A DNA stretch of 51,492 nt. Origin: Candidatus Saccharimonadota bacterium (GTDB lineage Bacteria > Patescibacteriota > Saccharimonadia > Saccharimonadales > Saccharimonadaceae). Positions 1-51,492 of this stretch are shown piece after piece. The notes below the pieces were generated by a model. The model did not search any database. It was not told the DNA's origin and worked only from the letters and a program-made list of their open reading frames with translations. Made by a program: the position numbers and the translations under genes. The first letter of the stretch is position 1; every line of letters begins with the position of its first letter. The stretch spans positions 1 through 51,492 of the forward strand of contig RZYF01000001.1 in the NCBI GenBank assembly GCA_010014665.1, given 5' to 3'.

Positions 1-18
1 TATGTTAGTTTCATTTTT

Positions 19-276
19 TCACCTTTTAACCTTTTTACCTTCAAAGCATTTGAAGTAATCACCATCGCTTTTGATTGTGAACACTCTTATCCTACCATCA
101 CTTCCCACAATGCGTTTTTCATTGTCAGTTATATATTCTATTTCCGTTCCTGTATCTATGCCGTTTTTTAATCCATGCTTTTCTGCTATGGATTTTTTGA
201 AAGCATCTTCACGAATTTTGAAAGCTTGGTTTATTCTTTCGCTTTTTGCCGTTGGCAAGATTGTTCCTAATTTCAT
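19..276 (-). CDS. hypothetical protein (85 aa; ORF 19..420 trimmed to an internal ATG)
   Basis: ATG at 276 has a GAAAGG SD-like motif upstream and overlaps the stop of ORF 273..482 (ATGA). No motif recognised. Confidence 0.45.
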   Translation of the reverse strand: MKLGTILPTAKSERINQAFKIREDAFKKSIAEKHGLKNGIDTGTEIEYITDNEKRIVGSDGRIRVFTIKSDGDYFKCFEGKKVKR

Positions 277-482
277 TTGTTTGCCTTTCTGTCTATAACT
301 GCTAAGTACGTAAAAAAGTCTGCATATCCCAACATTCCAGACGGACAACGCTTTGTATACATTGGATCGTCTATGCTTTCCAATGCGCTCGCAAGCGTTT
401 TGTGTTGCGTTGTACTGCATAGGTACTGGAATTCTCTAGTGTTTGAACTTTCCGGATACCTATATATATCTATCTTTTTCAT
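273..482 (-). CDS. hypothetical protein (69 aa)
   Basis: ORF in the minus-strand gene chain, translationally coupled to the next gene. Confidence 0.45.
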   Translation of the reverse strand: MKKIDIYRYPESSNTREFQYLCSTTQHKTLASALESIDDPMYTKRCPSGMLGYADFFTYLAVIDRKANK

Positions 483-549
483 TTTATTGCCTTTCTTTTG
501 TTTGATAACTCATTGCAAGGCACAACACGTATGCCTTGTGGATGAATGA

Positions 550-858
550 TCAAACGCGTTTCAATCTATAACCGATTTTCCACAACTCTTTGCGCCATGC
601 TTCGTCAAGACTACATTCGTTAAGTCTAATTGCGTCTGGTAAACTGCTAGACCTCGCACTATTCGTGCATTGTGAAAACGTGCTAAACGTTGCATAGTTA
701 AAAGCATCGTGCAAAATGCTTTCAACATTGCCCAAACAACAAGCTTTAACAGTGAATGATTTTGCTGTCTTTGGGTTTATTATCTTGCATGTGTGATAAA
801 CATTGCCATAAAGATCAGCTTTTGTGTGCGTATGGTGTATTATAGCTTTGATTTTCAT
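550..858 (-). CDS. hypothetical protein (102 aa)
   Basis: ORF co-oriented with its neighbours. No motif recognised. Confidence 0.5.
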   Translation of the reverse strand: MKIKAIIHHTHTKADLYGNVYHTCKIINPKTAKSFTVKACCLGNVESILHDAFNYATFSTFSQCTNSARSSSLPDAIRLNECSLDEAWRKELWKIGYRLKRV

Positions 859-868
859 TTGATCACCT

Positions 869-1375
869 TTAGTTGTTTAAGTCTGTCAGAATGTATTCCC
901 CATTATCGATTTTTGCTTGTGTTTCTTTTTTCGTCTCATTCAGAAACAGATTGCGATATTTTCCGGTAGTTCTGGAGTAATCCCAATATTTATAATCAAG
1001 AAACACTTTTCCGTTTTCACGCTTGGCAATAACAGAATTATAACTCTGAAAGTATTCAGCTTTCCCGTGTTTAATAATGAATTGATTGGGTATAGCGTTC
1101 CCGTTTGTGTTTACCATGTTTTGTGCTTTCATTTTGAACCCTTTATCTTGTTTTCTTTTACGTTCAGCAAAGAACTCTTTTTTACTTCTGTTTGGAATAT
1201 CCATTGCAACAACATAACCGCCAACAAATTCAGCTATATTTTCAGCAATGCTTTTTTTTGTGTAAAATTCAACACGCCCTATCATAGGCATTTTTTCAGT
1301 GAATCTTTCTTCACCTTCTTTTTCTGGGTCTGAAAGGAAGTTCCCTGTTTTGTTGCTTTTTATGAAGTATTTCAT
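869..1375 (-). CDS. hypothetical protein (168 aa)
   Basis: ORF with an AAAGGTGA SD-like motif upstream of the ATG. No motif recognised. Confidence 0.6.
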   Translation of the reverse strand: MKYFIKSNKTGNFLSDPEKEGEERFTEKMPMIGRVEFYTKKSIAENIAEFVGGYVVAMDIPNRSKKEFFAERKRKQDKGFKMKAQNMVNTNGNAIPNQFIIKHGKAEYFQSYNSVIAKRENGKVFLDYKYWDYSRTTGKYRNLFLNETKKETQAKIDNGEYILTDLNN

Positions 1376-1467
1376 TTTATCACCTTTTTCCTCTTTTGTT
1401 TGGGTTTCTGTTTGCGTCTTGCAATGGTGTTAATATCTCACAAAGAGCATTTTTTTGCAAGCGTTGT

Positions 1468-1500
1468 AGTATTAAATTGAATAAAACAGTATTAAATTGA
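1468..1500. repeat. two exact copies of agtattaaattga (1468-1480 and 1488-1500), 20 bp start to start
   Basis: Read directly. Lies between the terminator at 1503-1536 and the start of gene 869..1375. Possible operator or regulator-binding sites. Confidence 0.6.
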
Positions 1501-1502
1501 TT

Positions 1503-1536
1503 TAAATAAAAAAGAGCGGTCAATAAAAACCGCTCT
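1503..1536 (-). terminator. rho-independent terminator after gene 1563..2036
   Basis: 8-bp stem AGAGCGGT/ACCGCTCT with an 8-nt loop. On the minus strand it is followed by a T-run (plus-strand taaataaaaa). Confidence 0.65.
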
Positions 1537-1562
1537 AAAGTAAACAGTTTACTTTTACCCTA

Positions 1563-2036
1563 TCATTTCCATTTTTGGCTGTTTTCGGCTAGTATTTTGC
1601 TCAATTCTACATAAATATCGCTAGCAACGTGATTAGATAACAGTTCGCTAATTTGCAAAGCTATATTATACGGCTTTGATTTTTCTATGTACTCTATTGT
1701 CAATTTTACATATCCGGTTTTTTTGTCTTTTTTTGCTTCACTGCCAAAAATTTCCTTTTTTATACGTGAAGCTATCGTTTTAAAGCTTGCCGCCATTTTT
1801 TCCCATATTTCGACGCCCTTTGTATCTCCGTATTCGTCTTTTAAGGCCGATACAAGCGCCTCACGTGTTTCAGCAATAAGCTCTTTAACTTCGTTTGCTT
1901 CTCCCGCACGGGCTATGTTTTCACGTAGTAAAACGGTCAATCCATCGGTTACACGTGAAAAACTTTCCGCTTCAGCAACAACTAAGCGTATTAGCCTTTT
2001 CCCTTTTTCTTTGTCGTATGTTTTTGAAAGTTCCAT
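1563..2036 (-). CDS. hypothetical alpha-helical protein (157 aa)
   Basis: ORF with AGAGGGTGA upstream of the ATG and a terminator downstream. Confidence 0.6.
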   Translation of the reverse strand: MELSKTYDKEKGKRLIRLVVAEAESFSRVTDGLTVLLRENIARAGEANEVKELIAETREALVSALKDEYGDTKGVEIWEKMAASFKTIASRIKKEIFGSEAKKDKKTGYVKLTIEYIEKSKPYNIALQISELLSNHVASDIYVELSKILAENSQKWK

Positions 2037-3109
2037 TATTCACCCTCTTTTCTGTTTGTTGTTATCGTTCAACATGCAATCTTGAGGCGTTGCGTTGCCC
2101 GCGGAAACTTCCCCGCTGATGATTAAAGTAGACCAAAAACAGCATGCATTGACAATAACAAAATTACAAATAACACAATTTAATTTAATGCATCCCAATT
2201 TACCACAATGGTGAGATAGGCATGCAGAATTAGCATTGCCTAACTTTCCCCAGTACCCACGCAACACCAATGTTTCCAGCACCATGCAGGCAATGACAAC
2301 CATCATCCATTGTCAACCTTAGCAACTTCCAGGGTTTACATTAGTCATTACCCTGTTCAACCAGCTTGATCATGTCACCAGTTGCCTTGCGTCTTGTTTG
2401 TTGCTACTACTTGTCACTGACTGCATTGCGCTTGCTATAGTGCAACACCAGTCTGCTATGCCAACCAAGCTGGAAAGAATAAGCATTCTTTTTTGCTGGA
2501 GAATCAAACGGCAACAGGAGAGACCGCGGTGGCCAAGCGCGACGGGCGGGGGGAGAAATGAATACTCGGCATACACATTTAGGTTTTCCCACTTTTGGCC
2601 ATGTTCTATATCGTGGGTAGTGATTCTCTAACTGAACGTGTAATTATGTTATTTTATATCAGGGCATAATAAGTCCCCCCTATGCAGGAGGGACAACTAT
2701 GAGGTAGTGGTGGAGTAGTAAAGGTGGGTATAGTTTGACGCCTTATTCATTATGGAGCAGGTCATTCTGTCTCTCCATCGGGCGTGTCCATATGACGGGG
2801 GTGTATGCGGTCTTAAGGTTAGCATACAAAGATATGTGTGTGACACATTCTTTCACGATCAGTGTTTTTTCAAGATGTCCTTAGGTGCTTTTTCTCGCTG
2901 TTGCCTCTTCTCTTTTTCAAGGCTCCGTCCCAAGGGCTACATCATCGACCAAGTAATGAAACTTGTTTGTTCGGCTATTAACCACCGAACGCCTGATAGA
3001 ACATCGTGTATGTGAAGTTCCCGATCAGATTATGGATTCCCTTAATCTGTGTGAGATATAGTATGATTGAGGTTAATTTGTCAATGGTAAAGTTAATGTG
3101 ATATACATT
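2037..3109 (-). other. ORF-free, GC-enriched region; candidate structured RNA or long leader (strand inferred from flanking genes)
   Basis: No credible ORF on either strand; the track ORFs here are short, Cys-rich nonsense. Hand G+C counts are 36/60 at 2521-2580 and 27/60 at 2281-2340, against 16/60 in the adjacent coding line 1681-1740. Several hairpins are present. Confidence 0.3.
3055..3084 (-). promoter_or_regulatory. sigma70-like promoter candidate pointing into the ORF-free region
   Basis: Minus strand reads TTGACA (3084..3079), then 15 nt, then TACTAT (3063..3058). An alternative -10 is TATATC with an 18-nt spacer. Confidence 0.3.
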
Positions 3110-3286
3110 TTATTCGTAATTCTTAATCCATTCCAAGTCTCGTCGTAGATTGTCAGCCACGACAGTCATTTGTCTTAGCAGTTGATTGTCTATTATAGAC
3201 GATGATAGCAGTGCTATGTGTCGTCGTTCAAGATCTTTGAACTTAGTTCTTAGCTGTTCAAGTTCATTCAACTCTCGCTTGTTCAT
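3110..3286 (-). CDS. small coiled-coil protein (58 aa; below the ORF-track cutoff)
   Basis: ATG at 3286 overlaps the TGA of ORF 3283..3750 (ATGA). My translation is MNKRELNELEQLRTKFKDLERRH...WIKNYE. Confidence 0.5.
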   Translation of the reverse strand: MNKRELNELEQLRTKFKDLERRHIALLSSSIIDNQLLRQMTVVADNLRRDLEWIKNYE

Positions 3287-3750
3287 AGTGGCAATATGTC
3301 CTCGTTGGAAATGTTAACCGTTGTAGCTTTTGCACGTTTGTCTGGGTGTTCTTGGTGCATATGTAGGTGGAATGTTTGAGTGGATGCAGGCTTCTTGGCT
3401 AAGAGCTTGGTGTGAATATCAGCAACCTTATTCAGAGCATTTACAAGCACATCTACGTCCTTTGCGGTTTCAACGTTGTCTGTCATATCTTCAAGTTTGG
3501 ATATGAGTTTCTTGAGTACGTCTGCTTGTGTTTTGATGATCTTGGATTCATCGGCGGCTATTTCACACCTTACCGCTTCCAGTTGAGCTTCGTTGTGCAT
3601 GATGATCATGCGTTCGCGCTCTTCCTTCCACTGATACGTGCTGACTAGATTCTGAATTGCCTCTTCGTCAACATTAGCTTTATCTGCTAGACATTTAACT
3701 GTAGCACCGTCCATGTACAGCTCTTTCAATTCTTTATTACTTATTAGCAT
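3283..3750 (-). CDS. HTH plus coiled-coil protein; the architecture resembles a small terminase subunit or a DNA-binding regulator
   Basis: N-terminus KELYMDGATVKCLADKANVDEEAIQNLVSTYQWKEER looks like a helix-turn-helix. The rest is helical. Divergent from the packaging operon. Confidence 0.55.
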   Translation of the reverse strand: MLISNKELKELYMDGATVKCLADKANVDEEAIQNLVSTYQWKEERERMIIMHNEAQLEAVRCEIAADESKIIKTQADVLKKLISKLEDMTDNVETAKDVDVLVNALNKVADIHTKLLAKKPASTQTFHLHMHQEHPDKRAKATTVNISNEDILPL

Positions 3751-3778
3751 GAAACACCTATTATTCTTTTATTATTTC

Positions 3779-3805
3779 TTGACAAACGTTTACAATGTAT
3801 AAATA
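3779..3805 (+). promoter_or_regulatory. sigma70-like promoter candidate for the late/packaging operon
   Basis: TTGACA at 3779-3784, with an A/T-rich -10-like TATAAATA at 3798-3805. The spacer is suboptimal (13-15 nt). Confidence 0.3.
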
Positions 3806-3847
3806 ACACTAGCTACAAGTCGTGTCAATAATAAACGAAAGGTCAAG

Positions 3848-4117
3848 ATGAGTCAGATCAAAGCAAAACATAAAGCACCAGAGAAACCTGTTGATGCTAG
3901 AGAACGAATTACAGAGTTGTGCGAGGAATTACATGAGTTAGTTCTAAGCAACTGTGGTAATCGTCCATTCACTGTGCATCTTGGATTTCAAATCTTACAG
4001 GTTCAGGGAACAGCTATGGCGCTAATTGGTCAATACGAAGCAATCAAAAAGTTCCATTCCGAACAGGAAGCGCAGAACGAGAAAGGCGAGACCGTAGCTG
4101 GTGGTGAATCCGAATAG
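3848..4117 (+). CDS. hypothetical protein directly upstream of terL (89 aa); possible packaging accessory or small terminase
   Basis: Position only. Confidence 0.55.
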   Translation: MSQIKAKHKAPEKPVDARERITELCEELHELVLSNCGNRPFTVHLGFQILQVQGTAMALIGQYEAIKKFHSEQEAQNEKGETVAGGESE

Positions 4118-5857
4118 ATGAAAGCATATGGTATTAACTGGCCTGATTCATTGTCCGAATTGGATATTGAGAAGTATTGTTATCGTCATCAAGACAAGAT
4201 AAAGGCAAATGGTGGCATTGTTAAAGGCCAGTATTACCATGCTGAAAAAGGGATGAAGATGATGTGGCCTCCAGACTTGCTTGATTGGCATTACTGGTGC
4301 TATGAGATGTTGGACTTGTGGGTTAAAAATAGGTTCATGATCGTGTGGGGCGCGGCGGCTACTGGTAAATCCAACTTCTTCGGAGCGTTGTGTAGTTGGC
4401 ACTATATGTGTGCGCCAAACAAAACTGGTATCTTTCTCACATCAACATCACTGGAATCATTACAAAACCGTATTTGGGAGTCTGTCGAGCGTTACATGAA
4501 CTATGCCATTAACAAGCATAAGGCTCCATTCGCAATGACACATCGACCATTGTTGGTAATGAACAAAGCAGATTTCAGAGGGGATGAAATTGATTACAAG
4601 AATACTAAAACTACTATTCATGGAATGGGTGTTTGTGGTGGCAATAGTAAACTTATTGGTGGTCATCTACCTTATATTGTCGTAGTGATGGATGAAATGC
4701 AGGAAACACCGCCAAGCGTGCTCTCCGATGCTCATAACTTATCCAAGGGTTGCCAAGAGTTCAAATTCTGCGGAATAGGGAATCCGCCAAACTGGTCAAA
4801 CATTCTAGTCACCAATGGCCTACCAGAGAGCGGGAAAGAAGTTCTAACACCCGATACTCATCGATGGAGAAATAAAAAAGGTGAAACAATCCATTTGAAT
4901 GGAATGAAATCACCAGCAATCATCGAGGACAATGGTGCCAAACGTTATCATTACCTTATCAAGCAGTCAGAAATAGAAAACGATTATCCTACAGCAGAAG
5001 ATAGACGCACGCTGGAATACTATCAGTATGTTCTTGGATGGCCTGCTCCGAGTGATATATCAAATACCATCTTGGATATGCCAACGATAATGATGCATAA
5101 TGCCAACCATCCAGCAGAATTTGAAGGACAAGTAGTTAAAGTGGCAGGACTCGACCCAGCATTCACATCTGGCGGTGATGCTTGCGCTTTATCAATTTGT
5201 TCCATTGGCAAACTTGCTAGTGGCAATGTGGCAATAGCTTTGGACGAAATGATTCGTGTTCCAATCGTGCTGGATAGTGATGATCCTGTTATATACCACA
5301 TCGTCAAGAAGGTTAAACTAGCATTAGATGCACATGGTGTTGAACTGGAAGATCTTGCAATAGATGATAGTGGCACTCAAAGTGTTGCCGATGTATTTGA
5401 TCGTGAGTATGGAGTAAAAACTCATCGTGTGAATTTTGGTGGTGCGGCAACAAATCGTTTGATAAGTGCTGATAAATCTGTAAAAGCTTCCGATCGTTAT
5501 AACAGCAAGGTGACAGAGTTGTGGTATGTCGTGCGTGATCTTGTTAAAAGCGGAAACGTGCGTGGATTACGCGGAGCATGTTGCGAACAATTCTGTATTC
5601 GAGAAGTAAAGAATACAGGACGAAAGAAACAGGTCGAATCTAAAGGTGATATGAAGTCCAGAACCAGCGGCAAATCTCCTGATGAAGCTGACAGTTTCGT
5701 ATGTGCTGTAGATTTGGCTAGAAGTAGGTATGGACTGATGCCATTTGGTAGTTCTGTAAACATTTTGAAGAATCTGTTTGACAATAAATCGTTTTCGCCT
5801 GTAAAACAATTATACAACTTGGCTAATAAGTATACAAGCGGAAGGATTATGCGGTGA
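4118..5857 (+). CDS. terL: terminase large subunit
   Basis: Walker A VWGAAATGKSN, Walker B-like YIVVVMDEMQE, and a C-terminal nuclease-like AGLDPAFTSGGDACAL. 579 aa, followed by a portal-sized gene. Confidence 0.9.
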   Translation: MKAYGINWPDSLSELDIEKYCYRHQDKIKANGGIVKGQYYHAEKGMKMMWPPDLLDWHYWCYEMLDLWVKNRFMIVWGAAATGKSNFFGALCSWHYMCAPNKTGIFLTSTSLESLQNRIWESVERYMNYAINKHKAPFAMTHRPLLVMNKADFRGDEIDYKNTKTTIHGMGVCGGNSKLIGGHLPYIVVVMDEMQETPPSVLSDAHNLSKGCQEFKFCGIGNPPNWSNILVTNGLPESGKEVLTPDTHRWRNKKGETIHLNGMKSPAIIEDNGAKRYHYLIKQSEIENDYPTAEDRRTLEYYQYVLGWPAPSDISNTILDMPTIMMHNANHPAEFEGQVVKVAGLDPAFTSGGDACALSICSIGKLASGNVAIALDEMIRVPIVLDSDDPVIYHIVKKVKLALDAHGVELEDLAIDDSGTQSVADVFDREYGVKTHRVNFGGAATNRLISADKSVKASDRYNSKVTELWYVVRDLVKSGNVRGLRGACCEQFCIREVKNTGRKKQVESKGDMKSRTSGKSPDEADSFVCAVDLARSRYGLMPFGSSVNILKNLFDNKSFSPVKQLYNLANKYTSGRIMR

Positions 5858-6450
5858 CAGATTTATTCGATACTGATATAAAGCCAAACAGTGGCTGGCA
5901 ATATAAGATTCCAGAAAACAATATGCATTTGCGTAAAGGAACGTATAAATCGCTTGTTCAGGCTGTAAAGAATCAGTATAGACTTTCTGGATTACAACTT
6001 CCGTCGGACATTGAGTACAAGATTCAGAAGTATATTTGCAGTATCAGTTCCGTCAAATGTAATGAAGACATCAAAAAAGCTGTTCCTTCATTAAAGGCTG
6101 TAGTTGCTGGAACATCTGCTATTATAGATATGTTGCGTAAAGGATTGGTAGAACAAAGTGTTGCAGATGGTCGTGCTGATATATGTGCATCGTGTTCAAA
6201 GAATGTACCGGTATACGCATGTATATGGTGCAGTGCCGTGATGTCGTCGTTTAAACATCTATTCGGAAACAAGAAGTCGAAAGCTGACATAGCACTCAAA
6301 GCATGTGGCGTATGCAGGTGTTTCAACGCGGCTCAAGTATGGGCAAAAACCGATGCACTAAAACTTTCAAGTGAAATTCAAAACATAACCGCAGATAAGT
6401 ATCCAGAACATTGCTGGAAGCGCAAAGAATTGGAGAAAACAGATGTTTAA
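5854..6450 (+). CDS. Cys-rich (zinc-binding-like) protein between terL and portal (198 aa)
   Basis: GTG start overlapping the terL stop (GTGA), with a GGAAGGA SD. Cysteine clusters CASCSKN..ACIWCS..ACGVCRC. Confidence 0.6.
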   Translation: MTDLFDTDIKPNSGWQYKIPENNMHLRKGTYKSLVQAVKNQYRLSGLQLPSDIEYKIQKYICSISSVKCNEDIKKAVPSLKAVVAGTSAIIDMLRKGLVEQSVADGRADICASCSKNVPVYACIWCSAVMSSFKHLFGNKKSKADIALKACGVCRCFNAAQVWAKTDALKLSSEIQNITADKYPEHCWKRKELEKTDV

Positions 6451-8800
6451 AAATGAGCAAGAGAATTTACAAACGGTAACAGATGAAGGAAAACCTGTTC
6501 CAGACCGTATTGCTACAGCAGATGTAGCCCATTCGATATATAAACGAATGCTGGATGACAACTTCGCATTGGCATATCAACGATTACAAGTACAACGACA
6601 GATCGATGGCAATCCTGCAATCAATCAAGACGAATTGGAACGACTAGGATTAGGGTGGGAATCCAATATCAATTCACGTTCATCCGAGAAGACCATAGAT
6701 ACTACTGTTAACAGTCTATGGGACATGTTCACATCTACAGATACGCTAACAGAGACTACTGTTAACGACATCATGGAGAAGCTTTCTGATGCTGAGAACG
6801 TAGACTATGGTCATATTATAGACAAAAACTTCGACAGGATGATGCGCGATTGGTGTGGATTCAATTACCTGCTTAAATACCGGCTATATCAGATGGTTGC
6901 TCATGGTAATGGGCCAGTAATCTGGAATGACAAGTTGAGTTGGAAAAGTGAAGCATTGGACATAAACAATGTTCTGCTTCCATTCGATAGCAAGAGTTCA
7001 ATTGATGGTTTCGAGATTATCTGCGTTATCCAAGACATTGATCCAGCTTCGTTCTTTAAGATGATTAATAGCGGAAATGATGGATGGAACAAAGCTGAGT
7101 GCAGAAAGTATTTACTAGAGTGTTACAAAGGTGGTCTTGGTGGACGATCTACTGACAAGAAATATTCAGAACAGGAATGCATCGATCTCGAACATCGTAT
7201 TCGTAATCACGACATTTCATTGGATTCAGATTTCCAGTCCATTCGTGTAGTAAATGTTATGTATAAAGAGGTTGATACGTGCAAGATTTCGCACTGTATT
7301 ATTCGTCCAGACAATTATGAAAAGGATACAGAGTTCCTTTATAAGCGCAAGAATAAGTACGAAAAGATGCAACATGCAATCAATTTCATGCTGTTCGATA
7401 TTGGTGACGGTTATATTAATGGCATTAAAAGCCTTGGACTTCGCATATTCAGCATCAATGACATCAATGACCGTCTGATGAACGAAACAATCACAGGTGC
7501 ATACATCAGTTCCGGATTGCTGATCAAGATGATGGACAATAGTTCGCAAAATGTACTGTCCGAAATATATCATGGTGGTGGTGTAACAACTGTTCCTGCT
7601 AATGTTGAGATTGCACAGCAGACATTTGCTCCACCGTTACAGAATCTTGTGCAAGTTATGCAGATGTTGAATAACAAACTTAATCAGAACGTTGGAATCT
7701 ATGAATCTTCACCATCATTAAATGCTACAGGTTCAGCACGTACAGCAACAGAGGTAGATGCACAGTTGCAGAATGAAGCACGATTTGAAGCAAATCAATC
7801 AGCGTGGTACTATGTTCAACATGAAGAGTGGTTGCGAGAAACTATGCGTAGAGCATTATCTAAAACGTGTATTGATGAAGACGCAAAGTTATTCAGAAAG
7901 CGTTGTATAGAGGATGGCGTACCAGAAGAGCTTTTAGACTATGACAAGCTAATTGTACGCGCTAAACGCTCTATAGGCTTTGGAAGTCCATATATGCGTC
8001 AGAGGATAGCTACAACTATGCTACAATCGATTCCTTTGTTGGAGCTTGATCAAGCTGGCAAGAATCGTGTTCAGCGTGAGTTTATATCTGCACAGTTAGG
8101 ATGGAAGGATACAGATGAGATCAAGCCTAGTATGAACAGAAATCTTATTCCAAATACAGAGATGCACATTGCTGTTGGTGAAACGAATGACATGCTCAAT
8201 GGTCAGGATGCAGTTGTAAGTCCTAATGACGATCAGAAGTTGCACTTGGAAACACATCTGCGCATTGCGTTGCAGAAGATTGAAGCGTTCCGCTCATCTG
8301 GACAACAAGACCCTTCAAGCATTGCTATGGGATTACAGAAGATTATCGAACATGGTGCTATGCACAACAACTACTTCAAACAGAATCCGCAGAATAAAGC
8401 AGAAGCACAGCGTTATACTGACTCGTTGATAAAGTTGACCGAAGTATACAAGCAGTTTGCACAGGTTGCACAGCAGTTGGCACAGCAACGTCAGAAGATG
8501 ATTGAAGAACAGCAGAAGCAACAGCAGGAACAACAGGACATTAACTACAAGTTCGAATTGGATAAGTTCAAGATCATGACTGAAGCGCGTGAAATGGCCA
8601 ATGTTAAGCTTGAAGAAGCAAAGATGTTGAATGAGTCTCGCGAGACAAAGACGCAGACAAGTGCCAATGCTACTAATGCTAAGACGCAACAGTCAATGGC
8701 ATTGCAACGGTTAACTACAGAGAATGCTGAAATGCGCGAGAATATCAAGTTGTCGAATGAACTGGCAAGAATGAATGCAAAAACAAGAAAGGAAAATTAA
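6443..8800 (+). CDS. portal protein candidate (785 aa) with a Q-rich coiled-coil C-terminus
   Basis: Size and position after terL. Long helical Q/E/K-rich tail. No motif-level confirmation. Confidence 0.6.
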   Translation: MFKNEQENLQTVTDEGKPVPDRIATADVAHSIYKRMLDDNFALAYQRLQVQRQIDGNPAINQDELERLGLGWESNINSRSSEKTIDTTVNSLWDMFTSTDTLTETTVNDIMEKLSDAENVDYGHIIDKNFDRMMRDWCGFNYLLKYRLYQMVAHGNGPVIWNDKLSWKSEALDINNVLLPFDSKSSIDGFEIICVIQDIDPASFFKMINSGNDGWNKAECRKYLLECYKGGLGGRSTDKKYSEQECIDLEHRIRNHDISLDSDFQSIRVVNVMYKEVDTCKISHCIIRPDNYEKDTEFLYKRKNKYEKMQHAINFMLFDIGDGYINGIKSLGLRIFSINDINDRLMNETITGAYISSGLLIKMMDNSSQNVLSEIYHGGGVTTVPANVEIAQQTFAPPLQNLVQVMQMLNNKLNQNVGIYESSPSLNATGSARTATEVDAQLQNEARFEANQSAWYYVQHEEWLRETMRRALSKTCIDEDAKLFRKRCIEDGVPEELLDYDKLIVRAKRSIGFGSPYMRQRIATTMLQSIPLLELDQAGKNRVQREFISAQLGWKDTDEIKPSMNRNLIPNTEMHIAVGETNDMLNGQDAVVSPNDDQKLHLETHLRIALQKIEAFRSSGQQDPSSIAMGLQKIIEHGAMHNNYFKQNPQNKAEAQRYTDSLIKLTEVYKQFAQVAQQLAQQRQKMIEEQQKQQQEQQDINYKFELDKFKIMTEAREMANVKLEEAKMLNESRETKTQTSANATNAKTQQSMALQRLTTENAEMRENIKLSNELARMNAKTRKEN

Positions 8801-9138
8801 TGATAGGATTAGAAAGATTAGCAAAGAGATGTCCATCCAAATTGAAAGCATGGGCATTGAGCAAAATGACCGAGGATGTACTTATTGCATTACGCGAAGA
8901 GATTCGTCCTAACATCATTCAGCAATCGGATCATATGGGCGATTCAGCACTCTTTGCTCATGGTATTATGGTTGGTATGACATATATATGCGACAGAATT
9001 GCAATGCTTGAAAACATTGATGGTACTAAACCACAAGACCGTACTCTTGTTGATGATAAAGATATTCGTGAAGCAATGAACAAGTATGGATACGATAAGG
9101 ATATGATCGAGAAAAAACTAAAGAAAGGCAAAGGTTAA
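8800..9138 (+). CDS. hypothetical head-module protein (112 aa)
   Basis: ATG overlaps the portal stop (TAATG). Confidence 0.55.
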   Translation: MIGLERLAKRCPSKLKAWALSKMTEDVLIALREEIRPNIIQQSDHMGDSALFAHGIMVGMTYICDRIAMLENIDGTKPQDRTLVDDKDIREAMNKYGYDKDMIEKKLKKGKG

Positions 9139-9142
9139 TAAC

Positions 9143-10207
9143 ATGACAGAAAAGAAGACAGATGGCAGTGAAGTGATGAAGAATATGCTTGAAACAATTA
9201 TTCCGCCAAAAATTGAAAAGCCAGATAAAGAACCAAAGAAAGAAGATGCGAAGATCGAGGTTGATGATGATCTTCTAGACTCTGCTGGTGTGGAATCAAC
9301 GGTTCAAAGCGACACAGATGAGTCTATTGGTTCTGGAGAAAAGGATTGGACAGAAGATGTTACTCATAAAAGCGAAGGTGCTAGACAGAACTTCGACAAG
9401 ATTGTAAGAGAGCGTGACGAAGCTAGAGCCGAAATTGCGCGTATGAAGTCTGAATTGGAAAAAGCTGGTGGTTCTGAGTGGAAAGAAAAGTATGAACAGG
9501 CTCAGAAGATTGTCGAAGAAGTTGAGTTTACTAAAAGCGACTACTTCAAAAAGAACCATGTTGATCCATTGGTCAAAGCTGGAAATGAAATAGAGACAAT
9601 CGGCAAAGAATATGGACTCAAACAGGATGTGCTAGTAAAATTGGCAACTGCAACACCAGAAGGTCGCTTGGCTATTCTTGACCATGATATTGAAAGTTCA
9701 ACGCTTCGTAGCATCTTGGCGAACAAGTTTGTTGAAGTTGACTCGTTGCGGAGAAGTGCAAAGCATGCAATCGATGATCATGAAGCTCGCGTTAAGGCGA
9801 AGATCGTAGACACAAACACGCAAATACATGCAGATAAAGACCTAGTAAAAACTGCAATAGATACATACTTCGAGAAGAACTCAGACAATCTACTGTTCGA
9901 TGCCAACACAAAGAATAAAGATTGGAACAAGATGAGTGCTAGTCGCAAAGAGTCGGTAATCAAGATGGCTGAAAAGCTTGATCCAGAAACGATTGCTAAT
10001 GGAATTGTAGCATATGCTCAGATTGAAACGTTGCAGAAGATGTTTGAAAACGAACGAAAGAAGCGTAAACTGTTGGAAGATCAGTTATCCAAGTTGCGTG
10101 GTGGTGAACCCAGAGTTTCTTCAAGCAAATCAAGATCGTCTGGTGGAGCAAAGAAAGATATTGATTTCCGAAATGGAAAATCAGTAATGAATATATTCAA
10201 ATCTTAA
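9143..10207 (+). CDS. scaffolding-like protein (354 aa; acidic, helical)
   Basis: Charged coiled-coil composition. Located between the portal and capsid candidates. Confidence 0.5.
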   Translation: MTEKKTDGSEVMKNMLETIIPPKIEKPDKEPKKEDAKIEVDDDLLDSAGVESTVQSDTDESIGSGEKDWTEDVTHKSEGARQNFDKIVRERDEARAEIARMKSELEKAGGSEWKEKYEQAQKIVEEVEFTKSDYFKKNHVDPLVKAGNEIETIGKEYGLKQDVLVKLATATPEGRLAILDHDIESSTLRSILANKFVEVDSLRRSAKHAIDDHEARVKAKIVDTNTQIHADKDLVKTAIDTYFEKNSDNLLFDANTKNKDWNKMSASRKESVIKMAEKLDPETIANGIVAYAQIETLQKMFENERKKRKLLEDQLSKLRGGEPRVSSSKSRSSGGAKKDIDFRNGKSVMNIFKS

Positions 10208-10218
10208 TCAAATTCTTT

Positions 10219-10249
10219 GAGACAGGCGTAAAAACCTGTCTTTTTTTTA
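10219..10249 (+). terminator. rho-independent terminator
   Basis: Stem GAGACAGG/CCTGTCTT around the loop cgtaaaaa, followed by a T9 run. Confidence 0.75.
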
Positions 10250-10268
10250 TTTTTTATTAACTTTGTGC

Positions 10269-10298
10269 TTGACAAGATTGTAAATATAGATTTATTAA
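10269..10298 (+). promoter_or_regulatory. sigma70-like promoter candidate upstream of the capsid gene
   Basis: TTGACA (10269-10274), 18 nt, TATTAA (10293-10298). Shares the TTGACAA context with the 3779 and 3084 candidates. Confidence 0.4.
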
Positions 10299-10422
10299 TA
10301 CATATAGATGTAAAGCAGTTTCATCTCCTGTACCTCTCGATGTAATGGATTCATCCCCGATGTTGTGACACTATACGTGTCTGTCTTATTTTATAAATAG
10401 ATAAAGGTAAAAGGAGTCTAAA

Positions 10423-11994
10423 ATGACTGTTATTCCTACCCAGCAACCTCTCGGAGTAGAGGATTATTGGAACAATATGTGGATGGCTGAAGAGCACATG
10501 CAACAGGCTATCCGTCACTATGAAAATCTTCATCCTCACGTGTGGCACAAGATGATGAAGAAAGAATCTTACGAATTTTATAATGGCTATGAACAGTCTG
10601 TTCTGACGTGGTTCGATGATCCTGGAACACAGATTGGTCTTGATAAATGGTCGGATGTACAAGCATCTCGTAATGCAGAAGATGGCGATCTTGGTTATGA
10701 TAACTGTGCTATTGATGCAGAAGTATTCAACAACGGAATTAAAGAAATTGCATATACTGGTATCAAAAAAGCTCGTCGCTCGCATACGCTGTGTCGTCGC
10801 GATTTGATGCATCAAGATAAGGGGCCTCAGCAGTTCAAGTTGATGTTCCAGAATATGGCTAATATCTCCATGCGTGAATGGGATACGCTCGGTCGTGAAT
10901 ACTACATGAGTCTGTGTTCCAAAGCTGGTCGTGCATACGTTCTTTGTGGTGGCAATCCTACCGCTGTTACGTTTACTTACGATCCTCGCACGCCTGATTC
11001 CGATGGTGACATTATTGCAGTTGCCAATATTGGCAGTGCTGATAATGAAGTATCCACGTTGAACTTCAATGCAATGCAGAAATATCGTCGCATGATCGAA
11101 AAAGATTGTCCGATGGCGGCTCTTGCATACTCTGATGGTAAAGCAATCATTGGTGCTGTATTCGATACGGAAGATTATTGGGAAGCTGTTAACAACGACG
11201 AAGCAATGGTTCAGCGTTATGAGTTCCTTGGTGATCGCAAAGTATTGATTGACCAGTGGGGTATGAGTACGGAGGTACGTGGTTACGCATTCATGCATGA
11301 CCGTGAACCTGCTCGTTTTGCTATCAAAAAATACGCAACGAACTCTACGACATTCAAACGTATCGCTCCTTACACCTTCACCGACGAAACCACGATTGGT
11401 TTTGAGCGCAAGTTGTCCGAGGATTACATCGATGCCGAATACGCAATTCTAGTTGGTTTGATCAACGAAGTTGTTACGTATGAAGTACCGACGAATCTTC
11501 CTACAAATCCCGGTGGTGGACTTGAGTTTGGTAATGCAAGCTTGGATGGAACGTTTAGCTGGATCAATAACAAAGATAACATTAACAACCCCAAGGGTGA
11601 TAAAGGTTATTTCCTTGCTGAGTTCGAAGCTTATACTCGTCCTGAGCTGTACTACAACAAACCTTTCATGGTTATGTACAAACGTTGCTTACAGAATCCG
11701 ATTACTTCATGTGATCTTGGCACAACTGCTGTATCAAGTGCTGAAATCGGTTTGGCATCTGATGCTGTAACTGCTGATGTTGATGCAACAAACTACACCA
11801 TTACTCTTACTCTGACTGATAAGTTGGCGAAAGATACTGGTAATGTAACGATCTCTGATGATGATGCCGCAACTGATGTTGGTATTATCGCAGATGCATC
11901 AAATGCACCTACCTACACGTTTGCTTTGGCAACTGCACCTTCTGCATTTGGCAAGTATACTGCGGCTGGCGCGGCGTTTGTAAAACTTAGCTAA
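10423..11994 (+). CDS. major capsid protein candidate (523 aa)
   Basis: Own promoter candidate, strong SD (AAAGGAG), a stem-loop immediately downstream, and position after the scaffold. No motif confirmation. Confidence 0.6.
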   Translation: MTVIPTQQPLGVEDYWNNMWMAEEHMQQAIRHYENLHPHVWHKMMKKESYEFYNGYEQSVLTWFDDPGTQIGLDKWSDVQASRNAEDGDLGYDNCAIDAEVFNNGIKEIAYTGIKKARRSHTLCRRDLMHQDKGPQQFKLMFQNMANISMREWDTLGREYYMSLCSKAGRAYVLCGGNPTAVTFTYDPRTPDSDGDIIAVANIGSADNEVSTLNFNAMQKYRRMIEKDCPMAALAYSDGKAIIGAVFDTEDYWEAVNNDEAMVQRYEFLGDRKVLIDQWGMSTEVRGYAFMHDREPARFAIKKYATNSTTFKRIAPYTFTDETTIGFERKLSEDYIDAEYAILVGLINEVVTYEVPTNLPTNPGGGLEFGNASLDGTFSWINNKDNINNPKGDKGYFLAEFEAYTRPELYYNKPFMVMYKRCLQNPITSCDLGTTAVSSAEIGLASDAVTADVDATNYTITLTLTDKLAKDTGNVTISDDDAATDVGIIADASNAPTYTFALATAPSAFGKYTAAGAAFVKLS

Positions 11995-12000
11995 CTTAAT

Positions 12001-12023
12001 GGGGGTAGCAATACCCCCTTCTT
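12001..12023 (+). terminator. stem-loop or leaky terminator after the capsid gene
   Basis: GGGGGTA gcaa TACCCCC followed by ttctt. Confidence 0.5.
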
Positions 12024-12043
12024 AACAATAAGAGGTAAATATT

Positions 12044-12529
12044 ATGGCTACTATGGCTGAACATATGTCGAGTATTGTTGCTAACGCGAATCGTGTAACG
12101 GACTTTACTCTTGTTGAAAGTGATAAAAACAAATACGGCAATCAGAATGCGCGGGAATGCTTCTTTCAGTGTGCATATGATTTCGCAGATGATGGCGGTG
12201 CAGTTGGAACTGTTGATCTTGGATTGACCATTCCTGCTGGAACGATCATTACTGGTGGTGTTATCGATGTTATCACTGCTGGAACGACTAGTGCTAGCGG
12301 GACAATCGAAGTTGGATATACTGGAGCAACTGCGGCTATTATGGCTCAAACAGCGGCGGCTTCTGTCACTGGTCTACTTGATACAGTTCCTACGGCAAAA
12401 ACTGGTGCTTCTACGTTCATCAAGTTCACAGCCGATACCAAAATCTTTGCTACGATTGCTACCGGAGCACTCACTGCTGGTGCATTCTGCATCTATCTGA
12501 CTGGTATTCAGGGCAACGTTGAATCTTAA
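12044..12529 (+). CDS. virion structural protein (161 aa; possibly head decoration)
   Basis: Position. Gly/Thr/Ala-rich, beta-type composition. Confidence 0.5.
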   Translation: MATMAEHMSSIVANANRVTDFTLVESDKNKYGNQNARECFFQCAYDFADDGGAVGTVDLGLTIPAGTIITGGVIDVITAGTTSASGTIEVGYTGATAAIMAQTAAASVTGLLDTVPTAKTGASTFIKFTADTKIFATIATGALTAGAFCIYLTGIQGNVES

Positions 12530-12541
12530 CAGAGGTTAATT

Positions 12542-12907
12542 ATGAAAAAGCTGATTGCATGTGCAGTTCTTATTGCTAGTGCATCAGCTTCTTTTGCGGT
12601 TATCGATTACGAGGCTAGAAGCACAATCGAAGATATTCGCAATGGAGCTGAAACACAGAATGCCATTACTACTCTGTACGTTTCTGGAAACGGAAGTATT
12701 GATGGTGCATTAACAGTTGATGGTGGTATTACTTCTGGTACTACTGCTATCCTGCCAGTAGTTGTAGATACTAAAAGCACAACAACCACTACCAATTACA
12801 CGCCTGCTGGCGTTGGTCAGTTGCTTGTCGGGAAGACTGGCGGAACAAATGAAGCATGGATTGCTTGTGGTACTACAGTCAATGATTGGGTTCTGATTAC
12901 CGATTAA
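12542..12907 (+). CDS. small fibre-like protein with a signal-peptide-like N-terminus (121 aa)
   Basis: MKKLIACAVLIASASASFA followed by VIDY. SD AGAGG. Confidence 0.55.
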   Translation: MKKLIACAVLIASASASFAVIDYEARSTIEDIRNGAETQNAITTLYVSGNGSIDGALTVDGGITSGTTAILPVVVDTKSTTTTTNYTPAGVGQLLVGKTGGTNEAWIACGTTVNDWVLITD

Positions 12908-12917
12908 TTATACTCGC

Positions 12918-12966
12918 GATGGGTGCAGGTTTTTGTTTGGTTCTTTCTTTTTGTCCTGCATCCATC
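12918..12966 (+). other. 12-bp stem hairpin with a 25-nt U-rich loop in an intergenic spacer
   Basis: gatgggtgcagg (12918-12929) pairs with cctgcatccatc (12955-12966), including one G-U pair. Confidence 0.5.
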
Positions 12967-12985
12967 GCTCCATGTTGGAGAAGTT

Positions 12986-13321
12986 ATGAAAAAGTCGCTA
13001 CTTATTTTATTCGCATTAATAACATCGAATGTTTTCGCATATACATTGGTACTTGGTGGTGCTGAAAATGCGGCTGTAACACATTCTCCAACCAAGATTG
13101 ATTTTGGTGGAACGGCAAAAACGATATACGTGTACAATTCTGGAACGAGTACGGTGTTCTGTGCATTCGGATCATCGTTTGCTGAAGGTGAAGAGGGAAA
13201 TTATCCTCCAATCAAAGCTGGATCAAGCATTACTTTGAATGATGCACAGTTAGCACAAATGACTTTTGCAACTGCTACTGGACAAACTACAACTATTGAT
13301 TATGGATTTGTTGGAGATTAA
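12986..13321 (+). CDS. small protein with a signal-peptide-like N-terminus (111 aa; ORF 12923.. trimmed)
   Basis: ATG at 12986 with a GGAGAAG SD. N-terminus MKKSLLILFALITSNVFA followed by YT. Confidence 0.55.
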   Translation: MKKSLLILFALITSNVFAYTLVLGGAENAAVTHSPTKIDFGGTAKTIYVYNSGTSTVFCAFGSSFAEGEEGNYPPIKAGSSITLNDAQLAQMTFATATGQTTTIDYGFVGD

Positions 13322-13322
13322 T

Positions 13323-13940
13323 ATGACAAGATATATCATTTGTTTAGTGGCAATGTGTGGAATTGCAAATGCTCAATTCTTTCCACCTGCTGGTGTAAGT
13401 ACTGCATCCGATGCACGTTATTTCCAGAAGACTGGTGGTACGATTAGTGGTGATACTGAGATTGATGGGAAGTTAATTGTTTCAGATTATGTGCAAGATA
13501 AACCATGTCGTGCTTATGCATATCTTACAGCACCATCAAATACAACGATTACAACGGCTGATAACTGGTATCCGGTTGAAGGTGTATTCTCAAACGTAGT
13601 CTTAGATGGATTCGCTACAACTACTGTAGGTGGTAAACCGGCCATTGTTTACACAAACGGATACGAAGGACGTTTCATTATTCGCATTCAGGCTGGTGTA
13701 CGCGCTCCTGCATCTACAACTGTAGGACTTACCCTCAAGATCAATGATACAGTTCAATCAGAATCTGGAGTACCATCCTACGTATTCTGTCGATTCGACG
13801 ACCAAGCGTATCAAGTTTCAAACTTTGGTATTCCTGTAATTACAAATGGCACTACCATACAGCTTATGGTTTCCGCTGATGATGATGATACCGTATTAAC
13901 ATTCGATCAGTTCAAGGTTAAAACGGAACGCTGGAGATGA
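13323..13940 (+). CDS. tail-fibre-like protein with a signal-peptide-like N-terminus (205 aa)
   Basis: MTRYIICLVAMCGIANA followed by QF, then SDARYFQKTGGTISGDTEIDGKL, a motif common at fibre N-termini. Confidence 0.6.
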   Translation: MTRYIICLVAMCGIANAQFFPPAGVSTASDARYFQKTGGTISGDTEIDGKLIVSDYVQDKPCRAYAYLTAPSNTTITTADNWYPVEGVFSNVVLDGFATTTVGGKPAIVYTNGYEGRFIIRIQAGVRAPASTTVGLTLKINDTVQSESGVPSYVFCRFDDQAYQVSNFGIPVITNGTTIQLMVSADDDDTVLTFDQFKVKTERWR

Positions 13941-14479
13941 AGCACTTAACTATCGTTCTACTGAACATTCTGCTATTTGCAACTAATGCAATGGCATACA
14001 TTGATCCTCGCATGATTGCAACGTGGGAACGATGGTTTGCATCTCTTAATGGAAGTAATACAATTTCAACGACAATGATTCAGCCATCAAGTGTAACTCC
14101 ATCAAAACTTGATCGTGTTTATCTAACAGAGGAAGCAGAGTTCACATCTTGGTTGGATACAAACACTTATGTTCAAGTTGAAACCGATCCAGTATGGGCT
14201 GGTGATAAGCCAGACTATTACACATCATCAGAAGTTGATAGTATTATCTTGACACAAACGAATGATGTCTATACAAAAACACAAATAGATGACAACTTCT
14301 ATACAAAGACTGATGTAAACAGCAATTTCTATACAAAAGTGGAGTCAGACAGCATGTTTTTAACAACTAATCTTGGTGTTACAACAGTCGTGACAAATCT
14401 ACTTTCCTTAACACAAACAAACCTAATGTATTTCTCGCAAGGGCTACTTGTGAGCAACGTAGTAGAGGGAACACCATGA
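13937..14479 (+). CDS. tail-fibre-like protein with a signal-peptide-like N-terminus and a YTK repeat (180 aa)
   Basis: MKHLTIVLLNILLFATNAMA followed by YI. Repeats VYTKTQIDDNFYTKTDVNSNFYTKVESDSMF. Confidence 0.6.
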   Translation: MKHLTIVLLNILLFATNAMAYIDPRMIATWERWFASLNGSNTISTTMIQPSSVTPSKLDRVYLTEEAEFTSWLDTNTYVQVETDPVWAGDKPDYYTSSEVDSIILTQTNDVYTKTQIDDNFYTKTDVNSNFYTKVESDSMFLTTNLGVTTVVTNLLSLTQTNLMYFSQGLLVSNVVEGTP

Positions 14480-15102
14480 GTTCATATAATACCTGTTGTC
14501 CACAACCTGTGGCAGTCACAATTACAAACTATACAAGTTCATCGTTTCCTGTTGGATATTTGTATGAGATAGGAGTTGTTGATCCTCTTCCTACTGGAGC
14601 ATTGCTTTGTGACGGAAGTGCAGTATCTCGAACAGTGTTTGCTGAACTGTTTGTAGCTATAGGCGTAACATACGGACAGGGTGATGGTGCTACAACATTC
14701 AATTTGCCTACGCTTGATTCTACAAATTCAAGTCTTAGATATGTAATACAAGCGGTGAATCAAACATCTGCTCTGACAGCAACTATACGCATTGCTGACT
14801 TAACCGTAGTAAATAGTGGAACAACATCTACTGTGACCATACAGGTACAGGATAGCAATGGAGACAACCTTACTGGTAACTATGCAATTCATTACTGGTT
14901 TGTTGACTCAGCAACTGCATTAGATGTTAAGTCTGCAATACCTCCAGAATTGCCGGGAGTTAACGAGTCTACGGTAGCTACTAATTCGTCTGGATTGTAC
15001 ACGCTAAGCATTGAGCAGACGGGTGATGAAGCAACTTGGTACTTAGTGGTATCAATGAATGATCAGTTGTTTGTATCTTCGGCAATTACAGCAGGAGTAT
15101 AA
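14476..15102 (+). CDS. phage tail-collar-domain fibre protein (208 aa)
   Basis: LPTGALLCDGSAVSRTVFAELFVAIGVTYGQGDGATTFNLPTLD matches the tail-collar consensus (P.GW..CdG..l....Y..Lf..iG..yG.gdg.ttFnLPdl). Confidence 0.7.
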   Translation: MSSYNTCCPQPVAVTITNYTSSSFPVGYLYEIGVVDPLPTGALLCDGSAVSRTVFAELFVAIGVTYGQGDGATTFNLPTLDSTNSSLRYVIQAVNQTSALTATIRIADLTVVNSGTTSTVTIQVQDSNGDNLTGNYAIHYWFVDSATALDVKSAIPPELPGVNESTVATNSSGLYTLSIEQTGDEATWYLVVSMNDQLFVSSAITAGV

Positions 15103-15103
15103 C

Positions 15104-15523
15104 ATGTTATATCGTCTAATAGCTCTGGTTACACTTGTAAGCACGTTAGGATATGCTGACGTGGCTATGGTGAAGTCAGATGAGATCTACGCACGTAGTT
15201 ATGGTGCTAGGACGCTGGCAACGCTTAACAAGGCTCTGGATGCCATTGGCAGTGCTGAGAAAACATTGGTTGTAGATGGTGGTGTTTGGAGTATCACGGA
15301 TGATGTTACTATTCCAGAGAATGTTACTTTGGATGTACGTAAAGGATCAACGAAATCTCTCGATTTTTCTCCTGCATGTTATCAGCCAGAACCATCAAAG
15401 GTAAATGCAGGTATAACAACTATTACGCCAAAGTACTTTGGAGAGCAGATATATAATGAATATGACGGTATTTGGTATAAATCACATGGTATATACACAA
15501 ATGACTGGGACGCACTAAACTAG
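15104..15523 (+). CDS. short paralogue of the tailspike N-terminal module (139 aa)
   Basis: Residues about 20-90 parallel those of gene 15534..17624 (ATLNKALDAIGSAEKTLVVDGGVWSITDDVTIPENVTLDVRKGS vs ATLEKALTAIGSAEKTLVVDGGEWEITDDVTVPENITLDVRRGS). Signal-peptide-like start. Confidence 0.6.
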   Translation: MLYRLIALVTLVSTLGYADVAMVKSDEIYARSYGARTLATLNKALDAIGSAEKTLVVDGGVWSITDDVTIPENVTLDVRKGSTKSLDFSPACYQPEPSKVNAGITTITPKYFGEQIYNEYDGIWYKSHGIYTNDWDALN

Positions 15524-15533
15524 GGAACTTAAT

Positions 15534-17624
15534 ATGAAATATATACATACAATCTCAGCCACTCTTGCCATTTTCTTCTTAGCATCCTTGCAAAGTTTTG
15601 CCATTGGCAATATCAAATCAGACGAAGTGTTTGCACGTAGCTTTGGTTCTCCTTCACAGGCTACGCTTGAGAAGGCTTTGACTGCAATTGGAAGTGCAGA
15701 GAAGACGTTGGTAGTGGATGGTGGAGAATGGGAGATTACGGATGATGTGACAGTGCCTGAGAATATTACACTTGATGTTAGGCGTGGAAGTATGCTTGAT
15801 ATTGACGATGATATTACAGTTACAATTAATGGAGAAATAGATGCTGGAAGATGGCAGATATTCGATGGAAACATTGGATATAGTAACTATGATTCAAGCG
15901 GAGTATCTGTAACAAATGTGCTTATGTATTTATTTGATGTGCACCAGAATTCGAATATATCATATCCAGAATGGTTTGGTGCAACAACGACAGAGTATTC
16001 AGAATGGGGAGACGCAAGTACTTCTGTAGCCGAAATTACAACTGCGGCCATTAATTCTGCTATAGCATCAGCTAGGATAATAAAGCTATCCTCGTCGTCA
16101 TACGGAATAATCGAGCCTATAAGAGTAGGCACAAAGAAAACGATTATTGGAGAAAGGGCTGCATCAGCTGATGGAGTTTCGTCAATCTTTGCTGTAGATG
16201 GTTATAATTCTATAGATGCCCTTATTACACAGGCAGCGTGTGAACAATACGAAAACTTATATATAAAAGATTTAATGATCTATCCACGAGGACTTTCATC
16301 TGGAATAACGTGCACTTCTGTGCAAGAATGCGGTGGAGTTAGTGGAGTATCAGTAATTGGAGCAATACGCTATGGAATAGGGATTATTGGTGGTGTATAT
16401 TGTGGTAATTATTCTATAGAAGAATGCAATGTTCTTGGTGCTTCGTCAATACCAAATCTTCTATCTCATACTGCTGTAGTTCCAGTTGATAACTTTGTTG
16501 GGATTGTTGATTCTGGGGGCTCAGATATTGTTGAAAGAAACACAATAAATCTAACATGCACAAACATGTACTCCGGTGGGATTTACTCAATTGAAGATAT
16601 AGCTGATTCAATTCCAGATAGATTAGAATTACCAACTAAAGGAATAGTCGGAGTTCTTTTTAGTGGTGGGTCTCATTCAGTTGATACCGTGCATACTGAA
16701 GGATGTGACATTGGTGTTTTTGATGCGTCGATTGGATGTATAGTGAGTCACTATAGTGGACATGATCGGTCGCAAAGCCACGCAACGCAGTTTCCTACTT
16801 GTGATATTCTTATAAGTACGAATAAATATATAGGGACAGCAAGTGAGTCTACAGTCCTATTGCAAGTTCAGGGATCAAGCTGGTTGTCTCCAATACCATC
16901 CTACACAAACATAACTATCTGGAATCAATTTACAGATACAAAATTGCTGTCTACTTATGTATATGGAAGAGAAGATACTATCCCTTATTATGTATACAAG
17001 CGCGATGGTGGTGGTGCTGACTTTTCTGAATTTTCATTTGATAACAGAGTGCCTAACTCGCTACCAACAATGGTATTTCGTGGAGATGTAACTGCTGATA
17101 ATTTGTACAGTCCGTCACTAGGGTCTGATAATGGATACATGGCAAATGCCGCTCCAACACTTTATAATCTAGATTACAATGTTAATCGTATAGCACTAAA
17201 GGTTACAGTAAAGCCAAAAGCTGAATTCTGTTATGGATTACTTTACGCTGCTGATATTTACTGTGCAGGAAGAGTTGAAGGAACTAATACTTTTTCAACA
17301 TTTGGAAAAATATCTATTGTGGACGGGAAAAGTGTATCAGGTGTGTCGAATAGGAGATACGTGCACTTTGATCCTGAAAATCAATCATCTGGAATTACAA
17401 ATCAGTGGTTATACTATGTAGAGGATTCCTCTTATTCCAACAATGTATTCTACATGTGTCCAGCAAGTCCAAACGGTATTACTCCAAGTTTGTTCTATGG
17501 TAAGACAGGATTGCGAATACACGAACTCTTTAATGAAATAGAAATAGCTGATTGTAGCATTGAATTGATAACTGATTATACTGGAATTACGTGGACAAAT
17601 AAACTGCCTTTCCCATTGCAGTAA
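15534..17624 (+). CDS. tailspike / beta-helix-like receptor-binding protein (696 aa)
   Basis: Size, position, signal-peptide-like N-terminus, repetitive G/S/I/V-rich body. The depolymerase fold is inferred, not shown. Confidence 0.55.
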   Translation: MKYIHTISATLAIFFLASLQSFAIGNIKSDEVFARSFGSPSQATLEKALTAIGSAEKTLVVDGGEWEITDDVTVPENITLDVRRGSMLDIDDDITVTINGEIDAGRWQIFDGNIGYSNYDSSGVSVTNVLMYLFDVHQNSNISYPEWFGATTTEYSEWGDASTSVAEITTAAINSAIASARIIKLSSSSYGIIEPIRVGTKKTIIGERAASADGVSSIFAVDGYNSIDALITQAACEQYENLYIKDLMIYPRGLSSGITCTSVQECGGVSGVSVIGAIRYGIGIIGGVYCGNYSIEECNVLGASSIPNLLSHTAVVPVDNFVGIVDSGGSDIVERNTINLTCTNMYSGGIYSIEDIADSIPDRLELPTKGIVGVLFSGGSHSVDTVHTEGCDIGVFDASIGCIVSHYSGHDRSQSHATQFPTCDILISTNKYIGTASESTVLLQVQGSSWLSPIPSYTNITIWNQFTDTKLLSTYVYGREDTIPYYVYKRDGGGADFSEFSFDNRVPNSLPTMVFRGDVTADNLYSPSLGSDNGYMANAAPTLYNLDYNVNRIALKVTVKPKAEFCYGLLYAADIYCAGRVEGTNTFSTFGKISIVDGKSVSGVSNRRYVHFDPENQSSGITNQWLYYVEDSSYSNNVFYMCPASPNGITPSLFYGKTGLRIHELFNEIEIADCSIELITDYTGITWTNKLPFPLQ

Positions 17625-17687
17625 TTTGTTATATCTGAAATTAATGTAATGCAATATATTATTAAATACAATCTCTAAGGAATACTT

Positions 17688-19577
17688 ATAAAATATCTGA
17701 TACCAATCATTTCCTTAGCCCTAGCAACATGTTCCTATGCAGAACGTCTCCGCATGTACACACCGTCACGAGCCTCTGATGCAAACTATGGCAATAACGT
17801 CATAGCCGGCCCAGTGCGTGTAATAGACACAGACACACAGACAGGAAGCATTGAGCTTGATGGTATAGCCATTGAGAAATGGTCTGACCTATCTTCCACG
17901 ACAACTGGAGCTGTTACCAGTGTGTATGGTCGCAGTGGTGACGTGATTGCTCAGGAAGGTGATTACAGTTCGTTCTACGCTACGAATGGTACATCATATA
18001 CTAAGGGCGAAGCCAACATACTATTTCTCACAGACGCTCCGTCAGACGGCACACAGTATGCGCGGAAGGATGCGTCGTGGGTGGCTGTTGAATCTGGTGG
18101 TAGTACGAACATAGACGCAAACAGTATCTCAGGAAACGGCGATACAACTCCACTGGCTGTACTGAACTACGACACGATTGTTGCTAATGCATCCAATGGA
18201 AATACGGCATATGGTTGGGGGGATCATGCAACAGCAGGATATTTCAAAGCAGATGGTTCTGTTGCGCTGACAGGAGACATGGATGCTGGCGGGAATAGAG
18301 TAGAAAACATTACAGACCTATCTGCGAATGGATTGTTTGACAGGGACGGAAACAAAGCTATTGCGCTTGATCATACTGGAGATGCTACTAATAGCATTCT
18401 GATGTTTAAAAACCTAGACATGGGTGGATATGCTATTAGCAACACGGCATTAACGATTACAGAGTCTGATCCTGTGTGGACTGGTTACCTCGCCCTCGAT
18501 TTCACAAACGATGTGACAGCAATTGCCTCCGGTTTGGAAGGTATCGACGCTTCAATTGCAACAAATATAGCTGAGAATGTTCTCGGTGCGTCGTTGATTA
18601 GTTCCGATACGAATAGTGTTGCAAGTAAGCAATATGTGCTGGATACCGCGATAACAGGCGTAATAATCGACGGCGGGAGCGCAACGACAAACGCGGGGGT
18701 TGTGGCTTTGACGGTTAGTGGCGGCGCATCGCTACCCGCCGCAACATCCGGCCCCGGTGAGTACGCGCTAATCCGCACCGTGGGCGAAACGACAAACGAT
18801 GCGTGGCAGATCATACGCGGGCAGGTGTCGGACTATATCAACGCCTCTTATACCTGGACGCCGTGGGGTGTTACCAATAAATTCTATGCCAACGGCACGA
18901 ACGATCAGACGTACACAATCCCTGTCGGCGTGACACAGGTCGTTATTAAGTGCTGGGGCGCTGGTGGTGGCAACGGAAATAAGGCAGGGGGCGAAGGCGG
19001 AACGAGTTTTTGTCCCATCGAGGTACTTGGTGGCGACGTGCTGACAATGCGTGTTGGGCTGCCTGGAAGCGTTGTTGATAGTGGTACTATACAAGGGGGG
19101 TGGCCTGGCGGTGGATCAGCAAAATCGGCAAACGTAACAGCAAAAGACGGTAGCGGTGGCGGATATACAGCAGTTTTTTTTGGTACAAATATGATGGTGT
19201 TAGCAGGCGGCGGCGGAGGCGGTGGCTACTATGGCATTGGAGGCGCTGGCGGCGGGGCTACTGGTGGTAATGGAGTTGGAAGTTTTGGGGCCAGTGGTGG
19301 CTCGATAACAAATAGCGCTGGCTTTTTGTTAGGTGGAGACAACAATAACACATCGCATGGCGGCGGCGGAGGCGGCGGATATCATGGTGGCTTTGGGTGC
19401 GTAAGCGACTATAGTTCTCGGGGAGGCGCCGGCGGTGGCGGTTCTGGATACGTATCAATACCAATAGGCATTACCTATCAGGGGTGTATTACCGAGGACG
19501 CTGACTACGAAGCAGGCATTGGCGTAGCCTCGGGTAACGGAATGATCGTAATTCTACACAACACACCAACGGAGTAA
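17688..19577 (+). CDS. tail fibre with a C-terminal glycine-rich domain. First ATG is at 17754; the likely true start is an ATA at 17688.
   Basis: The frame is open from 17679. (I)KYLIPIISLALATCSYA followed by ER mirrors the signal-like N-termini of neighbouring fibre genes. AAGGA lies 6 nt upstream of the ATA. The C-terminus has IKCWGAGGGNGNKAGGEGG and several GGGGGGG runs. Confidence 0.6.
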   Translation: MKYLIPIISLALATCSYAERLRMYTPSRASDANYGNNVIAGPVRVIDTDTQTGSIELDGIAIEKWSDLSSTTTGAVTSVYGRSGDVIAQEGDYSSFYATNGTSYTKGEANILFLTDAPSDGTQYARKDASWVAVESGGSTNIDANSISGNGDTTPLAVLNYDTIVANASNGNTAYGWGDHATAGYFKADGSVALTGDMDAGGNRVENITDLSANGLFDRDGNKAIALDHTGDATNSILMFKNLDMGGYAISNTALTITESDPVWTGYLALDFTNDVTAIASGLEGIDASIATNIAENVLGASLISSDTNSVASKQYVLDTAITGVIIDGGSATTNAGVVALTVSGGASLPAATSGPGEYALIRTVGETTNDAWQIIRGQVSDYINASYTWTPWGVTNKFYANGTNDQTYTIPVGVTQVVIKCWGAGGGNGNKAGGEGGTSFCPIEVLGGDVLTMRVGLPGSVVDSGTIQGGWPGGGSAKSANVTAKDGSGGGYTAVFFGTNMMVLAGGGGGGGYYGIGGAGGGATGGNGVGSFGASGGSITNSAGFLLGGDNNNTSHGGGGGGGYHGGFGCVSDYSSRGGAGGGGSGYVSIPIGITYQGCITEDADYEAGIGVASGNGMIVILHNTPTE

Positions 19578-19581
19578 TTCA

Positions 19582-20115
19582 ATGAGAACCTTACTGATAA
19601 TCTGCGCAATCTGCGTAATCTGCGGACAAATTAACGCCGCCGAATACATCATCACTTACAAGGGTCAAATTCCATTTTGGGCGCCCGCTGACATTGAAGC
19701 GTACAGTTATGACGATTGGCAAAGTCTTACACCGGAGCTTAAAAGCTACAACCCGCCGCAATACCCGACCGTTGTGTTGCGCAACACACGTATCATGTCC
19801 ATCCAGCCCGGCTCATGGACAAATGCGCTTGCAGATATAACGACACAGCAGCAGACCGCCCGCGACGCAAACCTAACCCCCGCACAGATCACCGACCGCA
19901 ACACCTGCCTTGCAAACCTTGCGTCCCTGCTTGCCGACTTTGGCATACCTGTCCCGATCCAGCCAGCAACGGCCATGTCGCAGATGTTCGCATACTGGTC
20001 AGCGCATCCAGAGGACACAACGCTCACAGCCAAGGCGCAGCAGGTGCAGTTTCTTTATACCAGACTCCGCATCGAATACGGCATGACCGACCCGCAGATC
20101 GGTGGGCTGGAATGA
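19582..20115 (+). CDS. hypothetical protein with a signal-peptide-like N-terminus (177 aa), in the GC-rich island
   Basis: MRTLLIICAICVICGQINA followed by AE. Confidence 0.55.
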   Translation: MRTLLIICAICVICGQINAAEYIITYKGQIPFWAPADIEAYSYDDWQSLTPELKSYNPPQYPTVVLRNTRIMSIQPGSWTNALADITTQQQTARDANLTPAQITDRNTCLANLASLLADFGIPVPIQPATAMSQMFAYWSAHPEDTTLTAKAQQVQFLYTRLRIEYGMTDPQIGGLE

Positions 20116-20213
20116 CCATGTTGATCGAGGGATTTGACGAAATCACGGAATGGACAGGCGACGGAACAGTATGGTCGTTCCCGTGGGATCAGATGCCGGA
20201 GGATGTGAAATGA
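20112..20213 (+). CDS. small coupled ORF (33 aa)
   Basis: ATGA overlaps at both ends. MTMLIEGFDEITEWTGDGTVWSFPWDQMPEDVK. Confidence 0.35.
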   Translation: MTMLIEGFDEITEWTGDGTVWSFPWDQMPEDVK

Positions 20214-20578
20214 AACGCTCTTTTCTTGTTGTAGATGATTACGAGTCCGTCAGGCTGTCTGCGAAAGTGATCATCGAACGCTCTGGCCTTATAGATGTAG
20301 ACGTAGCTCGCTCCGGGGCGGAGGCTATAGAGATGTGTCGGTCAGTGCATTATGATGCTATCTTGATGGACGTATGTATGCCCGACATGGACGGTGTTAC
20401 CACGGCCAAGCATATACAACGGATTCAGCCGAAAGCACTTATATTCGGCTGGTCGGTTGATCCAGATATTGCAAAACGCATGGACAATGTATTCATCACC
20501 ACTCTTCACAAAGATTTGCGGCACGAATCCGTTACAGCAATTTGTGAACTAATAGACAGGATGTTGCGTTATGGGTGA
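20210..20578 (+). CDS. stand-alone CheY-like response-regulator receiver domain (122 aa)
   Basis: FLVVDD (acidic pair), ILMDVCMPDMDG (phospho-acceptor Asp), IFGWS (Ser/Thr), LHKD (Lys). GGAGGA SD 6 nt upstream of the ATG at 20210. Confidence 0.8.
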   Translation: MKRSFLVVDDYESVRLSAKVIIERSGLIDVDVARSGAEAIEMCRSVHYDAILMDVCMPDMDGVTTAKHIQRIQPKALIFGWSVDPDIAKRMDNVFITTLHKDLRHESVTAICELIDRMLRYG

Positions 20579-20912
20579 GCCCTGTCAGAATGAAGCGCGA
20601 ATCATCACGCTTGAACAGATGCAAAACGCGCAGAACTGCAAAATCGTAACGGGCGAAAAGGCTTATGACGCGCTGTTTAAAAGCAACGGCAATCCATCGT
20701 TTTCTGAGCGCGTGAGGGAAGTGGAAAAGAAGATTAAACTGATGGAGGATGTATCAGAGATCGTGATATGGGCACGTAACCGAATGGATGCAGAAAAGCT
20801 TGCGTCGCGTCATAAGGACTCGCTGTTGTGGACGATCATTGAGCGGTCAATACTGTTCTTCGTTCTCGGCTTTCTCGCCTACATCGCACACGAATTAGGA
20901 TTGAAAATATGA
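20571..20912 (+). CDS. protein with a C-terminal transmembrane segment (113 aa)
   Basis: C-terminus ILFFVLGFLAYIAHELG. Overlaps the receiver-gene stop. Confidence 0.5.
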   Translation: MGEPCQNEARIITLEQMQNAQNCKIVTGEKAYDALFKSNGNPSFSERVREVEKKIKLMEDVSEIVIWARNRMDAEKLASRHKDSLLWTIIERSILFFVLGFLAYIAHELGLKI

Positions 20913-21076
20913 CCGCATGGACATGGATTAAAGAGCACGTCAGGCCAGTGGCTTTCCTCCCGTCAAAATGGACTGGACATATCAGTCCCCGTGATATGCC
21001 CGTTGACCTAAAAGACGCCGTAAAGAAACAGGTGAGCAGAACGGTTTTTGGAATACAAATCAAATGGAGATTTTAA
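20909..21076 (+). CDS. small coupled ORF (55 aa; below the track cutoff)
   Basis: ATGA overlap with the upstream gene. My translation is MTAWTWIKEHVRPVAFLPSKW...IKWRF. Confidence 0.35.
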   Translation: MTAWTWIKEHVRPVAFLPSKWTGHISPRDMPVDLKDAVKKQVSRTVFGIQIKWRF

Positions 21077-21077
21077 C

Positions 21078-21464
21078 ATGAGAATGATTGCAGGATTATT
21101 AAGCGTTGCCATGTGTGCCGGATGCACAACATGGACGCCGGAACAGCATGTTCAGCGCGAGGGTCAGTATATTGCGCAGAAGCGCAACGTCGAAAATTTT
21201 GAAATCGTAGGGGCAAATGTGACCTTCATGATTACTGGCGCAACTCGCATCACGATGGCCCAGCCCGTCGCATCACTCGCGCCTATCGAAACGACGGCGC
21301 AGACCGCAATCAAAGAAGCTGCCGGAGTTGGCAAGGCACTCATTGCACAAACGCCTGTTGTCGCCGCCGCTGTGATTGCTAACGCCGCATTCAAGAACCC
21401 GACGACTACAGATACACGAATTGAGAATACAACCACCACAACCACAACAATGGGAGCTGAATAA
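21078..21464 (+). CDS. lipoprotein with a C-terminal hydrophobic segment (128 aa); unimolecular-spanin-like architecture
   Basis: MRMIAGLLSVAMCAGC is lipobox-like. The hydrophobic stretch ALIAQTPVVAAAVIANAAF lies near the C-terminus. Confidence 0.45.
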   Translation: MRMIAGLLSVAMCAGCTTWTPEQHVQREGQYIAQKRNVENFEIVGANVTFMITGATRITMAQPVASLAPIETTAQTAIKEAAGVGKALIAQTPVVAAAVIANAAFKNPTTTDTRIENTTTTTTTMGAE

Positions 21465-21865
21465 TGAAATCGATTGCACAGGCGGCCTTAGCATTAGCCA
21501 TGAAGTGTATTCCGTGGGACACAGTCTTTGTCTACGTGATCAACTACATCCTAGATAAATTTGTTAACGATGCAGGAAACAAAGAACTGTACAGCAAGGT
21601 CGTAAAGACCATGGGTCATGCCGGAGAGGCACTGGCCGTTGCGGAAAACTACTTGCAAGACGGAGTAATCACAAAAGAGGAAGCGCAGAGTGCGTCCGAA
21701 ATGGCCAAGGATATGCGTCTGAAACTGCTGTCCACGTGGAGCAATGCGGAGCCCAGCAAGGAAATTGAACAGGTGGTAAAAGCAGAAAATCCTGTTCTTG
21801 CCGAAAATCTGGCAAAGGTTGCCGAGATGCAGAAAGCGGTTGAATTCAAGGCTGGTAATGATTAG
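21464..21865 (+). CDS. small membrane protein, holin-like architecture (133 aa)
   Basis: Hydrophobic N-terminus SIAQAALALAMKCIPWDTVFVYVINYIL, then a charged tail. Confidence 0.4.
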   Translation: MKSIAQAALALAMKCIPWDTVFVYVINYILDKFVNDAGNKELYSKVVKTMGHAGEALAVAENYLQDGVITKEEAQSASEMAKDMRLKLLSTWSNAEPSKEIEQVVKAENPVLAENLAKVAEMQKAVEFKAGND

Positions 21866-22313
21866 TGTAATTGCAAATCCGCACAGAATATTGCAGATGG
21901 AAGAAGTTGCTCGTGGAGTCTTCTGGCTTCGCGAGCACGTTGACTACTTCGACCAGCATGGATGCCTTACGCGTGTTCCATGCGGGTTTGTGATGGATGG
22001 TTACAGTGTTCCGATTGTTGGTAGATGGTTGACAAAGTATGGATTGTCTGCAATTCCTTGTGCTATACATGATTGGGATTACTTAATGGGCAAGAAATTC
22101 GTAACAGCAAACAATGATCTTGTTCGTTCATCGATACTATGTGGCGAATCATCACGTGTAGCACATATTCTTGGTGTAGGAACTATGACGTTTGGATGGA
22201 TTCCATACATTGAATACAAAGTGCGTCGTAATCACAATCCTCACCTGTGGAAACAAAGAATAGCAAAAACTATAGAGCAAGCTATTAATATTGCAAAGGA
22301 CATCGTGACGTAA
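21858..22313 (+). CDS. DUF1353-like protein (151 aa; ORF 21798.. trimmed)
   Basis: GFVMDGYSVP ... AIHDWDY resembles the DUF1353 pattern. The ATG at 21858 overlaps the upstream stop. Confidence 0.45.
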   Translation: MISVIANPHRILQMEEVARGVFWLREHVDYFDQHGCLTRVPCGFVMDGYSVPIVGRWLTKYGLSAIPCAIHDWDYLMGKKFVTANNDLVRSSILCGESSRVAHILGVGTMTFGWIPYIEYKVRRNHNPHLWKQRIAKTIEQAINIAKDIVT

Positions 22314-24067
22314 TGCAACCACAACTACAAGATGGATTTGTCAGTTTATTGAAAGGTGCTAATTATAGCGTTGATCCAAATATCCTTCCAGATACACAGT
22401 ATAGCCGTGGACTAAACGTGACCAGCCGTGGAGGAATCGTAAGCACACGTCCTGCATTCAGTAAAGTATACGACATGTATTCATCGGGTTCATGGCAAGG
22501 ATGCGCTGTGTATCGTTTAAATGGTGCTGACAGGCTTGTATTCGTTGTTAGTGGCATAATCAAGAGTATGGTGCTTTCAACTGGAGTAGTTTCAACACAT
22601 GCAACATTTGCAACAACTGATTTCGATACAGCATACTTACGGCAAGTTGATAAATACTTTGTAGTACAGAATGGCATTGATGAACCTATCATTATCGATA
22701 TGGATATTGCATCTCCAAATGTTGTTGATCAAAGTGGATTAGACGAACAATACAGATTCAGGCGTGGAACAGTCATGGCTTATGGTCGTGGTCGTGCATA
22801 TGTAGCTGTAGACCGCGTGTGGGACACAGTAACAAGCACATGGGTTGAAGACATTGGCATTCGTCAATTTGTGTTTGGAGATTTAATCAAAGCCAACGCT
22901 ATATCTGATGTCATAAAGTTCGAGCAGGATACCATCATAAATGAAGGTGGAGCAATCATGTTGCAGAATGAACTAGGGTTCATTGGCGGCATGGAGTTCT
23001 TGCGTAACGCATCCACTGGCACTGGTATTGGATCATTAATCGTGTTTGGTCGTGATGGATGCTCTGGATACGATGTTGGTTTGATATACGATGGAACAAC
23101 AGTAACAGATAACACTGTTGGTCAGGTACTATTCACTGGTACCGGAACAGGAACAAAGAGTCCAATGTCTGTCATAGCAGTAAATAACGACATCGCATAT
23201 CGTGGAACTGATGGACTGCGAACGATGAGCTATACTGGAACAGCACTAACTGGCAATACTGGAAGCTTGTCATGCTTGCCAATGAGTACGGAAATTCAAT
23301 ACGCACTTGATATGGACGAAGATGATGATTTGAAATATGTTTCCGCAACATTTGTTGATAACCGCATGATGTTCACTACTGGTGGGCGAGAAGATGGTTC
23401 ATTCAGATGTTTGGGCGTGATGGACATGGCATCCGTTTCAGCACTTGGACAAGGGTCTGGAGCAATGTGGGATGGAATATGGACTGGACTCAACTTCATG
23501 TCTGTTGCCAAAGGATATATCAATGGTAAAGAAGTTCCATTAATAGTGCACAACAATGATGGCGCATACGAGCTATACACGCTTGCCAACGATGCTATAA
23601 CTACAGATACATCAAGGCTTTATACAAAAGGTTATACATTCACACTGGCTGATGTTGCAGGAATATTCGACGCAAAAGAATTTCTTGGAATAGAACTATG
23701 GATCAAGAATGTAATTGGTGATGTTTCCATAACTGCATATTACAAAGCCGACGGCTATGAGTTGTGGAATAAATGTACAACTATTGAAATTAAAGCAGAT
23801 TCAACTGGGTTATCACAAAATAGATACAGAATTTTATTGACACCTGACAAAGCTGCATGCAATTTATCCAATGAAAGGCTTGTAACTACAGGAACTTCTT
23901 TCCAATTTTGTTTACAATGGACTGGTACAATGAAGATTATAGAAGCAAGATTTGGTGCAGACCCAAATTCTTCAGAAATATCATATTGTCACGGAACTGA
24001 AACTGTTACCAAACTTGAACCAACAGACGACCAAATACTGCTGGATGATTTCATTAAGGAAATATGA
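22313..24067 (+). CDS. large tail-body protein candidate (584 aa)
   Basis: Position and size only. Confidence 0.5.
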   Translation: MQPQLQDGFVSLLKGANYSVDPNILPDTQYSRGLNVTSRGGIVSTRPAFSKVYDMYSSGSWQGCAVYRLNGADRLVFVVSGIIKSMVLSTGVVSTHATFATTDFDTAYLRQVDKYFVVQNGIDEPIIIDMDIASPNVVDQSGLDEQYRFRRGTVMAYGRGRAYVAVDRVWDTVTSTWVEDIGIRQFVFGDLIKANAISDVIKFEQDTIINEGGAIMLQNELGFIGGMEFLRNASTGTGIGSLIVFGRDGCSGYDVGLIYDGTTVTDNTVGQVLFTGTGTGTKSPMSVIAVNNDIAYRGTDGLRTMSYTGTALTGNTGSLSCLPMSTEIQYALDMDEDDDLKYVSATFVDNRMMFTTGGREDGSFRCLGVMDMASVSALGQGSGAMWDGIWTGLNFMSVAKGYINGKEVPLIVHNNDGAYELYTLANDAITTDTSRLYTKGYTFTLADVAGIFDAKEFLGIELWIKNVIGDVSITAYYKADGYELWNKCTTIEIKADSTGLSQNRYRILLTPDKAACNLSNERLVTTGTSFQFCLQWTGTMKIIEARFGADPNSSEISYCHGTETVTKLEPTDDQILLDDFIKEI

Positions 24068-25041
24068 TGAACACATTTTTAGACGCAAAGAAAACGATAG
24101 CAAAGTTTGTTGGTGGCGGTAAATGCTACGACAATGAAAATGTTGCATTGAGGGTTAACGAAGTCCACGAACGATTGATGGACATTGCTGATTGGTCATA
24201 CACTACAAAACAGATTCGCTTCTATGTAAACAATAACAGCATTGCAATGCCATACAACGTAGAACGGGTCATAAACGTCGATATAGACGGTGTTCCAAGC
24301 ATGGTACACAACAGAGCCTATGAGTTCTTGGAAGGTGGTGTTGGCGATATAAACACCAATGGACGCTATACTGGAAAGGATTTGGTAGACCTTGGAGAAG
24401 GATGGCCTACGTTCTATGAAATGCCAGACTATTTGCCATTGCTTGTATATTCAACTTCTAGTGGTGAAGGAAGTATAACCGTAAAAGGTCACGATGATAC
24501 TGGACTTGAAGTAAGCGAAGAAATTCCTATTCAACAGTTCAGTGGTGCAGTTGATGGACATATTGTTGGTACACCGATAACAAGCACGAAATCATTCCGT
24601 GATATTACATATGTTAAAAAGCCTACGACCACTGGATATGTAACATTGATGTCGTATGATTCTGAAACTCCTGAAATTTACTTTCTAAGCAAGTATGCAC
24701 CCAATGAGCAATATCCCGGATACAAACGTTATCGTGTTGCCGGTGCATGCATTGATAATAGCGGGAACGATACTGCGTACAATAACATTCTTTGCCAGTG
24801 CAAGATGAAGCATGTAAACATGATTGACGATGACGAAGTGTTGATCATACAGAATCTGGCGGCTATCAAACAAATGGCAATAGCAATTCGTGAAGAAGAA
24901 GCCAATCGGTTTGACAATGCGGCTAGATATGAAGCAAAAGCAATACAGTTATTGGATCGTCAGTTAGGAAATGTTCAGGCAAAACAAACAATCGTTCAAG
25001 TAAAGCCAGCACACGGGTTCAAGAACAGCTTTATAATGTGA
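24064..25041 (+). CDS. tail/adaptor protein candidate (325 aa)
   Basis: ATGA-coupled to the upstream gene. Position only. Confidence 0.5.
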   Translation: MMNTFLDAKKTIAKFVGGGKCYDNENVALRVNEVHERLMDIADWSYTTKQIRFYVNNNSIAMPYNVERVINVDIDGVPSMVHNRAYEFLEGGVGDINTNGRYTGKDLVDLGEGWPTFYEMPDYLPLLVYSTSSGEGSITVKGHDDTGLEVSEEIPIQQFSGAVDGHIVGTPITSTKSFRDITYVKKPTTTGYVTLMSYDSETPEIYFLSKYAPNEQYPGYKRYRVAGACIDNSGNDTAYNNILCQCKMKHVNMIDDDEVLIIQNLAAIKQMAIAIREEEANRFDNAARYEAKAIQLLDRQLGNVQAKQTIVQVKPAHGFKNSFIM

Positions 25042-25048
25042 GGTAATT

Positions 25049-26416
25049 ATGGCCAGTATCGACCAACTTAATGATATATACAGAGACGCACTTGGAAGAG
25101 ATGTTGATGCATCTGGTATTGCAAGTTATTCTGGAATGGATGTTCGCGACGTATGGGATGCCGTACTTGGAAGTCAGGAATATAAAAACAGAACTATTCA
25201 GGCAAAGGTGGATGCTGGTGCTTCTGGTTATGACAACTGGATTGCAGAAGGAAATACTACTTCTACAGAATTCAAATCGTCATCAGCTGGAGACATTGTT
25301 GCCGTAGACCCAAATCAGATCATGGGTAGCGAATACAAACATATTGGCTATTCCAATGGAAGAAAGCTTTACGTAGATGAAGGTGATGGTGGTGACTCTG
25401 GCATGTTTGGTGGATGGGGAGCAACCATCGGTGCTGTTGTTGGTGGTGCTATTGCCGCTTATTTCACTGCTGGAACTGGCACGGCGGCTGGTTCGGCGGC
25501 TGGTGCGGCCATTATGGGTGGAGCAGAAGAATATGAAAAGAATCATGATTGGGGAGACGCGCTTCAGGAAGCTGGATACTCTGGAGTAAAGGGGTATATT
25601 GGAGGATATGCGGCAGGAATTGGAAATGTTGGATATGCGGCGGCTGTTGGCGGAGTTGGTAATGCGCTTGTAACAAAAGCTGAGGGCGGAGATTGGAGCA
25701 ATGCGGCTAAATCAGGAGCAATAGCTGGAGCAATGGCTGGTGCGGCTTCTTGGTCGCAAAATGGTGGAGCATGGGAAAAGACTGGTGGCGTTGACTGGAC
25801 TGCTGGTGGAACATATGGTACTGGTTACGGCATGTGGGGAAGCAGGTTCAATACGGCTCCTGTTGGCAGTGTGGCACAGCAGGCGTCAATTGCTGGACGA
25901 TCAAATATAAGTCAGACAAGCGGAATAACAGCAGATGGATACACTACTGGTGCATCTCAAGTTGCTGGATCGAGTACGACAGGAAGCGTAACAGATGCAG
26001 TTGCAAAAACAGGAATGGCTAGTAGGTATGGTGGTGGTACACAAATGCCAACTACAAAGGTTTCTAGTTCAGGAATGATGACAAACAGGCTGATGTCTGG
26101 ATCATCAGAATCGTCTTTGGCACAAGCATCTGCTTTATCGTCAGGTGAAGGAGCATCTTCTGGATTGTTTGGAACTGGATATAATGCAATGGAACTGTTA
26201 ACAGGAGCAAGCATTGCAGTGCAAGGTGTTGGAACTGTCATGAACTATATTAACCAAGAAGACGAACTTTCTCCTGAAGAGGAAGCTGATAGACAGATAA
26301 GATATTGGAACGCTTTAGCGAACGCTGGATATGGCAGTAGTGTTCCAGGTTCAGATTCGACCACACCAACAACTCCGGGTTCTGTTTACAAATCAGGAAG
26401 TATAACAAAAGGTTAA
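25049..26416 (+). CDS. internal/ejection-type protein: DUF4214-like N-terminus plus a Gly/Ala-rich hydrophobic body (455 aa)
   Basis: LNDIYRDALGRDVDASGIASYSG...LGSQEYKNR resembles DUF4214. Long G/A-rich stretches follow. Confidence 0.5.
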   Translation: MASIDQLNDIYRDALGRDVDASGIASYSGMDVRDVWDAVLGSQEYKNRTIQAKVDAGASGYDNWIAEGNTTSTEFKSSSAGDIVAVDPNQIMGSEYKHIGYSNGRKLYVDEGDGGDSGMFGGWGATIGAVVGGAIAAYFTAGTGTAAGSAAGAAIMGGAEEYEKNHDWGDALQEAGYSGVKGYIGGYAAGIGNVGYAAAVGGVGNALVTKAEGGDWSNAAKSGAIAGAMAGAASWSQNGGAWEKTGGVDWTAGGTYGTGYGMWGSRFNTAPVGSVAQQASIAGRSNISQTSGITADGYTTGASQVAGSSTTGSVTDAVAKTGMASRYGGGTQMPTTKVSSSGMMTNRLMSGSSESSLAQASALSSGEGASSGLFGTGYNAMELLTGASIAVQGVGTVMNYINQEDELSPEEEADRQIRYWNALANAGYGSSVPGSDSTTPTTPGSVYKSGSITKG

Positions 26417-26418
26417 TC

Positions 26419-27006
26419 ATGGCTATTACATCGGCTATTACAGACGAATATAAACAACAGTTTCAAGACACTGCAAGCCTTTCCACGCTTCCAGAAGGTG
26501 GAATGGACTTGAACCAGACGTTTGACGATTTGGTTGGACAAGCTACTGGCATTGCAAAAACATACATGACTGGCGAGTTGCCACAAGATGTGCAGGATAT
26601 AGTTGCTGAACAGGCGGCACAAACGGCACAGGATCGTGGCGTTGGACTTGGACAGAAGTCTAGATACATAACTGCAAGAGATTTAGGTTTGACATCGTTG
26701 GGTTTAAAATCTGCTGGTGCTACAATGGCTGAGTCAATTTCAAAACTAACGGAAGCTCGTAGACAGTTTGATCAAACATACTCCCGTGATATTCAGACAT
26801 TAATGCTGTCGCAACGCAAGACTGATGTGTTAGAGTCACAATTTAATCGACAGATGACATTTAATATTAATGAACTAATAGCTAATACTGTTTCCAGTAG
26901 TCTAGCCGCTCGAGTTACTGGTGCGGCACAAGGAATTGATATGACAAATGTAGAGAAGAATATTAGCGACACTATTGATGATTTAAATACTTTAATAGGA
27001 CTATAA
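26419..27006 (+). CDS. internal virion protein candidate (195 aa)
   Basis: Position within the ejection-protein run. Confidence 0.5.
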   Translation: MAITSAITDEYKQQFQDTASLSTLPEGGMDLNQTFDDLVGQATGIAKTYMTGELPQDVQDIVAEQAAQTAQDRGVGLGQKSRYITARDLGLTSLGLKSAGATMAESISKLTEARRQFDQTYSRDIQTLMLSQRKTDVLESQFNRQMTFNINELIANTVSSSLAARVTGAAQGIDMTNVEKNISDTIDDLNTLIGL

Positions 27007-27015
27007 GGAACGGAT

Positions 27016-29070
27016 ATGGCACAACAAACATTTGGCGACATGTTGATCAATCTTGGCAGTACTGTTGGTGCTGGAGCACAACTAGCTGGACAGGTGGAAT
27101 CACGAAGAAACAGTGAGCGCATTAATGCATACAATATGAACCGTCAGGCTGTTGCAGATCAGCGAGCAGAGCTTCAATTCAACCAGCAACAGGAAGATCG
27201 TGCATGGGCTTTAAAGCAACGTGCAGAGCAAGAGGCTATTCAGAAATATTCAGACAAAGAGATTCAGACAGCGGCTAAAGGTCAGCTTGAAATGCTTTCA
27301 TTTGCTGTAACGAGTGGCGATCCTCTTGATATAGCCAATAGGTTAAATGAATTTAATTCATTTGCTGTACAGCACGGAAATTTTCAAGCAATGGGTAAAG
27401 ATGAAGAATTAATGGCTACTTTCAGAAACGTAAACAAAGCGCAATTCATGAAGATTCCTATTGAGTATGTAGATAGTGATGGCATTAAAAAAACTCGTGA
27501 TATATCAATTAGCGATCTTCCAGCATTGATGCAAAATCCTGAATCTGACTTCGAGTTATTCAAAGCTGTTTATAATAAGGGCAACAGAACAGCGGCCGCA
27601 AGCTATTTGGAGTCAAATTCTAAGATAGGAGCAGTTATTGAATCAGTAATTGATCCTGTTACAGGAAAAATCAAAGCAGGTGTTTCTTCGTGGCAACAAG
27701 CAAAGTCTATTTATGATGACCAAGTATTGCAGACAGAATTTAAAAAGGCAAGAGCTAAAGCACAGGGTACTGCATTAGCAAACCCGTGGAACGTAAACGC
27801 GGCAATGACTGACTCAACTATGGCGAATAAGCCAATTCGTATGCATGTTAATGGTGTAGGAAGCGGTTTAGGTGAGGTAATAAATGGTAATAGCGCATCG
27901 TTTTTTGACACAACAAAAGTATCAAAAACAAAACCAGACGGAGAAGTTATAGCTACAACTTCTAATCCGAACATCATTGCATTTTATACTGATCCTTCAA
28001 ATGGTTTCACTCCACAATCTCTAGCGCAAACAGAAGAAATTGGGAAGATAATATTTGGCAATACAGGATGGAGCCAAGCTAAATCGTATGATGTTGCATG
28101 GACAGCTTCTATTGCCAACAATAGTGAAAAATACAAAATTGGTGATGGAGTAAAAAATCCTGTTCCTATATATAAAGAAGATGGCAAGCTTGCTGGAATA
28201 GAAGCACAGGATGTTGGTGTTTATTATTATGGAACAAATGCTCAAGAGGTTGCCAAGACTAATATCATGATCTCGGACATGGCTGAATCAGGAAAAGAAA
28301 TAGAAGGTATCGATGTTGTAACTAAGTCATTACTAGAAAAAAGCAAGGATGGGAAAATAAACCAAAAAGAGATGGTTCAGCTAAAGGCAAACATCAATTC
28401 ATGGAGATGCAAAAACATTAATTCATTAGCTCAGGAAACATCTATACTTTCATCTAAAGCGAAAGGAACTGTTTATGAACTAGCTGGTGTTAAACCAGAG
28501 GATAAGCCAAAGGATATTGCAAAGAAGATTAATGAAGAAGCCGCAAGTGTTGCTCTTAACATTCAATACAATCCTAGACTTGATGGAATGGGAACGGAAA
28601 ATATTACTCAGACAAGTGGTACGTATTCTGGAGACAAGTGGACGTATGAATATGCGTCAGGAGTTGATGGTGCTATAGACAGGTCTAAATTAAGTGATAG
28701 GCGTTATCTTACACGTGAGGAATCTGCGCAAACATACAGAAAGTGGGCAAGAGGACTTGAAGATTCAATAGTAAATCTACGAGCAGCAGAACGCAAACTG
28801 AAAGAATCAGAAACAAAGTATGGTGCTACTATTGACCGTAATAACGGATACATGAAAGACATTTCCGATCTCAAATCGAGTCTTGAATATCAGCTTGGTG
28901 TTATTTCTGGTTCATATTTTGGAGCAACTAGAACAGTTGGAACAGAGATTGTGCCAGCTACTAGAGAAGAGTATGATCAGCGAATGATCGATATTGAACT
29001 ATCTAATATCGAATCATATACGAGGGGCGTAAATGAGTATCAAAATGTTTTAAAAGAATCAGGAATGTAA
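27016..29070 (+). CDS. internal virion / ejection protein candidate (684 aa)
   Basis: Position and size. Confidence 0.5.
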   Translation: MAQQTFGDMLINLGSTVGAGAQLAGQVESRRNSERINAYNMNRQAVADQRAELQFNQQQEDRAWALKQRAEQEAIQKYSDKEIQTAAKGQLEMLSFAVTSGDPLDIANRLNEFNSFAVQHGNFQAMGKDEELMATFRNVNKAQFMKIPIEYVDSDGIKKTRDISISDLPALMQNPESDFELFKAVYNKGNRTAAASYLESNSKIGAVIESVIDPVTGKIKAGVSSWQQAKSIYDDQVLQTEFKKARAKAQGTALANPWNVNAAMTDSTMANKPIRMHVNGVGSGLGEVINGNSASFFDTTKVSKTKPDGEVIATTSNPNIIAFYTDPSNGFTPQSLAQTEEIGKIIFGNTGWSQAKSYDVAWTASIANNSEKYKIGDGVKNPVPIYKEDGKLAGIEAQDVGVYYYGTNAQEVAKTNIMISDMAESGKEIEGIDVVTKSLLEKSKDGKINQKEMVQLKANINSWRCKNINSLAQETSILSSKAKGTVYELAGVKPEDKPKDIAKKINEEAASVALNIQYNPRLDGMGTENITQTSGTYSGDKWTYEYASGVDGAIDRSKLSDRRYLTREESAQTYRKWARGLEDSIVNLRAAERKLKESETKYGATIDRNNGYMKDISDLKSSLEYQLGVISGSYFGATRTVGTEIVPATREEYDQRMIDIELSNIESYTRGVNEYQNVLKESGM

Positions 29071-29090
29071 CGGATAGATAAGGAAAGAAC

Positions 29091-32000
29091 ATGGCTGAAT
29101 ACGAACCTATTGATGTAGACGCTTTACAACATCTTTCAGACCTCACCTCTGGATCATTCATTGGAACAGATGGTTATATGTCGGAAGCAGGTGCTGATTT
29201 TTATGCATCCGAAGCCGCTAAGAGATACGGATATGTTGATCCAGACCCAAAAGGAATGGGTGAATCTTTAATTGCTGGTGTTAAAAGTGGGTTTATGACA
29301 GCGGCTGCTGGTACATTCAACACGCTGGGAGCATATGATCTTGAAGCACTTGCTAATCTAACAATAGAAACAAACCAGCAGTTGCAACCGTCAGACCGAG
29401 ACAGCATGGCGTCCACTATTATGAACATTGGTGGTCAGGCTATTGGACAGAACGTGCTAAATTTTGCTACAGCCGCAGGACTAACTCTTGCTGGACAACC
29501 ACATCTTGCTGGAATGGCGATGATGGGTGGAATGTATGTTCAGGAGTATGGGCGAAAACTTGATTTAGTTCAGCAGTATGCTCCAGACATGAGCTATGAC
29601 AATCAACGTCTTGTAGCATCAACAATGGCGGCTGGAACTGCTGTACTTGAAACAAGCATTGGTGCAGATAGATTAGTATTACAAGCTCTTGGTGCAAAGA
29701 ATGGTATAGGAGCATTGCCAACTATTATTTCTAGTTTTTCAAAAAAACTTGGAATGGCAACAGAAACAGCATCTATAGGATTGCGAAAGTCTGTAGTTAG
29801 AACAATGATTGCTACTGGAATTGAAGAAGGAGTAGAAGAAGGTGCTCAGAAAGGATTGGATGATTATATTCTTTCTGTAGTTGCAAATAAAAAGCCTGAC
29901 GAAGTTTCACAGTATCTAACAGAGATGGTGCATGGATTTATTGGTGGTATGTTCCTTGGATTTTTACCATCAGTTGCGATTGCACACCAAAACAGAACTA
30001 TTGAAAAGACGCTCACGCAAGACAATATTCAAGCTGGTATTGCAGATAAGTTGTCGGAAAAGATTGGTATAGAACAGTTTGAAGCAGAACGCCAAGCATT
30101 TATTAGCGAAGATGGACTTGCTGGAAATCTCACACGTTCAGGATTCGATGCCAACGTAGCACAAGCTGTTGCATACACGATGTTCGACAAAGCAATTGGT
30201 CTCAGTTCGTTGTCCAATTTCAAACAGAATCCTTCCGCATTCATTGAAGGAATGGGAATGGTCGGTGTTGAACAAGACATTCAACGCATGAAGACTGAGA
30301 ACCCAGAGCAATACAAACTGTTAAATGCCGAACTGACTAAAGCTACAGAAGCAGGAAGCACAACATCTGTATATTCCATACTGGATAAATACTTCAATAT
30401 AACTGCAAAGGTGCAAGGTCGAAATGCCGAGGCACAGGCACAGAAGAATGCTTCCAGAACGTCGAATGAAGTTACGTTGAATGATGATCAAGGCAATGTT
30501 AAAAGCATCAAGAAAGACACTGTGAATATTGATGGAAGAATTGCCACAAAAGATGTAGCAGAAGTAATGCAACAAGAACGTCTTGCTCTCCCAGAAGCTA
30601 CACAGCAACCACTACTTTTGAAGCCAGCAACAGAAAGTATTCGTATACAGAATGTTAACAATGTTGCAAACAAATTGCGTACAGGACAGCAGTTAAACGA
30701 TGAAGATGTAAATATTTACGCACAGAATGTACAAGAAATAGAAGCACAGTTGGTCGATACAAAAGCTGGTGCCGATGTTACTCGTTCTGCTGAATTGAGC
30801 AAGTTTAGAAAAGTTATCAATCTGAAAGTAAATAACATTTCCAAAACTGGATTCGATGCTGTTAACCGTCTTGATAATCTAACAGAAAACATGATTGTTG
30901 GAGAAGAAGGTCGTGCTCAGATATTGGACATGATTCAAAATCAAGATATAGCTGGTGCTGAAAGTGCTATGGATTCCATTGAATCTAATGCAGACATGTT
31001 GGACTACGAGCGTAAATCATCGTTAAAGCGTATTAAAGGGCTATTACGCGATGGCAACATCACCGACGAACAAGCACTTGCAATGGGCGAAAGAGTTGCT
31101 GGGACTACGCTTGAAACACTTGGAGACATGCAACAGTACATTGCTGACATAGAAGAATCAATATTCCTGCAAGAAGTACAAGATGAGCGCGCACAAATAG
31201 ACAAAGCGCAACTTCGAGAAACAAAACAACAGTCATATGCAAGAGTTCGTTCGCTGGAAAGTGCAGGAGCAATAGATGCAAAAACTGCAAATTCATTATA
31301 CGAAAACATTGTTGGATCAAATGCTGAACAGTTAAACGGCGAAATAGAGAAGCAAATTTCCAAGCTTGAATCAAAAACAGAGAAACAAACTGGAAAGCAG
31401 ACAAAGAAAAAGTTTGAGCAGAAATACAAAGGTGTAGATACAAAAGTAGAACAGGTTGAAACATCAATAGAGATCGATGCTGAAACTCTCGAAGACTATA
31501 TTGCTCAACGAATGCAGAAGGTTGAAGACACAGGAACAACAGAACTGAGTGGTGTAGATCAGACAAGTGCCAAGATAAAGACATCATTGATGAGCTTGAG
31601 CTCAGAAGAACTGGAACAGGCTGAAGTCAATGGATTCGATATGGATGGAGTTCATTACGAGATTGACGATGGCGTTGTTCATGCAACAGTTAAGCTTGTT
31701 GAAATAACGCCAATGGAAGAATCTCAACTCAATGCATACCAGCGTGTGTTGGCTTCTACACGTCAGGAATTGGTCGATACACACAAGGCGCAGAAAGCAG
31801 AAGACAACGCTAATGAACGTTTCATGGCTACTGAGCAGGCAATTCCGAACGCACTTGATGGTGTATGGGGAATGTATAATCCTGCTAATCGTACTGCTGT
31901 TTACTTTTCCACAGCAAAACCAGATGTAATCATCCACGAATGGATGCACCATGTTGTAGCAATGAATCTGTTGCCAACACAAATGGATTTAGCACTACGT

Positions 32001-35000
32001 AAAAGCTTCGGAGTGTCACCAGAAGGTAAATGGACTAACGATGCCGAGGAACGCCTTGTAGCCACGTTTATGCAGTATCTAGCCACACAGCAGATCAACA
32101 TGAATGGAATGGATGCCAATGTTAAACAGGCATTCGATATGTTGCGTGATAGCATGTCAACATCATGGGCTGATGCAGAGGTGTATACCAAAGGAATGGA
32201 TTACCAAGCAACATTGGATCAGACAGTTGATATTGATGGCAAACAGTACACAATGAAAGACCTGCTTGGTTCCATTGCAAATCCTTCACTGGATAATCGC
32301 CTGATTGCAGACATATTGGGAACTGTGCAAGACATTAAAAGCCGTGAACAAAGCAATAAAGCACGAGCACAAGCTGTTAATGAAGCAAAGAATCTTGACG
32401 ATGTGGACATGAGCGAAGATGAACGGATGATGCGCACATCCGAAATAGACACCATCATTTCCAATGCCAAAGCTCGTGGCACATACATGCTTGCTCCTAA
32501 TGGCAACCAGTCTAACCTAAACGAACGTCAGTGGGCACAAGTACGTACACAAGCATTCAAGAATTGGTTTGGTGACTGGGAGAATACACAGAATGCCAGC
32601 AAGGTTGTAGATGAGAACGGCGAACCGATGGTGGTTTATCATGGGACTGGTGTATCATTTGATGCATTTGATATTGAAAAAATAAATCGTCCTGGGGCTG
32701 GGTATGGCTTTCATTTCTCTACTGGCCCAAAGCTTGCTGGACTATATGCAGATCAGTGGAACTCTATTAGTAAGCATGGTTCTCCGCAAATTTATCCTGT
32801 TTATTTAAACATTTTAAATCCATCACCGTATTCAGTCTGGAAAAAGTTGATTGCTAAAAACTCGATGACTTTCGAGGGAGAAAAGAAATTTCGTGACGAA
32901 ATGATTGAGCTTGGATATGATGGATCGGTTTATGAGCACGGTAGATGGTGGGACGAAAACGCTCAGGATGATGAAAGCACTATTACTTATGTAGCTTTCT
33001 CGCAAAACCAGATAAAATCTGCAACAGGAAACGTAGGAACATTCTCTGCTGAAAACGATGACATCCGTTTCATGTCTACCAAGAAAGAAGATATTAAACG
33101 TATGGCATGGAGTACACATCAGCAAAACGTATCATCTGCTTCTACGTCAATTTCATACGTTGACCCTCAATCAAAGGCTCCGATAATATTTAGTGCATTC
33201 AGAGATGGAAAGATTCGTCTTGGAGAAAAGAATGCTGATATAGGTGGTGGAAGATTTGACCAGATAACCGATTGGTTAAAGACAAAAGGTGTCAATAATA
33301 TCGTTTGGGACAGATTCAATCGTGATGAAAAGCACAATGCTAACGCACAGAAAATGCTCCAAGATGGACAGGCTGATACAGCAACCTTAAGCAATGTACT
33401 CAATGTTATTCCAGAAAAAGAATCAAGACTTTCAGCTATTGCTACAGCATATGATTCACTTAAAAATGGTGGATCGCTTTATGTTTCTGCATACAAAGCA
33501 CCGAAGTCTGGAGAAGTTAGTGGTCGTGATGCATATCAAGTTGCTGAAAATCTAAACTTTTACAAGTCTGAAATTGAAGAAATATTTGGACAAGGAAACG
33601 TTGAGCGGGTCAAAGGAACGCAGATTCTCAAAGCAACAAAAGATGAACAATCAGAACGCTTCATGTCTACTAAGAAGAAAGCCAAAGCAGAACCTACACA
33701 AGCAGAACTTGAACACGAAGCGCAGAAACAGGCTGACAAAGCATTTGTTGACAGCATGAAAGACCAGATGAAGGCTCAGGTTCGTGGCACTCGTAAAGCA
33801 CGTAGCGAGCGTTTCCGAGGCAAAGATGAAAGCAAGGTTGCATTTGCGGCTAGAAAGTTACGCGACAAACTCAGTTCAATCCAAGCCGAAGTTTCAACTG
33901 ACTGGTCGATGTTCAGCATATTCGATGGTGACGATGCTGGCGGATACTTCTCAAATCAGTTCACTAAATTCCGTGACGCATACCATACGCATTTCATCCG
34001 ACTTGTTGAACAGTTCAATAAGCTGAACAACAAGTGGATCAAAGAGTTGGGCATCGATGAACGGTTGTGGAATAGCGGAAAGGATAGTTTGTTGATTGGT
34101 GACAAGTGGTTAAACATGGGTCATGCTGTATTTGCATATCGTTCACATCTTAATCGACAAGAGTTGCAACGCAGATCAAGAGTACTTGCTCGTGAAGAGA
34201 TTGCAGACAGAGTTGAACGTACAAAGGCAAAACTTGAAACAGCTAAGCAAAAAGGTGGAGCTGTAGAGTATTGGCAGAACGCATTAGATCGTTTCCAGTC
34301 GCAGGAATACTTGGAAAAGATAACTGCTAAACAAATGAAGCAGTTTGAGTCATGGGATCAGATGAAGAAGCTAATGTCATACAACGTCATGTCTGAGAAT
34401 CTTATCAATGAAGTCGTTAAGTATGTAGAAACGTCTGGTACATACGAAGCAGACCAGATCAAGAAGATGAACGAGCTGATGTCTCGTGGCTATACTGATG
34501 CTTGGGTTAAACAGAACGAAGAGTACAGAGTCCGCACTGGTCAAGACTTGTCAAAGATTCCATTCTATGTTCCAATTGCATACGATGGAATTATGATGCA
34601 GTCGGAGAATGATGCATTATCAGCAGAGCTTGGATACTTAACTCCTGAAGACATCGTTGCTTCGCGCGACAAAGGTATCAGAGGTAAAGATAAGCAGATC
34701 AAGAAACGTTCTGCTGGTGAAATTGGACGTGTACTCATTCTTAATCCACTTTCAACGATGAACAATTACCAACAACAGGCGGCGTCTTATATTGCTAGGT
34801 CACACAAAGCACAACTTGCATTGGAAGCTATTAATGATAAAGACGTAACAAGTGCAATGTACGACCGTTTTGGTGATGACAAATGGCATAGTAGATTCCA
34901 GTCGATGATTCGTCGTGATATGTACCATGACGGACGTTCAAGAAGCGCAGTAGGTGTTGAGCGAGTTGTAGACACCATGAGGAGTTGGACAATGCCTCCG

Positions 35001-36170
35001 TTGATTATGATGCGCGGAACTACGTCTGCAATTCAGGGACTATCAGGATTTGCTGGAGTTGCATACATGGGCGAAGCTGGACAACGAATCACCATGAATG
35101 ACATCCTTACAACTCCACATAAAGTTATGATGATGTCTGCCAACTTTGCAAAAATGTTGAGCTATATGAGTCGTGGAATTGCTACCAAAGGATTCGTGCA
35201 AGCTCGTGATTTCATGGAAGATTATGACGCAGAGTTGGTGTCGATCATCGACGAATACTTTCCTCGTCTATGGCATCGGTTTGGCATTGTAGAAACTGAC
35301 ATGATTAACAGTCCTCAGTTCAAAGCTGTACTTGCCAAACGTGTAAACATCAAAGGTAAGGATGTTCAGCTCGGCGAGATTGCAGGTGCTAGTTTGCGAG
35401 CAATCGATATGGCTACATGTTTGGCCGTGTTCAAGACTGCATTTGATTTCCAAATGACTGTAAATCAGACAAAAGAAATGACGCAGGAGCAATGCGAAGA
35501 AGATGCGGCTGGATTTGCACGTAGAGCTGTTAATGCTTCACAGCCAGCAGGTGATGTGTACAGCAAGAGCATAGCGCAAACTGAAACTGCAATGGGTAGA
35601 CTACTGTTTACATTCAATAACTATCCTGTAACGTTGTGGAATCAGACGGTTAACACATTGTTCAGACCATTGCTTCATGGTGCAACAGATGCGTGGCAAC
35701 AAAAAGATCCAATGAAATTTGTTGATGCACTAATGACAAGAACTCAACAAGGTGTGTCCATTCCAGACTTCGTCGTATTTGGGCTTGTAATGCCTGCTAT
35801 AGCCATCGGAATGATTAGACGTGGCATGAAGCCTCCAGAAGACAAAGAGCAACTGTGGCGTGATATATTCGCGTATCAGTTCAGTATGATACCTGTTGCT
35901 GGATCATTCCTGTCGTCTGCAATTGCAAGTGGTCGCACATACGGTACTGAATTTAGTACATTCAGGACTATTAGTGATATGTCGAAGTTACTGTCAGGAA
36001 ATACAGAACAGAAATTCAAAGCTGGATTGAGTATGGCATCTGTAGGAACACAGGTACCAATGGCTGTTATGCAAGACTTCTGGAACTTTGTAGGTAAAAT
36101 GACAAGAGATGAACAGATTACGTTCCTTGGGTTCCCTATTGAAGAAGCGATTATGGGTGAAAAGAAGTAA
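29091..36170 (+). CDS. giant polyvalent virion/ejection protein (2359 aa): hydrophobic N- and C-terminal segments, HExxH metallopeptidase-like site, ART-like domain, SAM-methyltransferase-like domain
   Basis: IIHEWMHH (nt 31935-31949 for HEWMH). FKNWFGDW..SKVVDENGEPMVVYHGT..GYGFHFS..QIKSATGN..IRF (about nt 32556-33075). ADIGGGRFD..DTATLSNVLNVI..LKNGGSLYVSAY (about nt 33234-33494). Confidence 0.7.
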   Translation: MAEYEPIDVDALQHLSDLTSGSFIGTDGYMSEAGADFYASEAAKRYGYVDPDPKGMGESLIAGVKSGFMTAAAGTFNTLGAYDLEALANLTIETNQQLQPSDRDSMASTIMNIGGQAIGQNVLNFATAAGLTLAGQPHLAGMAMMGGMYVQEYGRKLDLVQQYAPDMSYDNQRLVASTMAAGTAVLETSIGADRLVLQALGAKNGIGALPTIISSFSKKLGMATETASIGLRKSVVRTMIATGIEEGVEEGAQKGLDDYILSVVANKKPDEVSQYLTEMVHGFIGGMFLGFLPSVAIAHQNRTIEKTLTQDNIQAGIADKLSEKIGIEQFEAERQAFISEDGLAGNLTRSGFDANVAQAVAYTMFDKAIGLSSLSNFKQNPSAFIEGMGMVGVEQDIQRMKTENPEQYKLLNAELTKATEAGSTTSVYSILDKYFNITAKVQGRNAEAQAQKNASRTSNEVTLNDDQGNVKSIKKDTVNIDGRIATKDVAEVMQQERLALPEATQQPLLLKPATESIRIQNVNNVANKLRTGQQLNDEDVNIYAQNVQEIEAQLVDTKAGADVTRSAELSKFRKVINLKVNNISKTGFDAVNRLDNLTENMIVGEEGRAQILDMIQNQDIAGAESAMDSIESNADMLDYERKSSLKRIKGLLRDGNITDEQALAMGERVAGTTLETLGDMQQYIADIEESIFLQEVQDERAQIDKAQLRETKQQSYARVRSLESAGAIDAKTANSLYENIVGSNAEQLNGEIEKQISKLESKTEKQTGKQTKKKFEQKYKGVDTKVEQVETSIEIDAETLEDYIAQRMQKVEDTGTTELSGVDQTSAKIKTSLMSLSSEELEQAEVNGFDMDGVHYEIDDGVVHATVKLVEITPMEESQLNAYQRVLASTRQELVDTHKAQKAEDNANERFMATEQAIPNALDGVWGMYNPANRTAVYFSTAKPDVIIHEWMHHVVAMNLLPTQMDLALRKSFGVSPEGKWTNDAEERLVATFMQYLATQQINMNGMDANVKQAFDMLRDSMSTSWADAEVYTKGMDYQATLDQTVDIDGKQYTMKDLLGSIANPSLDNRLIADILGTVQDIKSREQSNKARAQAVNEAKNLDDVDMSEDERMMRTSEIDTIISNAKARGTYMLAPNGNQSNLNERQWAQVRTQAFKNWFGDWENTQNASKVVDENGEPMVVYHGTGVSFDAFDIEKINRPGAGYGFHFSTGPKLAGLYADQWNSISKHGSPQIYPVYLNILNPSPYSVWKKLIAKNSMTFEGEKKFRDEMIELGYDGSVYEHGRWWDENAQDDESTITYVAFSQNQIKSATGNVGTFSAENDDIRFMSTKKEDIKRMAWSTHQQNVSSASTSISYVDPQSKAPIIFSAFRDGKIRLGEKNADIGGGRFDQITDWLKTKGVNNIVWDRFNRDEKHNANAQKMLQDGQADTATLSNVLNVIPEKESRLSAIATAYDSLKNGGSLYVSAYKAPKSGEVSGRDAYQVAENLNFYKSEIEEIFGQGNVERVKGTQILKATKDEQSERFMSTKKKAKAEPTQAELEHEAQKQADKAFVDSMKDQMKAQVRGTRKARSERFRGKDESKVAFAARKLRDKLSSIQAEVSTDWSMFSIFDGDDAGGYFSNQFTKFRDAYHTHFIRLVEQFNKLNNKWIKELGIDERLWNSGKDSLLIGDKWLNMGHAVFAYRSHLNRQELQRRSRVLAREEIADRVERTKAKLETAKQKGGAVEYWQNALDRFQSQEYLEKITAKQMKQFESWDQMKKLMSYNVMSENLINEVVKYVETSGTYEADQIKKMNELMSRGYTDAWVKQNEEYRVRTGQDLSKIPFYVPIAYDGIMMQSENDALSAELGYLTPEDIVASRDKGIRGKDKQIKKRSAGEIGRVLILNPLSTMNNYQQQAASYIARSHKAQLALEAINDKDVTSAMYDRFGDDKWHSRFQSMIRRDMYHDGRSRSAVGVERVVDTMRSWTMPPLIMMRGTTSAIQGLSGFAGVAYMGEAGQRITMNDILTTPHKVMMMSANFAKMLSYMSRGIATKGFVQARDFMEDYDAELVSIIDEYFPRLWHRFGIVETDMINSPQFKAVLAKRVNIKGKDVQLGEIAGASLRAIDMATCLAVFKTAFDFQMTVNQTKEMTQEQCEEDAAGFARRAVNASQPAGDVYSKSIAQTETAMGRLLFTFNNYPVTLWNQTVNTLFRPLLHGATDAWQQKDPMKFVDALMTRTQQGVSIPDFVVFGLVMPAIAIGMIRRGMKPPEDKEQLWRDIFAYQFSMIPVAGSFLSSAIASGRTYGTEFSTFRTISDMSKLLSGNTEQKFKAGLSMASVGTQVPMAVMQDFWNFVGKMTRDEQITFLGFPIEEAIMGEKK

Positions 36171-36171
36171 A

Positions 36172-36205
36172 TAAAAAAGGCAGGCGTAAAAACCTGCCTT
36201 AATTT
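36172..36205. terminator. bidirectional terminator between the convergent late and early modules
   Basis: GGCAGG cgtaaaaa CCTGCC, with an A-run upstream and a T-rich stretch downstream. Confidence 0.7.
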
Positions 36206-36226
36206 ACAATACACTGTCTATACAAA

Positions 36227-36490
36227 TCACGCATCTCCGTTTGCAGAAAACACGCATTTCCATTCTTTTATGTCACCATCATTCCACCATGCATAACCGT
36301 ACTGATTGTGGTGGTCTGGAAGTTTATATGGATTGCATGCTTCAAACTCAATGATTACCGTTCTGCCTACTTTCATAGCCCATGCCATTGCACCCATTTG
36401 AGTAGTGAATCCACGCACAGGACTTTTAATGAATCCTGTTTTTCTATAAGCCTTTGCTTTCTTCTGAGTAGTAGCGTGATAAAGTTTCAT
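36227..36490 (-). CDS. hypothetical protein (87 aa; ORF trimmed to the ATG at 36490)
   Basis: AAAGGAAC SD upstream of MKLYHATTQKK. Confidence 0.5.
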   Translation of the reverse strand: MKLYHATTQKKAKAYRKTGFIKSPVRGFTTQMGAMAWAMKVGRTVIIEFEACNPYKLPDHHNQYGYAWWNDGDIKEWKCVFSANGDA

Positions 36491-36513
36491 TTGTTCCTTT
36501 CTATGTAGCAAAT

Positions 36514-36759
36514 CTATTTGTTCTTGTTGTAATAATCTTCCCATAGACGAATTGAAAAGCTAGAAGTAACACTCTCATAACTTTTTGTTTCACGATATAT
36601 TAAGCCGCACTCTACTTTCATATCGCAACTTGTCCATGAAACACTATGAAGTATTATGTCTGCGTCATCTTCATCATGCAAAAACTCTTCAATGAATTTA
36701 TCCGCACCGTTTTCTTCTCTCCAAATAATTCGTTCCCAGTCTTCAATGTTGTACTTCAT
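36514..36759 (-). CDS. hypothetical protein (81 aa; trimmed to an ATG)
   Basis: The ORF-track start is a GTG immediately after a double TAA TAA. The first ATG is at 36759. Confidence 0.45.
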   Translation of the reverse strand: MKYNIEDWERIIWREENGADKFIEEFLHDEDDADIILHSVSWTSCDMKVECGLIYRETKSYESVTSSFSIRLWEDYYNKNK

Positions 36760-36774
36760 AAATAGTTCCACTTA

Positions 36775-37533
36775 TTACCATCTTCTCATCATTCCGTCTA
36801 CAATGAACTTGCTTGCTTTTCGCACATTTGGCTCTTCAACCATTTTGCTTTCACGCTTCATCCTGTTTACTATACGCCTTGGCACAGATTCTACAAGTAT
36901 AAACCTCTGATTAGCACCATCCTGTTGAACAAATCCAGACTTGTATATCAATGTTTTCGTTCCGGACTGGTTAAACTGTTTTATGTTCCACACAATTTCA
37001 TCATACTCTTTTTCCGATTGCGTGATGAACATCCTTGTTTCCTCGTTTTTCATTGTTTCCAAATTGTAGTGAAGTCCCAATCTGTGGCAATATTCAGACC
37101 GTTCATTGTAGAAGTCTTGATCACGAGTTACAAATAGAGCATTGTTATAAGTAGTTTTCATCCATTTGTTTATTACTTTTGGTTCATCAATGCGCACAAA
37201 CTGACGATACTTGATTGCATTCTCGCCATTGTAAATCTTTTCAAATCGTACAGCACCAACAGGGTCACGCGACTTATTGGCCAAACATAATGCACCTGAA
37301 ACAAACTTGTAGTGCTGAATACTACTTGTTTTCAATACTTCATATTCACGTGCAATTACTGGCAAGTACCTGCATTGAACTTTGAGTGTGTTCCTGCGAA
37401 GAGTTGCAATCACCTTGTCGTTGTTCATGATACGTCCAATGCTGTGAGTATCATACAAGTAGCGCAAACGCTTGTAAGGGTGTATTACATGCCCGTAAGT
37501 ATCACACTTATACATGTCGGTCATTTCACTCAT
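36775..37533 (-). CDS. hypothetical protein (252 aa)
   Basis: Long ORF ending in tandem TAA TAA. No motif recognised. Confidence 0.6.
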   Translation of the reverse strand: MSEMTDMYKCDTYGHVIHPYKRLRYLYDTHSIGRIMNNDKVIATLRRNTLKVQCRYLPVIAREYEVLKTSSIQHYKFVSGALCLANKSRDPVGAVRFEKIYNGENAIKYRQFVRIDEPKVINKWMKTTYNNALFVTRDQDFYNERSEYCHRLGLHYNLETMKNEETRMFITQSEKEYDEIVWNIKQFNQSGTKTLIYKSGFVQQDGANQRFILVESVPRRIVNRMKRESKMVEEPNVRKASKFIVDGMMRRW

Positions 37534-38074
37534 TTGCTATTTGAACACATTTCAATATTTGTGCAAGTTTGCCATCCATTCCTTTGCCTTCAAATTCAGA
37601 AATCTTTACTGAATGGCGACTAGGTTTCCAGTACTTCATAGCACCTTTTTCTACTACCTCTCCACCGAGCAACTTGTACATGTTCCTGTACGTATACTGT
37701 CCATCGAATCGAATATCACGATGCATGTCCATGAACAACGAAAGCTCTGGTCTGTTCTTGTTTAGCCAGTCATAGAATGACTTAACAGCAACGCCATCCT
37801 TTGAATGTGGAGACATTCTAGAACCAAGGTGATGATCTGGACATAACACAATGATATTGCGTGGATCATATCGGAACAGTCTGTGCAATTCTTTTGACAA
37901 CGCATGGTGACCCATTGAACGTATTCTACGCCTGTTGTACACTCCGGACGTAGCACCGCACACCTCGCATGGAAGACCACGATAACGACATAGAAACAGG
38001 CTGTCGCATGCATTTAGCCAACCGCCCGTATCCGCACCTGAATAATTAGTTGATCGCTTCATCGTTCTTCTCAT
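37526..38074 (-). CDS. HNH-like / NinG-like zinc-finger nuclease candidate (182 aa)
   Basis: CEVCG ... GHHALSK ... NIIVLCPDHH. Confidence 0.4.
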   Translation of the reverse strand: MRRTMKRSTNYSGADTGGWLNACDSLFLCRYRGLPCEVCGATSGVYNRRRIRSMGHHALSKELHRLFRYDPRNIIVLCPDHHLGSRMSPHSKDGVAVKSFYDWLNKNRPELSLFMDMHRDIRFDGQYTYRNMYKLLGGEVVEKGAMKYWKPSRHSVKISEFEGKGMDGKLAQILKCVQIANE

Positions 38075-38303
38075 TCACAAGTGCAACACATGCTCTGTGG
38101 AATTTGATAAGGAATACGATGGTTGCCTTTGCTTTGCCGTTTTCAATTCTGCTCAACATTCCAGCAGGTTCGTTGAGTTTCTTCTGAACATCTGCTTGTG
38201 ATAATTTGCATGACTCGCGGAACAACTTTACTTCTGCTCCTGTTTCTGCATCTGTTTCCTTAACGAATCTTGCGACTATAGCTTGTGGTGGTAGTGTAAT
38301 CAT
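38046..38303 (-). CDS. XRE/Cro-type helix-turn-helix protein (85 aa)
   Basis: LFRESCKLSQADVQKKLNEPAGMLSRIENGK. Confidence 0.6.
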   Translation of the reverse strand: MITLPPQAIVARFVKETDAETGAEVKLFRESCKLSQADVQKKLNEPAGMLSRIENGKAKATIVFLIKFHRACVALVNEKNDEAIN

Positions 38304-38485
38304 TTCTCTCCTTCTATTGCTTTCTGAATGTTATACAGTTTGAATCGTTCTGATGCAAGTTCTTTTTTAAGTGAATTTATTTTAGCGTTCATCTCTTCAA
38401 TTAATCCAACATCGAAAACATGAAGAACGCTGAGTCCGACAATGCATAGAAACATTATTGCAAATACAATACTCGACAGGATCAT
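38300..38485 (-). CDS. small membrane protein (61 aa)
   Basis: N-terminal TM MILSSIVFAIMFLCIVGLSVL. ATGA-type coupling. Confidence 0.5.
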   Translation of the reverse strand: MILSSIVFAIMFLCIVGLSVLHVFDVGLIEEMNAKINSLKKELASERFKLYNIQKAIEGEK

Positions 38486-38721
38486 ATCTCACCTTCCTTT
38501 ATTCCAAGTTCAATCTCGTAATAACCAACCCACGGCATATCTCCGTGAAGAATCGGCATCTCCAGCTTGCTGTTCGGATAAGACTCTCTGAAGTTTTTCT
38601 TGAATGATTCATAACCTTCATGTGTTGTAATATCAACTTCTTCGTATTCAATTCCTGCTTCTTCCAGTTTATCTTTTGCTTTGAAACAGTCTGGGCAATG
38701 CGATGTGTAAAATATATTCAT
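38482..38721 (-). CDS. glutaredoxin/NrdH-like redoxin (79 aa)
   Basis: CPDC active-site motif near the N-terminus, then KLEEAGIEYEEVDI. Confidence 0.7.
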   Translation of the reverse strand: MNIFYTSHCPDCFKAKDKLEEAGIEYEEVDITTHEGYESFKKNFRESYPNSKLEMPILHGDMPWVGYYEIELGIKEGEI

Positions 38722-39014
38722 TTCATTCCTTTCTTATATAATTCAGCAAGTTCTTCTGCAACTCTCTGCTTGAACGATTCTGGCCCATCATCACCAGACA
38801 CTAACCAGTCTATTCTTTTTACAAGTAAAGATCCAAGTTTTAGAATTGTAACTGCATCTTTAAAGTATCCCAATATGTCTGCATCATAGTGTCGTCCAAT
38901 GGTGTATCCCCATTCATCCTTTTCAGTTGAATCATTAGTCTCTATAAGACGACCTATTTCGTCTGTAATATCATCAATATTGTACTGTTTATAATCAAAG
39001 TGTCCTCCACTCAT
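38718..39014 (-). CDS. hypothetical acidic protein (98 aa)
   Basis: Coupled ORF. No motif recognised. Confidence 0.5.
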   Translation of the reverse strand: MSGGHFDYKQYNIDDITDEIGRLIETNDSTEKDEWGYTIGRHYDADILGYFKDAVTILKLGSLLVKRIDWLVSGDDGPESFKQRVAEELAELYKKGMK

Positions 39015-39026
39015 TTCATTCCTTTT

Positions 39027-39410
39027 CTATACTGTTCTCATTCCACTTACAAATGCAAATCCTGTCGAATATTCTACAAGCAGGAATGATCCACCACCTT
39101 GGAGTATGATCTTGAACTTAACATCTGCATCATCTATGTGCGAAAATATAGCATGGATGAATCGTGTATTAAACTTTGCATTCAGTTCAAAATCACATTC
39201 AATTCCTGTCTTGAACTCAATATCGCCATGATCTGACGTTGAAACGATGGTTAAGTCTTTACCAAATATAAAGTTCATGCTGAAATCTGACTCGGTTGAA
39301 ATCAGCAACGCACTTTTAACACCATCCATTATGCGATTAGAAATTACATTCACTTCATGGTTAAATGTCTGATTAATTATTGGCTTAATGTTCGGATATG
39401 TTCCATTTTT
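39027..39410 (-). CDS. dnaN: C-terminal (domain III-like) part of the DnaN-like sliding clamp. Open frame directly after an in-frame TAA, with no ATG of its own.
   Basis: NAKFNTRFIHAIFSHIDDADVKF...FAFVSGMR parallels IGFNVSYVLDVLNAL...YVVMPMRL of E. coli DnaN. Same frame as 39411..40094. Confidence 0.6.
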   Translation of the reverse strand, partial: KNGTYPNIKPIINQTFNHEVNVISNRIMDGVKSALLISTESDFSMNFIFGKDLTIVSTSDHGDIEFKTGIECDFELNAKFNTRFIHAIFSHIDDADVKFKIILQGGGSFLLVEYSTGFAFVSGMRTV

Positions 39411-40094
39411 TTATGACATCATCACGCATAAATCATCGGTACGCACAACCATCTTTGTATCCGACAATGCAATAGTGCAATTACATTTTCCAGCAAGTGC
39501 TTTTGATAGTGACTCTGAATGCTTTGCAGAAATCATTGCACTTGTTTCACGTTTAGTATCACAAGTAATGTTTGATGTTGCCATTCTGTAACCATCTGTT
39601 CCTGTTATATGTACTCCATCATCAAAAATGAAGTGCAATGAATTCTTCACATCCTGTTCCATAGTGTGACACGCATAAACGGTGTTAGAAATCATCTTGG
39701 ACAGCTCGGTTGCAGAACATTCAGTAATGACTTCAGCGTTATCCATGACAACTTCTGGGTAGTCTTCAGCATTGATGATTGGCAACTTTATCTTTCGTCC
39801 ATCTGATTTAATAACAACAGTTGAATCAAGAACTTCAAGCTCTATCTCGCCAGCAGCACTTTTGACAACCTTGGAAAACATTGTGTGATCTACAGCAAAC
39901 TTATAGCAATCTGTTGATTGTACATCAACTGATTGAGATATTGCAATGGATAAGTCTGTTGCAGTAAGAGTCATGCATGTATTGCTAATGCTAACGTGAA
40001 CATTTTGCAGTGTAGTAATAGCTGGCCTTGAAGAAATAGCACAAGCAGTTGCCGATAATGCGTCTATCAATTCTGCTTTGTTTACAGTAATCAT
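39411..40094 (-). CDS. dnaN: N-terminal (domains I-II-like) part of the DnaN-like sliding clamp, ending at TAA 39413..39411
   Basis: ITVNKAELIDAL, TLTATDLSIAI, LPIINAEDYPEV, TGTDGYRMA are clamp-like segments. 227 aa. Confidence 0.7.
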   Translation of the reverse strand: MITVNKAELIDALSATACAISSRPAITTLQNVHVSISNTCMTLTATDLSIAISQSVDVQSTDCYKFAVDHTMFSKVVKSAAGEIELEVLDSTVVIKSDGRKIKLPIINAEDYPEVVMDNAEVITECSATELSKMISNTVYACHTMEQDVKNSLHFIFDDGVHITGTDGYRMATSNITCDTKRETSAMISAKHSESLSKALAGKCNCTIALSDTKMVVRTDDLCVMMS

Positions 40095-40163
40095 TTCGCA
40101 AGCCTTTCATACATTTCTTTTTCACGCTTAGTCCATTTTGATCTCGGAACTACCATATAATGG

Positions 40164-40619
40164 TCAAACTCGTCTCCATTTCTTATACCAATCACAGAAA
40201 ATGTGCATCCGTTTTTTCATGTCAAAAAACCTCCTTTGTGTAGCGCATTTGACTGATTCGTCCCAGCACTCAACAAGAACCTTGTCTTTAAGCTCCGTGT
40301 CTTCACCACGCTCTTCATCAGAATCATCTTTCCATTTAAGACCATCTTTAACAGTATAGATTAGATGCTTTGCGTGATCTTCTGCTATACAGTGATTGTC
40401 TACCACTCTTTCACGCTCATGCTTTACGCCATGAATCCATGCTGATTTGTATACAAACGAGAAGAACTCTTCAAGTGCTTCTAGGAAAAAATCGTAGTCG
40501 TCACGTGAGCCTGCGTCCACAATTTTGGATGTTACTCTAATTAAGTTTCTTGTATAATCGCAATGGCAGTCAATCATTTCCGCGTCAGCTTTGTTAATCT
40601 CTTCAATTCGTTCTTTCAT
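40164..40619 (-). CDS. hypothetical protein (151 aa)
   Basis: ORF in the operon. Confidence 0.5.
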   Translation of the reverse strand: MKERIEEINKADAEMIDCHCDYTRNLIRVTSKIVDAGSRDDYDFFLEALEEFFSFVYKSAWIHGVKHERERVVDNHCIAEDHAKHLIYTVKDGLKWKDDSDEERGEDTELKDKVLVECWDESVKCATQRRFFDMKKRMHIFCDWYKKWRRV

Positions 40620-40953
40620 TCTGTTCTTTCTCCATAATTAGGTTATCTAGTTCTGTTATACCGCACTTGTGTAGAAAGTGCAGTCTATTATGTCTATAAC
40701 CGCACAACATTATGTGTTCGCATATTGCACGCCCAGTTAAGTATCCAATTGTACATTCAACACTGAACGAGTCGTTATGGCATACGTTCTTTTTTCTTGG
40801 TGTTAGTGTATAGTAGTCAAGAGGAACTCCATTGACTATAATACCACTGCGCACAAACCTACGATAATCGTTGATTGCAGTTTCGATCATCCTACTGTAG
40901 AATTTGCGGACAATGCTTTCATCATCGCTTTTCATATTGCATCCTTTCTGCAA
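40603..40953 (-). CDS. hypothetical protein (116 aa)
   Basis: ORF in the operon. Confidence 0.5.
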   Translation of the reverse strand: MQKGCNMKSDDESIVRKFYSRMIETAINDYRRFVRSGIIVNGVPLDYYTLTPRKKNVCHNDSFSVECTIGYLTGRAICEHIMLCGYRHNRLHFLHKCGITELDNLIMEKEQNERTN

Positions 40954-40988
40954 TCATATAATCATATCTTGTAGAAAAAGTAAACTGT

Positions 40989-41183
40989 TTACTTCTGAAA
41001 AGTGAAAGTTCCTAACTTGTGAACTTCTGTGTCTAGCTTTATCACCTTGATATGTCCACAAAATAAAGATGGAAGTACAACGTCAACAAGTAGCTTTTTC
41101 TGTTCATCGTTGATGGCAATTAAAACTGGCTCTCCGTTTACAACTGCTGTCAAAGTTACGTGTTCAAGTTTTCTGTTTTCCAT
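40989..41183 (-). CDS. hypothetical protein (64 aa; trimmed to the ATG at 41183)
   Basis: Strong SD GAAAGGAAG upstream of MENRKLEH. The longer ORF would overlap dnaB. Confidence 0.5.
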   Translation of the reverse strand: MENRKLEHVTLTAVVNGEPVLIAINDEQKKLLVDVVLPSLFCGHIKVIKLDTEVHKLGTFTFQK

Positions 41184-41193
41184 TTTCTTCCTT

Positions 41194-42423
41194 TCAATAA
41201 TCTTCATCACGTTCAATGAATCTGTAGTATGCAAACTGAGAATCAAGTTTGAATCGTGTAGTTTGACCATGACGATTCTTTTCGAGATTCAGTTCAACTA
41301 TGTCTTTGTCTTCGTACTTCTTGTGCAACAGGATAATTGATGTAGCATCCTGCTCGATTGATCCAGATTCGCGCAAATCGGCCATTGTTGGTGGCTTAAC
41401 CGTTGACGTGCCTGGTGGTCTACGTAACTGCGACAACACCATAAACGGTATTCCCAGTTTCTTCTGCAACCGTGCAAGGCTGTTTGATATGTCTGTAACA
41501 GCTTCGTAACGATTGTTGAATCTGCCCTTGATCAACTGCAAGTAATCAACAACGATAAACTCTACCTTGTGCCGTTTGACAGCATATTCAATCCACGAAC
41601 ATATCTTGTGAATATCCTGTGTTTCATCTGGAGCAAAAAACAATGGCATGTTGGACAACTCTCTAGCTGTTTCTCGCATTTTGTTTGCTTCACTTGTCGT
41701 TAGTCTCCGATTCATCATCCTGTATCCATGAACATTGCCGACGTTGGCGATTATGCGCTGAATACATTGAGACGCAGGCATTTCAACCGAAACAAAGCCT
41801 ACACGTTTTCCACTTCCAAGTTGTGATGCGGTTTCCTGTAAAGCAAAGGTTGTCTTTCCAGCACCGGGACGAGCACCAATGACACACATACCACGATATG
41901 TCATCACTCGGTTAAGCTTGCCAAACATACTAGGCAATCCTTCTACAACTCCGTGATCATAATCGTGTATCACATTGTTGCATATGTCTGCTATTGTTTC
42001 ATCCTTTCCACAACCAACAATTGCTTCGTCATACACATCACCAAGCTGTCCGATGATATTTTCGTAACCATCATCCTGTATGAGTCGCAACAATTTGTTT
42101 TTAAGTAATCTCTCTTTGGAAGCGTTTATTATGCTTCTACACGTATTCATGAACAAAGCCTTAGATTCACCCATATCGCTGTTGCCCATTGCAATCTGCG
42201 CCACCTCTGACGCTTCTTGGTTAAGTTCTTTGACAACGGTCAGTAGGTGAGGTTGATCTCCATTTTCGGACACGCGAATGATTGCTTTAAATACTTCTCC
42301 GCAAACATCTGATTCGAAATGATCAGCGGTTAAACCTGTGTCGTCGATCATATAATGGGACTCTTCCCAGTATTCTAGAAGAGTCCCCAAGATCAACAGT
42401 TCTTCATATGTTGGTTCGTTCAT
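41194..42423 (-). CDS. dnaB: replicative DNA helicase, DnaB family
   Basis: Walker A GARPGAGKTTFAL, Walker B FIVVDYLQLI, then VLSQLRR. 409 aa. Confidence 0.9.
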   Translation of the reverse strand: MNEPTYEELLILGTLLEYWEESHYMIDDTGLTADHFESDVCGEVFKAIIRVSENGDQPHLLTVVKELNQEASEVAQIAMGNSDMGESKALFMNTCRSIINASKERLLKNKLLRLIQDDGYENIIGQLGDVYDEAIVGCGKDETIADICNNVIHDYDHGVVEGLPSMFGKLNRVMTYRGMCVIGARPGAGKTTFALQETASQLGSGKRVGFVSVEMPASQCIQRIIANVGNVHGYRMMNRRLTTSEANKMRETARELSNMPLFFAPDETQDIHKICSWIEYAVKRHKVEFIVVDYLQLIKGRFNNRYEAVTDISNSLARLQKKLGIPFMVLSQLRRPPGTSTVKPPTMADLRESGSIEQDATSIILLHKKYEDKDIVELNLEKNRHGQTTRFKLDSQFAYYRFIERDEDY

Positions 42424-42425
42424 TA

Positions 42426-42695
42426 CTATCTTTCTATCCTGTTTTCATATCTTTCATAGATATAACCAGAATATACATCTTCCATAAGTTTAAGCATCTC
42501 AACAACATTTGCTATGTACATGTTATCTCGATGCTGTTCATATATATCAAGCATCCTGCTTCCGTAATTCAATTCGTTTACTATGTCTCTACGTGATTGT
42601 TTGCAGTAGTCATTGTTAAATTCTGCAATTACAATATCTGGATGTATGTAATCAGCATTAAGTAACTTTCTGCCTTTAAGTTTAACGTTTCTCAT
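42426..42695 (-). CDS. hypothetical protein (89 aa)
   Basis: ORF in the operon. Confidence 0.5.
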   Translation of the reverse strand: MRNVKLKGRKLLNADYIHPDIVIAEFNNDYCKQSRRDIVNELNYGSRMLDIYEQHRDNMYIANVVEMLKLMEDVYSGYIYERYENRIER

Positions 42696-42867
42696 AAACT
42701 TTACCTTTCTCCTTGAAACAATCCGGCTTTGACACGAATCGTGAAATCTGCAATCCGCACTGTGGTGCTAACTCTTCAACCTCTTTCGTTAATGCACGAT
42801 GGCAACCGTTGCCAAACTTGCATTCCTTCCAAAACTGGCAGTATGTACGATCTTTATAGCACATCAT
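42682..42867 (-). CDS. small Cys-rich protein (61 aa)
   Basis: MMCYKDRTYCQFWKECKFGNGCH. Confidence 0.45.
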   Translation of the reverse strand: MMCYKDRTYCQFWKECKFGNGCHRALTKEVEELAPQCGLQISRFVSKPDCFKEKGKVYEKR

Positions 42868-43313
42868 TTGTCTGTACTCCCAAATCCACCAGCACCACGG
42901 GTTGTAGTGCGTAGTTCGTCAACAATTTCAAATCCGGTAACAGGTTCCTTCACTCCGACAAACCTAATCTGGCACACAGAATCACCAAGCTTGTAGTTAG
43001 GAAGTTCAGTATGAATGTTGTAAAACATTGCCATGTACTCACCTGTGTAAGACTCGTCGCCAACTCCACAGCCGTTGGAAAGTGACAATCCCGTCTTGTA
43101 AACACTTGATCTTGGACGCAGATCAATCCATACACCTGCTGGCAAGTCGAAAGCAATTCCAAGCTTGTATTTAACAACCATCGGCTTGCTTCTAACATAT
43201 CCAAAGTGAAGTTCTTCCATCTCAGTAGCTACGCAGTCGAAACATGCGTCTGTGTCGTGGTGTTTGAATGGCACTTTGGCAGTCTCGTGTAACAGTTTAA
43301 TCTTAATCTTCAT
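42864..43313 (-). CDS. dut: dUTP diphosphatase
   Basis: GVGDESYTGEY (motif III-like) and TTRGAGGFGSTDK (motif V). Confidence 0.85.
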   Translation of the reverse strand: MKIKIKLLHETAKVPFKHHDTDACFDCVATEMEELHFGYVRSKPMVVKYKLGIAFDLPAGVWIDLRPRSSVYKTGLSLSNGCGVGDESYTGEYMAMFYNIHTELPNYKLGDSVCQIRFVGVKEPVTGFEIVDELRTTTRGAGGFGSTDK

Positions 43314-43551
43314 CGTTCTTTCCTTTTGTTTTAGCTTCCCAACCTTTGCAATCTTCTTTGTATCTTATACGCTTGTTTAGTTTTTTGCAATCAAAAGTTT
43401 TCCTTCCATGCTCAGGCATTCTTGCATGAACGCATACGCAACATGTCCTCCTGCATGGATTGAAGCAACACGACTTTTCATGCTTGGAACATGAATCAAC
43501 GTCATCAAAACATGCGTCACAATAAACGCATTCATATTTCAATATTGGCAT
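43303..43551 (-). CDS. Cys-rich zinc-finger-like protein (82 aa)
   Basis: CVYCDACF..CSKHEKSCCFNPCRRTCCVC. Confidence 0.5.
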   Translation of the reverse strand: MPILKYECVYCDACFDDVDSCSKHEKSCCFNPCRRTCCVCVHARMPEHGRKTFDCKKLNKRIRYKEDCKGWEAKTKGKNDED

Positions 43552-43554
43552 AAT

Positions 43555-44046
43555 CTATCCTTTCTGTGATGTTGGCTTTCTATCAAATCCGTATTCATGT
43601 TTAGCATACTCGTACAACTTTTCAAACATTTCTGTGTTTAAATTTTCATCATTGAACTTGCAACTCATGCATATCAGATCCCATACCTCGTCGACAGCGT
43701 GTTGTTTGGCCGTTTCCGTGCACCTATCGTCAACTTCTAGTGCTTCGAAGTATAAAGTGTCGATGTCGGCACAGGATGCGTTGTAGGCATGTTTAAATGC
43801 CGTTCTCGTCGATTCGTCATTTTCCTTGGATTTCAGGTGGTTAAGGTATTCATAGTACACTTGGATCAATCGCATTCCAGATGGTGCATCGAAGGTTGAA
43901 TCATAGTACCATTCGATAGCATTGCACATGGTGCTGTCGCTAAATCCTTTGATACGGTTGCGAAGGTATGAATCAACAAAGTTGTAATCAATGTATGTAG
44001 TCCAGCACATGCCGTACATTCGTGCCCATAGTGGTCGTTCTTTCAT
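43555..44046 (-). CDS. hypothetical protein (163 aa)
   Basis: ORF in the operon. Confidence 0.55.
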   Translation of the reverse strand: MKERPLWARMYGMCWTTYIDYNFVDSYLRNRIKGFSDSTMCNAIEWYYDSTFDAPSGMRLIQVYYEYLNHLKSKENDESTRTAFKHAYNASCADIDTLYFEALEVDDRCTETAKQHAVDEVWDLICMSCKFNDENLNTEMFEKLYEYAKHEYGFDRKPTSQKG

Positions 44047-44777
44047 TTGTCCTCCTTGTTGGCAGTAATAGCATTTTCAATACGAGCCTTCGCAATGTTG
44101 AAGTAGTCAAGATCTTTCTCTATGCCGATGAAGTCTCTGTTTAGGTTTGCACAGGCAACTCCTGTCGTGCCACTGCCCATTGCAAAGTCTAAAACAGTCT
44201 CGCCTTCATTGGTGTAGGTCTTGATGAGGTACTCCATCAGGGCTACTGGCTTTTGGGTTGGGTGTACTCTTCCCGTTCTCTTGGCATTAGAAATCTCCAA
44301 AATAGACCTTGGATAATACACATTATTTATTACTTTTTCAGCACCAATTACATTAAAAGCATTGTCGCTGTTTTTTGTCTTACCATTCTTAATTCTTTCC
44401 TTCCCCCTAGTTTCCATCAAAGGATAATACTCTGTTTTCCCATCACCAAAAACTGCTATATCTTCATGCACACGATAAGGCTGATATTTTACCAACATTG
44501 AATTTCCCCCTAGCTTTTTATCCCGCACCCAGCAATACTTAAACATCTTCATGTTAGAAGCAATCAGCGTTGTCGTGAACGGCTGGCTTGCCGTCATAAC
44601 AATAGCACCATTAGGCTTAATAACCCGCTTCAACTGTTTCCACATCTGCTCTAGCGGAATGATGCTATCCCACTTGCATGCCGTTGTTCCGTATGGTGGA
44701 TCGGTAAGAACCATATCTACGCTTCCGTCTTCAATGTCCTTCATTGCAATTAAGCAATCATCGTTAATAAGTTTCAT
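44043..44777 (-). CDS. DNA methyltransferase, N6A/N4C (DPPY) family (244 aa; trimmed to the ATG at 44777)
   Basis: MVLTDPPYG (motif IV) precedes DFAMGSGTTGVA (motif I). The start is ATGA-coupled to the upstream 62-aa ORF. Confidence 0.85.
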   Translation of the reverse strand: MKLINDDCLIAMKDIEDGSVDMVLTDPPYGTTACKWDSIIPLEQMWKQLKRVIKPNGAIVMTASQPFTTTLIASNMKMFKYCWVRDKKLGGNSMLVKYQPYRVHEDIAVFGDGKTEYYPLMETRGKERIKNGKTKNSDNAFNVIGAEKVINNVYYPRSILEISNAKRTGRVHPTQKPVALMEYLIKTYTNEGETVLDFAMGSGTTGVACANLNRDFIGIEKDLDYFNIAKARIENAITANKEDK

Positions 44778-44965
44778 CAGTCCTCCTTGTCCACTGCTCG
44801 GTACTCGAAAAGCGGAACATTCTTTTGTTGTTTTGCGGTTAATGTTTTCAAAGCTTGGTCTCGGCATTGTGCGGTACTGTACTCTTTCCACTTGTGCCAG
44901 CTTCGCCAACGTAACGAGCGCACCCTGCTTGACGGTGATACCCGAATTTCAACTATGTGCTTCAT
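44777..44965 (-). CDS. small basic protein (62 aa)
   Basis: ATGA overlaps at both ends, with the organiser gene and with the methyltransferase. Confidence 0.45.
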   Translation of the reverse strand: MKHIVEIRVSPSSRVRSLRWRSWHKWKEYSTAQCRDQALKTLTAKQQKNVPLFEYRAVDKED

Positions 44966-45738
44966 ATCAGTCCTCGTTTCTGTTCGTTCATTTGTGCAAA
45001 TAGGTTTGTGATTTTGTCCTGCTGTGGTGGTTTGCGGATAGCAAGTCTTCGTTCAACTTCGCGCGTCTTGTCTTCCCATAATCTGTCTTTAGGGTTTATC
45101 ATTTTGTGGAATCCTGTTATGTAGCCACTGTCATAAACTTCTAGGTATTTAGGAATGAACTCGATGATAGCATTCTTATCTTCATCAGACAGCTTCTTCC
45201 AGTGACGATATGATTCGGCTTTTGTACCAATATAACCGTATGACTCCCACACACTCTCAAACTCGGCAGAGTATATATTATTGTTATTCTTTACCTTCTT
45301 TTCCTTCTCTTCTTTCTCTACCTTCTTATTTGTGTCCATCTCCGTTTCATCTCCGTTCCGTTTGCGTTTCATCTGCGTTTCATCTGCGTTTCGCACTTCG
45401 TTGTAAGTCTCGTAATTGCAAATAGTTATCCGTGTCATTTTCGCTTCACCTTTTAAACGTATCATGTTTCGTTTTTGAAACAAATCTAAAACACGCTTAA
45501 CCTTGCTTTTTGACCATCCCCAACGCGAAGCAAGTGTGACCATAGACATGCAGACTTGACCTCTTGCAACCCATACTTCTTCGCTTCCTAGAATCAATGG
45601 CTTATCGTCTTCTTTTACAACAGTCTTTGCAGTAGTAAGCAAATCGAGCCATGCTTCAAACTTAGAGAACTCGCGTCTTTCAGTCCAAAATTCATTTTGC
45701 TGATATTTGCGATATAATTTAATAAATCCTTTATCCAT
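44962..45738 (-). CDS. replisome organiser / DnaD-like replication initiation protein (258 aa)
   Basis: N-terminal winged-helix-type pattern GFIKLYRKYQQNEFW...VARGQVCMSMVTLASRWGWSKSKVKRVLDLFQK. Internal iteron-like repeats. Confidence 0.6.
   Translation of the reverse strand: MDKGFIKLYRKYQQNEFWTERREFSKFEAWLDLLTTAKTVVKEDDKPLILGSEEVWVARGQVCMSMVTLASRWGWSKSKVKRVLDLFQKRNMIRLKGEAKMTRITICNYETYNEVRNADETQMKRKRNGDETEMDTNKKVEKEEKEKKVKNNNNIYSAEFESVWESYGYIGTKAESYRHWKKLSDEDKNAIIEFIPKYLEVYDSGYITGFHKMINPKDRLWEDKTREVERRLAIRKPPQQDKITNLFAQMNEQKRGLI
45341..45395. repeat. five tandem 11-bp units (consensus tgcgtttcatc): iteron-like origin candidate inside the organiser gene
   Basis: tccgtttcatc / tccgttccgtt / tgcgtttcatc / tgcgtttcatc / tgcgtttcgca. 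An A/T-rich stretch lies about 45270-45300. Confidence 0.55.
45695..45738. repeat. left copy of a 44-bp exact direct repeat
   Basis: ttttgctgatatttgcgatataatttaataaatcctttatccat is identical to 49425-49468. Confidence 0.9.
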
Positions 45739-46044
45739 TTTTTACACCATGTCTTTTTTTGTGGCAATTAACGCACAATGTTATCCCGTTTTCTATGTTA
45801 AATCTTTCTAGTTTATATTTAGAAAATGGTTTTTTATGATGAGCATTAAGCTTTGATCCAACAACACCGCAATCTTGACATGTGTATTTGTCTCTTTTGA
45901 ATACTAAACATCTCTACTCTTTGTATTTATCGCTATTTCTTATTTTTAAGTTTTCTGGATGATGTCCACCTGTCCAACATGGAGAGAATTCCTGATATCG
46001 AAACCGTTAATGAAATATTTACAGTCTTCGCACCACTTTTTCAT
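45731..46044 (-). pseudogene. decayed HNH endonuclease gene (one frameshift plus one in-frame TAG)
   Basis: Minus-strand frame B reads ..KYKE[TAG]RCLVFKRDKYTCQDCGVVGSKLNAHHKKPFSKYKLERFNIENGITLCVNCHKKRHGVKNG with no start codon. A 32-aa ATG-initiated piece (46044..45946, MKKWCEDCKYF...) is in another frame. Confidence 0.6.
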
Positions 46045-46060
46045 CGTTTCAACCTTTCTT

Positions 46061-46270
46061 TTATGTTGTAATCTGTTTCCATGAATCGATTGGAATCATT
46101 ACCTCGTACTGAGTATTGTTGTTAGATACTATTAACAGCACGCTTTCCTTTGTTCCTGATATTGGATCATTCTTACGTGCCCTGATTGTTGCAACAGTCA
46201 TGTTTAACTGTGGTGTTGCCACTTTTGCGTCTGACAACTCCCACCATTCATATTTGCTGAGCGTCTTCAT
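46061..46270 (-). CDS. hypothetical protein (69 aa)
   Basis: ORF in the operon. Confidence 0.45.
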   Translation of the reverse strand: MKTLSKYEWWELSDAKVATPQLNMTVATIRARKNDPISGTKESVLLIVSNNNTQYEVMIPIDSWKQITT

Positions 46271-46452
46271 CTCGTTAACCTTTCAGCTTCTATTATTATT
46301 GATTCATGCAACAACCTATAAGCAATGTGCCTTGCTTGCAGACTTGACATATCCTTGCATTCACTTAGGATTATGTCTTTGTAACGATCAAGTTTGTCTT
46401 TTGTGATCTGTAGTATTGCTTCTATGTCGGCAAATGTTGGTTCGTCGTTCAT
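46267..46452 (-). CDS. hypothetical protein (61 aa)
   Basis: Coupled ORF. Confidence 0.45.
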   Translation of the reverse strand: MNDEPTFADIEAILQITKDKLDRYKDIILSECKDMSSLQARHIAYRLLHESIIIEAERLTR

Positions 46453-46688
46453 TTTGCACGCTCCGCTTTAAGGTTTGCAACGAGTGTTTTCAGTTCGTCG
46501 TGTATGCTATATAGTAAGTCGCGATTCACAATGGTCATGGTGTCGTCATGGCTGTGGTTGATTCTACGTTCAAATTCATTCAGTATCATCTTCCACTTCC
46601 GGTAGATTCTCGTTTTGCTTCTGTTCTCGTTTGCGCTTATTGTAAGTGCCGTACCGGAGTTTTTGCTTTTTAAATACTTTGTGTTCAT
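46449..46688 (-). CDS. hypothetical protein (79 aa)
   Basis: Coupled ORF. Confidence 0.45.
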   Translation of the reverse strand: MNTKYLKSKNSGTALTISANENRSKTRIYRKWKMILNEFERRINHSHDDTMTIVNRDLLYSIHDELKTLVANLKAERAK

Positions 46689-46803
46689 GGTTTAATCCTT
46701 TCTTTATTATAAAATGGGCGGTTAACCATCCACCGAAAGGGAGTTGCTCTCCAGCTAGACCTAAGTCTATTTTGTGTGTGTGATGTTTATAGAAATTTAT
46801 TCA

Positions 46804-46998
46804 CTATTCCATAGAACCTCCTTTCTCAATATATTCTGTGCTTGTAGGGAACTCTATTTCAGCACAACATTCTCTATTCGTGCATACAATGCGGTCATTG
46901 TCCCATCCACCACCATACATTGGCAACATGATTGACCCACAAATATCGCACTTCTGATTCATTTCAATTACTCGTTCAAATACTGTTTTGTCTTTCAT
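46804..46998 (-). CDS. zinc-ribbon protein (64 aa)
   Basis: CDICGS ... CTNRECC. Confidence 0.5.
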   Translation of the reverse strand: MKDKTVFERVIEMNQKCDICGSIMLPMYGGGWDNDRIVCTNRECCAEIEFPTSTEYIEKGGSME

Positions 46999-47017
46999 GA
47001 CTTACCCATTTATTTAA

Positions 47018-47117
47018 AGCACCCGACAGGATTCGAACCTGCACCATGTCATGATCATGAACAGTTTCTTCATGCCTAAAGAATATTACTGTACGTTTAC
47101 CATTCCGCCACGGGTGA
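47018..47117 (-). tRNA. tRNA-like gene, type II (Leu-like D arm, long variable region) with an aberrant 30-nt anticodon arm. Isotype undetermined.
   Basis: Minus strand: TCACCCG TG GCGG-AATGGTAA-ACGT A [CAGTAATATTCTTTAGGCATGAAGAAACTG] TTCATGATCATGACATGGT GCAGG-TTCGAAT-CCTGT CGGGTGC T. The T-loop GGTTCGAATCC is canonical. The D arm is close to E. coli tRNA-Leu TGGCGGAATTGGTAGACGC. There is a 1:72 T:C mismatch and no encoded CCA. Confidence 0.55.
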
Positions 47118-47131
47118 CTTTGTTTTAATCT

Positions 47132-47350
47132 CTATCGATATAATGTTTTTTCAAACTCTAATCCGTCAGAATACTCACGAAGCTCATGCCCATGTATTCT
47201 GTATTGTATGCGGGCAAATTCTTCAAGTACATCGATCCTATCAGCAACTGCATCAAGAAAATCAGCAGGAATAGTTTCGGCCATCAGTGTACCATTTGGG
47301 ATCATTTTAGCTAATCTGTTAATTGCGTTGTCTATGTTTTGTTTTTTCAC
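47132..47350 (-). CDS. hypothetical protein (72 aa)
   Basis: ORF in the operon. Confidence 0.5.
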   Translation of the reverse strand: MKKQNIDNAINRLAKMIPNGTLMAETIPADFLDAVADRIDVLEEFARIQYRIHGHELREYSDGLEFEKTLYR

Positions 47351-47991
47351 AATTCACCACCTAACACTGCAAGATAACTAAACTCAGGTAAAGACTCAAT
47401 CCATTCGCAATACACTTTCCACTCATCCATTTTGTGCCATTTGCGCTGATTATACACAGTCTTGCACTGCATGTAGTTAGTTTTAATACCAGCCGTCAAT
47501 TCGAAACCAGATGGGCAACTGTGAACGATGCATTGGAATAGCTCGTGCAGGTTGATAGGTTTAACTTCATGACTTTCTGACAGATAAGCAAAAACATCTT
47601 CAAAACTAACGTGACCATTTTTTACATCATTGTATGTGCTTATTAATGTCTCCAACGTTTTGATAGACTGTCTCGATGTCCATTTAGAGCATTTAACACG
47701 CACATCGTCCTTTAGTATCGTGTGCATTTTACTGCTACTACTGATGCTGTCATAGACAGGGTTGCGTTGTTGGAAGTGATACGTGTCCCACTGCAACCAC
47801 CACGACTGCGACGCCGTTACAAGCGCAACAACATCTATTCCGCTAAGGAATTTGTCATGCCCTGATCCAGAATCGCAACTGCCAAGCGACGACAAAGATT
47901 TAGGTTCTGCAAAGTTTCCTTTCGGCAACCCTGCACATTTCTTTGCGAATTCAAGCATGTATGGGCATACATAACTGTTTTCAATCTTCAT
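47347..47991 (-). CDS. divergent ThyX-like-fold protein lacking the canonical RHR / SxRY residues (214 aa; trimmed to the ATG at 47991)
   Basis: GGAGAA SD upstream of MKIENSY. SGHDKFLSGIDV...SWWLQWDTYHF...SSSKMH parallels HGHETPFEH...ARQWFRHRIAS...SGRYS of ThyX by eye, but the catalytic residues are replaced. Confidence 0.3.
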   Translation of the reverse strand: MKIENSYVCPYMLEFAKKCAGLPKGNFAEPKSLSSLGSCDSGSGHDKFLSGIDVVALVTASQSWWLQWDTYHFQQRNPVYDSISSSSKMHTILKDDVRVKCSKWTSRQSIKTLETLISTYNDVKNGHVSFEDVFAYLSESHEVKPINLHELFQCIVHSCPSGFELTAGIKTNYMQCKTVYNQRKWHKMDEWKVYCEWIESLPEFSYLAVLGGEL

Positions 47992-48364
47992 TTTGGTTCT
48001 CCGATAACGATAAAACAAGTTCAAATAATGATTGTCTGCCATCATTAACAGACTCGCCGTTTTTATAAAACAGATGCCACTTTTGATCCTGCCAACCGAT
48101 ATATGATCCGCATGTTATTTCGCGTTCTAGCTCAAGAAATCCATCGCTGATTCTGTTAGGCCGTTGCTTTTCGGTGTTTTTTGTTTCGTGACATATTAAG
48201 TCAAATGCTGTTCCTCCGTTATCGCATATTGAGGTATCATTACAGACTTCAGACATTGAGTTTCCGTCTAATTCATCTAACATGTGTTGAAAATAATGTT
48301 TACACTCATCAAATCCAAGCGCATATGATTTTTTCATCATTTCTTGTTCATCTTTTGTAGTCAT
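47981..48364 (-). CDS. hypothetical protein (127 aa)
   Basis: ORF in the operon. Confidence 0.5.
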   Translation of the reverse strand: MTTKDEQEMMKKSYALGFDECKHYFQHMLDELDGNSMSEVCNDTSICDNGGTAFDLICHETKNTEKQRPNRISDGFLELEREITCGSYIGWQDQKWHLFYKNGESVNDGRQSLFELVLSLSENQNED

Positions 48365-48371
48365 ATCATCC

Positions 48372-49115
48372 TCAAATCATTTTGTCTAACTCGCGTAAAC
48401 GTTTGTTCATCATCATTACATCTTGGAACAGTCTCCAGCCAAAATGTTTTTGTTCCATACTCCATTCGTATTCATTAATGACCTTACCAGTACCACTATC
48501 GATGTACAAATTTATCATGCGTTTGTCCAAGTTGCCTTTGGAATATGCAACTAACTGCAACAGCTCTTTTTTGTATGGTTTACGTGGCTTGTTCACTGTT
48601 TTCCAATCAACGATAAACTTATCACTGCATAAGTCCATCGTCCCGCCATAGCTGACTACAACGCCACCGCACGTCAACATGTCATGCGTGATACAGTGTT
48701 CAAGCTTGCATTCGTCTGGAAGTATCTCGTGGGTGAAAAGGAATTCGTCGATACCACGACAAGCGTTCAGAATAATCGAATCGTCTGGCTCTTCGCCTTT
48801 CCACAAATACCGTTCAATAGCATCGTGAAATTCAGTGCCACGCTCAGCCGCTTCTATGCTTGTTTGGTCGAATAGTTCCTTGGCATTATCGTATGAGTTG
48901 CACAATAATCCAGCACTAATGCCCAAATCGCCAAAGTATTTAGGCATCCATCCAGTGTTTTCAACCATCTTTATGCTGTCAGTAACGCCAACGCAAGCAC
49001 CTGCCTGTTCAATTTGTTCCAGTGTTGGACGCTTGCTGGGTTTTCCAGACTTGGTTTTAGGCCACAAAGGATGATCTTCCGTAAAGCGTTGATTGTCAAT
49101 GTAAAAATGTGCCAT
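48372..49115 (-). CDS. PD-(D/E)xK (RecB/YqaJ/Cas4-like) exonuclease (247 aa)
   Basis: ERGTEFHDAIE, GGTMDLCSDKFIVDWKT (D..DxK), LLQLVAY. Confidence 0.65.
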   Translation of the reverse strand: MAHFYIDNQRFTEDHPLWPKTKSGKPSKRPTLEQIEQAGACVGVTDSIKMVENTGWMPKYFGDLGISAGLLCNSYDNAKELFDQTSIEAAERGTEFHDAIERYLWKGEEPDDSIILNACRGIDEFLFTHEILPDECKLEHCITHDMLTCGGVVVSYGGTMDLCSDKFIVDWKTVNKPRKPYKKELLQLVAYSKGNLDKRMINLYIDSGTGKVINEYEWSMEQKHFGWRLFQDVMMMNKRLRELDKMI

Positions 49116-49117
49116 GA

Positions 49118-49513
49118 CTACTCTCCTAGTCTTTCGTTTATTTTTTCCAGTTCTGCTTCGAGTTGTTTCTTGCGTTCAACAAGTGCTTTGCTCTCGTCTT
49201 CGCTTGTTGGCATGTTGATGATCTTTCTGCATGTTGCAGGCTTTTTAAACGCCATTCCAACACCGTCAAATACTATTGATCCAATGTCTGTATGAATCCG
49301 ATATAGTCCAGTATTTTCTTGAAGGTTCGCCATCCATACTTCACAAACATATTCACCACATTTAATCACGGTTGTGTGTTCGCCACGCTTCAGCACTTCG
49401 AAATCATTATTCAACACGGACTCGTTTTGCTGATATTTGCGATATAATTTAATAAATCCTTTATCCATAGCGTATGCGTGTATACTCTCAATTACTTGCT
49501 GTAGTTCTTTCAT
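49118..49513 (-). CDS. hypothetical protein (131 aa) carrying an internal copy of the organiser N-terminus (MDKGFIKLYRKYQQNE)
   Basis: ATG at 49513 with a GAGGTGA SD. Residues 16-31 are encoded by the 44-bp repeat. Confidence 0.55.
   Translation of the reverse strand: MKELQQVIESIHAYAMDKGFIKLYRKYQQNESVLNNDFEVLKRGEHTTVIKCGEYVCEVWMANLQENTGLYRIHTDIGSIVFDGVGMAFKKPATCRKIINMPTSEDESKALVERKKQLEAELEKINERLGE
49425..49468. repeat. right copy of the 44-bp exact direct repeat
   Basis: Identical to 45695-45738, same orientation. Confidence 0.9.
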
Positions 49514-49557
49514 TATCACCTCATGCGGTTAACCTATACACCGCAAGGTTGTTTGAT

Positions 49558-49887
49558 TTAGAATGGCATATCGTCGTCTGGAACGTCCTGATTACGTTCA
49601 GCTCTAACTTCATCATCGCCTGTTTCTGTACTGATTTTCCAAGCGTTTAACGAAACGAAGTACTTCCCATTGTATTCATTACCACGAATATTGAAAAACA
49701 CTTCCAGACGATCCCCTTCTGTGTATTTATCGATCAAATTAGTCCGATCCTTGACCAGATCAAACGGGATTGTTTGTGGGTATTTCTCTTCGGTTTCAAT
49801 GACGAATTGACGCTTAGTGAATCCACCTTTGAATTCTTGCGTATCGCCAACGAAGATTAACTTTCCTGTAACACTCATTTTGTCCAT
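49558..49887 (-). CDS. SSB-like OB-fold protein (DUF3127-like) with an acidic C-terminal tail (109 aa)
   Basis: SVTGKLIFVGDTQEFKGGFTKRQFVIETEEKYPQ...FNIRGNEYNGKYFVSLNAWKI, ending in DVPDDDMPF (an SSB-type tip). Confidence 0.6.
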   Translation of the reverse strand: MDKMSVTGKLIFVGDTQEFKGGFTKRQFVIETEEKYPQTIPFDLVKDRTNLIDKYTEGDRLEVFFNIRGNEYNGKYFVSLNAWKISTETGDDEVRAERNQDVPDDDMPF

Positions 49888-49910
49888 TTGTTTCCTCTTT
49901 TCTGTTTAGT

Positions 49911-50141
49911 TTAGTTGCCGTACTGTAACGCACGAACAACTTTGTGAAGCTCGTACTTATATTTTCTTTCCGATAGTCGCAAAAACGGGATGCGTCCAGT
50001 TCTGCGCCAAATTCTCACAGTTTCATCGTGAACGCCCAACTTGTTAGCAAGTTCATGATTAGTTAACAAGTCAGAATGAAACTGTTTTTCCACCTCGTCA
50101 ATTTCGTCTGTGTACATATCACGACTCCTTAAAAGCAACAA
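49911..50141 (-). CDS. excisionase/MerR-type HTH protein (76 aa)
   Basis: LTNHELANKLGVHDETVRIWRRTGRIPFLRL. Confidence 0.55.
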   Translation of the reverse strand: MLLLRSRDMYTDEIDEVEKQFHSDLLTNHELANKLGVHDETVRIWRRTGRIPFLRLSERKYKYELHKVVRALQYGN

Positions 50142-50721
50142 AATCGGCTTTTACTTCTTCAAACTTGGATAAGCTTACCATAGTCGTGAGCGCAAATCCA
50201 TGCTTTTTAAGAATTTCTTTGCAAGTATTAGCATCTATTTTCTTTTCCTTGGCAATTGAAATTAGCTCTTGTGCCTGTTCACGGCTAATTTTTGGTTCAG
50301 ACTTTTCGATTTTCTTCTGGAATGCGTCAGGATCAAGTTCATCCGTTGGTATATTCAAGAACTTTAGCAGAAAGTAACGCTCAGAGTACGTTAAACCGCT
50401 TCCAAACGCCTTTGACGGGTCATCCTGTTTGCCAGTACAGTAAAACGGAACGCGCATTTCTTCGCCTGTTTCTGCGTCTTTTAGCACATATGCCATGTTA
50501 GACGTGAAAATAAACGATTTGCCTTCTTGCTGAATTGATCCTTCTGAAACTTCAGGATAAACAAGCAAACCAAGCTCGTTCATCTTTTCGTGAATAGTCC
50601 CCAACACGTTAGAACCGCTTACGTAGTTATAACCGTAACTTTTGCTGTCTTTCTTGAGGTATGGAACACATTTCCGAAGTTCAACAAGTTTCTGTGCAAG
50701 GTTCATTGTTTTAGTTGTCAT
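50119..50721 (-). CDS. single-strand annealing protein (Erf/Rad52-like) (200 aa)
   Basis: NLAQKLVELRKCVPYLKKDSKSYGYNYVSGSNVLGTIHEKMNELGLLVYPEV is typical of Erf/Sak-type N-termini. Next to the SSB and exonuclease genes. Confidence 0.6.
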   Translation of the reverse strand: MTTKTMNLAQKLVELRKCVPYLKKDSKSYGYNYVSGSNVLGTIHEKMNELGLLVYPEVSEGSIQQEGKSFIFTSNMAYVLKDAETGEEMRVPFYCTGKQDDPSKAFGSGLTYSERYFLLKFLNIPTDELDPDAFQKKIEKSEPKISREQAQELISIAKEKKIDANTCKEILKKHGFALTTMVSLSKFEEVKADFVAFKES

Positions 50722-50736
50722 TTTCTTTCTCCTTTT

Positions 50737-51069
50737 TTATAGGTCTAATTCTTTGAGGCAATATATCCGATAACGTATTGCTTGTAGTTCGTCATTCAGG
50801 ACTACAAGAGGGTTGTCATCCTTTTTAAACCCCATTTTCAGATCAACGCGGTTGCTTTGGATTTTAATATAATAATCATATGGGCCTACAAAGCTTGTTT
50901 CAATTACCGTTTTAACTCTCTCGGCCATCGACACCAATTTTATAAGTCCCAAACATTTTATTTCCCAGCACTTCAATTCAGAAAGTGACAAGCTATTATG
51001 CGACAAAATTGTGTCTTCATGTACCGATTTGAATTCATCTATTGCGTTTAAATAATCGATAGCTTTCAT
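50737..51069 (-). CDS. hypothetical protein (110 aa)
   Basis: ORF in the operon. Confidence 0.5.
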   Translation of the reverse strand: MKAIDYLNAIDEFKSVHEDTILSHNSLSLSELKCWEIKCLGLIKLVSMAERVKTVIETSFVGPYDYYIKIQSNRVDLKMGFKKDDNPLVVLNDELQAIRYRIYCLKELDL

Positions 51070-51080
51070 TTTGTTCTCCT

Positions 51081-51227
51081 TTATTTTGTGATTTTACTGC
51101 TAAACAATGTTACCAGAACGGCAACGGTTAAAACGTACGACACTGAATACATCCACCAATGCGGTGAACCTGTTAATATGCCTAGCATAATTGCTGTGAA
51201 AAGTATGCAAGTAAACATTATTTTCAT
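51081..51227 (-). CDS. small two-TM membrane protein (48 aa; trimmed to the ATG at 51227)
   Basis: GAAGGTGGA SD, ATGA overlap with the upstream gene. MKIMFTCILFTAIMLGILTG...VLTVAVLVTLF. Confidence 0.45.
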   Translation of the reverse strand: MKIMFTCILFTAIMLGILTGSPHWWMYSVSYVLTVAVLVTLFSSKITK

Positions 51228-51415
51228 TTTTCCACCTTCTCTAATCTTTTTGGTTCGCGATTTACAAAATCCCATTGATACCCGTCTTGATCAACGACTA
51301 TCCAGCCGTATCCTTCACGCTTTTTGCATTCATTCAGCGCACGTTCAACGCTTATATGATTGCTTGTTCCAGACATACCGTATTGATTGATTACATTATA
51401 CATATTTATCTCCAT
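51224..51415 (-). CDS. hypothetical protein (63 aa)
   Basis: ORF in the operon. Confidence 0.45.
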   Translation of the reverse strand: MEINMYNVINQYGMSGTSNHISVERALNECKKREGYGWIVVDQDGYQWDFVNREPKRLEKVEK

Positions 51416-51492
51416 GTTTCAAGTGTTTGGTGTTTTAGTTTGGCTTTATTCTTGTGTAAACCTACATCCACAAAGCTCTTTTGTTTCTGTTC

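Follow-up and report, generated by a model that had tools for sequence, protein, structure and literature searches.

The non-coding RNAs of phages have been surveyed much less thoroughly than their proteins. Among the closest described systems, the CI RNA of P4 and the c4 RNA of P1 and P7 are 70–180 nt long, are made from their own promoter, end at an intrinsic terminator and have complementary targets in the same transcript. The put RNA of HK022 consists of two stem-loops of about 70 nt and acts in cis in processive antitermination. RNA anti-CRISPRs (Racrs), as described in PMC10651486, imitate CRISPR-array repeats and are found as single repeat units standing alone. The locus presented here would resemble the Racrs of that description in being a small non-coding gene beside variable accessory genes of a phage, and is set apart from them, as far as that description goes, by the fact that no repeat unit was found in the stretch.

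The locus occupies positions 2037–3109 of a window of 51,492 bp, by which we mean the whole stretch of DNA that was analysed; the window is an entire phage contig from a metagenome, its G+C content is 41.1%, and its ends do not overlap. The reading that we put forward, which we regard as about evenly balanced between right and wrong, is that of a functional non-coding locus heading the leftward early operon and made of two back-to-back minus-strand units, an RNA gene followed by a leader.

The leftward and rightward gene sets of the phage part at 3751–3847. The minus-strand genes that could be named by PHROGs have early and replication functions (Erf, SSB, exonuclease, DnaD/O-like loader, methyltransferase, dUTPase, DnaB and sliding clamp). 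The gene-free stretch belongs to the leftward set, lying after a 155-aa gene and a 58-aa ORF and before a 157-aa gene. The features that surround it, from right to left, are as follows.

3848 onward, plus strand: large terminase gene, the first of the plus-strand gene set that runs on from this position.
3283–3750, minus strand: gene of a 155-aa protein of the DNA-binding family phrog_4151, an upstream early gene.
3110–3286, minus strand: 58-aa ORF, an upstream early gene, missing from the related phage described below.
2037–2107, minus strand: junction specific to the window, with a small hairpin (2101–2116) and the ribosome-binding site AGAGGGUGA.
1563–2036, minus strand: 157-aa gene with no assigned function, the first downstream gene.
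1513–1536, after the 157-aa gene: strong terminator found by the terminator scan.

The 157-aa gene has homologues that are 78% and 63% identical to it. The only match in the window that reaches the Rfam gathering score is a tRNA-like one at 47018–47117, and no tRNA or tmRNA genes were found.

An earlier, sequence-only reading had called 2037–3109 free of ORFs, enriched in G+C and dense in hairpins. The first of these claims is borne out: the longest internal ORFs are of 88, 87, 77 and 68 aa, and none of them matches Pfam or PHROGs. The other stop-rich parts of the window, at 38.0–38.7 kb and 45.7–47.3 kb, are arrays of coupled 60–85-aa ORFs, and 2037–3109 is therefore the sole truly gene-free kilobase of the window. 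The enrichment in G+C is only slight, with 43.2% in the stretch against 41.1% in the window, 35.7% in the left flank and 40.6% in the right flank. The hand counts given by that reading (36/60, 27/60 and 16/60), its six hairpin strings and its placing of a minus-strand gene start at 2036 all proved exact. Recoding of stop codons in the stretch was considered separately and is ruled out, TAA, TAG and TGA being mixed in all six frames.

When the proteins of the flanking genes were used as queries, one related phage came to light, here called relB, which is represented by many assemblies from ENA, JGI and Logan samples (loci L006–L015, L017 and L018). Its copies are identical across the stretch except for one SNP, so that only two distinct versions of the stretch are present in the searched data. 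In the alignment of the window with L006, the 155-aa gene is 93.3% identical and the 157-aa gene 75%. Positions 3084–2846 are 97.9% identical and free of gaps. At 2846/2847 the relative has a 63-nt insertion, seen as 63 alignment gap columns and in BLAST as 66 nt against 3 nt. Positions 2842–2108 are 79.5% identical with 43 gap columns, and here perfectly conserved and scrambled blocks alternate. Beyond 2108 the relative carries 1.3 kb of small genes without a counterpart in the window, about four additional small genes standing in place of the junction at 2037–2107, and this gene set differs again between L006 and L008.

Searches with nhmmer and blastn found no further copies in the window or in distant relatives, and no DNA homologues were found among GenBank phages and PLSDB plasmids. 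IMG/VR and GTDB genomes, each searched with three patterns, gave no homologue, nor did protein-anchored searches of IMG/VR; one transition-tolerant pattern run on JGI metagenomes returned copies of relB only. The contigs of the nearest terminase relative (46% identity) stop just short of the homologous position.

The stretch is non-coding. In the relative, the gene caller placed a 135-aa ORF (L006 5022–5429) that overlaps it. In the window the same frame is interrupted by a stop at codon 12 and by indels of 1, 10 and 2 nt, and its last 85 or so codons are open in the window too, with the stop position shared. Between the two phages, substitutions at the three codon positions of this ORF are in the ratio 19:24:28, compared with 2:1:28 in the adjacent real gene, and three-base periodicity of substitutions is absent from every ungapped block in all frames of both strands. 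No Pfam or PHROGs family was found for the long stop-free frames, the best value, E = 0.0037 for the 135-aa ORF, falling below the family cut-off. A tblastn search of this ORF against 50,697 phage records gave no match, and a phmmer search of the window's open frame against 1.84 billion protein representatives gave a sole match, the 135-aa ORF of the relative itself. A plus-strand ORF at 2752–3015 was also considered and rejected, its start codon and first 31 residues not being retained in the relative.

As the neutral yardstick we took the divergence at 4-fold degenerate sites, which amounts to 0.233 for the 155-aa gene, 0.240 for the terminase gene and 0.512 for the 157-aa gene. Judged against the neutral rate, 1 change in the 208 nt of 3054–2847 has a probability of about 1e-23; in a block termed c1 none of 54 positions is changed (P about 5e-7), and block c4, at 2615–2517, has 4 changes in 99 nt (P about 1e-7). 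The segments between the conserved blocks diverge as fast as neutral sites or faster. Constraint on the stretch is strong, and its conservation exceeds that of the flanking protein genes, the adjacent terminase included. The earlier proposal of a stretch that is non-coding and functional thus agrees with conservation far above the neutral rate and with the absence of codon periodicity.

Because near-neutral segments separate the conserved blocks, a single recent recombination event cannot account for the pattern. Recent gene conversion could explain part of the 208-nt identity, and several patchwise conversions could, as a formal matter, be the source of the block pattern.

When single-sequence predicted pairs of the whole region were set against the substitutions in the relative, pairs were broken equally on the minus and plus strands; the region was therefore split into two units. 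The parts of unit 1, in the direction of its putative transcription, are as follows.

3055–3084, minus strand: promoter P1, a pattern match with TTGACA (3084–3079), an 18-nt spacer and TATATC (3060–3055).
2665–3050, minus strand: unit 1, putatively a structured non-coding RNA, about 385 nt long in the window and about 445 nt in the relative.
3026–3049, minus strand: hairpin H1, CAGAUUAAGGGAAUCCAUAAUCUG, invariant and present in every fold of both phages.
2847–3022, minus strand: invariant multi-helix core, free of substitutions, made of H2 (2969–2990), H3 and the long branched H4 with purine-rich loops.
2828–2853, minus strand: hairpin H5, AAAGAAUGUGU-CAC-ACACAUAUCUUU, from the folds, the alignment and the pair table.
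2803–2827, minus strand: hairpin H6, GUAUGC-13 nt-GCAUAC, with one C-G to G-C swap (pair 43–57) and five changed loop positions.
2754–2807, minus strand: invariant block c1 with hairpin H7.
2695–2753, minus strand: variable C-rich, G-poor tract, which is the C-free run of the plus strand.
2665–2694, minus strand: terminator-like hairpin H8, GUCCCUCCUGCAUAGGGGGGAC, followed by UUAUUAUG, found by the terminator scan in both phages.

The minus-strand promoter at 3084–3055, already pointed out by the sequence-only reading as a TTGACA-type candidate, is present and conserved. The relative reads TTGACA-18-TATATT, an 11/12 match to the consensus, and the four differences between the phages are all in the spacer or in the last base of the predicted −10 element. 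In the window the last base of this −10 element is C, and matches of the TTGACA type are no more frequent there than expected. The predicted start of a transcript from P1 coincides with H1. A conserved predicted promoter at one end and a terminator-like hairpin at the other fit the earlier view that the minus strand looks transcribed.

Folding of the sequence in 150-nt sliding windows gave, for the minus strand, a mean z of −1.22 in the stretch against −0.31 outside it, the signal being concentrated at 2851–3075 and specific to this strand. For the 205 nt of 3050–2846, z is −3.29 on the minus strand, where none of 200 shuffles folds as well, and −0.93 on the plus strand. For the 391 nt of 3050–2660, z on the minus strand is −3.67, and no shuffle is as stable. 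The density of hairpins that had been claimed for the kilobase as a whole is real for this part, whereas 2665–2150 folds at chance level (z of −0.33 on the minus strand and −0.94 on the plus strand).

The copy of unit 1 in the relative, despite 44 substitutions and the insertion, has a z of −3.57 and the same helices, H1 to H8 being common to both folds; the core helices recur in independent minimum-energy folds of the two phages.

Changes that preserve structure are found in the three hairpins H5, H6 and H8, where two sequences and five pairs give three double-compensatory and two G-U-preserving changes. In the upper stem of H5 the pairs 20–28 and 21–27 covary, being U-A and G-C in the window and G-C and U-A in the relative, and the apical loop of this hairpin carries the 63-nt insertion of the relative. 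In the 5' arm of H8 two C/U changes remain opposite G, and the pairing survives on the minus strand only.

With the substitutions of the relative placed on it, the window structure scores −35.9 kcal/mol, compared with −8.4 ± 8.4 kcal/mol when the substitutions are placed at random (P < 0.0005) and −26.0 ± 3.8 kcal/mol when the same positions receive random bases (P = 0.0055); the plus-strand control of this test was partly positive (P = 0.014). The most conserved 208 nt are without variation usable for covariation. It is only in the promoter-proximal 385 nt or so that the stretch folds better than shuffles and that its substitutions preserve structure. The 41-nt C-free tract that had been remarked on at 2698–2738 does exist and ranks second in length among the C-free runs of the window, but is not conserved in the relative, where the sequence of the variable tract is scrambled yet C-rich.

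The second unit is described by three features.

2653–2661, minus strand: extended −10 promoter candidate, TGATATAAA in the window and TGATATAAT in the relative, from the alignment and a pattern match.
2108–2652, minus strand: unit 2, a conserved non-coding stretch in which near-invariant and scrambled blocks alternate and which ends toward the ribosome-binding site of the next gene.
2155–2127: second sigma-70 promoter, a weak candidate, TTGTCA-17-TCTACT, with conserved hexamers and the key A at −11 missing.

The extended −10 pattern occurs at chance frequency in the window, and the element at 2653–2661 is a candidate only. On either strand, substitutions in unit 2 disrupt predicted pairs at the rate of random changes. 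Unit 2 probably serves the early genes downstream as their 5' leader; the long regulatory leader that had been offered earlier as an alternative for the whole stretch thus fits its distal half.

In the reading with an RNA gene and a leader, the host RNA polymerase would start unit 1 at P1, and the transcript would open with a protective 5' hairpin. The RNA of about 385 nt would fold into the invariant multi-helix core, followed by the three variable hairpins, and would end at H8 acting as a leaky structure of the intrinsic-terminator type. Unit 2 would be an untranslated leader, transcribed by read-through and perhaps also from the extended −10 promoter, and with its conserved sequence blocks would feed a variable cassette of small early genes. 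We guess that the RNA of unit 1, probably by binding a protein, has a role in trans at an early stage of infection.

The main rival is a leader acting in cis, which we consider unlikely although it deserves serious attention: transcription from P1 would enter the early genes, and the conserved 5' domain, with the transcribing polymerase or a phage factor as its target, would control read-through at H8, by attenuation or by antitermination of the put or nut kind. Its anatomy is the same as that of the RNA gene, and sequence would not separate the two. The presence of a structured domain between an early-type promoter and a weak terminator, inside an operon of the same strand, is consistent with such a leader. 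So is the way in which H8 varies, its 3' arm and tail being invariant between the phages while its 5' arm changes, and the downstream cassette varies among otherwise identical relatives, as would be expected of genes under a shared control region. However, on reading the sequence we see no convincing antiterminator pairing with the arms of H8, and a length of 200–385 nt far exceeds that of known put or nut elements. The extended −10 candidate right after H8 would, moreover, make read-through needless.

It seems improbable that both units form a single large RNA of 0.9–1 kb, a new ornate RNA of the scale of GOLLD and ROOL, two families that the sequence-only reading had mentioned. The conserved blocks extend across the entire kilobase, the full-length fold has a z of −2.45 on the minus strand against −0.99 on the plus strand, and the U-tract of H8 is weak, which makes read-through plausible. 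These points are opposed by the chance-level folding of unit 2 on its own and by its substitutions, which break pairs at the random rate on both strands, and the full-length z in the relative is merely −1.62. The sole long-range complementarity found between the units, that of the 5' single-stranded segment of unit 1 with block c4, is not significant (P = 0.27).

The covariance models of Rfam 15, which include GOLLD, ROOL, group I and II introns, ribozymes, riboswitches, 6S, pRNA and c4, likewise speak against a known large RNA. No match at the gathering score fell in 2037–3109 when the window was searched, and six related loci gave no match. At E ≤ 10, searches of 1900–3300, of 2640–3090 and of the copy in the relative gave chance-level eukaryotic snoRNA and lncRNA matches only, far below the gathering score. 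The proposal of an ornate RNA of 1 kb of the GOLLD or ROOL type is thus not supported, in view of the lack of an Rfam match and of a fold excess limited to about 385 nt. We regard as a long shot the fuller version in which both units are one early RNA of 0.9–1 kb and of a new class, with invariant blocks that would bind host or phage proteins for takeover or anti-defence, and which would form the fixed head of a hot spot for the swapping of small early genes.

An element acting at the level of DNA, such as a replication origin, a packaging site, a single-strand initiation signal or a recombination anchor beside swappable cassettes, is likewise rather improbable. The cassettes differ on both sides of the stretch, with the 58-aa gene only in the window and about four genes only in the relative; several assemblies of the relative break within the stretch; and the terminase genes lie about 0.75–2 kb away (3848 against 3109–2037). 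In a distant relative, L021, the early genes are interrupted by a gap of 1.1 kb resembling an origin, in which there are iterons and an AT-rich core and for which the fold z is −11, but no sequence similarity was found between this gap and the stretch.

An origin of the iteron type, which would come under the replication element suggested earlier, finds no repeats here: there are no tandem repeats in the stretch, only short two-copy repeats at chance level, and one 15-nt imperfect repeat pair at 2154–2183. The gene of the DnaD/O-like initiator is far off, at 44962–45738. Only one strand shows the fold excess and the G-U compensation, and the layout of a promoter plus a terminator suits a transcript. 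Compared with the RNA gene and leader, the single 1-kb RNA and the DNA-level element are less likely, and decayed genes are nearly excluded.

That the stretch arose through the decay of a protein gene, or of several, as had also been suggested, is very hard to credit: the 135-aa ORF is intact in the relative and its end is open in both phages, but codon-position bias is absent, the indels are not multiples of three, frameshift-tolerant family searches were empty, the sole protein match is the spurious ORF of the relative, and conservation above the neutral rate is unexpected of a decaying gene.

Taken together, our results describe what is probably a new mid-sized phage non-coding RNA locus, outside all curated families, in a case that is provisional and based on two sequences. 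The candidate has a clear anatomy, with a promoter, a 5' hairpin, an invariant multi-helix core, an expandable hairpin tip and a terminator-like end. The stretch heads a region in which related phages swap small early genes, and this may be a place to seek host-takeover or anti-defence functions. If the RNA is expressed, it would represent an additional orphan family and give this lineage of uncultured phages an early-infection factor that can be tested.

Among known systems, GOLLD (RF01998) and ROOL (RF03087) are like this locus in being phage-borne ORF-free stretches of several hundred nucleotides conserved above their surroundings. They differ from it in that no covariance model matches here, the structured part is about 385 nt long, and the remaining 0.5 kb is without a signal of folding or covariation. 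The pRNA of phi29 (RF00044) is also a structured phage RNA encoded near packaging genes; the locus is unlike it in having no Rfam match, and the phage has a large terminase that is of the conventional type by family search. With the put RNA of HK022 the locus shares the position of a structured RNA right after an early promoter and before terminators, and put is set apart from it by description only. Unlike the CI RNA of P4 and the c4 RNA of P1 and P7, unit 1 is about 385 nt long, no significant complementarity to it was found within the unit or genome-wide, and no Rfam match of this kind was found at E ≤ 10. What it has in common with them is a non-coding nature, a place in a control region close to early or immunity genes, a promoter, stem-loops, a terminator-like end and the strand of the early operon.

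The conserved non-coding stretch, a candidate minus-strand RNA locus at 2037-3109, is bordered by exchangeable cassettes of small ORFs, as seen in the window and in two assemblies of the related phage, L006 and L008:

L006, 5694-7033: cassette with ORFs of 76, 128, 55 and 106 aa
L008, 3664-5003: cassette with ORFs of 98, 133, 66 and 106 aa
Window, 3110-3286: cassette with a 58-aa ORF, on the opposite side of the stretch from the L006 and L008 cassettes

No family matches were found for the small ORFs of these cassettes, and this part of the early operon is a hot spot for accessory genes. A further gene is inserted in the related phage upstream of the 155-aa gene, the DNA-binding-family neighbour of the stretch:

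L006, 3611-4180: N6/N4 DNA methyltransferase gene, 189 aa

The window has no methyltransferase gene at the equivalent place, and a methyltransferase related to the 189-aa enzyme is encoded at window 44043-44909.

In assemblies L007, L009, L010, L011, L012, L013 and L017 of the related phage, contigs repeatedly stop within the stretch, with ends at L006 coordinates of approximately 4894, 5039 and 5308-5373. Since these breaks recur in independent assemblies at the borders between conserved and variable blocks, they suggest that several variants co-occur in the underlying samples. The two contigs of the nearest terminase relative (L003 and L004, 46% identity; first 60-600 nt of each) end at most 60 nt apart, immediately past a gene distantly homologous to the 155-aa gene (23% identical, E = 6e-7), at the position where the stretch would be expected to start; their final 60 nt are C-rich and G-poor.

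Two features lie elsewhere in the window:

47018-47117, minus strand: tRNA-like element, Rfam match (32.4 bits; gathering score 29)
45692-45738 and 49422-49468: 47-nt direct repeat, 98% identical, both copies forming 5' ends of minus-strand genes

Acceptor, D and T arms are well formed in the tRNA-like element, whose fold z is −2.0; approximately 44 nt take up the position of the anticodon arm, and ARAGORN called no tRNA here. One repeat copy is the 5' end of the DnaD-like loader gene (44962-45738, minus strand), and the other that of a 133-aa ORF (49118-49519, minus strand).

A distant terminase relative, L021, has a gene-free gap within its early gene array:

L021 (JGI 3300050208, Ga0502765_0001070), 2134-3219: gene-free gap, 1.1 kb

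The gap shows no similarity to the non-coding stretch of the window. With a fold z of −11, three CCTACAAAAATGTAACAA-like repeats and an inverted repeat of approximately 35 bp on either side of an AT-rich core, it looks like a replication origin.

Follow-up and report, generated by a model that had tools for sequence, protein, structure and literature searches.

The stretch of DNA analysed here (51,492 nucleotides, called the window below) carries on its minus strand the early or replication module of a phage, with genes for an Erf-like annealing protein, an SSB, an exonuclease, a DnaD/O-like initiator, a DNA methyltransferase, a dUTPase, a DnaB-type helicase, a clamp and a glutaredoxin. According to the list of open reading frames and their translations, the frame of the clamp gene runs on this strand from 40094 to 39027, comprises 355 codons plus a terminal TAG, and is broken once, by an in-frame TAA that divides it into an upstream and a downstream piece (Table 1). 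The peptide before the stop ends in ...TDDLCVMMS at codon 227, and past the TAA the same frame reads KNGTYPNIKPIINQTFNHEV NVISNRIMDGV...FAFVSGMRTV, with 19 sense codons between the TAA and the GTG at 39353. An earlier note, made by reading the sequence by itself, had reported two pieces in one frame at these positions, separated by 19 codons and adding up to 355, and on re-reading all of this proved correct; its remark that the downstream piece has no ATG was mistaken, since an in-frame ATG is present at 39329. One gene caller begins a 100-aa downstream protein at this ATG and the NCBI annotation begins a 93-aa protein at the TTG at 39308, the three gene calls for domain III giving three different starts. 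An uninterrupted frame for all three clamp domains is absent in the window and present in its relatives.

Table 1. Elements of the interrupted clamp gene, candidate starts within it and the tRNA-like gene, in window coordinates
Feature	Position	Strand	Description or evidence
5' part of phage dnaN-like gene	39411..40094	-	227 aa covering clamp domains I and II, up to the premature TAA
Premature stop codon TAA	39411..39413	-	Alignment to seven related gene copies
In-frame 3' remnant, 127 sense codons and the original TAG (39029..39027)	39027..39410	-	Domain II-III linker and the whole of domain III
Candidate domain III start GTG	39353	-	Duplex energy +0.4 kcal/mol
Candidate domain III start ATG	39329	-	Duplex energy +0.9 kcal/mol
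Candidate domain III start TTG	39308	-	Duplex energy -6.8 kcal/mol; the only one with SD-like GGATGGTG upstream
tRNA-like gene	47018..47117	-	Rfam tRNA, 32.4 bits; gathering score 29

The gene encodes a phage homologue of DnaN, the beta sliding clamp of bacteria, with three domains and a length of about 355 aa. Its upstream piece is matched by the Pfam models DNA_pol3_beta (PF00712; 8e-17, 61.9 bits against a cut-off of 24.4) and DNA_pol3_beta_2 (PF02767; 8e-11, 42.6-46.8 bits against a cut-off of 27), and the match to the latter, which ends at profile position 104 of 116, extends to 116 of 116 once the stop is read through. Likewise, PHROG 947 (DNA polymerase processivity factor) aligns with the upstream piece over profile positions 4-230 (1e-26) and with the downstream piece, colinearly, over positions 237-351, the joined sequence giving 1e-34. 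The Pfam model of the C-terminal domain, PF02768, finds no match in the downstream 127 aa or in the joined protein, and it is equally absent from the precomputed Pfam lists of two intact relatives, P0001 and P0031. In this context the domain assignments of the earlier note stand: the Pfam and PHROG matches identify 39411..40094 as domains I and II, and both PHROG 947 and the structure model described below support its proposal that clamp homology continues past the stop, with 39027..39353 as domain III, even though the profile check which it had suggested for the joined translation brings no match to PF02768.

The structure model was made with AlphaFold2 from the intact orthologue P0001, not from the truncated product of the window. 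In this model (pLDDT 91.8, pTM 0.88) a pattern of strands and helices is repeated three times, corresponding to the three clamp domains, and Leu228 ends the last strand of domain II, followed by a linker (residues 229-245) and domain III (246-350). A Foldseek comparison of the model with solved beta clamps gives full-length TM-scores of 0.86-0.92 and E values of about 1e-29, the matches including the clamps of B. subtilis, P. aeruginosa, C. difficile and E. coli (e.g. 4TR6 from B. subtilis and 1MMI from E. coli). The residue at the position of the stop is an invariant Leu in an alignment of 26 homologues, in keeping with the earlier note, which had placed the stop at a Leu in a conserved segment of E. 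coli DnaN, and in cellular clamps it lies within the segment S-K-L-I-D-G-x-(F/Y)-P-D-Y.

What the gene has in common with bacterial DnaN is thus the three-domain fold, the matches to the N-terminal and central Pfam models, and a segment S-x-L-I-D-G-x-Y-P-D-Y, which includes the mutated Leu and has here diverged to S-L-K-N-G-T-Y-P-N-I. It differs in being phage-encoded, in sharing about 17-27% identity, in leaving PF02768 unmatched and, for the copy in the window, in stopping after domain II. With the phage DnaN-like factors of PHROG 947 it shares the profile match of 1e-34 and the location in a replication module; examples are found in Rhizobium phages RHph_X2_25 and RR1-A, Aurantimonas phage AmM-1 and Microcystis phages Mae-JY04/JY28 ('DNA polymerase III beta subunit'). 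A tblastn search located the clamp gene in 15 phage records over 70-96% of the gene length, the best match being 20-26% identical, and in these records the matches run unbroken over most of the gene whereas the window copy has its premature stop. No close relative was found at the nucleotide level in the phage GenBank collection, and neither the viral contigs of IMG/VR nor the representative genomes of GTDB yielded a relative of the clamp. The gene is a new and distant member of a known group of phage DnaN-like clamps, represented here by a disrupted allele.

Closer relatives are found by a protein search. The intact P0001 (355 aa, from JGI 3300009779) is 91% identical over the full length, and the cluster of the window fragment itself (P0002, 227 aa) also contains the intact P0031 (356 aa) as well as both downstream-fragment calls. 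P0031 is encoded on contigs from ERZ27257486, ERZ795053, JGI 3300009778 and SRR5007144, and a fifth, partial copy (Ga0209607, the last 276 codons) is identical to these at the nucleotide level; the window allele, with TAA after codon 227, occurs in the window and in the runs SRR8327731 and SRR8327730. The three alleles have 93-96% nucleotide identity within the gene, and the 127-residue 3' remnant differs from P0031 at 3 residues and from P0001 at 8. At the site of interruption all relatives read TCA TTA AAA AAT and the window reads TCA TAA AAA AAT, such that TTA (Leu) is present in both related alleles (seven gene copies from six metagenome samples). Parsimony over the three alleles places the T-to-A change on the branch of the window, and the TAA is therefore a derived single-base change in the window lineage, TTA (Leu228) being the ancestral codon. 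The changed T formed the 5' edge of a run of six A residues, which is now a run of seven.

Aligning relatives at the site had been proposed in the earlier note, and the finding that they carry TTA in an uninterrupted gene supports one of the options it listed, that of a very recent nonsense mutation. The accompanying rule, by which a sense codon in relatives would point to a sequencing error, is too narrow, a genuine mutation fitting such a pattern equally well. A further difference between the alleles lies five codons before the stop, where a 3-nt indel in a GTGATGATG repeat at 39426..39434 (minus strand) distinguishes the window and P0001, both reading CVMMS, from P0031, which reads CVMMMS; it looks like a small tandem-repeat slippage near the nonsense site.

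One question then is whether the stop is real. The difference concerns a single base adjoining a homopolymer, and the sequence derives from a metagenome assembly and was compared at the level of contigs, all of which would be compatible with an artefact in which the actual phage has TTA and the A is an error of the deposited contig. The same 227-aa product is, however, encoded on two Logan contigs, from SRR8327731 (20 kb, of which 16.3 kb were compared) and SRR8327730 (1.7 kb); in the compared stretches of 16.3 kb and 1.7 kb they agree with the window at 100% identity. Both runs were generated in a study on six Argentinian stabilisation ponds for dairy wastewater, in which one composite sample per pond was sequenced on Illumina HiSeq (2x150), each pond system was co-assembled by the authors with IDBA_UD, and SRR8327730 and SRR8327731 were assigned to separate ponds (PMC8929167). 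The window, an NCBI record, probably stems from this project as well. The A is therefore common to the 51.5-kb record and to two separately made per-run assemblies, which makes an assembly or sequencing error unlikely. Moreover, a consensus substitution error repeated across two Illumina libraries is very unlikely in general. We accordingly regard an artefact, which the earlier note had counted among the options, as highly improbable. In the assembled contigs, TAA is the consensus allele in two connected ponds, where a minority of phages may still have TTA.

If the stop is genuine, the pattern of substitutions on either side of it bears on its age. Upstream of the stop the window branch has accumulated 12 synonymous and 12 non-synonymous codon changes; downstream there are 5 synonymous and 2 non-synonymous ones (E to D and D to N) and no indels. 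Pairwise dN/dS values range over 0.19-0.26 in the upstream part and 0.11-0.23 in the downstream part. Under neutrality about 79% of the downstream changes would be expected to be non-synonymous, and the probability of finding 2 or fewer among 7 is 0.006, a value which depends on small numbers (7 changes) and could be distorted by recombination among mosaic phages. Seven changes fit two readings alike: either the stop is young relative to the branch (dS below about 0.1), or domain III is still translated. We adopt the former, since tests for recoding and for a split gene, to which we now turn, gave no support to the latter.

Continued translation of domain III could, in principle, be achieved if the TAA were decoded at a useful rate, perhaps as Leu, by an ochre suppressor of the host or by the tRNA-like RNA encoded at 47018..47117, so that full-length clamp would still be made. 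The apparently purifying changes in domain III (5 synonymous, 2 non-synonymous) would agree with this. So would the base that follows the stop, an A, as this is a weaker termination context than UAAU, and so would the presence in the window of a Leu-type tRNA-like gene which scores above the Rfam gathering threshold (Table 1) and contains in its anticodon region the heptamer CUUUAGG, which would present UUA flanked by U33 and a purine at position 37. On the other hand, UAA is recognised by both release factors and leaks less than any other bacterial stop, all relatives have TTA, and TAA is an ordinary terminator in the window, where it ends 23 of the 55 long ORFs (TGA ends 27 and TAG 5), such that an efficient ochre suppressor would lengthen many phage proteins. 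Conservation of the stop among relatives, which is a mark of programmed readthrough, is not seen here, as both related alleles have TTA. Nor do the 96 nt around and after the stop fold better than shuffled sequences (z = 0.14), and an Rfam search of the window detected no recoding element.

A scan of the window for pairs of ORFs in the same frame with a single stop between them, which considered their positions and start codons, yielded no other pair suggestive of readthrough: the other same-frame neighbours checked restart at a start codon of their own within about 20 nt. With the standard code, ORFs as long as 2359 aa stay open. Several other forms of recoding were considered and rejected. 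A genome-wide reassignment of TAA is contradicted by the 23 of 55 long ORFs which end in this codon and by the lack of any other readthrough-like pair. Transcriptional slippage on the A7 run was rejected by reasoning, for UAA consists of the U and the first two As of the run, and a change in run length would keep the stop and shift only the frame that follows it. Ribosomal frameshifting was rejected as well, both pieces already being in one frame, while the sequence AUG UCA UAA before and at the stop offers the P-site tRNA no alternative pairing.

The tRNA-like gene itself is situated in a true gap between genes, and two Logan contigs from two per-run assemblies carry it in identical form. It has good acceptor, D and T arms and a long extra arm. 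Its D arm looks by eye like the one in tRNA-Leu of bacteria, and the topmost pair of the acceptor stem, U1-C72, is mismatched. The deviation concerns the anticodon arm, which is about 15 nt too long: in place of the 17-nt arm the Rfam tRNA model leaves 44 nt unaligned, and in the lowest-energy fold the UUUA is buried in a 12-bp arm with a 4-nt bulge and a GGCA tetraloop. At default settings ARAGORN calls no tRNA here; with introns allowed it proposes a Leu(AAG) tRNA with an odd 15-nt insert at a non-canonical position and a G at position 33. Enumeration of all 5+7+5 stem-loops within the 44-nt stretch returned a single one that presents UUA, the CUUUAGG loop, in whose stem only 3 of the 5 positions pair, and the gene has no 7-nt anticodon loop of canonical form. 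In its present state the tRNA-like gene cannot credibly be taken for an ochre suppressor. It could be a tRNA that has degenerated or that carries an unusual insert, or else a mimic of a tRNA. Exact-pattern scans of viral contigs for two of its segments, the second of which was also sought in genome contigs, gave no relatives, and a look-up of the two small proteins flanking it returned only contigs identical to the window.

Taken together, decoding of the TAA at a useful rate by either kind of suppressor appears to have only a slim chance of being correct, and the option of programmed readthrough or suppression raised in the earlier note finds no support in a window where TAA is a normal terminator, the stop is accompanied by no structure and the tRNA-like gene has no canonical anticodon loop. 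More specifically, the tRNA-like RNA (if its oversized anticodon arm were first processed or refolded in an unconventional way) or a host ochre suppressor might insert Leu and restore Leu228, the amount of clamp then depending on suppression; this we hold to be extremely improbable. Were it true, the suppressed stop would be a rare example of phage-controlled ochre suppression, but the evidence points against it.

Domain III might alternatively be produced separately, or dispensed with altogether, in a functional split or truncated clamp, in which the domain I-II fragment would either be active by itself, for instance by trimerising in the manner of PCNA or by inhibiting the host clamp, or cooperate with an independently translated domain III. 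In the structure model domain II ends exactly where the stop lies, so that the fragment could fold, and of the candidate starts the TTG at 39308 is preceded by the SD-like GGATGGTG and is the one used in the NCBI 93-aa call. There is also a precedent in E. coli, which makes beta*, a two-domain form of DnaN, from an internal start. The likeness is confined to the making of a two-domain product from a three-domain clamp gene, for beta* consists of domains II and III and keeps the partner-binding pocket whereas the fragment here consists of domains I and II and is without it, and beta* arises from an internal start whereas the present fragment arises from a premature stop.

SD sequences are common in the window, with a median duplex energy of -5.8 kcal/mol and with 72% of genes at or below -4, as against 13% of background start triplets, and judged against this median neither the GTG at 39353 nor the ATG at 39329 has an SD. 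The TTG at 39308 lies in a region coding for MDGVKSALL, the protein product of which is the same in the intact relatives, such that its SD-like sequence is no newly evolved signal; moreover, a product starting there would, in the structure model, miss the beginning of domain III, namely its first strand and most of its first helix. The disagreement of the three gene calls over the start also speaks against a defined second gene. In beta clamps the ring is closed by a dimer interface of which domain III provides one half, as it also does of the hydrophobic pocket that binds partner proteins, and the I-II fragment would lack both the domain III side of the ring interface and this half of the pocket. 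Relatives at 93-96% identity keep the fused three-domain gene. We therefore consider a functional split or truncated clamp very unlikely, and nothing indicates an evolved two-gene arrangement; the deliberately truncated clamp envisaged in the earlier note is likewise unsupported, the potential starts being situated in coding sequence that has the same product in intact relatives and each of them cutting into domain III.

We are thus left with a reading that we hold with considerable confidence, namely that the phage dnaN-like gene has undergone a recent and ordinary nonsense mutation from TTA (Leu228) to TAA. Ribosomes would stop at the TAA and release the 227-residue domain I-II fragment, which without domain III would form no working clamp ring, and the 127 downstream codons would be an untranslated remnant in which decay has not yet begun. 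The mutation itself could have arisen by transient misalignment of the template at the homopolymer during copying, with the T bordering the A6 run being replaced by A; a T-to-A change next to a run of A is the pattern expected of such misalignment.

How such a loss could be tolerated is suggested by the composition of the replication module. Among 20 ORFs scanned in and around it none matched a DNA polymerase family, which implies that the phage probably uses the replisome of its host. SPP1-type phages are described as recruiting host polymerase III, and by analogy the present phage probably does the same. A phage using the host replisome would need its own clamp only as an accessory, so that a knockout could persist, replication being carried out by the host replisome including the host clamp; on this argument the phage's own clamp is probably dispensable. 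Against a simple knockout counts the observation that the clamp is under purifying selection in the relatives (dN/dS about 0.2), and hence useful to them, whereas in two ponds the knockout has become the consensus.

A nonsense mutation of this kind resembles the ochre alleles and young pseudogenes of other accessory phage genes, in which one base change produces TAA, the downstream frame remains intact and relatives have a sense codon; the only distinction here is that the mutant is the consensus allele in two pond samples. Its significance beyond annotation is small. Annotations should treat the 227-aa ORF and the ORF downstream of it (93 or 100 aa) as parts of a single disrupted dnaN-like gene, a pseudogene or nonsense allele, and not as two proteins. 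The case also suggests that a phage relying on the replisome of its host can manage, for some time at least, without the beta clamp that it encodes.

The surroundings of the gene are variable. Directly upstream of the clamp start there is a 309-bp insertion (40098..40406), which is absent from all relatives, has no similarity in the phage collection and makes the upstream gene 151 codons long in place of 76. Inside it are a strong AAGGAGG and an ATG (40220) that opens an ORF of only 18 codons, and the ATG of the clamp is overlapped (ATGA) by a 34-codon ORF of the +1 frame (40195..40091); the insertion may represent a small gene with a frameshift. Conversely, the relatives have about 590 bp with two small genes (2548-3135 of the related locus L007) at window position 40630..40635, and in L007 an RNA-ligase gene (PF09414, 184 aa; 5169-5723) at a place corresponding to about 38300, neither being present in the window. 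Such differences in gene content are typical of the mosaicism between otherwise 92-97% identical phages. Within the plus-strand structural module, the G+C content rises to 0.49-0.52 between 18001 and 22000, as against about 0.40 elsewhere. The plus-strand block is closed, just before the strand switch, by the 2359-aa ORF (29091..36170, plus strand), which has a precomputed Pfam match to ART-PolyVal, the ADP-ribosyltransferase domain of polyvalent proteins.

Follow-up and report, generated by a model that had tools for sequence, protein, structure and literature searches.

A 100-nt tRNA-Leu-like element of a phage, with an enlarged anticodon arm, is most likely a crippled or repurposed tRNA and not a stop-codon suppressor

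The discriminator A73 of tRNA-Leu is crucial for LeuRS, to the point that an A73U change lowers leucylation about 45-fold, and the elbow is critical as well, while charging proceeds without need for the anticodon arm (PMC2377443). The tRNA elbow is also the region clamped by RNase P and RNase Z, and its mimicry by viral RNAs hijacks tRNA-binding factors (PMC4810234). In recoded phages, the suppressor tRNAs have the canonical cloverleaf form and present the anticodon in a 7-nt loop; these phages avoid the reassigned stop as a terminator, and it is frequent inside genes, mainly late ones (bioRxiv 10.1101/2021.08.26.457843). Removal of an intervening sequence offers a further route to a functional tRNA: introns of the archaeal, protein-spliced kind need a bulge-helix-bulge motif (PMC4090602), and those of bacterial tRNAs are self-splicing group I introns.

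The DNA considered here, referred to as the window, is the whole stretch of 51,492 nucleotides that was analysed. The phage that it represents carries DnaN, DnaB and DnaD-like genes, which point to a bacterial host. The initial annotation had proposed a tRNA-Leu-like gene at 47018-47117, and this proposal is borne out, with the addition of the strand: the element lies on the minus strand, its 5' end at 47117 and its 3' end at 47018. Specifically, the Rfam model RF00005 (tRNA) matches exactly these 100 nt at 32.4 bits (gathering threshold 29), with an E-value of 0.0055 when the whole window is searched and of 4.9e-05 in the local region, and the alignment uses only the acceptor, D and T parts, a 44-nt insert taking the place of the 17-nt anticodon arm and the variable region. 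The parts of the element are the following (element position i = window position 47118 - i).

47018..47117, minus strand: whole tRNA-Leu-like element (Rfam RF00005)
47111..47117, minus strand: 5' strand of the acceptor stem, UCACCCG, with U1 unpaired against C72 (from the sequence)
47093..47108, minus strand: D-arm, GCGG-AAUGGUAA-ACGU, with G18 G19, A14 and A21 intact (identity to tRNA-Leu(UAG) genes)
47061..47092, minus strand: replacement of the anticodon arm, a 12-bp bulged rod (MFE, pair probabilities 0.82-0.98)
47074..47081, minus strand: CUUUAGGC, in which two Leu-like heptamers overlap, CUUUAGG (read as UUA) and UUUAGGC (read as UAG), both largely paired in the inner helix of the rod
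47044..47060, minus strand: variable-arm hairpin UCAUG-AUCAUGA-CAUGG of 5 bp with a 7-nt loop (folding, pair probability only 0.25-0.46)
47026..47042, minus strand: T-arm, GCAGG-UUCGAAU-CCUGU, with G53, U54, U55, C56, A58 and C61 intact (sequence and RF00005)
47018..47025, minus strand: 3' strand of the acceptor stem, CGGGUGC, and discriminator U73; trailer UUAAAU (from the sequence)

ARAGORN, proposed with the initial annotation as a check with intron detection, calls no tRNA at the element under default settings, but tRNA-Leu(aag) when a 15-nt 'intron' is allowed. A permissive Rfam scan for other RNA families returned only noise at the element (the YrlA model, for example, scores 14.8 bits against a GA of 69); tmRNA is matched there neither by ARAGORN nor by Rfam, and no intron family of Rfam matches. 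The same 100 nt are found, base for base, in two independent assemblies (L019 and L020), so that the element is no assembly artefact; the three assemblies are 100% identical and thus give no information, from populations or from comparison, on constraint in either direction.

Outside its centre, the element retains the body of a type-II tRNA-Leu, that is, a long variable arm and a Leu-type D-arm. The acceptor stem, the U8, the D arm, the 19-nt variable region and the T arm are all as first described. In particular, UCACCCG/CGGGUGC forms six of seven acceptor pairs, with a U1xC72 mismatch where the normal relative L176 has G1 in its 5' strand GCACCCG; U8 is at 47110; and the D-arm GGCGGAAUGGUAAACG is the same at 16/16 positions as that of genuine tRNA-Leu(UAG) genes from bacterial MAGs (L052/53/55), a match that extends to the tRNA-Leu(UAG) of L040/43/45/52/53/55. 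Of the first 25 nt from the 5' end, 22 are shared with the normal phage tRNA-Leu(AAG) of L176. The variable-arm hairpin holds a tandem palindromic hexamer, TCATGA x2. The whole set of elbow and tertiary nucleotides is present (U8, A14, R15:Y48, G18, G19, G53:C61, U54, U55, C56 and A58). CCA is not encoded at the 3' end, and the Leu-identity discriminator A73, found in nearly all normal Leu relatives, is replaced by U73 (window position 47018). The Rfam match, the D-arm and the first 25 nt support the derivation of the element from a tRNA-Leu, one whose anticodon arm is now enlarged and non-canonical. L176 and L005 have normal phage tRNA-Leu(AAG) genes of similar body, and in the viral contig L001 the D-arm of the element recurs in a genuine Leu-type tRNA whose anticodon is UUA.

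The 3' half of the element has resemblances of its own. Its last 27 nt, U73 included, match a rearranged, non-canonical Arg(ACG)-like family present among viral contigs, and a search with the 3' T-loop/acceptor string gives more than 120 matches, most of them called tRNA-Arg by ARAGORN. A chimera between a Leu 5' half and an Arg-type 3' half was nevertheless rejected as too weak to claim, since the identity does not continue past the T-stem and the sequence of the 3' acceptor strand follows from that of the 5' strand.

The centre of the element is where it departs from a canonical tRNA. Folding by minimum free energy and pair probabilities, another of the proposed checks, gives a closed 12-bp rod: the anticodon arm of 30-32 nt consists of an outer helix ACAGU/ACUGU, a 4-nt bulge AAUA, an inner helix UUCUUUA/UGAAGAA and a GGCA tetraloop, and only 20 of 2000 shuffles (1%) match it in folding. 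The earlier statement that the 30-nt arm holds no 5-bp stem with a 7-nt loop is confirmed; a canonical tRNA has such an arm, with U33 and purine 37, at positions 27-43. Folds that present an anticodon cost from +3 to +9 kcal/mol over the MFE, and the long helix dominates the ensemble. CUUUAGG is paired in a 7-bp helix; to open it as a loop takes +9.1 kcal/mol, with a stem of 3 bp remaining. The registers with an 8-nt (UAGGCAUG) or 9-nt (UUUAGGCAU) loop are 3.2-3.7 kcal/mol less stable than the MFE, at an ensemble probability below 0.01. Heptamers of the CUUUAGG type (YU-UUA-RN) and of the UUUAGGC type are expected by chance in 4.5% and 1.4% of 30-mers, respectively; the loop of normal relatives reads CUUAGGA, of the Leu(UAG) type. 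In a deletion scan, 180 of 1065 single deletions lead ARAGORN to call a tRNA, the calls fall into 23 different anticodon outcomes, and no deletion among the 1065 is fully canonical or uniquely restoring, the best ones having G33 or an A.A stem mismatch. The element displays no anticodon, and codon reading by it is almost certainly ruled out.

The element belongs to an accessory cassette with the following surroundings.

46787..47337, minus strand: accessory cassette (72-aa orphan ORF, element, 64-aa Zn-ribbon ORF), at the place where L016, L017 and L018 have unrelated genes
47132-47350, minus strand: 72-aa orphan ORF of the cassette, upstream of the element
46804-46998, minus strand: 64-aa Zn-ribbon ORF of the cassette, downstream of the element
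46717..46734, minus strand: terminator-like hairpin after the cassette

From the upstream stop to the 5' end of the element there are 14 nt, and from its 3' end to the downstream ATG 19 nt. The element has no promoter-like site immediately before it, and the cassette belongs to an early operon, in which the element would be co-transcribed with the flanking small ORFs. In homologue searches, the 72-aa ORF is an orphan, and the 64-aa ORF has homologues in Vibrio phages with no tRNA nearby. The phage encodes neither an integrase nor tRNA-handling enzymes. An attP or integration remnant was rejected, given that both tRNA halves are present and the integrase is missing.

For the comparison with related phages, also proposed as a check, relatives were found through the neighbouring 232-aa protein (relatives P0002 and P0003): L016, L017 and L018 are 78-92% identical in the flanks, but the cassette of about 550 bp is absent and unrelated genes stand in its place, without Pfam or PHROG matches; no tRNA match at E<=1 occurs in the three. 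Close relatives of this phage do without the element. Neither megablast nor blastn retrieved a close relative from annotated phages when the locus was the query, and tblastn of the terminase-like ORF had no match. Element-specific exact-pattern scans of metagenome and genome collections returned 0 matches, and a scan with a general D-arm/T-loop pattern yielded normal Leu tRNAs together with aberrant genes that are unrelated and do not have this arm; no homologue of the architecture was thus found in viral, metagenome or genome scans. The shared core 'CUUUAG..GCAU' retrieved only L003, whose context and fold are unrelated. No phage tRNA of this architecture was found described in the literature searched. 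Viral contigs hold many other Leu-like genes with intact bodies and odd centres, whose central modules are unrelated to that of the element; these aberrant tRNA-like genes share a 'chassis' and have swapped central modules.

The evidence as a whole points to a tRNA that has most likely been crippled or repurposed, and away from a stop-codon suppressor. Specifically, we consider it rather probable, with due reserve, that it is a non-decoding derivative of tRNA-Leu, a pseudo-tRNA carried by an accessory cassette of the early operon; a pseudo- or dead tRNA was among the alternatives listed initially, and it is the one that the evidence favours. The ancestor would be a phage-type, type-II tRNA-Leu that lost decoding, possibly through one or a few insertions or deletions affecting the anticodon and variable arms, such as a hairpin-forming insertion complementary to the old loop together with the tandem duplication of TCATGA; alternatively, the element may have arisen by recombination with a different tRNA gene that has the same acceptor stem. 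Recognition by RNase P and RNase Z depends on the elbow and the acceptor/T helix and not on the anticodon, so the RNA is probably still excised from the transcript, and the 72-aa and 64-aa ORFs would thereby come to lie on separate mRNAs. Once released, it would be at best a poor substrate of LeuRS and would have no productive entry into the ribosome.

Some points count against this reading. Decay should scatter substitutions, but every elbow and stem position outside the centre is intact, and compact phage genomes usually purge useless DNA. An intact body combined with an unusually good arm helix is also what a selected design, or a single event in the very recent past, could leave. A possibility, which we regard as unlikely but as one to be taken seriously, is that the element is a functional, non-decoding tRNA mimic, whose elbow and acceptor helix, with a closed anticodon limb, occupy or titrate a host factor. 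The target could conceivably be an acceptor-end-modifying toxin, LeuRS, the CCA-adding enzyme or RNase P, or else the RNA could bind a phage protein such as the product of the adjacent Zn-ribbon ORF. Three of four arms are kept with all nucleotides for tertiary contacts, the replacement arm is significantly more stable than shuffled sequence, and the tight setting in the early operon, the independence of LeuRS charging from the anticodon arm, the elbow mimicry known from viral RNAs and the many viral Leu-like genes with odd centres all agree with this idea. Against it, the lack of a homologue of the same architecture means that there is no covariation, the central modules of the other aberrant genes are unrelated and close relatives miss the element; moreover, the U1xC72 mismatch and U73 make the acceptor end less recognisable, and neither cassette ORF reveals a partner protein. 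The narrower suggestion of a decoy for anticodon nucleases is unlikely because no anticodon loop is displayed.

Much less probable is that an intervening sequence is removed, or the loop remodelled, to give a decoder, be it Leu(AAG) by excision of 15 nt, a GAA tRNA by excision of 13 nt or Leu(UAG) with a 9-nt loop. The idea, one of those raised initially, draws on the intron-tolerant ARAGORN call, on the clean cloverleaf with U33 and a GAA loop left by a 13-nt deletion, on the normal phage tRNA-Leu(AAG) genes of similar body and on CTT being the most used Leu codon of the phage. Yet in a bacterial host a group I intron would be required, for which 13-15 nt are far too short, and in place of a bulge-helix-bulge the element has one 4-nt bulge on one strand. 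In addition, the ARAGORN model has G33 and is without residue 26, the GAA model mismatches a Leu-type body, none of the 23 alternative anticodon outcomes is privileged, and U73 would persist after any excision.

The initial annotation also linked the element, as a speculation, to a stop codon in the clamp gene, with the suggestion of a UAA suppressor. The features concerned are these.

40094->39027, minus strand: DnaN-like clamp gene with one in-frame TAA (ORF, comparison with a relative)
39411..39413, minus strand: in-frame TAA of the clamp gene, TTA (Leu) in the 91%-identical relative L021

The TAA at a Leu-equivalent position is confirmed: the codon is TTA in L021/P0018, so that the change reads TTA->TAA, and the stop is fixed in the three assemblies. 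The clamp gene is the only stop-split gene in the window; its halves share the same frame, the 127 codons after the TAA contain no further stop, and their ratio of synonymous to nonsynonymous changes (8/8) resembles that of the upstream part (26/22). The coincidence of element and stop is accordingly real and even sharper than first noted, the sampled relatives appearing to lack both, but it amounts to one lineage against one, on separate short contigs. An ochre suppressor inserting Leu would rescue the clamp (355 aa at full length), CUUUAGG would provide C32-U33-UUA-G37, and the tRNA of L001 is an example of a Leu-type tRNA with such an anticodon. This reading is nonetheless very improbable. 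The heptamer is paired, and if exposed it would sit on a 3-bp stem atop a further 5-bp helix; judging from tRNA geometry, the limb, with about 7 bp in excess, would be too long for decoding. The UUA reading is not privileged, as UUUAGGC (UAG reading) fits real Leu loops better and the CUUUAGG type is no rare chance event, and U73 disfavours it as well. Furthermore, TAA is the commonest terminator of the phage, ending 29 of 70 ORFs and 17 of the 27 late ones, which argues that the genome is not adapted to UAA read-through. A broader version of the link, in which the Leu-like RNA promotes Leu insertion at UAA and the lineage tolerates or exploits the clamp TTA->TAA change, deserves equally little credence; the RNA would act through remodelling of the slippery UUCUUU/GAAGAA helix, a processing step or non-canonical ribosome entry. 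If true, this version would make the element a structurally unprecedented suppressor setting the level of full-length clamp. We judge the clamp TAA to be an independent, recent TTA->TAA nonsense mutation in a gene that the phage can probably spare, and its co-occurrence with the element is left as a coincidence.

Least probable of all is an expanded-loop decoder of the quadruplet or frameshift type: the 8-nt and 9-nt registers are just 3.2-3.7 kcal/mol over the MFE and a family of viral Leu-like genes (L006) keeps a conserved 8-nt loop, but both registers are hardly populated and still sit atop the extra 5-bp helix with its 4-nt bulge, and no candidate frameshift site or gene needing one is at hand, the clamp halves being in frame.

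If the element is a non-decoding tRNA-Leu derivative, it adds one to the aberrant tRNA genes of phages, and the consequences are mainly for annotation, as covariance models report a tRNA and intron-tolerant finders a tRNA-Leu(AAG) that should count neither as a decoder nor as evidence of recoding. Should the RNA be stable, it would represent a clean, natural tRNA mimic of a bacterial virus, with tRNA-directed defence toxins or processing enzymes as possible targets. The paired lineage difference, with element and TAA on one side and neither on the other, offers a testable system for the effect of tRNA-like genes on stop read-through. The aberrant genes met in the scans suggest, in addition, that viral contigs contain more non-canonical tRNA-like genes than standard finders detect.

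In comparison with phage suppressor tRNAs (bioRxiv 10.1101/2021.08.26.457843) and with that of L001, the element is likewise phage-encoded and Leu-like, with a UUA string and one in-frame TAA in a phage gene; unlike in recoded phages, TAA is here the main terminator and the sole interrupted gene is an early one. As in archaeal and eukaryal pre-tRNAs (PMC4090602), the 13-15-nt insert pairs with the putative anticodon loop and extends the helix, whereas the host is bacterial, the 4-nt bulge lies on the 5' strand with no bulge-helix-bulge, the insert position (31/32-33/34) is non-canonical and so are the excision products. With prokaryotic tRNA pseudogenes and tRNA gene fragments (PMC9897764), it shares a marginal covariance score, the lack of functional features and a location in mobile or accessory DNA, but it is full-length, with both halves and a well-folded arm, and is not a 3' integration fragment. 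With mimics that keep the elbow, such as the TYMV TLS and lncRNA ends processed by RNase P (PMC4810234), as well as YrlA, it has in common an intact elbow and acceptor/T stack with an altered anticodon end, and processing by RNase P and RNase Z is plausible for it, although it has no match to the YrlA family. Finally, canonical type-II tRNA-Leu (L052/L053/L055, L176) shares with the element the D-arm, U8, A14, G18 G19, the TΨC loop, the long variable region, an acceptor near that of L176 and, in the centre, the Leu-type heptamer UUUAGGC. The element differs from it in length (100 nt, against 80-87), in RF00005 score (32 bits, where the normal genes of the same loci reach 35-75), in having U73 in place of A73, the U1xC72 mismatch and no encoded CCA, and in the 12-bp closed rod that stands where these tRNAs have 5 bp and a 7-nt loop.

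The only tRNA-like gene of the window reads, in the RNA sense, UCACCCG-UG-GCGGAAUGGUAAACGU-A-CAGUAAUAUUCUUUAGGCAUGAAGAAACUG-UUCAUGAUCAUGACAUGGU-GCAGGUUCGAAUCCUGU-CGGGUGC-U.

47117 (5′) to 47018 (3′), minus strand: tRNA-Leu-like element, 100 nt

The Rfam tRNA model matches exactly 47018-47117 with 32.4 bits (gathering score 29; E = 0.0055 across the window, 4.9e-05 across the local region alone), and the alignment consists of the acceptor, D and T parts, a central 44-nt insert being skipped. ARAGORN makes no call under default settings. The parts described in the initial annotation were all recovered in the sequence, namely an acceptor stem with 6 of 7 pairs and a U1xC72 mismatch, U8, a Leu-type D-arm, a 19-nt variable region, a textbook T-arm and an anticodon arm of 30 nt. 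L019 and L020, independent assemblies from Logan, both contain the identical element, which is therefore no assembly error.

Minimum-free-energy folding, proposed in the initial annotation, yields a cloverleaf whose anticodon limb is a closed, bulged 32-nt hairpin. In it ACAGU pairs with ACUGU as the outer helix, the 4 nt AAUA bulge out, and UUCUUUA pairs with UGAAGAA over 7 bp as the inner helix, on which GGCA forms the closing loop; the ensemble pair probabilities are 0.82-0.98. The variable region forms a weaker hairpin (5 bp/7 nt) containing the tandem TCATGA-TCATGA. Alternative arm folds were forced with the cloverleaf frame kept fixed, and the extra 5-bp outer helix underlies all of them.

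Folding energies of the element with alternative anticodon limbs
Closed rod (MFE): -27.0 kcal/mol, reference fold
Forced 8-nt loop UAGGCAUG: -23.8 kcal/mol, +3.2 over MFE
Forced 9-nt loop UUUAGGCAU: -23.3 kcal/mol, +3.7 over MFE
Forced 7-nt loop CUUUAGG of the initial annotation, 3-bp stem remaining: -17.9 kcal/mol, +9.1 over MFE

The limb measures ~12 bp, that is ~7 bp beyond a tRNA anticodon stem, and from tRNA and ribosome geometry we infer that it cannot put a loop in the decoding centre with the acceptor end in the peptidyl-transferase centre. In a bacterial LeuRS system A73 is crucial, A73U cutting kcat/Km ~45-fold, and charging relies critically on the elbow tertiary pairs, the anticodon arm being dispensable (PMC2377443). 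The element carries U73 and lacks this key acceptor-end determinant, with position 1:72 mismatched. It retains the tRNA-body features read by LeuRS, RNase P and RNase Z (PMC4810234), and is probably still elbow-folded and cut from an early transcript by RNase P/Z. The most likely reading, to which we give somewhat better than even credence, is that the element is what remains of a tRNA-Leu gene and no longer decodes; the dead tRNA listed among the earlier alternatives is thus favoured, the anticodon being closed in a helix, the arm having no unique repair and the discriminator being U73. The main rival, a selected, non-decoding tRNA mimic, appears rather unlikely. Only 20 of 2000 shuffles fold as well as the isolated arm, whose self-complementarity is therefore not accidental, and the folding z-score of the whole element is an unremarkable -1.0.

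Taken jointly, the suppressor, expanded-loop and short-intron readings are quite improbable. The first of these connected the element with a premature stop in the sliding-clamp gene.

40094 to 39027, minus strand: DnaN-like sliding-clamp gene with one in-frame TAA
39411-39413, minus strand: this TAA, in an A-run (context TCA-TAA-AAA-AAT)

The stop does occupy a Leu position, as an uninterrupted 355-aa clamp homologue, 91% identical (P0018, locus L021), has TTA (Leu) at the site, and the lineage with the TAA is the one that carries a Leu-like RNA containing UUA. The TAA form is found in three assemblies in all, including L022 and L023, further assemblies of the same sequencing runs. No further stop occurs in the 127 codons past the TAA, where codon differences from L021 are 8 synonymous and 8 non-synonymous, versus 26 and 22 in the 227 upstream codons. 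The clamp is the sole protein family of the window that a single stop divides; each of the other same-frame neighbouring ORFs is a gene of its own, with a start codon. Against the proposed link speak the limb geometry, the cost of the CUUUAGG loop, U73 and the fact that TAA is the commonest terminator (29/70 ORFs; 17/27 late ORFs). Moreover, the association compares one lineage with one lineage, and the contigs involved are short and separate. The TAA is explained without the element by a recent nonsense mutation in a phage clamp that is probably dispensable.

As for an intron, all contiguous 1-30-nt blocks between element positions 26 and 75 were deleted and each variant was submitted to default ARAGORN: 180 of 1065 variants were called tRNA, with 23 different anticodon outcomes. 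The cleanest solution removes 13 nt; its GAA loop tops a stem of 4 bp + A.A, a misfit to the Leu-type body. In the Leu(tag) solution the D-arm is distorted and the stem mismatched. The intron-detection run suggested initially did return a call, tRNA-Leu(aag), once 15 nt at position 31/32 were removed; the modelled loop, UGAAGAA, places G at position 33, where U is near-universal in tRNAs, and residue 26 is absent. In bacteria, tRNA introns belong to group I and splice themselves; the archaeal introns spliced by proteins require a bulge-helix-bulge (PMC4090602). The DnaN, DnaB and DnaD-like genes show the host to be bacterial, and neither intron type accommodates an insert of 13-15 nt whose single bulge is one-sided; the short-intron alternative, with its 23 outcomes, is thus improbable. 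None of the phage genes encodes a tRNA ligase, a CCA-adding enzyme, an aaRS or an integrase, which argues against a repair or splicing partnership and an attP remnant alike.

With ~51 kb, the window represents a phage-type genome that has diverged far from known phages; its late genes occupy the plus strand, its early genes the minus strand. On the 5′ side, 14 nt separate the element from the stop codon of a 72-aa orphan ORF, and on the 3′ side 19 nt separate it from the ATG of a 64-aa Zn-ribbon ORF; no promoter-like site specific to it was found, and a terminator-like hairpin lies downstream of this cassette. Three relatives (L016, L017, L018), found via the adjacent 232-aa protein and 78-92% identical on both flanks, have unrelated genes in place of 46787-47337 and give no tRNA match at E<=1; the element is therefore accessory and apparently lineage-specific. 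The site is an early-operon hot spot of cassette exchange (46787-47337 versus L016 7691-8914, L017 and L018 2666-3320), where the block of 72-aa ORF, element and 64-aa ORF is exchanged in the relatives for an unrelated gene of 298 aa or 185 aa; the genes have no Pfam or PHROG match. The 64-aa Zn-ribbon-like ORF (46804-46998, minus strand) has ~52%-identical homologues in Vibrio phages P018-4, phiV208 and vB_VaS_L1, unannotated in two of the three. The remainder of the phage appears Firmicute-associated, having a DnaD-like gene and a 232-aa protein with homologues in Clostridium. An exact 30-bp repeat (45709-45738 and 49439-49468), at which the short-read assemblies L019 and L020 end, makes the N-terminus MDKGFIKLYRKYQQNE of the DnaD-like ORF (44962-45738) reappear within ORF 49118-49519.

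Several other classes of non-canonical tRNA-like genes, missed by standard finders, occur in viral contigs. A family of viral type-II tRNA-like genes (L003, L005-L013, L015, L027, L029, L030, L032, L036, L037, L041, L042, L044, L047) shares a chassis of acceptor AGTCAGG/CCTGACT-A, D-arm GGCGGAATGGTAAACGC and T-arm ACAGGTTCGAATCCTGT, with wholly different central modules (anticodon and variable); some are canonical Leu (aag/tag/gag), some are called otherwise (His gtg) and several are not resolvable, and one jumbo-phage contig can hold several copies. A Leu-like tRNA with a 4-bp stem and a conserved 8-nt anticodon loop UUCAAGGU (ARAGORN 'caag') is found at the following loci.

L006 163-255; L007 3312-3404; L013 4624-4717; L010, L012, L015, L041, L047: 8-nt-loop Leu-like tRNA

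The loop is retained in diverged copies, whose variable arms show compensatory changes (GUCAGU/ACUGAC versus GUUAGU/GCUAAC), and this tRNA may function in quadruplet or expanded-loop decoding. On the same chassis, a 122-nt Rfam tRNA match of 43 bits (L005 12523-12644, also L009 7090-7211) nests a second T-arm-like GGUUCGAGUCC centrally. A conserved Arg(ACG)-like gene of ~97 nt ending in GCAGGTTCGAATCCTGTCGGGTGCTCCA (L069, L072, L078, L124, L141, L142), in no copy called by ARAGORN and in most copies immediately 3′ of a normal tRNA, combines acceptor GCAUCCG/CGGGUGC, U73, encoded CCA and a perfect anticodon arm (CUUGG-CUACGAA-CCAAG); its usual D-arm site is empty, a D-loop-like AAGGUAAC follows the anticodon arm, the variable hairpin covaries and the final 27 nt equal the 3′ end of the window element. 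The 9.7-kb viral contig L001 encodes at 1428-1511 a canonical, ochre-suppressor-like Leu-type tRNA with anticodon UUA (loop UUUUAAA), A73 and the D-arm of the element. In L004, an aberrant Leu-like gene without recognisable anticodon arm (312-408) lies directly 5′ of a phage-encoded tmRNA.

L004 485-847: phage-encoded tmRNA, Rfam 97.7 bits

With the D-arm and T-loop of the element as search pattern, 15 loci were obtained from viral, 22 from metagenomic and 7 from genomic sequences. Bacterial MAGs (Desulfomicrobium, Pseudomonadota; L052/53/55) and several metagenome contigs have the identical D-arm in ordinary tRNA-Leu genes of 80-87 nt, with loop CUUAGGA (anticodon UAG), A73 and encoded CCA. 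The heptamer UUUAGGC, one base to the right of that first proposed, corresponds to a standard loop of Leu(UAG) type, expected by chance in only ~1.4% of 30-mers of the element's composition; for the YU-UUA-RN type, to which the heptamer first proposed belongs, the expectation is ~4.5%. A normal phage tRNA-Leu(AAG) in L176 has 22 of 25 nt at its 5′ end (GCACCCG-UG-GCGGAAUGGUAUACGC) in common with the element, with G1 in place of U1. The element thus descends from a type-II tRNA-Leu.
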